The position numbers and the translations under genes are program-made. DNA of 64,000 nt from contig NC_058369.1 of NCBI RefSeq assembly GCF_018350175.1, positions 14,322,001-14,386,000 on the forward strand, in the 5' to 3' direction. Source of the DNA: Felis catus (Eukaryota). Numbering within the stretch: the first letter of the stretch is position 1; each line of letters starts with the position of its first letter. This document shows, in pieces, positions 1-64,000 of the stretch. The notes under the pieces are model-generated. The model ran no database searches and was not told where the DNA came from. It saw only the letters and a list, made by a program, of their open reading frames with translations.

Positions 1-599
1 CAGCCGGAGAGCTAAGCCTGGTACACAGCAGGTGCTCAAAAAGTACTTCAACTGCATACACATGAATTCTGCTGCCTCTTGTCTCTGGAGACTGTGGCTC
101 GGGGGCTGTGGAGGCCCCATCCCACTCATGCCTCCCAAGCCCTCTGAGAGGGCCTCTGTGGCACAGAGGGCCATTGCAGTGCCTGGCAAGTGGGCGGGGC
201 TTTGAGAACTACAACAGCCAGAGCTCAGCAAGTCCCTCAGATGCCGCCGATCTGCCGGGGTCGGCCCTACATGGGCGCCGAGTAACAACGTGCCAGGCCT
301 TTCTTGGTACCATGCTCTCCTCACACAGTCGATCACACCTCCCGGTATTGAGGCCTTCCTGCAGTCCTCTCCCATCAGGTTCTTGGCCTGGCCACGTGGC
401 TGGCCTCGACCAATGGAGCATCCGCAGTGTGAAGCAAGAAGAGGTCGGATGGGCACAGGCACACGGGGGCTGCCCTCTGGGCACCCGGTCACCAGGAGAA
501 GCCTAGGCCGGCCTGCTGGGGAGGCCACGCAGAGGGGAACGGACCCCCTGCTGCTGACGGCACGGGTCCAGATCCAGATGTGTGAGCGAGGCCACCTCT

Positions 600-770
600 G
601 ACTATGAGCCCCTTTGAGTTCTGATGAGTGCCAGATAGTTGTTAAGTCCAGAAAAACTGCCCAGCTGAGCCCAGCCCAAATCGCAGGACTGTAAGCAGCC
701 AAATGACTAAGGTTGTCAACCACTAAGTTTGGGGATAGTTTGTCATGCAGCAGTAGCTGATTGCTACAAC
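600..770 (+). mobile_element. MLT1-type MaLR LTR fragment
   Basis: CCAGCTGAGCCCAGCCCAAAT..CCACTAAGTTTGGGG..GTTTGTCATGCAGCA resembles an MLT1 3' end. Confidence 0.5.
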
Positions 771-1306
771 ACACATCACTATGCAGCAGCACCCTCTGCT
801 GCCTGCTGAACCACTCTGACGGAAGGTCAAAGCAGAGACCAGAGAGGGGAGGGACTTTCTCAGGGTCACACAGAGGCCAGCAGTGCAGCGAAGATTCCTG
901 AGCTGGGTGGGTAGCCATCATGCTGGGCTCTGCCTGAGAGAACGCGTGTGAGTAAAACAACCAAACGTGGGCTCCCCCCTTCTGTCTTGGCAGGGGGAAC
1001 ACGGGATCGAGACAGGGCCTGCGGCCTGGAGAAGGGGCAGGGAGTTGGCACAGAGAGCACGAGGGAGACGAGGGCTGACCACGTCCTGCATAGCAGAGGG
1101 CTGAAGGTCCCTACCACCCCGAAGCCTCCCACTGATGAAAGTATCCTACAAGCCCGGGGAGAAAGCCCAAGAGGTTAGACGAGCAGGTCCCTTCTTGGAC
1201 ACCGAGAGGGTGGGTTAGTTCAGAGCATGGAGTACAGAGGTTCACGACCCCACTTGACACTGACCTGAGCCAGAGGGGCCAAAGCACCTCCAAGTCTCTT
1301 CCGGGA

Positions 1307-1896
1307 TCAAGCTGAGGAGGGCAGGGGTGGTTCGTCAGGGCTGGAACAAAACATGGGCAGCGTCCTTGAGGCCAATGTCAGAGGCCATCGGGCGTGCTCA
1401 GTTAGGCTGGAGATGGGTTTGGGTTACCTTCCAGTCCCCTAAGACCCCTGGCCTCAGCCTTCAGGGCATCCTCTGTATAAATGGGACCAGCCACCCAACT
1501 TCAGAGGTCGTGGTTGGGACTCATGCAGGACTGGGCACTTCAAACCCGCAGGGCTTGCCAAGAGAAGTGTTAAGCAGCACTTTAAGCTGCTAGAAGCATC
1601 TTTCAGAAGCAGGCAGAAGCAAGGCATCTAAAGCACTTGGGAAACCATGAATTAAAAATAAAAGGTATTGCGGGGCGGGGGGGGGGGGGGGGCGCCTGGG
1701 TGGCTCAGTGGGTTAAGCATCCCACTTCAGCTCAGGTCATGATCTCACAGTTCGTGGGTTCGAGCCCCACATCAGGCTCTGTGCTGATAGCTCAGAGCCT
1801 GAAGCCTGCTTCCGAGTCTGTGTCTCCCTCTCTCTCTGCCCTTCCCCAGCTCACGCTGTCTCCCTCTCTCAAAAATAAACATTAAAAAAAAAAAAT

Positions 1897-1929
<33 letters not shown>

Positions 1930-4900
1930 GGTATGGGGGAGCCTGGGCGGCTCAGTCGTTTAAGCATTCGACTCTTGATATCAGCTCAGGTCATCATCTT
2001 GTGGTCATGGGATCAAGCCCCACGTCAGGCTCCACACCGAGAGGAGCCTGTTTGGGATTCTCTCTCTCCCTCTCTCTGCCTCTGTCAAAATAAATAAATA
2101 AACTTAAAAAAAAAAAAAAAAAAAGGTAAAAGCTATGGCTTTTTGAGGCCCTACCGTGCAGGGGGCGCTGTGCACACTACACAGCAAGCTCTGGCCCCAA
2201 TGGCTTGCACCAACCTACAGCAGGGCAGCCCAAGGCAGACAGTCCTTTAAAGCAAAGAAGCCCAGATCAACCCATGTCGTGCTACCCTCTGTGAGAAGAT
2301 GGCTGCACGTCCATTCTTACACATTCACCAGGCTTTTTTGTTTTTGACAATTCCTGCGTCTCAGTTTTCAGAACAGTAACACAGATTTTTTTTTTTCTTT
2401 CTTTCTAAATGTCTGGTGGGGGACAGGCATGCCAGACCCAGTCCCAGACTGCAGGGGCCGGACATATATCAAAGCAGAGTTACAGCTTACAGCACGTGCG
2501 CATGTGCCCAAGTGCATGTTTATTAAGTTATAATGACAGTATGACAAAAACTCTCTCCCCAGGGTGCGAGGACTGTAAGTGCTTTTCATTTTTAGGCCAT
2601 CTGGTCCTTGGCTTGAAGCCTCCTTCAGCTCCGGGCAACCTCCCCTGCAAGCCTCGCGGGCTCTGTCTCCCTCTTGCTCACCCACTCCAGCCACACTCGC
2701 CTCCTAGATGTTCCTCCAACACACCCAGATCACCATCCCCAGGGCCTCTGTCCTCACCGCTGTCCAACCTGGAACCCCCTCCCCGGGCCACCTCCCATCT
2801 GCATGGTGCTCAGGCCTCTGCTCCCACCTCCTCAGAGAGGCTCCCACCTCCCTTTTCTTCCTTTGCACATCTGAAATGCTCGTCTGTTCCATGTTTACCT
2901 GGTTGCCGTATGCCTCCCCGTGAGACCACGAGTACATGCATATTGGCCACCGCTGCATCCCCGGTGCCCAGCCCAGGGCCGGGCACACAGCAGAGCTCAG
3001 GACCTGGGTGCTGGGTGGCTGTACTCTCCCGTTACAGACGCCAAAGGACGAGAGGAAGCCACCAGGCACCATGAGATGAGGAAAGGGAGCTGTCTAAGGA
3101 GTGAGAGACAGCAGTTCCTGGCTGAGAAGCAAAGGTCCTTACAGCGAGGAGGCTGAGAGCAGGAGCGGGTGGTCCCGGAGCTACCTGTGGCTCTGGGCGG
3201 CAGCATTCATGTGGTCCCGGATGCTGATGGCCTGTTTCAGAAGACCCTCCACGCTGCGGAAGTAGACGCTGCTGTCAACAAGGTTCTTCACAGCACTGAA
3301 ATGGGAGGATGGACCCAGTCGGTGCCACCCCGCCTTACCCTCCCCTCCCTGCGCCTGCCCATGTAGCCTCCCAGCCAGAGGTTGGTGGGGGCGCCTGCAC
3401 GGGCTCAGTGCTCAACAGGCACCCCAGGGATTCTGTGGGCTTATCCGGGGTTTAAAGTTTTGATTTCCCTGCCACACCTCGATGACATCTATGCGACAGA
3501 GCGCATGATGGCCAGAAGCAGCTATTTTTTTTGCAAGTTTTTATTTATTCATTTAAGTAATCTCTACACCTGACGTGGGGCTTGAACTCACGACCCCAAG
3601 ATCGAGAGCGAGTCACATGCTCTTCCGAATGAGCCAGCCAGGCGCCCCGGGTGCAACTTTTACATCCTGCTGCTAGACCACCTAATGTTTTGAAGAAGCG
3701 ATAAACGTGTAAAAATGGCCTTTTAGATAACCTACTCCTGCCTCTGAAGGAAGCTTATCAACTCAACTGTGAAGAGCTCTGGAGGTGAGCTTAGAGAGAA
3801 GCAGAATAACTCACTACTAATTAAGGGGACACCACTGCCAAGCTGTGCTAGCCTCTGGTGTTGGTGCCAGACTAACAAACACCTAATGAAAATGCCCCTT
3901 CCAACAGCACAACAGTAAAATATTCACCAGGCCACCCAGGGCCCTGCTAATGCCCTGCTAACTCACCTGCATAGTATCTGCAGTGGAAATAAAAGTGTCA
4001 TTTTAAAGCTGTTCTATTAAAGACAAAAAACTCACTCCTATTTATTATCAGTCAGGGACCGGCTGGAAAACGGCCACAAGATCAAAGCGGGGGTTGGGGG
4101 GCTATCGCCTGCTCTGTTAGCTTGTTCGTTTTAGCGCTACCAAAATGCAGTCAGCTTTTCTAGTGTTTGCCCACCTGGATGAAAAGCTTGTCTTTATGGG
4201 AATGCAAACTGGTGCAGCCACTCTGGAAAACAGTATGGAGGTTCCGCAAAAAATTAACAATAGAACTACCCTACGACCCAGCAATTGCCCTACTAGGTAT
4301 TTACCCACGGGATACAGGTGTGCTGTTTCGAAGGGACACATGCACCCCCATGTTTATAGCAGCACCATCAACAATAGCCAAAGTATGGGAAGAGCCCAAA
4401 TGTCCATCGATGGATGAACGGATAAAGAAGATGTGGTATGTATATACAATGGAGTATTACTCGGCAGTCAAAGAGAATGAATTCTTGCCATTTGCAACTA
4501 CGTGGATGGAACCGGAGGGTATTATGATAAGTGTAATTAGTCAGAGAAAGACAAATATCATATGACTTCACTCATATGAGGAATTTAAGATACTAAACAG
4601 ATGACTATAAGGGGAGGGAAGCAAAAAGAATATAAAAACAGGGAGGGGGACAACAGAAGGGGGACAAACAGAAGAGACTCTTAAATATGGAGAACAAACA
4701 GAGGGTTACTGGAGGGGTTGTGGGAGGGGGGATGGCCTAAATGGGTAAAGGGCTTAAGGAATCTCCTCTTGAAATCATTGTTGCACAATGTGCTAACTAA
4801 CTTGGATGTAAACTATGAAAAATAAATAAACTATAGGGGGAAAAAAGCTTGCTTTTATAAGTTCCCTCTTGAATAGTTTATCCAGTTTAGTATCTATAAA

Positions 4901-5847
4901 TTCTGCATCAACTACGTAAAGCATTGTCAACAACCAAAAGGGCTCTTTCATGTCCATAAAGGAAACATGGTCCCTTAGCATAGAGAAATTCACATCTCCC
5001 TAGCGAGAAGTGCTCAGAGCTCAGGATACACTGGCCTCATGCTTACCTCAGCATGGCCCGGTGGAACTTTCTGGAACATGACGGACACATTCTTTATCCG
5101 CTGACATGGCTGCTAAGCCCTTGAAATATGGCTAGTGAGACAGAGGAGCTGAATCTTTTATTTCATTTTAATGCATTAAAATTTAAGTGTCACCCGCAGC
5201 CCGGACTCCTTCACTGAATGGGGCAGCTAGAGGAACCGGGACAAAGTACAGACTCTGACATGTTCTTCCTTTGACCTGGGCCTTGCTGGTGAGCCCACAG
5301 CTGCGCAGGAGCTGTTTGGCAGACGTGAGAGAGAAACTCCTATTTCTTTTCTACCCTTTCTTGAGCTAATGAGGGTGTCTGAGGCCACCATCCTCAAGAA
5401 AATGCCATCCGTCTGGAAGGCCTTCTGTCCCAGTGGAGGGGCCAAGGCGGCTGATGGTAGAGCACTCGGCTCAGTACCCTCAGCAGCAGGACCTCCTGTC
5501 AGAGAACCTTCGTTCGCACAACAGAAACAGGCAAGCAAACCCCGTGGTTCCACAGATTGTACTGCTGGGGTGTGTCCAGCCTCCATGAAAATGACTTAGT
5601 CCACGCAAAGGGCAAATGGCACTTCTAAATAAAATTGCCAAACTCGCGAGGCAAACGGAACAAGCCAGGACGTTAAGTACAGTCAGGGGAACCAACTGAA
5701 GAGGGGGAGGCAAGGCCAGGAAAGGTGAGATGATGAAAAGAAACACTGGCTACTACTTTTTACTCTGACATACATCTTTCCCTTGGGACTGGGAGGCGGC
5801 GGGGGGTGGGGGGTGGAATCTGAAGACTTAGAAAAAGCTAAACACAA

Positions 5848-5889
<42 letters not shown>

Positions 5890-8800
5890 TAAATGGTACC
5901 CTCACACTCACAGCATTATCCACAGTAGCTAAAACGTGGAAGCCACCGAAACGTTCATCGACAGATGGATAAACTGAGGTGGGTCTACGCAACGGAATAC
6001 TACTCAACCTTAAAAAGGAAGGATAATCCAACACAGGCTACAGCATGGGAAGACCTGGAGGACAGCATGTTGAGTGAAAAGAGATGGACAGAAAAGACAA
6101 ATACTGTCCGACTCCATTTATGTGAGGTCCCCAGATTCATACACAGAACACAGAACGGTGGGTGCCGGGGGTCAGGAGAAAGGGAAGGGCGGGGTTAGTG
6201 TCCGACGGGGAGAGTTTCAGATTTGCAAGATGAAAAAAAATGCTGGCAATGGAGGGTGGGGATGGCCGCACGTGAATGTATTTACTACCACTGAGCCGTA
6301 TACTTGAAAATAGTTAAGGTGGCAAATTTTATGCGTCTGTTATACACTAAAAAAAAAAAATTGGAAAGAAATAAAAATGTAAAAATAATCGGCTGTATTT
6401 GTGCTGTGGCCCTCCTCTCAGCTGCCGTCCACCCCACCGGCCAGTCTGTGGTCCTGGATGTGGGAAGGAGAAGTCCCTTGAGGCACTGGCTCCCTTCCCA
6501 GATGGCATCTCCCCTAAACCTTTCCACCCCTTCCTACGACACACGGGGGCTCCGCTCGGGAGGAAGCCTGCCGGAGGCACGTGGGGGATGGGCAAATGGT
6601 GAGAAGCACAGGCCTGGATTGGAACCTGCTGTGTGGCCAAGTAAGTCGAGATCCACATGCCTCAACTCAGATGCATATGGCAGGAGAAGGTTCACCGGAG
6701 AGCTGGCTGAGATGCCCCGGAGTGTCCCAGAGGTGACCCTGGGGCGTACGGGGACAACCCCGGCAGTGGGGAGGCTACCGGGCTCACCTGCAGGCATACT
6801 CCACTGTGTAAATGGCTCCCTGGCTCTGCTCCTCCCATCGCTGCATGTCGGCCTGTGGGAGACAGGAAGCTGTTAGCAGGAGGGCTGCTACCTCCACCCT
6901 CTCAGTTCCTGGGATGGAGCACCTGATCACCCATCACCATGGCCACAGAGACCAGCCCCCTCCATCCTGATCTTTCCTCCTGAAAATCCCCTCCCTCACA
7001 GGTCTGGGCTTTCCGCCAACACGTGGCCACCATGCCTCAGGGCCTTTGCATCCCTCGGCCTGGCACATGGTTCCCTCGGGTCCTCATGCGGATGCTTCCT
7101 TCTCGCCATACAAGTGACAACGAATGCACATCCGGCCACCCCCTTCTTCCATATCTGCCCCCAAGTCTGTCCACCCATGGCCTCAACCTGTCTCAGTGAC
7201 CTCGTGCCTCCTTGCTGCTGTCCCAGCCTTGACTCCTCCCCCAACAGCCCCTGTTCCATGTAGCAGGCCCCAGATCATGAGGTGAGGACTCTGGGGGAGG
7301 TCAGTGCCAGGGGTCAGTGGGGCTCACCTTATGCTGGGCCAGCTCAGGCAGAGAGCGGCGCACGTGCTCCTGCAGCCGGTACAGGGCCACGGAAGGCTCA
7401 TTGGCCAGGACATAGACACTCTCAGTGAACTTGTCTGTGACTGGGCCGAGCAAATCAAAAGTTGGGGGCCGGGGTGGGGGGTGGCAGAGCAAGGGAAGGG
7501 CGGCAGAGACACAAAGAGACAAAGCATAAGACTCTTGACTGCTTAATCCGCGAGTCCAGCCAGAGCAGCGAGGGGTGTCCAGTGTCCACTCAGGAGCTGG
7601 GTCACCTGTGGTCCCAGTGATGGGTTGAAGGAGATAATCAAGAAAGGCTTCGCTCATCATGATGTTAACACATCCAGTGAACTCATGGTTTTTCCCCTCC
7701 CAAGCCCACTTGCGGTAGACACTGCTGCTGCCCACTTGGACCCTCTCACATTCCCTTTACCCCAAGGAATGAATCTGAGACTCTTCTTCGAGGGTCCTAC
7801 CAGTTACTGGACCTGAAAATGCCTGGAAGCTTAGATCGCTGGGTGGCCTTCAGCCATGACTGACCATCAAGGGGTATTAAAGGCTACATCTCCTGCTGTG
7901 TGTTGGGACAACGTGGAGGTGTAAATCATCCTTCTGAGTTCTCCTGAAGCATCAGGCTGAGGATCTGCCCTGAGATCACTCCTTGCTCAGCTTCCCCTAT
8001 CTCCCCTGTGAGGTTCTCCTGGTAAGTTAATTACACAGAAATCCTTACCCCACGGTCTGCTTCAACAAATGACATTCCCAGCCAGTCAGTCATCTACACC
8101 CTCCCATCCATGACAGATCCTGCTGGTTCTGCCTGAAAACAAAGTCTAAATCTCACCTATTCTTACCACTACACTGCCCACGCTGGTCCAGGCATGGCCA
8201 CCTCTCGCCAGGACGCCAGATTCAGCTCCTTCCTGGTCTCCCTGCTTCCGCTCTGCCAACAGTCCAATCTCCAAACAACAGATGGAGTGATCTCCTAATG
8301 AACATATCAGATATGTCCCTCCCTTATTTGAAACCCTCTTATGGCTCCCATCAGCCAGAGCGTAAAATCCACCTAACTTACTATGGCCCATAAGCCCCTG
8401 TATGTTCTTCCTGCTGTTAACTTCCCTGCCTTCCTCACCATCCAAGGCACAGTGGCCTCCTGGCTGTTCCTTGGACACTCCCAGTACTGTCCAAAAGAAC
8501 TTTCTGAGATGACCGAAAGGTTCTATAATCTATAGTGTCCAATAATGTAGCCACTAGGTACATACGGCTGGCTACTGAGCATGTGGCTGAAATGTGAAAT
8601 ACGACTCACAAATTGAGTTTTATTTTTTTGTTTAAATTTTAATTCCAATAGAGTTAACATACAGTGTTATGTTAGTTTCAGGTGCACAATATGGTAATTC
8701 AATAATTCTACACATTACTCAGGGCTCACCATAAGAATTTTTTTACCTAATTTTAATTAACTGAAATACCCATAAATACTGTGATCAGTAGCTGCTGTAT

Positions 8801-10071
8801 TGCTGCCCAGTTTGTTCTGCCACTGACCCTCTCCTTCCCCCATGGGCTTCTCTTTATCCCTCATGTCTCAGCTCCTGGACAAGGCCTTCCCTGATCACCA
8901 CGCTTAACCGAATGTCACTTCCATCTCATTCTCAACCTCAGCACCTTGTTCATTTCTCTTATAAATTCTCATTCTTTATTACATTACACTTTTACAAAAA
9001 AACAAAAACAAAAACAAAAAAAGTTGAAGCTTGGATTCTTGAGGGCAGGGGCTTCTGGGAGCCTCAGTTTCCTCAGCTGTAAAAATGGAATAATAGTACC
9101 CACCTCAAGGTTTGCTACAGAGATGGACCCCATGCTGTGGCCAGTGGAGTGTAGTTAACAAGACAGAGAACTCTGGTGCATCTGGGAGTCAAGGGAGGCT
9201 GTGCATGAGTCTGGCTAGTGTCAGCATGTCTAGCTCACTGCAACGCCCTCAGGAGGGTAGAGCCCATCCTGCCACCTCCAAACTGAGTGTACTCTTATCC
9301 CTCTTAGTCCTCCTCGTTTGGAAAATGAACATAAGAGCCTACCCTTCAGTGCTGCTGCAAAAAAGATGGGATGAACTATACTTGTGCCTTCTAAATAATT
9401 AACTAGAGGGGTGCCTGGGTGACTCAGTCGGTTAAGCAACCAACTCTTGATTTCCGCTCAGGTCATGACCTCACAGTTGGTGAGTTGAGCCCAGCATGGG
9501 GCTCTGCGCTGACAGTGGGAAGCCTGCTTGGGATCCTCTGTACGTCTCTTTGCCCCTCTCCCACTTGTGTTCTCGCTCTTTCTCAAAAATAAACTTAAAA
9601 ATAGTAACTAGAAATAACGTGTGTCATAACAAAAACCTTTATGATTTAACAAGTCTGTGGCGTTTGGTAATTTGTAACTATGTGACTTACAAATATTCGA
9701 TGTTAACGTAAACCTAAACAAATACGTAACCATATACGGAAGTAACACGCACAGCGATTGCCACGTCACAGGCGTTCTTTCAATGCATTACAAATAGCAG
9801 GTCATTGAATTCTCACAACAAACCTATGGGGGCGGGGAGAGACTACTATACTTCCCATTTTACAGATGACAAAATTGAGGCACGGAGACACTCTAAAGGT
9901 TTTTAAACTAGTCAGCGGCCGAACCAGGATGCAATGGTGGTCCAATTAGTTCCCCCGCATGCTCCCTCCAAGCCTTTGCCCCCTCCTGCACTCTGTCAGG
10001 TCACCCTTCTGTCCAGCCCGGGGCTCAACACAACCTTTCTTTCCCTTGAGTTGCATCTCCGGTTCCTCCAT
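1307..10071 (-). CDS. BORCS8: BLOC-1-related complex subunit 8 (MEF2BNB), 119 aa, 5 coding exons
   Basis: Exons complement(10035-10071, 7328-7440, 6788-6852, 3185-3295, 1307-1340), all introns GT-AG. 37+113+65+111+34=360 nt. Translation [119 protein letters not shown], recognised as BORCS8. Confidence 0.97.
1689..1895 (+). mobile_element. Can-SINE (SINEC_Fc-like)
   Basis: GGGGCGCCTGGGTGGCTCAG head, A/B boxes, CT tract and A tail; followed by (AATC)n at about 1897-1925. Confidence 0.9.
1935..2124 (+). mobile_element. Can-SINE
   Basis: tRNA-derived head, CT tract, polyA. Confidence 0.88.
3525..3648 (-). mobile_element. Short Can-SINE
   Basis: Reverse head ...GAGCCAGCCAGGCGCCCC; T-rich tail. 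Confidence 0.8.
4198..4842 (+). mobile_element. 5'-truncated felid-type LINE-1 (ORF2 C-terminus plus 3'UTR)
   Basis: [16 protein letters not shown]...[15 protein letters not shown]...CTPMFIAA is the L1 ORF2p C-terminus. TSD AAAAGCTTGTCTTTAT (4182-4197) / AAAAGCTTGCTTTTAT (4843-4858). Confidence 0.92.
5848..5889 (+). repeat. (AAT)14 microsatellite
   Basis: Read directly. Confidence 0.95.
5895..6375 (+). mobile_element. Old L1M 3'-end fragment
   Basis: Degenerate ORF2-end motifs (GCAGCATTAT-like, GAATACTACTCA) and an L1M 3'UTR-like ending. Confidence 0.7.
8485..8800. mobile_element. MER3/MER33-like hAT DNA transposon fragment
   Basis: CTGTCCAA..AGAACTTTCTG..GTCCAATA..GTAGCCACTAG..TGGCTACTGAGCA motifs; similar copies at about 5060-5190 and 38280-38475. 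Confidence 0.55.
9408..9600 (+). mobile_element. Can-SINE
   Basis: Head GGGGTGCCTGGGTGACTCAG; TSD about TAACTAGA. Confidence 0.88.
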
Positions 10072-10900
10072 AACGACCGCGTACAGATTCCGAGGACCGG
10101 AAGCGGAAGTCCGGCTATGGGGAAGGCTTCTTAAACCTTCCCCTACGAAACCAGACGCCGTGGTGCTCCAGTTCCGGTGCCAATTGGCCTGCCCGCCTCA
10201 CTACTTCGTGTACCTAGACTGGAGAGGAGCCCTGAGTGAGAGACTGGGGAAGGAGGCACACCAGTAGACGGGTGAGGAAGGGGCGGAGACCCCCTGAAGC
10301 TCCAGGAGGGACACCCAAGCAGGAAGGGGCAAGGGCACCCTCCCTTCACGAACTCCCTTTTCCGGGAGCAGACGAATTAGGGAAACGCTCCAAACATTGT
10401 CCACTTCGGGCCACATAAACGGCCTCTTTGTACCCTCCTATTGCCATCAGATTCTTGCACATGCTCACACGCCCCCAGGACCGCAAAGAAGACATTGTTA
10501 TGAACGGAGGCGACAGTAGTGTTGCCCCTTTAAGTCCCGACACCTCGACTTTTCCCCGCCCACCACCTTCGTAGAGGAGAGAGCCCCGCCCGTCCTGGAG
10601 CAACTGGAGCCTAGCGTCTCCCTCAGGAAAACCTTATGGGTGGAGCTGGGGGGGTAGTGACGCAAGACTGTCTCAATGAAATCCTCTGAGCCCTCTGAGG
10701 CTCCACCCATCCCTTCAGACCCTGCCGGGCTCCCTCCAGAGCTGCCAGGACAAGAACGCGCAGGCGCAACAGCATTGCTTGGGCCCCAGCGGAAACCACG
10801 CCCCTCCCCCAAGTCTTAAAGGGCCAGTAGCAGCTTCTATTGCTCTTGCCTTTCGGCACTTTTGGGGAGGCAGGGTGCGCAGGCGCAGTGGGGTGCTCTG
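10072..10900. promoter_or_regulatory. Bidirectional CpG-island promoter for BORCS8 and RFXANK
   Basis: CpG-rich, between head-to-head genes. Tandem ETS/GABP CCGGAAGCGGAAGT 10097-10110; NRF1-type CGCGCAGGCGCA 10757-10768 and TGCGCAGGCGCA 10876-10887; GC boxes. Confidence 0.8.
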
Positions 10901-10946
10901 AGGTGGGGGTAGCGGTCGCGTATCAAGTTGCTCTCTGTCCCGGCAG

Positions 10947-11086
10947 AAGAAACCAGGGCGCTGAGGATCCAGGTTCCAGCTTGCTCCCTCCTATATCAAT
11001 TGAAGGAGAAAAGTTTGTGAATTGGGCCCCCAAGTTTTGGGGGACCCGGACTTGCGGCGTGGGGTGACAGACGAGGCTCGTTAGAG
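10947..11086 (+). other. RFXANK: RFXANK non-coding 5'UTR exon
   Basis: Pyrimidine tract plus cggcag acceptor ending at 10946; donor AG|GTGAGT at 11086/7; no ATG. The next exon starts at 11591, 8 nt before the ATG. Confidence 0.65.
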
Positions 11087-11598
11087 GTGAGTGGACCTTT
11101 CGGATCTGTTTGGGAGGGGCCGGTGGGATGGGACCGATCACACTTTGTTGAGCAGTCACTTATTCCGGGGACCGCCCCCCCCCCCCCCCACCACGCAAGA
11201 AAAAAATAACTACAGTGAACGTTTATTAAGCTCTGCCCGTGTATCAGGCCCCCAGCTTTGCTATGTACAGGCACGGTGCTAAGACCTCATTTCCCCATTT
11301 GATTAATGAGGAAACTGAGGCTCAAAGAAGTTAAGTCATGTGCCCAAGTGCTCACAGCTTATAAATGGTGGGATTCGAACCCAGATAGCTGAACCCATTT
11401 TAAGTAAAGCATGTTGTATGTGCCCTGGTAGCGGGGGAGGAATGAGCCTGAAAAGCAGTTGGACTGTGGTTTTAACTTCCCGCTGAGCTTGAGTTTACCC
11501 ACCCTCACTGTGAAAGGCCGGGTATGCTGTTGGTGCCTACTTAATAGGAGTTGTTGATAATTAACTGTTCTCTTTTGGCGCTTCTGCCAGCTTCCCCC

Positions 11599-16695
<5,097 letters not shown>

Positions 16696-16823
16696 AGGCT
16701 GCCTGCTGGGGACTCAGATACTCAGGGAACAAAACAGTTGACGCAGAGCTGGGGGAACCCAGAACTGGCTTCAAAGGCAGCTCCTGGACAGACAGTGGGA
16801 GGGGATCCTTCCCAAGAGGAACC

Positions 16824-16829
16824 AATAAA
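16824..16829 (+). terminator. RFXANK polyadenylation signal
   Basis: AATAAA about 130 nt after the stop codon. Confidence 0.75.
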
Positions 16830-16907
16830 CCTTCTGTGCATAACCTCAAGGACTTCCCTGTGCTTCCCCAAGGGCTTCCTGGAGGAGTGAGTTAGTACCC
16901 AGTGGCC

Positions 16908-18075
16908 TCACGCCCTCTCCCCCAGCACGCGCAGGTGGTAGATGACAATTCGGCCAAAAAAGTCAGCGGCGTCCTCAAATGTCACCTTCAGCCGGTCCAC
17001 CTCGGCAACTGGCACAGGGAAGGTGTGAGCACAGGCAGTCAAGGGAAATAGGTAGTTCATCATTTCCCATGTGGCAGCCCCAGCTTAGACACCACCAGTG
17101 TGCTGGGTGACGGGCCACACTGTGAGCCCTTCTGGGGCTCTCACACAGAACCGGGTACCATCAGCTCATTTTATAGATGGAACAATGGAGGTCCAGAGCC
17201 CACTTGCTCAAGGTCACATACCAGGGCCCACGGCTTTCGGAGGCACAGACCACCACCCCCGCCCCTCCCCAGAGGCCCAGGAAGGATATCTGAAGTGAGT
17301 TGTTGTCCTCAGGGTAGAAGTCCACAATCTTGCTAAGAGCCTCATTCCCCTGGGAACCTGCAACAGAGAAAGGGGCAGGTTGTGAGGCTGGGGTGCCCTC
17401 TCCAAACCCCCACCTTCCAGAGCCCTCCCAGTACCTTCCAGGTGACCCCGGCGACTGGAGAAACCCCCCTGGAACTGGATCTGCAGCTGGGAGACACGGA
17501 TGCGCTGAGGAAACTCTAGTATCACCCACTGGGAGGGGCCCTGGAGACAGACAGGGAAACTGAGGCTCACAATCTGTCCAGGCTCAGACAGAGCCTGCTA
17601 TGTGTGTCTTATTCCCACAGTCGATGGGGGGAGAGGTGGTGCGAGGGGCAGCTGGCACTCGTTCCCTCCGTGACCAACTCTACTGTGCCCAGCTGGAGTG
17701 CTCCTTAGTTCTCAAGGCACCCCGGACTCCTGAATCTGATTCACAGGATGGGCGGAGGGTCCAGGGAGAGGTGCCTCACCTGGTCCGAGTTCCAGCACGT
17801 TTCCTCGTTCTGATCGAACAGATGCTTCTTTCCAAACTGCCGAGTGTTGCGATTCAGCACTGAACTCACCCTGGAGGCACCAGAATAAGAGCGAAAAGAC
17901 TGGCTAAACCCAGCGCCGATGTCCCGCCCACCGGTGGGCCCGCCCCCTCCTCGCCTCCAGCTTACCCCGGCACCCCCAGCTCGGTTAACCCCGGGCTCAA
18001 GGGCCACGCCCGCCACTGCCCGTCCCCAGGGTCTCACCTGCTCACTGTCTCTGGACAAACCAAAGAGTGGGTCAT
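16908..18075 (-). CDS. NR2C2AP: Nuclear receptor 2C2-associated protein (TRA16), 139 aa, 5 coding exons; last intron is U12 AT-AC
   Basis: Exons complement(18038-18075, 17780-17870, 17435-17540, 17290-17357, 16908-17024) = 420 nt. MTHSLVCPETVSRVSSVLNRNTRQFGKKHLFDQNEETCWNSDQGPSQW...FYPEDNNSLQ|TFPVPVAEVDRLKVTFEDAADFFGRIVIYHLRVLGERA*. Confidence 0.96.
17025..17289 (-). other. NR2C2AP: U12-type (minor spliceosome) AT-AC intron of NR2C2AP
   Basis: On the minus strand: 5'ss CAG|ATATCCTTC; branch site TTCCCTTGAC (17047-17038); 3' end CTCAC|ACC. These boundaries restore the reading frame. Confidence 0.93.
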
Positions 18076-18440
18076 CTCGGCTCCACAAAGCCTCGCAGGG
18101 CTCAGCCGGTGTAGCCGGTGTGCGTATTCCGACGCCAACGCAGCCACAGCCGTTCGACCTTGACCACGCCTCAGAGTCTACAAAGGTTTCAAAGAAACTG
18201 CCGTGACCCGCGGCTAGATTCTCACAGCAGGTTCAAGTAAGGGAAACAGGTTTCCTGTGGGTTTCCGGGGGTCGCTCGGACTCCGAGCTTCAGTCTCTGC
18301 GAACAGCGCCGAGAACCAGAGCAGGACCCGGAACCACGAGGACACCGCGCAAGCGCACTGTGACTCAGACCTGCCCCTCCCTTGCTCTCAGGGCAGGCGG
18401 CAATTTGAACCCCGCCCCTCCGCGCCCGCCTCTTAAAGGG
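17900..18440 (-). promoter_or_regulatory. NR2C2AP CpG-island promoter / exon 1 region
   Basis: CpG-rich around the ATG; CGCGCAAGCGCA near 18346; GC boxes near 18409-18430. Confidence 0.65.
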
Positions 18441-19033
18441 CCTTCATCCAGTGCTGAGTTTTCTTTTGGAGCTGGAGGAAGAAGGGAGGCACCTGAAAGA
18501 ATTGTTTGCCAAGTTGTGTGCGGGGCGCCGTCTTCTGGTGCCTGCGGGTATAGAGCAGGGTATAGGGTATAGGAAGTCTGAGAGACTTCCTATAACGATA
18601 TCTCCCTACCTGGGGAAGTCAGCCAAAACCCATTCCGTAACTGCTAATGCTGCCGAGCGCTTCATTGCCTCCCAGGGACCAAAGGAAGAGTTGAGAAAGA
18701 GGCCACGATGAGCGAGTCTTCGTCAGCCTCGTGTATCCCGAATGCAACACAAGAGGCTTAGCCTCCAAATCTTTCTTCCTAGTAAACGCTGCCTGGGACA
18801 GGCTTCATGGAGGAGGGGGCGTGGGAAGTGGGTTTTGAAGGATGAACTGGGGGGAAGGAGGGGGTTGGCCAAACCAGATTGCACAAAGGCTAAAGATTTG
18901 GTTCACTGATTCACTAAACAAGAATTCACTCCCTGCTGCCCAGCCCTGTGCTGGGTGGTGCTGGGGACTGTGAGAAGCCTCAGCGAGAAGCCTCCTCCAT
19001 ACCTGAGGAGCCCTCAATTTTGGTAAGACAGAG

Positions 19034-19035
<2 letters not shown>

Positions 19036-19073
<38 letters not shown>
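19036..19073 (+). repeat. (AC)n microsatellite
   Basis: Read directly. Confidence 0.95.
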
Positions 19074-19076
<3 letters not shown>

Positions 19077-20128
19077 TCCATGCAGTCAGGGCTGAGCCAG
19101 ACATAGGGCTGGGAGACCAGAGGCTCTACCTGGAGGAAGGGCTTCCTGGGATAGGGGATCTTGTGTCTGTACCTTAGTGGGTGGGCAGGAATTCATCAGG
19201 GTAAGAAAAATGGGGGGGAGATTTGTCCAGCAGGGAAAACAGCATAAGTAAAGGCCTGGTTGGGTGAAAGACCATGAATCTGAATAAAATATGTGAAGCA
19301 AAACCCTGCTGAGCCTGAAGGTGTTTGAGAAAGGGCAAGACACCATCCCATCTGCATGAATGGAGGGTTCTGGGACAAACAGCTACTGGCAGAAGGCTGC
19401 GGGTTCCTGGCTTTAGCTGAATGGTCTAGAATCCAGCCCCTTTCTTCAAGGGCTAGGGGAATGGTTCTCCTGACATCCTGCTAGCATCTTCCCAAGCCCA
19501 CTCCAGTAAGGGGGTGGGGGTGGGCTGGCTGGGAAACTGGGACACCACCGGAAGGGCTGCCCCATCAGCCCCTGCCTGCCAGGACTTCCTGCATTCAGTC
19601 ATGGCCTGGTGCCATCTAGACCTGGCTCTGCTGGTCTCAGTGCTGGGGCCAGGACTGCGGATGGCAGAAAAGACCTCTTTACCCCCAGAGGGAGGTGGGA
19701 AAAGCATGGACCCTGGAGGGTCCAGATCCAGTTTAAATCCTGGCTGGGTCACTCACTTACTGGCCATGTGATCTTGGACAAGCACGTTGACCTTTCTGGG
19801 CCTCAATTCCTTCATCCGTGAAATGGAGGGAATTCTGTTTATAGGACTGCTGGAGAATTTGGTGGGCTCTTTGGGCGGACACATAACAACAGTGGCTGAC
19901 CTTTGTTGAGAGCCCACCTTGTGATTGACTTGAAACCACATTTTGCTGGTTGTTCATCCACTGGTTTGTTGAACTTGCTGTGCTGGTCCATGTCACTTCC
20001 ATTTTATAGCTGAGGATATACATACCCAATGTCCCCCAGGGAGGATATTCATGGCCTTAGCCACCCCCCCCCCCACCAGCGCCACTCCTGGTCTTGGCAT
20101 GGAGCCACCTTGCCCACTGGTATGAGGC

Positions 20129-20260
20129 NNNNNNNNNNNNNNNNNNNNNNNNNNNNNNNNNNNNNNNNNNNNNNNNNNNNNNNNNNNNNNNNNNNNNNNN
20201 NNNNNNNNNNNNNNNNNNNNNNNNNNNNNNNNNNNNNNNNNNNNNNNNNNNNNNNNNNNN
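20129..20260. other. Assembly gap (N run)
   Basis: 132 N. Confidence 1.
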
Positions 20261-22355
20261 GTGAGGAAAGACCAGGCACTCCCTCCCCACCCCCCCCCTC
20301 ACCCAGAGGATGGAGGAGAGGAAGCTCTGGAAGAGCCAGGAGCTGCAACCCTGGTTCACTGAGGGAAACTGAGGCACAGAAAAGCAAAATCATTTGGCTA
20401 AGTTCATCCAGGGGGAGAAGGATTCAAATCCCAATCTGACTCTGGCGTTCTCTCCATGGGCTGAGTTTTGCACTTGTCAAAAGAGGCAATAGAGGCTCAG
20501 AGAGAGTCAGGTATTTGCTGAAGTCACACAGCAAGTATGGGTCAGCAGGGACTCTCCCTGGGGATGCAGCCCCACCCATGGCAAAACCCAGATCCCACTT
20601 CTCATGTGTTTGTTATGCGGGAGCAGGGCAGGGAAAGGTCTTCAGATAGCTTCAAGCCTTGGTTCCCTCTGGGGGATCAGTGTAATGATTGCCTCAAGGC
20701 TCCAGCCTGGAGAGTATGTGGGGGTGGATGTGACAGTTCCGTGACTCGTAGCCCCCAGTGGGGCAGGTCCAGGCCTGATTTTTCTGCCAGGGTCTGCCTG
20801 GGTTCAACAGGGCCCACCTCAGAGGAGATGGATGCCAGCTGGACTTGTCAGTCCTGGGACGGTGCAAACCTGGGAGCCTGGGCAAGTGGAGGTGACAGTA
20901 GAAGCAGGGGTGGTGGCGGTGGCCAGGCATCCTGGAGGTGATCTCATCAGGGGACCCCCCCCCCCAGGGCCACTACAGGGGGAGTGATGAATGGTGAGCA
21001 TGAGTGGCTGTGTTGTGAGGTTGGACCCAGGAGGACTATATGTCTCCGTGTTGGTGCCCGTGTGCCCAGCGATCATAGTTGGGTGCTAGCTGCCTGTAGA
21101 TGTGCCCACAGCTGTAAACATGGTTGAGTGTGAACAATGTGGGGCACATGTGGGCTTGTTTGTGACTGCCAGGAAGGCCAAGGTACTGCAGGGCATGTAT
21201 TCGACCATGAAGGGACTAGAGGTGCGGTTTGAATCACAGCTGCGAGTTTGGTTGTGCAAGAGGCATGACGTGTGTGCAGCCACATGAGGTCGTATGTGGT
21301 CTGTGTGACTTACGTGTGGCCTTGTCTCATGTGGTTGTATATAAACCACCTGTGCGCTCACTGTGGGCCTGGGATGTGACTGTGGGTTAGTGGTTTGTTG
21401 GGGTCATCGTGTGACACACGTGAATGCGGTTGCATGTGTCACGGCCGTGTGTCACCTTGAGTATGTTAAGAGGCGCTTTGGAGGGACACTGTCCACCCTT
21501 GAGATCCAGCTCTCCTGGTGGGTCCAGCCTCCCTGCTCCTGCTCTGGCCCACTAGCCCCCTCCCTTGCTCCATCCCCCAACTTGCTTCTCAGCCCCTGGC
21601 CTGGGCCCCAGTGTGGGGGGCACAGAGAAGGCACTCAGGGCTGGCAGGGGGTGGCTCACCCAATCCCAGTGCAGGCCTATAAATAGCTCTTTGAGCCCAG
21701 CAGATTCCCAGGCAAGGTTGCCTCATTCAAGCCCCCAGCAACAGCCTGCCTCCCCCAACGCCCTGGGCCCCAGGCCAGCCCCTCTAAGCTCAGCCCTGGC
21801 GCTGGCCAGGGGGACCTAGGGGTGGAGAGGAGGGGGTAGAGAGAGGTGGGGGCAGTCAGGAGTGGGGGTCAGCTTGGCTCTGAGGCCATGAACCTAGACT
21901 CCCACTTGACCAGTACCTATACTGTACAACCTCAGGCAGGTGGTCCTGTGCCTCTGAGCCTCAGTTTCTCCAGCTGGAAAATGGGCAGCAGCATGATAGT
22001 AGCTTATAGTGTTTACTTCCTGTTTCATTCTCCCAGCAACCCTGTAAGATGGGGAGTCTTAATTATCCTCCTTTTTTAGACAGGGAAACTGAGGCACAGA
22101 AAGACAAAATGGCTGGTCCAGAGTCACTCTGTTAGGAGTGGAAGGTTTGAGCCCTGAACGTGTGGAAACAAAGCTGCCTGGATCCCTTACACATGACACA
22201 ATGCGACCCCGGACCCCCGGCTCCCCCACCCTAACCAATGCTACCACAATCACCCCCTCACCCAGCCTGTCAACTGTGGACACTCATGTCAATGTGATCC
22301 CTGCTTTCCTCTGTGATGAGGACTGAACAGTAAGCATAGCTCCCCAGTGTATCAC

Positions 22356-22567
22356 TTTTTTTTTAAAGTTTATTTATGGATTGGGGGGGGTATATGTGCC
22401 CGTGTAGGAGTAGGGGAAGGGCAGAGAGAGGCCAGAGAGAATCCCAAGCAGGTTCCAAGCTGTCAGTGCAGAGCCCAGTGTGGGGCTGGATCCCACAAAC
22501 CACGAGATGATGACCTGAGCCGAAATCAAGAGTGAGATGCTTAACTGACTGAACCACCAGGTACCCC
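22356..22567 (-). mobile_element. Can-SINE
   Basis: Reverse SINE body; TSD CCCCAGTGT(A/G)TCACTTT. Confidence 0.85.
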
Positions 22568-22719
22568 CTCCCCCACCCCAGTGTGTCACTTTGGCCCCTA
22601 GAGCCATCACTGCCCAGTGCATCCCATCCTCAGCTGAGAGACAAAAACCCTGGGAAGGAAGGTGGGGGAAAGGCTGATCTCTTTAAGCTTTTGTCCCCAC
22701 TCATTTCCATTATTTCCAG

Positions 22720-23095
22720 CTTTCATTGCGGTAAAGCACACAGAACACAAAGTTTACCATTCTAAAGTGTACAATCCAGGGGCATTAATTATATTAACAT
22801 CACTCTGCAACCCTCACCACTATCTAGTTCTAGAACATTTTCGTCATCCCCAAAGGGAACCCAGTACCCACTTGCAGTCACTCTCTATTCCCCTTCTCCC
22901 CATCCCTGATAAATACCCATCTACTTTCTGCCTCTGGATTTGTCCGTTCGAAACATGTCACATAAATTGAACCGCCCTGTGGCCTTTTGTGTCTGGCTTC
23001 TTTCAATCAGCGTAATGTTTTCGAGGTTCACCCATGTTTAGGGGGCGTTAGTACCCCATCCCTTTTCATGGCTGAATAATATTCCATCGTGTGGC
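22720..23095 (-). mobile_element. Old L1M fragment
   Basis: AGAACATTTTCGTCATCCCCAAAGG and ATGGCTGAATAATATTCCAT motifs. Confidence 0.7.
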
Positions 23096-23539
23096 TCTAG
23101 ACTTTTTAAGGTGGCGGTCTCCCTGCGAAGACACACACGTGCCCCCTGCCCAAAGCAAAAATATTCCTGTGACAGCAGGACTCCACAGTCAGTGCTCCAC
23201 AAATGCCGACTGGATCAAGGAATGAATGAAGAGAATGCCATGTTTTGGCTGCAGGCTGCCCCTGGTGGAGACGGCTCCAGGGTGCGACACATCTGGGCTC
23301 CAACGCTGGGAGTCTCTTACCAGCTGTGTGACCCAGCGATCTTCCTTTCCTCTCTGAGCCTCAGCCTCCTTTCTCTACACGGGCTAAAACAGCAACTGTG
23401 GCCCAAACTGCTTCAAGTGTGAGCCCTAGAAAGGCAGGCAGCCCAGGGTTGGAATCCCAGCTCTGCCCGTCCCCTATGCGTGACTCTGGGAGCTATTTCG
23501 TCTCCCCGAGGCTCAGTTTCCACGTCTGTGAGGTGGGAC

Positions 23540-23780
23540 AGGCCCCCCGCGGGGCGTCTGGGAACATTTAATGTGACTCTTGGGGCAAATGGGCGAACGC
23601 GCGGGAAATCAGACGTCGTCTTCCCCTGGGTGGGGTGAGAGGTGGAAGAAGTGGGGAGGGGGGTTTTAGGTAGGGAGAGCCCCCCTCCCTCGCGCCGCCG
23701 GAGGCCTCCAGCAGGCAGGGGCGCATGCGCAGAGCAGCCCCGCGGCCCCTTTATAAGCGCTGAGGCGGCTCTGGGGCGAG
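23540..23780 (+). promoter_or_regulatory. NCAN promoter
   Basis: CpG island with GCGCATGCGCA (NRF1 consensus) at 23721-23731 and TATA-like TTTATAA at 23750-23756. Confidence 0.75.
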
Positions 23781-23882
23781 CGGAGCGCAGGGCGCAGGGG
23801 CTGGACCCGGCGCGAACAAGACAAGCCGGAGCGTCCTTTGTGCCGGGCGACCGCCCCGGGATGCGTCCGAGCTAGGAGTCAG
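23780..23882 (+). other. NCAN: NCAN non-coding exon 1 (start approximate)
   Basis: Lies in a CpG island just downstream of TTTATAA (23750-23756); donor CAG|GTGGGG at 23882/3. Confidence 0.7.
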
Positions 23883-25098
23883 GTGGGGGGTCCGTCGTGG
23901 GGAGGGGGCCGCGTTGGGGGAGAGATCCGCGGAATTAGAGACGAGCACGAGATTGGGGAGGGGGCCTGGGATCAGAGAGAAGCCCCCAGAACAGGGAGGG
24001 GGGCTGAGAGGGGGAGGGGAGACCCAGGTTAGGAAGAGAACGCAAACTGGAGGGCGCTTGGGAATGTCAGGGGGACTCGGATTTGGGGGTCAATCCTTGG
24101 GTTGTCCGGAGAATGCGGAGACGATTCCAAGGTGGGGAGGGGGCCGGGCTGGGGGTGGGTCTCAGAATTGGGGAGGGGGCACTGGGAACCAAGGCTAAGG
24201 GAAGACACACCGAGTTTAGAGAGAAGAGGGGGACATCCAGATGCTATATGGGGGGGGGCTCCATAACTGGGCATCCCGGTATCTGAGCTGAGGCACCCAG
24301 GATTTTAAGTGGGGATTCCCAATTTGCAGATGAATGGAGGAATCCAGGCTGGACTGCAGCGGGGAAGGGGGCCCTCCAGGTTAGCCTGAGTCCGATGGAA
24401 GGGGGGTCTTCCCTGAGTGTGAACAGCAGTGGGGAAGGGGCGCCCTACAGTCTCCCTCTTCTTTTGGCCCAGGTCCTGTCACCACATCCTGATTCAGGGA
24501 GGAGGTTCTGGGGCGGGGGGGGGGGGTGCTCCATCCCAAGGTGGTCCTTGTTCTTCCCTTGGACTTGGAGTTGGGGTGGTGTCTCTTCTCCCAGGGAGCA
24601 CACCGGGTCTCCCAGGTGAATGTTGGGTGTGAGTCCCTAAAACCCCAGTTAGAATCCCTAGGACCCATGAGGGGCACCCAGTCCAAAGAGGGGGGCCGCT
24701 CCCAGCACCTCCATATCTGACTGTGTCCTCACAGAGGGACACAGACTCTTGCCTCACCCCTTCAGTTCCATCTGCCCATATGGATGCTTGTGAAAGTCCT
24801 GGCTTGGTTTGGGGGCACAGGCACCGGGAAGTAGGGGGCTGGGATCCCGGGCCCAGCCTGGGCAGGAACGACCGACCCCCATTTCTGTGCACGGGGCTTT
24901 GTTCCTCTCAGCAGCATTAATGGGAGACAGCCAGGACAAGGAGAGGGTTGGCGCTGGGCCCCAGCGGGGGACGTGGGGGAAGGGCAAGGAGGGAGGGGTG
25001 GGCAGATCATGGGACCTCAGAACCCAGCAGCCTCGCTGGCTTGTGGACATTCGCAAATGGAAGGTGCCTCCCCCCCACCCCCCGCCAGAGGCAGGGGC

Positions 25099-25100
<2 letters not shown>

Positions 25101-25140
<40 letters not shown>
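25101..25140 (+). repeat. (TG)20 microsatellite
   Basis: Read directly. Confidence 0.95.
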
Positions 25141-25142
<2 letters not shown>

Positions 25143-26041
25143 TACCCCATGCTGAGAGAGGTTGTGTGTCCATGGGGAGTCTGGGGTCCTCTGTGAGTCT
25201 AATGCGACTGAGGTTGTGTCTTTGTCAGGAAACTTGTGGCAGGGGCCACATCACCAGGTGGCAAAATGATGTGTGCCCACCAGTCACCAAGGCCACATTT
25301 ATCCAGCCTGGTCTGTGCCAGGGGCTGGCATCACCATGTGTGAGTGTCTGTGAGAAACTGTGTCTGACGGTATGGCCTCATCGAGGGGTTTATATGGGGA
25401 GGCTCAGACTGTGGGTGTGTGTCTTTGTGCAGAAGACATGCTGCCTGCCTTGTAAGTGCCCATATTGTCTCTCTTTGTTAATGTCACTGTGAATCTGTGT
25501 GTGCGCGCGTGTCTCCCAGGCTCTGAGTCTGGGGTTGTGTGGCTGCATGTACAGCAAGGGGCTCCTCTCCATGTGATTGGCAGTGTGGACCCTAAGCATG
25601 GGGGTGTGAGATATGGTCTTTGTGCAGAGTTGGGGTGCTAATAGGGGAGATGTTGGGGTTCAGGTCCCCAAAGGGCATCCCGAGATGGTTTACTGAGCCT
25701 GGCTTCAGTTCTCCTCTGAGGAGTTCCACGATCATGCCCATACACACAAATATGCCCTGACTCCGAGGCCAGAAACAGACACATGTGCTTACGGCCCCTG
25801 CGGAGGGGCACTTGGACCCACACATCCAGAGACCACAGTGGGTCCCCTATGCTCCACGCAGCGCACAGAGCTGCTGCACACCGATGCACACATCCACACA
25901 TCACAGGGCACAACTTCACATCCTTGCCTGGACACAGCACCCCGACACACACACCCAGGCACACAAAAATGCCTGCTGGCCAACACACCCACATTCAGTG
26001 CCCACTGAGACAGGAGGTGGGTCAGAGGGAGGGACAGGGAC

Positions 26042-26045
<4 letters not shown>

Positions 26046-26075
<30 letters not shown>
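26046..26075 (+). repeat. (AC)15 microsatellite
   Basis: Read directly. Confidence 0.95.
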
Positions 26076-26078
<3 letters not shown>

Positions 26079-26485
26079 CCTTCAGCACCGCCCCTCCTCC
26101 AATGCCCCACAGGCCCCTGTTGCATATGCATGAGGCTTATGCATTATTCATGAGGGGGCAAGCCCCAGACAGCTGTGTAAATGCTCACCTCTGGCTGCTC
26201 TAGGGAGGAAGTATTTTAAGAGAAGGGGTGTGGGTGTGTGAGGGTGCAAGCGGAGGGAACAGAGTGCCTCTGGGAGGGTATGTGTGTGCGGGGGAGGGTG
26301 CACCTGAAACTGTCACTGTGTTGGATCACCTCTGTACATTTGCATGTGTACATGAGGCTTTGTATACAAAAAGCTGATTTTTTAATTTAACATTTCTAGC
26401 ACCCCAGAAGTCTTTGCTCATCCCATCCTCACCGTAAATGAAGCAACCTGTCTAGGGTCATACAATGTATAGAAAGAGGCAGAGC

Positions 26486-26578
26486 TTTTTTTTTAATTTT
26501 AAATAAATTTGGGGTTTGAACTCATGACCCTGAGATCAAGAGTCACATGCTCCTCCAACTGAGCCAGCCAGGTGCCCC
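26486..26578 (-). mobile_element. Short Can-SINE
   Basis: Reverse head GAGCCAGCCAGGTGCCCC. Confidence 0.75.
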
Positions 26579-26952
26579 TGAATGTAGTCTGTCCTTTTAA
26601 CCATACAAAGTGTGTGCGTACGTGTGTGTGTGTGTGTGTGTGTGTGTATGAATTCTGTGAACTCACCCCCTCCTAAGGTCCTCCTCGTCAGGCCTTGTAC
26701 AGCCATCAGAGGATCCTGCACTTGTTCAGGATTCCAAGGGGGAGAAATGAGGACAGCCGGGAATGGAGGCAGAAGTTGCTGAGGTTTACAGGTTGGTAGT
26801 TGGGGGCACCATCCCGAGGTCTGGCCTCTGATCCGCTGTGCAGCCCTAGGCAAACTGCTAGCCCTCTCTGGGTCCCAGGTGAAGCTGTGGTGCCGCTGCC
26901 AGAGGAAGACAAGGAGACCAAGTGGGCATGTCATTGCTTTGCCTCCCTAGAG

Positions 26953-26973
26953 TTCAGCACCACGGATAGGGCC
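26953..26973 (+). promoter_or_regulatory. RE1/NRSE (REST binding site) in NCAN intron 1
   Basis: TTCAGCACCACGGATAGGGCC matches the consensus TTCAGCACCACGGACAGCGCC at 19 of 21 positions. Confidence 0.8.
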
Positions 26974-27738
26974 CCGGCTGGCCTCCCAGTAGGGACTCTG
27001 GGAGCAGGGAAAGAGCACTGGGAATGGGACCAGCTTTCCTCCACAGCCCCCATGCTGGATGCTATCTACACTCCCCTCCTCAGGGCTATTCTTTTATTGG
27101 GGGAGGCTGCAAGAGTTAGATTTTTAGAGGATGCCCTAACTTGCCATCTGTCCCCACCTCCTGAGCCCCAGTGAGGGGAGTGGTACAGAGGGGCTGTGAG
27201 GCTTTGGGGAGGGACTATCTCCCCAGAGTTTCTGGTCTCTGGAAGAATGTGAGGCCTGGGAGGGCACGGCTGTGTCCCGGTGCCTGGATTGGGCCTTACA
27301 GTTGGCACTCAGTAATTGTCCATTTTATGTCTGAGGGCCACAACCCCTATAGAAGGCTGGACCCACAACTGGAGTTTCTCTGTGGACCTAGGAGGCATCT
27401 TTGCCAGGTGGTATGAAGTCAGGAGGAGGGTGGGGTGGGCAGGGGTGAGGCCCCTTCCTCCAGCTGGGACTTGGCAGCTTCTCAAAAATCCCGGAAACCA
27501 AGAATAGAATCTTGGCGACAACCAAATCCTGGAATTGAAGCTGAGAATCGTGTCAGTCAGCAAACCCAGATTAAAGGCTGGCTTGGAGGCCAGCCTACTG
27601 CGAGGACTGGGGACCTCAGGCTGACTGGGACTGGCTACTGCCCTCCTGGAATCCTAGTCTTATGGGTGAGGCCAACATGAAAGATGGGATTTTGATCTTG
27701 GCTGTGTTAAGGTCAATAATAGTAGTAACAACAGCTCA

Positions 27739-27846
27739 GGGGCACCCGGCTGGCTCAATCAGAAGAGCATGTGGCCCTTGATCTTAGGGTTGTGAGTTCG
27801 AGTCCCACGTTGGGCATAGAGATTAAATAAATACATTTTTTAAAAA
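27739..27846 (+). mobile_element. Short Can-SINE
   Basis: Head GGGGCACCCGGCTGGCTCA; TSD AACAGCTCA. Confidence 0.8.
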
Positions 27847-28286
27847 ACAGCTCAAATCTATTCTTTCATGCCAGGCAGTTCTAGGCATTTTGTACATATT
27901 GACTGTATTTACCCATCTATTCCTTCCAACTACCTGATGTTATCCCTAGCTAACCTACAAAGAAACTGAGGCACAGAGAAGCTAATCTACTTGTTGAAGG
28001 TCACACAGCAAGGAACAGGCAGATAGACAATACCAGGTCTGATTCTCTTTAACACCCTTACTTCTGACTGTGAAACTTCACTGCTGGGATTCTCAAGTCA
28101 GTCGGTCCTGGGTTTGGATCCTGGGTTAACCCTTGCTTGCTGACTGTGTGACGTTGAGTGACACGTTAGCCTCTCTGAGTCTGTTTCTAGGTCTGTAGAA
28201 TGGGGAGACTTGGTCCTTCCACACTAACTGGGTGGGTTGTACTCACCCCCATTCTCCCTCTGTCTCCATCTTTTTCCAGGTCCAGG

Positions 28287-48231
<19,945 letters not shown>

Positions 48232-49302
48232 AGAACCAGGCAAAAGGAAGCACAACCCCTTTCCCACACCTTCCCCGGAGCCTTCACCTGGGGAGACAGA
48301 GCCCAGAGAAAAACAAGAGGGTCTGGAAGTCCCTGAGCCCCAAACCACACCCCCCCCGCCTCCACAATCCTTTGTAAAAAGCTCCTCTCTCCTCTTTCTT
48401 ACATACACAAGGTCCTCTTGGCAGGCATAGCCATGTATCTGAAAAGTCAGTTCTAATCAGGCTGAACTCTGGGACCATCTCCCAGTGAAGGGAAGCACAA
48501 TCAGCAAAGATCATTCTTTGCATTGGTTAAGTCTTTTGTTGGCAAGGCTGATTACCAGTTGTTGAAATAAGGCTTTGATGAAGGTGCAAGAGTGTATGTT
48601 TGGGTTCACACTAAGGAATTGCTTTTCACACCAGAAGATCAGGCTTAGTAAACTGTCAGATGTGCAGGTTTACTAAATGCAGGCTGAAGCTTTTAGTTAA
48701 GGTCATTGGCTTTGGGAATAGAAAACTCCATAGAAGCACACTGCTTGAACTTGACAGCTGTCTTCCTTCACCCTGGACTTCAGCGCAAGTTCCTTCTCTG
48801 GTCTTGGTGGATAAATGGAGTATGGAACTCCTATGTACTGAATTTTAGGAATGTTTTTAGAATAACCTCCTTCTGTGCCCTCAGAGTTAGGGGTCAGAAT
48901 AGTCAGAGCAATATACGGGAATAGAAGGAAGGTGTATTGCTTACCCTCCCAGGTCTAGTCCAGTGCTGAGATTTGGTGGTTCTGTACGTGTGGTGAATCT
49001 CTCTCACACAAACAGATGAGAGGATGTTTAGGGCTTGATGAGCCCAGATTTCTTCCCCCTCCATCTCTCAGGGAGACAAAGAACCTCCTTCCTGGATCAA
49101 GGAGGTGCCAAGTTTTCTAGCTCAGTGCCCATCCCCGTCCCTCCAGAGACATTGGTAGTGCCCCTGCCCTGGGTCCTGCCCCCACTCTTGCCCCATCCCT
49201 GTCTTCATTCATTGCCTGGTGGACTAGAAATGCTTAAAACTTGAAGTAGTAACATCTTCCTGCGGTCATGTTGTAGAGAAATGCACAGTGTTAAAAACTG
49301 AA

Positions 49303-49304
<2 letters not shown>

Positions 49305-49342
<38 letters not shown>
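49305..49342 (+). repeat. (AC)n microsatellite in the NCAN 3'UTR
   Basis: Read directly. Confidence 0.93.
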
Positions 49343-49347
<5 letters not shown>

Positions 49348-50492
49348 GACACACACATTTTTTCTCATTGCTTTTTAAAAATCTTTTAAGTGGGAAAGCA
49401 CTGACTAAATCTGTTCCCCCAATTGGCAACCTGTAAAATAGTTCTCCAAGCCAGAGGCCAGGATTCAGCTCCTTGATCTCTGGCAGGGAAAACCCCCATG
49501 GTATCCTTCATGTTTTGTCCCCTCTGAACTCCTCTCCTCTGGGAAAAGTCTGTGGATCTGTGTTAAAAATTACAGTGGGGAATGGCCCTCTGCAAGAAAG
49601 AAAAATAAGAAAGTAGATGGTCCAAGGGTTCAGTAGAGAAAGAAATGTGTTGATTGAGCCTATATTCCTCCTGGGAAGGAATAATCATAGCCGACAACTA
49701 TGGAGTCTATACTGTGCTAAGGACTCCCACACTATCTCCTTGAATCTTCTCAACAGCCCAGTGATTTTGGAACTATTATTTCCCCATTTTACACATAACA
49801 AGACTGAGGCTCAGAGAAGAGAAAGGCACTGGTTTGAATCCACAGCCAAGACAGGAGAAAGGATTTGGTCCTTCATCTGTCTGATTCCAAACATCGCTTT
49901 TACTTTGGGGGAATGGACTGAAGCATAATTATACTCTCTCATATGCACAGGCAGATTTAGGAAAAGATTGAGAAGTGCAAACTAGACCCTTATCCTTGAC
50001 CATGGTCTTCAGTCTTCCCCGCTATAGACATTATCTCCTGCTCCACCTTATAGTTATAGAGAAAGCCCAGGGATGTACATTTGCCTTCTTGCTTTGATAA
50101 TTTTTTTTTGCTTTTAAAAATATAATAACACATCTTCAATAATTCATGTCATAAAATAATTTTCCTTTGGGGGTGGTGCTTGGGGGTGCAACTTTTTTTT
50201 AGGGGGGGGCTTGGTTTATGCTCCCTGCCCTTGGCCCCCTTAGTCCCTTGCTCGGCCTCCACCCAGCTCCCTGGTGGGAGGGGGCTATGGTCTTTTCTAA
50301 AGTGGGTGGTTTGTCTTTTAGTCTTTCCCTTTGGGATGTGCGTGTGTTTGCGTGTGCCGCGTGCGTGGCATGCGTGTGAGTGTGTGCGCGCGTGAACAGC
50401 TTCGGGTTCTGCTGGTTTTGCTGTGAGCTGCAGTGTTCTGTGGGTCTGTGGTATCTGACACTGTGGATATTAATGTACTTCTTGGACATTTT

Positions 50493-50498
50493 AATAAA
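50493..50498 (+). terminator. NCAN polyadenylation signal (3'UTR about 2.3 kb)
   Basis: AATAAA with an upstream TGTA; unique sequence gives way to repeat-derived DNA just downstream. Confidence 0.75.
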
Positions 50499-50939
50499 AT
50501 TTTTTAACAGTTCCACCTGCCTGTCGCCTCCTGAGACCTTTCTTCATTGATTTACTCAGCAACTACTTGCTGAGCAGGTATTATAAGCCAGGTACTGTGC
50601 TGGGTGCTGGGGAGATAATGGTGAACAAGACAGACATGCCCCCGGGAGGTGGTCAAGAAAGGCTTCCAAGAGGAGGCGGATGGGATCTAACGGAGGAGTA
50701 GTGTTAACTAGATGAGGAGTGGAAAGAAAGGAAGACACTTTCAGGCAGAAGAAAGAGGCAAATATCCTCTTCCAGAAGGGACATGGGCTATTTGAGAAAC
50801 AGCAAGGAATCCATAGTGGCTGGAGTAGAGTGATAGAGGTTGATCGTAGGAGGAAATGAGGTCAGAGACACAGAGGATGGACTACTCAGGGCCATATGGG
50901 CTGTAGTGAGGAGTTTAGGCTTCATTCTAAAAGCAATAC

Positions 50940-52730
50940 TGACAAAAACCAAAAAAAAAAAAAAAAAGCAAAACAAAAAACATAAACGAGGTCAAAAGGT
51001 AAATGCCAACTTGGAAACAAATTTTCAAATCAAAGATAAAAGACTTGTCTTAATATATAAAGAGCTCCTACAATTCAATAGGAAAAAAAGACTAATAATC
51101 CAATAGCCAAATAGGCAAAGGATGTGAATAACATGTTCACAGAAAAGGAAATACAGATGCTCTTAAACTACAACATATATTCAACAAAACAATACACATT
51201 TTGCAGGAACATCAGGATGAACAAAGAAGAGCATTTTTAAAAATTTTGCTCAATGTTTATTTATTTTTGAGAGAGAAAGAGAGAGCAAGTGGGGAAGGGG
51301 CAGAGAGAGAGGGAGACAGAATCCGAAGCAGGCTCCAGGCTTTGAGCTGTCAGCACAGAGCCCGACGTGGGGCTTGAACTCACAAGCCATGAGATCATGA
51401 CCTTAGTTGAAGTCAGACGCATAACCGCCTGACCCACCCAGGCGCCCCAAGAAGAGCATATTTAAAAAGAGAATCAAATAAATCTAACAGGAGAGGAGGC
51501 TTGCACTGATCGACGATGACAGCATACCCAACCTGAGAATGATTTATGACTTCCTCAACCACCTGCACCTAACGTCAAAGTGGAGAATGTTTGTTCGGTT
51601 TCACACATAATAAGAGAATAGCCAGTGACAAGCACCATGAGATACCGTTTCTTATTTATCAGGTTCACTATGGTGAAAAGGGATAACACACAATGCTGAT
51701 TAGGATGTGTGGAAAGAGGCGAGTACATCTATTACTGGTGGGGTATAAACTGGCCCCACCCCTAAGAGAAGGTGGAGACCACTATCGAAGTGGCAAATGT
51801 GACTCCTTGATTCAACAGCTCTTGATATCCTCTATCCTCCTCTGGTTATACTTGTGTGAGATGATGTGGGCACTTATTCACAGCAAAATAGGGGACTCTA
51901 AATGTCTGCCATTAGGAAGTGGGCTACAAAAATGCATCCAAACAATGAATAACCTGCCAACTTTCAAAAGGATATGGGGGTGGGGGATCTTTATACGGTG
52001 ATGGAAACTATCTCAAATATATATTATTAAGTCAAAGAAGAATGACTTTAAAAGTATACATGGCACCAGAATGTTCATAGCAGCATTATTCACAGTTGCC
52101 AAAAGGTGGAAAAACCCAAATGTCCATTAACTCATGAACGAATAAACAAAATGTGGCATACACATACCACAGAATATTATTCAGCCATCAAAAGGAATAA
52201 GGTCTTGATTCACACTCAACATGAAGGAGACTCAAAAATATTATGCTGACTGAAGGAAGCTGGACACAAAAGGACATATATTATATGACTCTGTTCGTAT
52301 GAAACATCAAGAACAGGCAAATCTAGGGGCGCCTGGCTGGCTCATTTGGTAGAGTGTGAAACTCTTGATCTTGGAGTTAGGAGTTTGAGCCCCAGATTGG
52401 GTGTAGAGAGTACTTAACATTTTTTTAAAAAATCAATTACAAAAATAGGCAAATCTCTGGAGATGGAAAGTTAAACAGTTGCCAGGGCAGGGGGGTAGGG
52501 AAGGGAGGAATGGGGAGTGTTTGTTTCATGACTATGGGGTTTTCTTTGGGGATGATAAAAATGTCTTGGAACTAGATAGAAATGATAGAACAGTGTGAAT
52601 GTTGTGTAAATGCCATTTGTGTAAAAATAGGGGGGGAAATGCATATGCATATTTGTTTGAATGAACATAAAACATCTCCGGAAGGGCACATAAAAACTTT
52701 GGAGTTCTCTGGGAAGTGAACGGGGGTCTG
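50940..52730 (+). mobile_element. Mosaic of old L1M fragments including a short SINE (52326-52432)
   Basis: AAAGAGCTCCTACAATTCAAT and AATGTTCATAGCAGCATTATTCACA motifs. Confidence 0.65.
51235..51448 (-). mobile_element. SINEC_Fc-like element
   Basis: TSD AAGAAGAGCAT(T/A)TTTAA. Confidence 0.9.
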
Positions 52731-53780
52731 TACGATGGGAAGGAGTGGTTTTTCTGAATATCTGGCGTCAGAAAGGGTTCTATCCAGTTTACCAACCCTT
52801 AGCTCTCCCTTAGGTGGGAGATGCAGCAACTCCAGTAGGAGGAAGGTCCCCCTGGTCGAATTGGTTTCTTAAAATCCCAGGACTCAGTCTCACCGTCAGC
52901 CTACCTCCCTAATCATCCCTGCACCAATCAGGGTTTCCCCGGGGAGGTGTGCCACCGCACTCATTGGCTGAACTGGGAGTGGGCGGTGTCAGCCCCTTAG
53001 ACTCTCATTGTAGGAGTGGGGGTTAGAAAATTACATAGTCAAGGCAAAATAGGGAACTGGCACCGCGGAAGGGAGAAAGGAACCGCAACGGAAAAGGCGG
53101 GATGAAAGAAATCCCATGCACTCGTCCCTGGAAATACGCCTCTCACCATTCCCCCGTTCAAGGAAGCTAAGGCCAGCTGGAGCCCAAGGCTGTCTCACGA
53201 AGGGGCTGGACGCTGCCTTCAGATGAGTGGCTTGAGTCTCTTGGAGGGCTGTCACATCTGGTATTGAAGGATGAGCAGTTACACCGACCATCTCACTTCT
53301 ACAGCCTAATCGGTTTTACACTTTGTTCTCTTTTCCCTCTGTCCGTATCCCAGAAACTGTCAGTGTTTCTCAGGCCACGATCCCACCCCTACTCCACCTC
53401 CGCACCAGGGAAAATTTGCAACCTCTCTGCCTTCCCGATACAAGAACTCTCCATCCAGTTTTGCACACTTGGGTGCCTGGGGGACTGAGAGGAACCACTG
53501 GGTTTGTCAACGACCCAGTCGGGACAGGGCTGTGAAGGGCCAGACACATGGGGGATGATGCAAGGAAGACAGTGAAGGCAGAATGGGGGAGTGGAGAGGT
53601 GGGGAAAATTGGAGAGTAGAGGTGGTCCTGAGGAATGAGGGTGATGCTTCTCAAGCAAATCATCATCACACACCCCCAGCTGGGAAATGTTTTGTCCACC
53701 CAAGTACATTTATGAAGTAATTACCCATCGGCTGCCTCATTTTCTCATTCATCCAAAAAACAAAACAAAACAACTTTTTT

Positions 53781-53786
53781 TTTATT
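53781..53786 (-). terminator. HAPLN4 polyadenylation signal (3'UTR about 2.1 kb)
   Basis: Minus-strand AATAAA followed by GT-rich GTTGTTTTGTTTTG. Confidence 0.65.
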
Positions 53787-54483
53787 GAGCCCCTGCTGTA
53801 TGCTTTGCACTCACTGGGACCTCAGAACAGCTCTGGTACAGAGGAGGAAACAGGCTCAGGGGGGTTGTCACTTGGTCGCAGCGGCAGGATTTGAACCCAA
53901 CCCACCTGATTCCACAACTCACGGATGGGTTTCCTCAAGATGGATGTGACAATAAGGGGGCCTGGGGTTCCAGGAGGGGCCTCAGTGCTATTCCACGGAA
54001 GACCTTGGATCTGGGGGCTCCCACAGCTGGGGTGGCTTTGTTCATGGGCCATCTCTCCCGAGCTGGCTCTCAACGCTGGGGGGAGTTTGGCTGGGTTCTG
54101 ACCTCTTAGCACAAATTGTCCTTTAGAGCCTGTAGCTCCCTGTGGATTTTGAAGTGTAAAAAACATTCTGTCTCTCCTGTATCTCTAAGGAGTGAAACGT
54201 GGGGCAGGGGGCAGCTAGAGGAGAGAACTCAGTGAGAATGGAGATGTGGTCTCAGAGGGGAAGTGGGGAGCCCAGTGCTTGCACAGCATAAAGGGCTGGG
54301 GCTGCCAGACCTCTGGGGGTTGCAAGGGTGTCTCGTGCACAACTGTTGTCTGGGATATAGTTAGCGTGCAAACGGAGGAGTGTCCAGCAGCTCCAGAAGC
54401 CCAGCCATATCTGGAGATGCTGCCTGGGGCTGGGCCTCTCTGGTTAAGGAGCAGACATTAAATCCCGTGGGGTGCAGTTCCCA

Positions 54484-55849
54484 CCCATGGTAAGAAGTTC
54501 CTGAGAGCTGGGAGGTTGGTTGTCATGGAGACGACGTTGCCGGTCTCTGTGGTGACAGTTTGATGGGGTGGGGCCCTGCTGACATGGGAAAGCCTAGGGG
54601 GACAGGTGTTCTGTCACCCCAAACACCAGAGTTTGGCTTCCATGGCAACCATTGTGGGGTTCAAGCAGCTTGGAGAGGGAGCTTGGATGGGGGGCAAAGA
54701 GCTGGGGTGCACCTGGGGAAAGGGCAGCCTGTTCTCATGGTGAAAACTGGAGAACTGAATGTTGGGACACTCTCAGGACAGTTCTGGGGGTAGGGGAGAG
54801 TGGTCTTCACGGCTGTTGGTAAGGATGGGGACTTTAAGAAGCAGAGTTGTAGCTCTCTGGTGTCCCGGAGGTGAGATGGGAAACGTGTGGTATCCATGGT
54901 TACAGCTGGAGGAGGGAGGCACTATCTCCATGGGTGTGACTGATGAGGGAAGGGCTATGTGACTAGGTTACAGGTAGAAGTTGGGCTGGTCGCCTTGGTA
55001 ACATGGGAAGTGGGACAGCTTTCTCCACAGCTAGTGACACGGATCCTACGGATCCCTGGGCCCAGGGGATGGTCTCTTTGGTGACAGCCAGGAAAGAGGC
55101 CATCAAGTGGGAGCAGATTTGCTCCCTCCAAAGTCATACCTGAGGGGTGGGGCATGGCCGCCAGTCATGCGAGCCGGCTGGGGCATGTCAATCTGTTTTT
55201 GTGGTGACAGACGAGGCTGGTCTCCCCTGAAACTGGAGGAGCGGGGCTGTTCACAGTGACCGGGGAACGTGGCCTGTTATTCTGCAAACTTCGAGGACTC
55301 GCAGTGGAAGGGGGAAAGAATGGGAATACCTAATATCCAGGTCACCATAGGGAAGAGGACAGGAGCCCTGTCTCCATGTGACCACGGGGGCGTGATCACC
55401 TGGTGAACTCTGAGGTTTCTGTTTTCTATACATGTTGAGGGGGAGGGTTAAGGGATCAGTCTTCAGTCTCCAGGGAGATGCAGAGGGCCTGAGGCCAATC
55501 TCCAGATAATCCCGGGGGTCCAGCCTCCAGGAGACCGCGGGGGAGGGGGTGATTCTGTCTGTTTCCAAGTGACCTGGGGAGGCATTGCCAGTCTTCAGGA
55601 GACCTCAGCGTCTGTTGGCCTCCAGGGGTCTTCAGGGGGCATGCCCCATCTCCTGGAGAAAGTCGAAGGAGGAGGGGAAATCCACTATCCAGGAGAGGTG
55701 GGGGCTTGGTCAGTCTCCCGGGATTGGCCAGTCTATGGGGACCTCGGGGGCGCAGCCGGTGTTCAAAGACCACAGGAGGCCTGGTCAGCCTGCTACGCAC
55801 CGCAGGGGGAGAGGCCAGTCTCCAGTCACGTGGTCTGTCTCCAAGAGAC
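54484..55849. repeat. Dispersed array of RFX X-box-like quasi-palindromes in the HAPLN4 3'UTR
   Basis: At least 16 elements of 13-14 bp resembling GTTGCCATGGCAAC; individual coordinates are given in findings. Confidence 0.6.
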
Positions 55850-55900
55850 CGCAGAGCACTCGGCCAGCCGCCAAGCACCCCAGCCATCTGCGCCCAGGAT

Positions 55901-60245
<4,345 letters not shown>

Positions 60246-60500
60246 CTTGCCCGTGCGGCCCCCGCCGAGCGGCCCCTACGCGCCGGGACTGCGCTCCCCG
60301 AACACCCAGGAAGGACTGGGCAAGTCCCTTCAGGCGGCGCAATCCCGGCGTCTGCCTGCAAGGGGAGGAGGGAGGCGGACGCGGGAGCGGGGAGGAGCTT
60401 TAAAGGGGACGCAGCGACACGCGCTCCGGGAAGAAACCAGGGGCGCAAGCCGAGGAAGGACCGCGCTGGACAGTGAGTTCAGGTCCACGTCGCCGATCCT
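60246..60500 (-). promoter_or_regulatory. HAPLN4 5'UTR and CpG-island promoter
   Basis: CpG-rich; TATA-like CTTTAAAG at 60398-60405 upstream of the ATG-only first coding exon (GCAAGATG|GTGAGT). Confidence 0.65.
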
Positions 60501-61633
60501 GCTGGCTGGTCTTGGGCAGGCAGAGGAAACTCTGGGCCTCAGTTTAACTATCTCTAAAATGGAGGAGGGGGGCCTGATGGAGTCTTCCATGCAGGATGCC
60601 CAAGGTGAGCCGGGAGGGCTCAGTAACCTGCGAAAGGGGCTTGGCCTGCAGGCTTCAGTTTTCCCATTTGTCACTTGGCGGCCATCGCAGTGTCCTGGGC
60701 ACCAAAAGGTTCTCACTCTGCGGAGTGGGGGCCCCACACGACAGTCACACACTCTGCAGAGGGAACTTGCAGCAACAGGTTCAAATCTGCCTCTGCCTCT
60801 CACCTGCTGTAGGACCTTGGAAGAGAGGCTTGGTGTCTCTGAGCCTCAGTTTCCTCCCACCTCTGGGAAACAGAGTGCTGGGTGGTTCTTTGGTGAAGAT
60901 CCAATGGCTAGGAACACAATAGGTGCCTAAGAAATGTTGGTAGGGTCAGGGAACAGGGGAGTCTGATCAAGCCCGACCCACTCTGGGCCTGAGTCACCCC
61001 CAGAACCTGGCCCTTCACCCAAGTTCAAACCAGGAATGAAAATGAACCATTGAACCTGGAATAAAATGAGCCTTTTCCTCAACCCCTTGGCTGCCTCCTC
61101 AGCCTCAGTTTCCCCAAAATATGAACCAACCATACAGCAGAGGCAGGGTTATAGAGTCCATGATTGGATGGGCTAGGCCAGGGCTCTGTCCTTTAGCTCA
61201 GCTGCATCCAGGAGCCATGACCTCCGAACAGGACCTTTACCTCCTGCAGGCTCAGTTTCCCCATCTAGAATATATGGTAAGATCCAGCATGTACCACTTG
61301 AGGTTAGCCCTTGAAATGGTATACGGTAGGTGCTTAATAACTGTGCCACACTACTAGTAATTATAATTTATTGTCAGAACTTAGGTTTCAGATGCTTCTC
61401 TACTGATTGTGAACTCAGACAGAGTTTGACCTCTCTGAGCCTCAGTTTTCCCCATCTGGAAGATGGAGCTGTGCATACCAACCAGAGGCAGACTTCTGCT
61501 GTCCGGCTTCTCCAGCTCCTGATGGCCACGCTGGCAGTGATGGGTAGGCCCTCATGGGGTCTGAAAAGCAGGTCCCTGACCTCTGAATCCTGAAACACTC
61601 AGGCAGCAGCAATATTTGGGCATCAAAAGGTTT

Positions 61634-61639
61634 TTTACT
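61634..61639 (-). terminator. Candidate TM6SF2 variant polyA signal AGTAAA (canonical AATAAA alternative at 61367-61372)
   Basis: AGTAAA about 280 nt after the stop; the next canonical hexamer lies in MIR-like DNA. Confidence 0.4.
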
Positions 61640-61917
61640 AAAGGGTCCATGGGGTATGGTATGATGGGTAAATTCTGGGAGGCAGTAGAAGTGTCCTGTG
61701 GGATTGGGGTACCATGACAGCTGAGCATGTCTGTGGCCCGCTCTGTGGGAACACTTGGCCCTTGGGCCTCCCATCCTGTCCATTGGCCTGAAACCACCAT
61801 GGCCAGGACCAAAGGCACCTGGAGATGTACTTTCTGCCTCTAAACAACCCAGCCCACCCTTCCCCAAGCAGGGCTTGCTAGGCATGTAAACAGAGTCCTG
61901 GGGAGTCCCCAGCCCTC

Positions 61918-63130
61918 TCAGTGCTGCTTCTTGTGGTGGGCCGGGGGGCCAGGGGGAGGGCGCAGGAAGAAGGCGGGCCACTGAAGGCAGCGGAAGGCCA
62001 GCAGGTGGGGGCCCAGCGCATACAGCAGGTTGCACCCGAAGAAGCAGGCCCAGGCGTCATCAGGCACACGGTAGGTGAAGGGCGTGCGCAGGTGCATGGA
62101 GGCACCCATGTGCGAGAACTGTGCCTAGTGGCCACACAGGGAGGGTGGATGTCAGGGGCCTGGAGAGAATAAGTCCTAGTATCATCAATACCCCACCCCA
62201 GGGAGCCCAGGCTGATGACCTGTTTCCCCTCTCCAGCCCATCTGTCTGCCTCTAAATATTCCTGCCCCTGCATGTACTGTCTGTCCTTGTCCATCTGTCT
62301 GTGAGCCTCTCCCCAGCTGTCTAACCAGAACCATCTCCACTCTTTTAAGTGGGCCCTGTTTCCCATCTCTCTGATCTGGGCCCGGCTCTTCCTCCTGCTC
62401 TTCCCTACCCCATTTCTGTCCCCGACACAAATCTGGTCCATTCTACCCCAGAGATGTCTTCCTAGTTACCCCTGCCCAGGCCTGGGCCCAGGCTTTATCA
62501 CTTTCCATCAGAAACTCAGAAGCAAGCCCTCCAGCTCTGACTGCGCCCTCCACAGCTCAGACATATTCCATGGCTCCCCCAAGCTCAGAGTTGAAAGCCC
62601 GCAGCATCTAGCTGTCAAATTCTCTTGCCTCTGCCTTTAACCCATGTTGTGGCTCTACTAAACCACTATCCGCCTATGTGTTTTTATGCTCTTCCCATTC
62701 TTCAAATGCCCTTCCCTGCCTAGAGAACTCATACCCATACATCAAAGCCCAACCCCTATACTCACTCTTCTAGGAAATCTTCCCTCTCTGGAATCCCTCT
62801 CAGCCCCTATCCTTCCCTCTCTCTAGTTCTGACCCCATGGAGTTGGGACCCCATGGAGTGTATCTTAGGGTACCAAGCTGAGGGTGGGGCCTCTCAGAGT
62901 CTGTTCAGGGAGGGCAGAAGAGCATTTGATGGGTAGGCAGAAACTTTCTTCCCTACTGATCCACCCACACCTCCCCCTCCCCCCTTCCCCCCCCCCCCCC
63001 CCCACCTCACCTGGCCAACAGCTCCAGCAAACACCAAGGCCCAGTCAGGCAGCCAAGAACAGCCAGGGACAATGAGGGCATAGACAGCCAGGCCATAGAA
63101 GGGCAGCACATAGAACATATACACCAGCAT
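61918..63130 (-). CDS. TM6SF2: Transmembrane 6 superfamily member 2, last two coding exons (gene continues beyond window)
   Basis: Exons complement(63011-63130, 61918-62124): MLVYMFYVLPFYGLAVYALIVPGCSWLPDWALVFAGAVGQ|AQFSHMGASMHLRTPFTYRVP...HHKKQH*, ending in a KKxx ER-retrieval motif. Confidence 0.95.
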
Positions 63131-63716
63131 CTAAGGGGCACACGACCAGGAGGATGAGCAGCTGCCCCAGCCAGGTCTCTTGAGACCCCCGAGGTAGAGA
63201 CCCCAGGGAGGATCTGGCCAGCCTCGGATCCCACCCAGGCAGGACGGGGGCTCTCTGTGCTCCCAACCCTATGTACACTTTTCTCTATTTCCCTTGGGTA
63301 TTCCCCCTGCCACATACATACACACACTGAGCCCACCCACATTACTCCGGAAGTGGCATGTGACCCTGGCCAACTGCAAAACTCCAGCCCCCTGGCCATA
63401 ATGACCAGCGACAGAATGGACATGTTATTCAGTGATGATGGGCATGTGGGCCAATCAGGGCCTGCCTGAGACTTGTGCTTAAGCTCTGGGGAAATAAGAG
63501 CTCAGATTCTTCTGGGGTGGTTAAGTAGGGTGGATGGAGGCCTGGAGCTGCCCAAGGCTGACTCTGCAATCCCACAAAGTGACTACCAGGGAGTGGAGTC
63601 CATGCAAAGAAAACAGAGCCCAGAGAGAGTTGCCTTAGCTCCTAGGTCCAGCCATACTTGGAAGACCATATCTGTCTTCATTTTTGAAGACAGACATTTT
63701 TGGTAGGACAATGAAT

Positions 63717-63733
63717 TTTTTTAACTTAAAAAA

Positions 63734-63790
<57 letters not shown>

Positions 63791-63960
63791 AGATAGAGAC
63801 AGCGTGAGAGGGGAAAGGGCAGAGAGAGAATCCCAAGCAAGCTCCACACTGCCAGCACAGAGCCCAACACGAGGCTCGAACCCATGAACTGTGAGATCAT
63901 GCATGATCTGAGCCGAAACCAAGAGTCAGACACTCAACTGACTAAGCCACCCCGGCGCCC
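63717..63960 (-). mobile_element. Can-SINE with expanded A/(AT)n tail
   Basis: TSD TGGTAGGACAAT(G/A)AA at 63701-63715 and 63961-63975. Confidence 0.88.
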
Positions 63961-64000
63961 TGGTAGGACAATAAACTGGCTTGTGTTTGTGGTGCCTGCC

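Follow-up and report, generated by a model that had tools for sequence, protein, structure and literature searches.

A dense cluster of X-box-like sites in the HAPLN4 3'UTR, probably an RFX-bound control element for HAPLN4 or NCAN

A cluster of sites resembling the RFX X-box, with a density far above chance, is present in the last exon of HAPLN4, in the part that forms the 3'UTR. The cluster is probably an RFX-bound DNA control element for HAPLN4 or NCAN, and we put the probability of the whole proposal, that it is a homotypic RFX X-box cluster acting as double-stranded DNA and tuning NCAN and/or HAPLN4, at roughly 0.6. The window, the complete stretch of 64 kb that was analysed, is a non-human mammalian NCAN-HAPLN4-TM6SF2 region, and the features in it are listed in Table 1.

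The HAPLN4 3'UTR and its surroundings

The final minus-strand coding exon was assigned to HAPLN4 by 97–99 % identity to the best matches from named mammals. NCAN, called from its lectican exons, lies on the plus strand, starting at approximately position 23785 and with its poly(A) signal near 50495, and TM6SF2 was called from domain content; we take these last two gene names to rest partly on synteny. The products of NCAN and HAPLN4 are partners in the extracellular matrix of the brain. As the HAPLN4 stop codon is at 55901–55903 and there is a single poly(A) hexamer at 53786–53781, the HAPLN4 3'UTR is approximately 2.1 kb in length, and the block of X-box-like sites occupies the stop-proximal two thirds of it. 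The stop codon, the hexamer and the HAPLN4 identity all agree with the location in the 3'UTR proposed in an earlier note on this DNA. The promoters of HAPLN4 and NCAN are candidate targets of the cluster.

Table 1. Position of the X-box-like cluster and associated features in the window
Feature	Position	Strand	Basis or remark
Whole X-box-like cluster, HAPLN4 last exon (3'UTR)	54484..55849		Consensus matches compared with shuffles
Distal block	54519..55354		11 elements, 10 of them 14-mers (2 bp spacer), near-canonical
Proximal (stop-side) block	55370..55849		7 elements, 6 of them 13-mers, GGAGAC/GTGAC-type halves
X-box with perfect right half	54636..54649		Rodent orthologous stretch V-A-M-E-T, codons spell GTNGCNATGGARAC
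Two more good sites	54890..54971		54890, 14-mer, 2 strict mismatches; 54959, 13-mer, 1 mismatch
Sole exact strict-consensus match within block	54989..55002		RTNRCC N1-3 RGYAAC
HAPLN4 poly(A) signal AATAAA	53781..53786	-	Sole AATAAA/ATTAAA of that strand in 53000-56000
HAPLN4 3'UTR	53765..55900	-	Stop codon and poly(A) hexamer; end at 53765 placed from the poly(A) signal
HAPLN4 stop codon	55901-55903	-	Open reading frames
HAPLN4 last exon, coding part (second Link domain and tail)	55901..56293	-	
CpG island, last two HAPLN4 exons	55601..57300		Overlaps proximal end of the cluster
Estimated HAPLN4 promoter, TATA-like TTTAAA	60360..60405	-	Start ~60370 estimated from sequence; cluster 4.5-5.9 kb away
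Estimated NCAN promoter, TATA box	23750..23790	+	Start ~23785, an estimate; cluster ~31 kb away

A 38-residue Gly/Trp-rich tail of HAPLN4 (55904–56017, minus strand) was near-invariant in placental mammals; marsupials and the platypus group have a shorter tail, and that of other vertebrates is unrelated. Two ankyrin-repeat exons found at 14277–15015 on the plus strand (Pfam, below curated cut-offs) presumably belong, judging from synteny, to RFXANK, which encodes a subunit of the RFX5 complex, approximately 9 kb upstream of NCAN. The nearness of RFXANK to the cluster is probably a coincidence. Two runs of N (assembly gaps) at 20129–20260 and 42147–42350 lie far from the cluster.

Number and density of X-box-like sites

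Sixteen 13- and 14-mers resembling RFX dimer sites had been listed in the earlier note, and each was found once in the window, at exactly the start position claimed. Motifs were scored with published consensus patterns rather than RFX weight matrices. Using the degenerate X-box consensus RYYNYY N1-3 RRNRAC, as given in the accessible text of PMC2375033, 13 of the 75 matches in the window were inside the 1366 bp block at 54484–55849, against a mean of 2.3 in dinucleotide shuffles, none of which (0/500) reached 13. The next-best 1366 bp window contained five degenerate matches, consistent with the claim that no equal density is found elsewhere in the 64 kb. To correct for the post hoc choice of the region, the complete window was also shuffled in 1 kb blocks (n=60), giving a best-window maximum of 9 compared with the 13 observed. 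Four stricter published forms of the X-box produced 8, 6, 6 and 3 matches in the block (0/500 shuffles each), and the strictest form, RTNRCC N1-3 RGYAAC, produced one (10/500 shuffles), with three in the whole window. Patterns built in this analysis were also concentrated in the block, which contained 12 of the 20 window matches to a symmetric pattern at ≤1 mismatch and, for narrowed patterns, for example eight of 13. The statistics are nevertheless carried by the published patterns, as those built here were partly fitted to the locus. The local density of sites for one factor is thus far above background, as in a homotypic cluster.

Like the X-box, the dimer site of RFX1-4, the elements consist of inverted half-sites with a 1–2 bp spacer, and 11 of the 16 listed fit the degenerate consensus. 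Only one is an exact match to the strict form RTNRCC N1-3 RGYAAC and nine of the 16 are within two mismatches of it. The position and density of the 16 RFX-like elements therefore stand, but their quality does not in every case, as the stop-proximal 13-mers are weak and three elements (54731, 55341 and 55370) fail both the degenerate test and the strict test at ≤2 mismatches. Additional candidate elements that had not been listed were found at 55220, 55246, 55256, 55395, 55628 and 55648. According to the accessible text of PMC2375033, regulation cannot be predicted from a single match to the degenerate consensus.

Two weaker X-box-like elements (54319 and 54360; 54319–54373) were found beyond the distal end of the block. 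The density of loose matches in the remaining 3'UTR is approximately twice the background, so the cluster may fade rather than stop at 54484. Loose matches (≤2 mismatches) to the symmetric pattern had their second-highest density, 7 per kb, at 17000–18250, adjoining a CpG island (17701–18800), and this peak was absent when the published X-box patterns were used.

Two blocks of sites

The anatomy of the cluster was examined with 18 elements, the 16 listed together with 55220 and 55648, which fall into a distal and a proximal block (Table 1). A half-site within one mismatch of RGYAAC was present in nine of the 11 distal elements compared with one of the seven proximal elements (Fisher p=0.013), and six of the seven proximal elements had three or four mismatches to the strict form. 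The distal block is likely the RFX-occupied core, and the proximal block would represent either weak sites or sites for another factor. The elements are spaced 24 to 189 bp apart, and no helical phasing was detected among the 18. A mild polarity common to the elements (Fisher p=0.023) was seen at position 4 of the half-sites, which was T in 13 and A in two of the 18 left halves, and T in seven and A in nine of the right halves. The flanks of the elements are G-rich on the plus strand, and the most enriched hexamer, TCTCCA/TGGAGA, was found 11 times against 1.5 expected.

The proximal 13-mers might be read by a dimeric DNA-binding factor other than RFX, and they resemble what we take to be EBF-, SMAD- or zinc-finger-like sites, or, once transcribed, they might serve as m6A sites close to the stop codon of the mRNA. 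The poor strict fit of six of the seven and the abundance of the TCTCCA/TGGAGA hexamer are consistent with a non-RFX factor, and DRACH motifs on the mRNA strand numbered 43 compared with 33.6 in shuffles (10/1000), with no excess on the other strand. However, five of the seven (55466, 55523, 55561, 55591 and 55837) still match the degenerate X-box, the strongest DRACH pentamers were not enriched (223/1000), and methylation would leave the inverted symmetry unexplained. We therefore regard this reading, in either version, as improbable.

Several right half-sites (54543–55210) continue into TGACAG or TTACAG, and TGACAG is present four times in the block where approximately one is expected. We take TGACAG to be a MEIS/TGIF-type motif, and composite sites that include it are possible. 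An isolated near-perfect X-box, one of the three exact strict matches in the window, was found at 32215–32228 in an NCAN intron.

RFX occupancy projected from mouse

The portion of Table S8 available from a mouse ependymal ChIP-seq study (Lemeille et al. 2020; PMC7498320) lists, at either gene, one peak for RFX1 (RFX1_3846, Hapln4 +6295 / Ncan +31121) and one for RFX3 (RFX3_3666, Hapln4 +6242 / Ncan +31174), and no peak for RFX2; the total number of ependymal peaks was 7440, 9318 and 1250 for RFX1, RFX3 and RFX2, respectively. The mouse peaks were placed in the window by their distance from estimated start sites, not by sequence alignment, and the distance between the HAPLN4 and NCAN start sites is 37.4 kb in mouse and approximately 36.6 kb in the window. 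The projected positions were 54075–54128 when measured from the HAPLN4 side, 54215–54267 when scaled proportionally and 54906–54959 when measured from the NCAN side. All six values are within the HAPLN4 3'UTR; the two from the NCAN side fall in the distal block and the other four lie 220–410 bp past the distal end of the array. Hence, in the table rows available, the sole RFX1 and RFX3 peaks of the 37 kb two-gene interval project to the motif-bearing 3'UTR. In the same rows no peak was listed at +8.4 kb from Ncan, the projected position of the NCAN-intron X-box at 32215.

RFX very probably binds at the HAPLN4 3'UTR cluster, and we infer that the mouse peak corresponds exactly to the block seen in the window. 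One peak per factor does not imply 16 bound sites, which counts against binding along the full array. The identification of the elements as RFX sites is thus supported by the projected RFX1 and RFX3 peaks, by the dimer-type half-sites and by one site that is kept in a rodent (see below), but it does not extend comfortably to the weak proximal 13-mers. Neither Hapln4 nor Ncan was found in the readable supplements of an RFX4 study (PMC10884155) and an Rfx6 study (PMC4542305), which are small files that perhaps contain no peak lists, and neither gene is named in the main text, as available, of a preprint on RFX3 in human neurons.

Conservation of individual sites

Orthologous UTR sequence was represented by two mis-modelled proteins only, P0025 from a rodent (Scotinomys) and P0018 from a macaque. 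The 90-residue tail of P0025 aligns to 54678–54578 with a score of 38.8, compared with at most 25.3 in eight shuffles, and reads V-A-M-E-T exactly over site 54636; the rodent DNA at this place is therefore GTNGCNATGGARAC. With uniform codon use, the probability that the rodent orthologue of 54636 is compatible with an X-box was 0.25, compared with at most 0.042 in 12 shuffled tails. Back-translation of the rest of the tail indicated that an X-box is unlikely at the places of 54543 and 54519. P0018, a read-through resulting from a frameshifted model, covers approximately 55900–55636. It does not fit the strict pattern of this analysis at 55837, where the probability of a degenerate fit was 0.08, and its back-translation included nothing that fits an X-box at 55648. 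As 54636 is kept in the rodent and the others examined do not fit in the rodent or the macaque, this distal site appears to be old while other sites appear to turn over between species. A protein search with the rodent tail recovered only itself among 148 candidates, and a search with one UTR frame recovered two proteins, with no usable orthologous UTR.

DNA element, RNA structure, repeat or coding remnant

When the left and right halves of the 16 listed elements were compared, 62 of 96 positions were complementary to the element's own partner and 61.0 to swapped partners (P=0.41). Each half follows the common consensus irrespective of its partner, as expected for a dimeric DNA-binding protein in which two subunits each read one half, and this is not what a hairpin requires. 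The earlier note had suggested, as an alternative, that the HAPLN4 mRNA carries a series of short hairpins. The elements are indeed quasi-palindromic, and isolated stems at 55837 and 55523 have energies of -5 and -8 kcal/mol. However, besides the absence of partner-specific complementarity, pairing is lower on the mRNA strand than on the other strand (57/80 versus 65/80), the pairing probability in context exceeds 0.5 for one of the 16 stems, a z of -2 was not reached in any of 14 folding windows, and the four Rfam matches in 53000–56500, at E values up to 5, include none at curated score. Hairpins are thus highly improbable, and a structured RNA array, with partner-specific pairing and a stable fold on the transcribed strand, is largely refuted. 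Decayed coding sequence derived from a lost mucin-like HAPLN4 tail was tested because the 14-mers translate as V-T/A-M-E-T-like on the sense strand, and peptide-like words do recur in the sense translations. Against this, there is no continuous sense frame, none of the four UTR frames tested had a Pfam match, and the stretch that follows the last Link motif has a median length of 28.5 residues in 92 HAPLN4-type proteins from sharks to mammals (species-named proteins taken from the 120 matches listed; six without species names, aggrecan and HAPLN3 were left out). The seven tails of at least 84 residues comprise three misplacements of the pattern, two Glu/Lys runs in cod and two mis-modelled read-throughs. 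The broken frame, the short tails across species and the lack of a Pfam match largely refute a decayed coding tail, to which we assign a very low probability.

The elements may also be remnants of an old local duplication, or of a decayed repeat, whose founding unit contained an X-box. This would fit the common polarity at position 4, the slight likeness of flanks 4–20 nt out from the elements (0.308 versus 0.282 when letter-shuffled) and an L-E/D-x-G pattern that, by eye, recurs over the proximal block in the macaque read-through. However, the spacings are irregular and have no helical phase, gapped flank similarity is at the level of chance (p=0.23 for the distal and 0.73 for the proximal block), and the flank excess is nearly kept at a shift of 1 nt (0.297) and gone by 13–30 nt (p=0.27). 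An excess that is out of register and lost beyond 12 nt points to the G-rich composition. Tandem Repeats Finder reported no array over the block, the sole row inside it being 41 bp long with 2.3 copies (55701–55741), so the earlier description of the cluster as something other than a simple tandem repeat was correct. The periodic head-to-tail units with similar flanks that characterise a tandem repeat or VNTR were not found, and the lack of a tandem array together with flanks at chance excludes a recent repeat. An old duplication is improbable, and such an origin would be compatible with a present function in RFX binding.

Expression after loss of RFX factors

In the accessible part of PMC7498320, expression of Ncan was increased 1.9-fold (log2 +0.93, P 1.7e-5) in Rfx3-null ependymal cells only, and Hapln4 was absent from the differential list; the authors of that study hold that up-regulated genes are probably indirect effects. 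In Rfx2-null testis, as recorded in the available portion of PMC4498915 (Table S1), both Ncan (log2 -2.65) and Hapln4 (log2 -1.63) were down at P30, and no change was listed for either gene at P21. Both genes appear there without ChIP target status, meaning that they have no promoter peak. As 640 genes were down-regulated at P30, after spermatid arrest, the drop in Ncan and Hapln4 could be indirect, via the arrested spermatids.

An exonic enhancer had been proposed. The cluster does lie in an exon, between the HAPLN4 stop codon and the poly(A) signal, but the rise of Ncan in Rfx3-null ependymal cells speaks against activation, and the knockout signs also allow a silencer role. Published reporter work, as far as the accessible texts go, includes repeated RFX motifs that acted both as enhancers and as promoters in neurons (Nguyen et al. 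2016, PMC4971761) and RFX motifs that alone were insufficient, and silent, in mouse embryo reporters (PMC12119339). Clusters of low-affinity sites can attain high occupancy in yeast and in vitro (PMC9452512, available in part).

Discussion

In the mechanism we propose, dimers of RFX1, RFX2 or RFX3 would bind a few good 14 bp sites in the distal block and the surrounding weaker sites would raise the total occupancy, by analogy with the clusters described in the accessible part of PMC9452512. The bound element would then tune transcription of NCAN and/or HAPLN4, and the sign of the effect would depend on the cell type and the RFX paralogue. The motif density, the dimer-type symmetry, the RFX1 and RFX3 peaks where the mouse positions project and one conserved site are observations; we infer that the weak sites add occupancy, that NCAN and HAPLN4 are the targets and what the direction of the effect may be. 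The main rival is that RFX binds only two to four good distal sites, leaving NCAN and HAPLN4 unaffected or controlling a different gene, and that the rest are debris of turnover or lineage-specific near-matches. A single peak per factor, the single exact strict match, the discordant knockout signs, the loss of 55837 in macaque and the probable loss of 54543 and 54519 in the rodent would all be accounted for in this way. Nevertheless, near-sites are far more numerous than expected by chance and would hardly have persisted unless selected or derived from a common origin, and in the data available each neighbouring gene changes expression in at least one tissue when an RFX factor is lost, so we consider it unlikely that RFX binds a few sites with no consequence for NCAN or HAPLN4.

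Enhancers that overlap exons and 3'UTRs are a general class. The HAPLN4 cluster is like them in being a candidate DNA regulatory element that overlaps an exon of the mature mRNA, and unlike them in that its knockout signs allow a silencer. It shares with homotypic low-affinity clusters the many imperfect sites for one factor, the irregular spacing, the unrelated spacers and the apparent turnover between species, and differs from the known examples in that additive occupancy would here be expected by analogy. That the mouse RFX1 and RFX3 peaks project to this 3'UTR, in the rows available, is as expected for X-boxes. However, validated X-boxes are mostly near start sites, with distal ones the exception (PMC5838959, accessible text), and the HAPLN4 3'UTR instead has 13–18 mostly imperfect sites over 1.35 kb. 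The RFX distal enhancers with neuronal promoter activity described in the accessible text of Nguyen et al. (2016; PMC4971761) also have RFX motifs away from gene starts, but the HAPLN4 cluster sits between two convergent genes, within a last exon that is transcribed.

Among the titles and abstract openings searched, none described an equally large RFX cluster or one at this locus, with supplements and most subscription papers outside the search, and a full-text literature search with one perfect X-box string found nothing. HAPLN4 appears only in an expression table in PMC9121601, and human HAPLN4 3'UTR SNPs are treated as microRNA-site variants, with an overlapping lncRNA noted, in the accessible text of PMC11754329. 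The RFX binding data were already present, unremarked, in the public supplement of PMC7498320, as far as it is available. X-boxes, homotypic clusters and exonic regulatory elements are all known, and the HAPLN4 cluster is a new, unusually dense example.

A more speculative extension, which we hold to be rather unlikely, is that the convergent lectican/link-protein pair NCAN and HAPLN4 is controlled by the cluster as a common RFX switch. The cluster would repress through RFX1 and RFX3 in ependymal cells and, through RFX2, activate in neurons or germ cells, and would also be an internal two-way promoter making 3'UTR-derived and NCAN-antisense transcripts. The leads that fit, from sources available in part, are that both genes drop in Rfx2-null testis, that RFX repeats give promoter activity, and that the HAPLN4 3'UTR overlaps an annotated human lncRNA and SNPs associated with traits (PMC11754329). 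If true, RFX factors linked to autism would be tied directly to perineuronal-net genes, and the cluster would be a candidate causal element for trait associations at the locus.

As clusters of weak sites and exonic regulatory elements are familiar, the finding is of interest mainly for the HAPLN4 locus and for RFX biology. Regulation of the NCAN/HAPLN4 pair is little described in the papers searched, and a defined RFX-bound element of 1.35 kb would provide a concrete target for editing. Given the cluster, HAPLN4 3'UTR variants could also act at the level of DNA, via the RFX sites.
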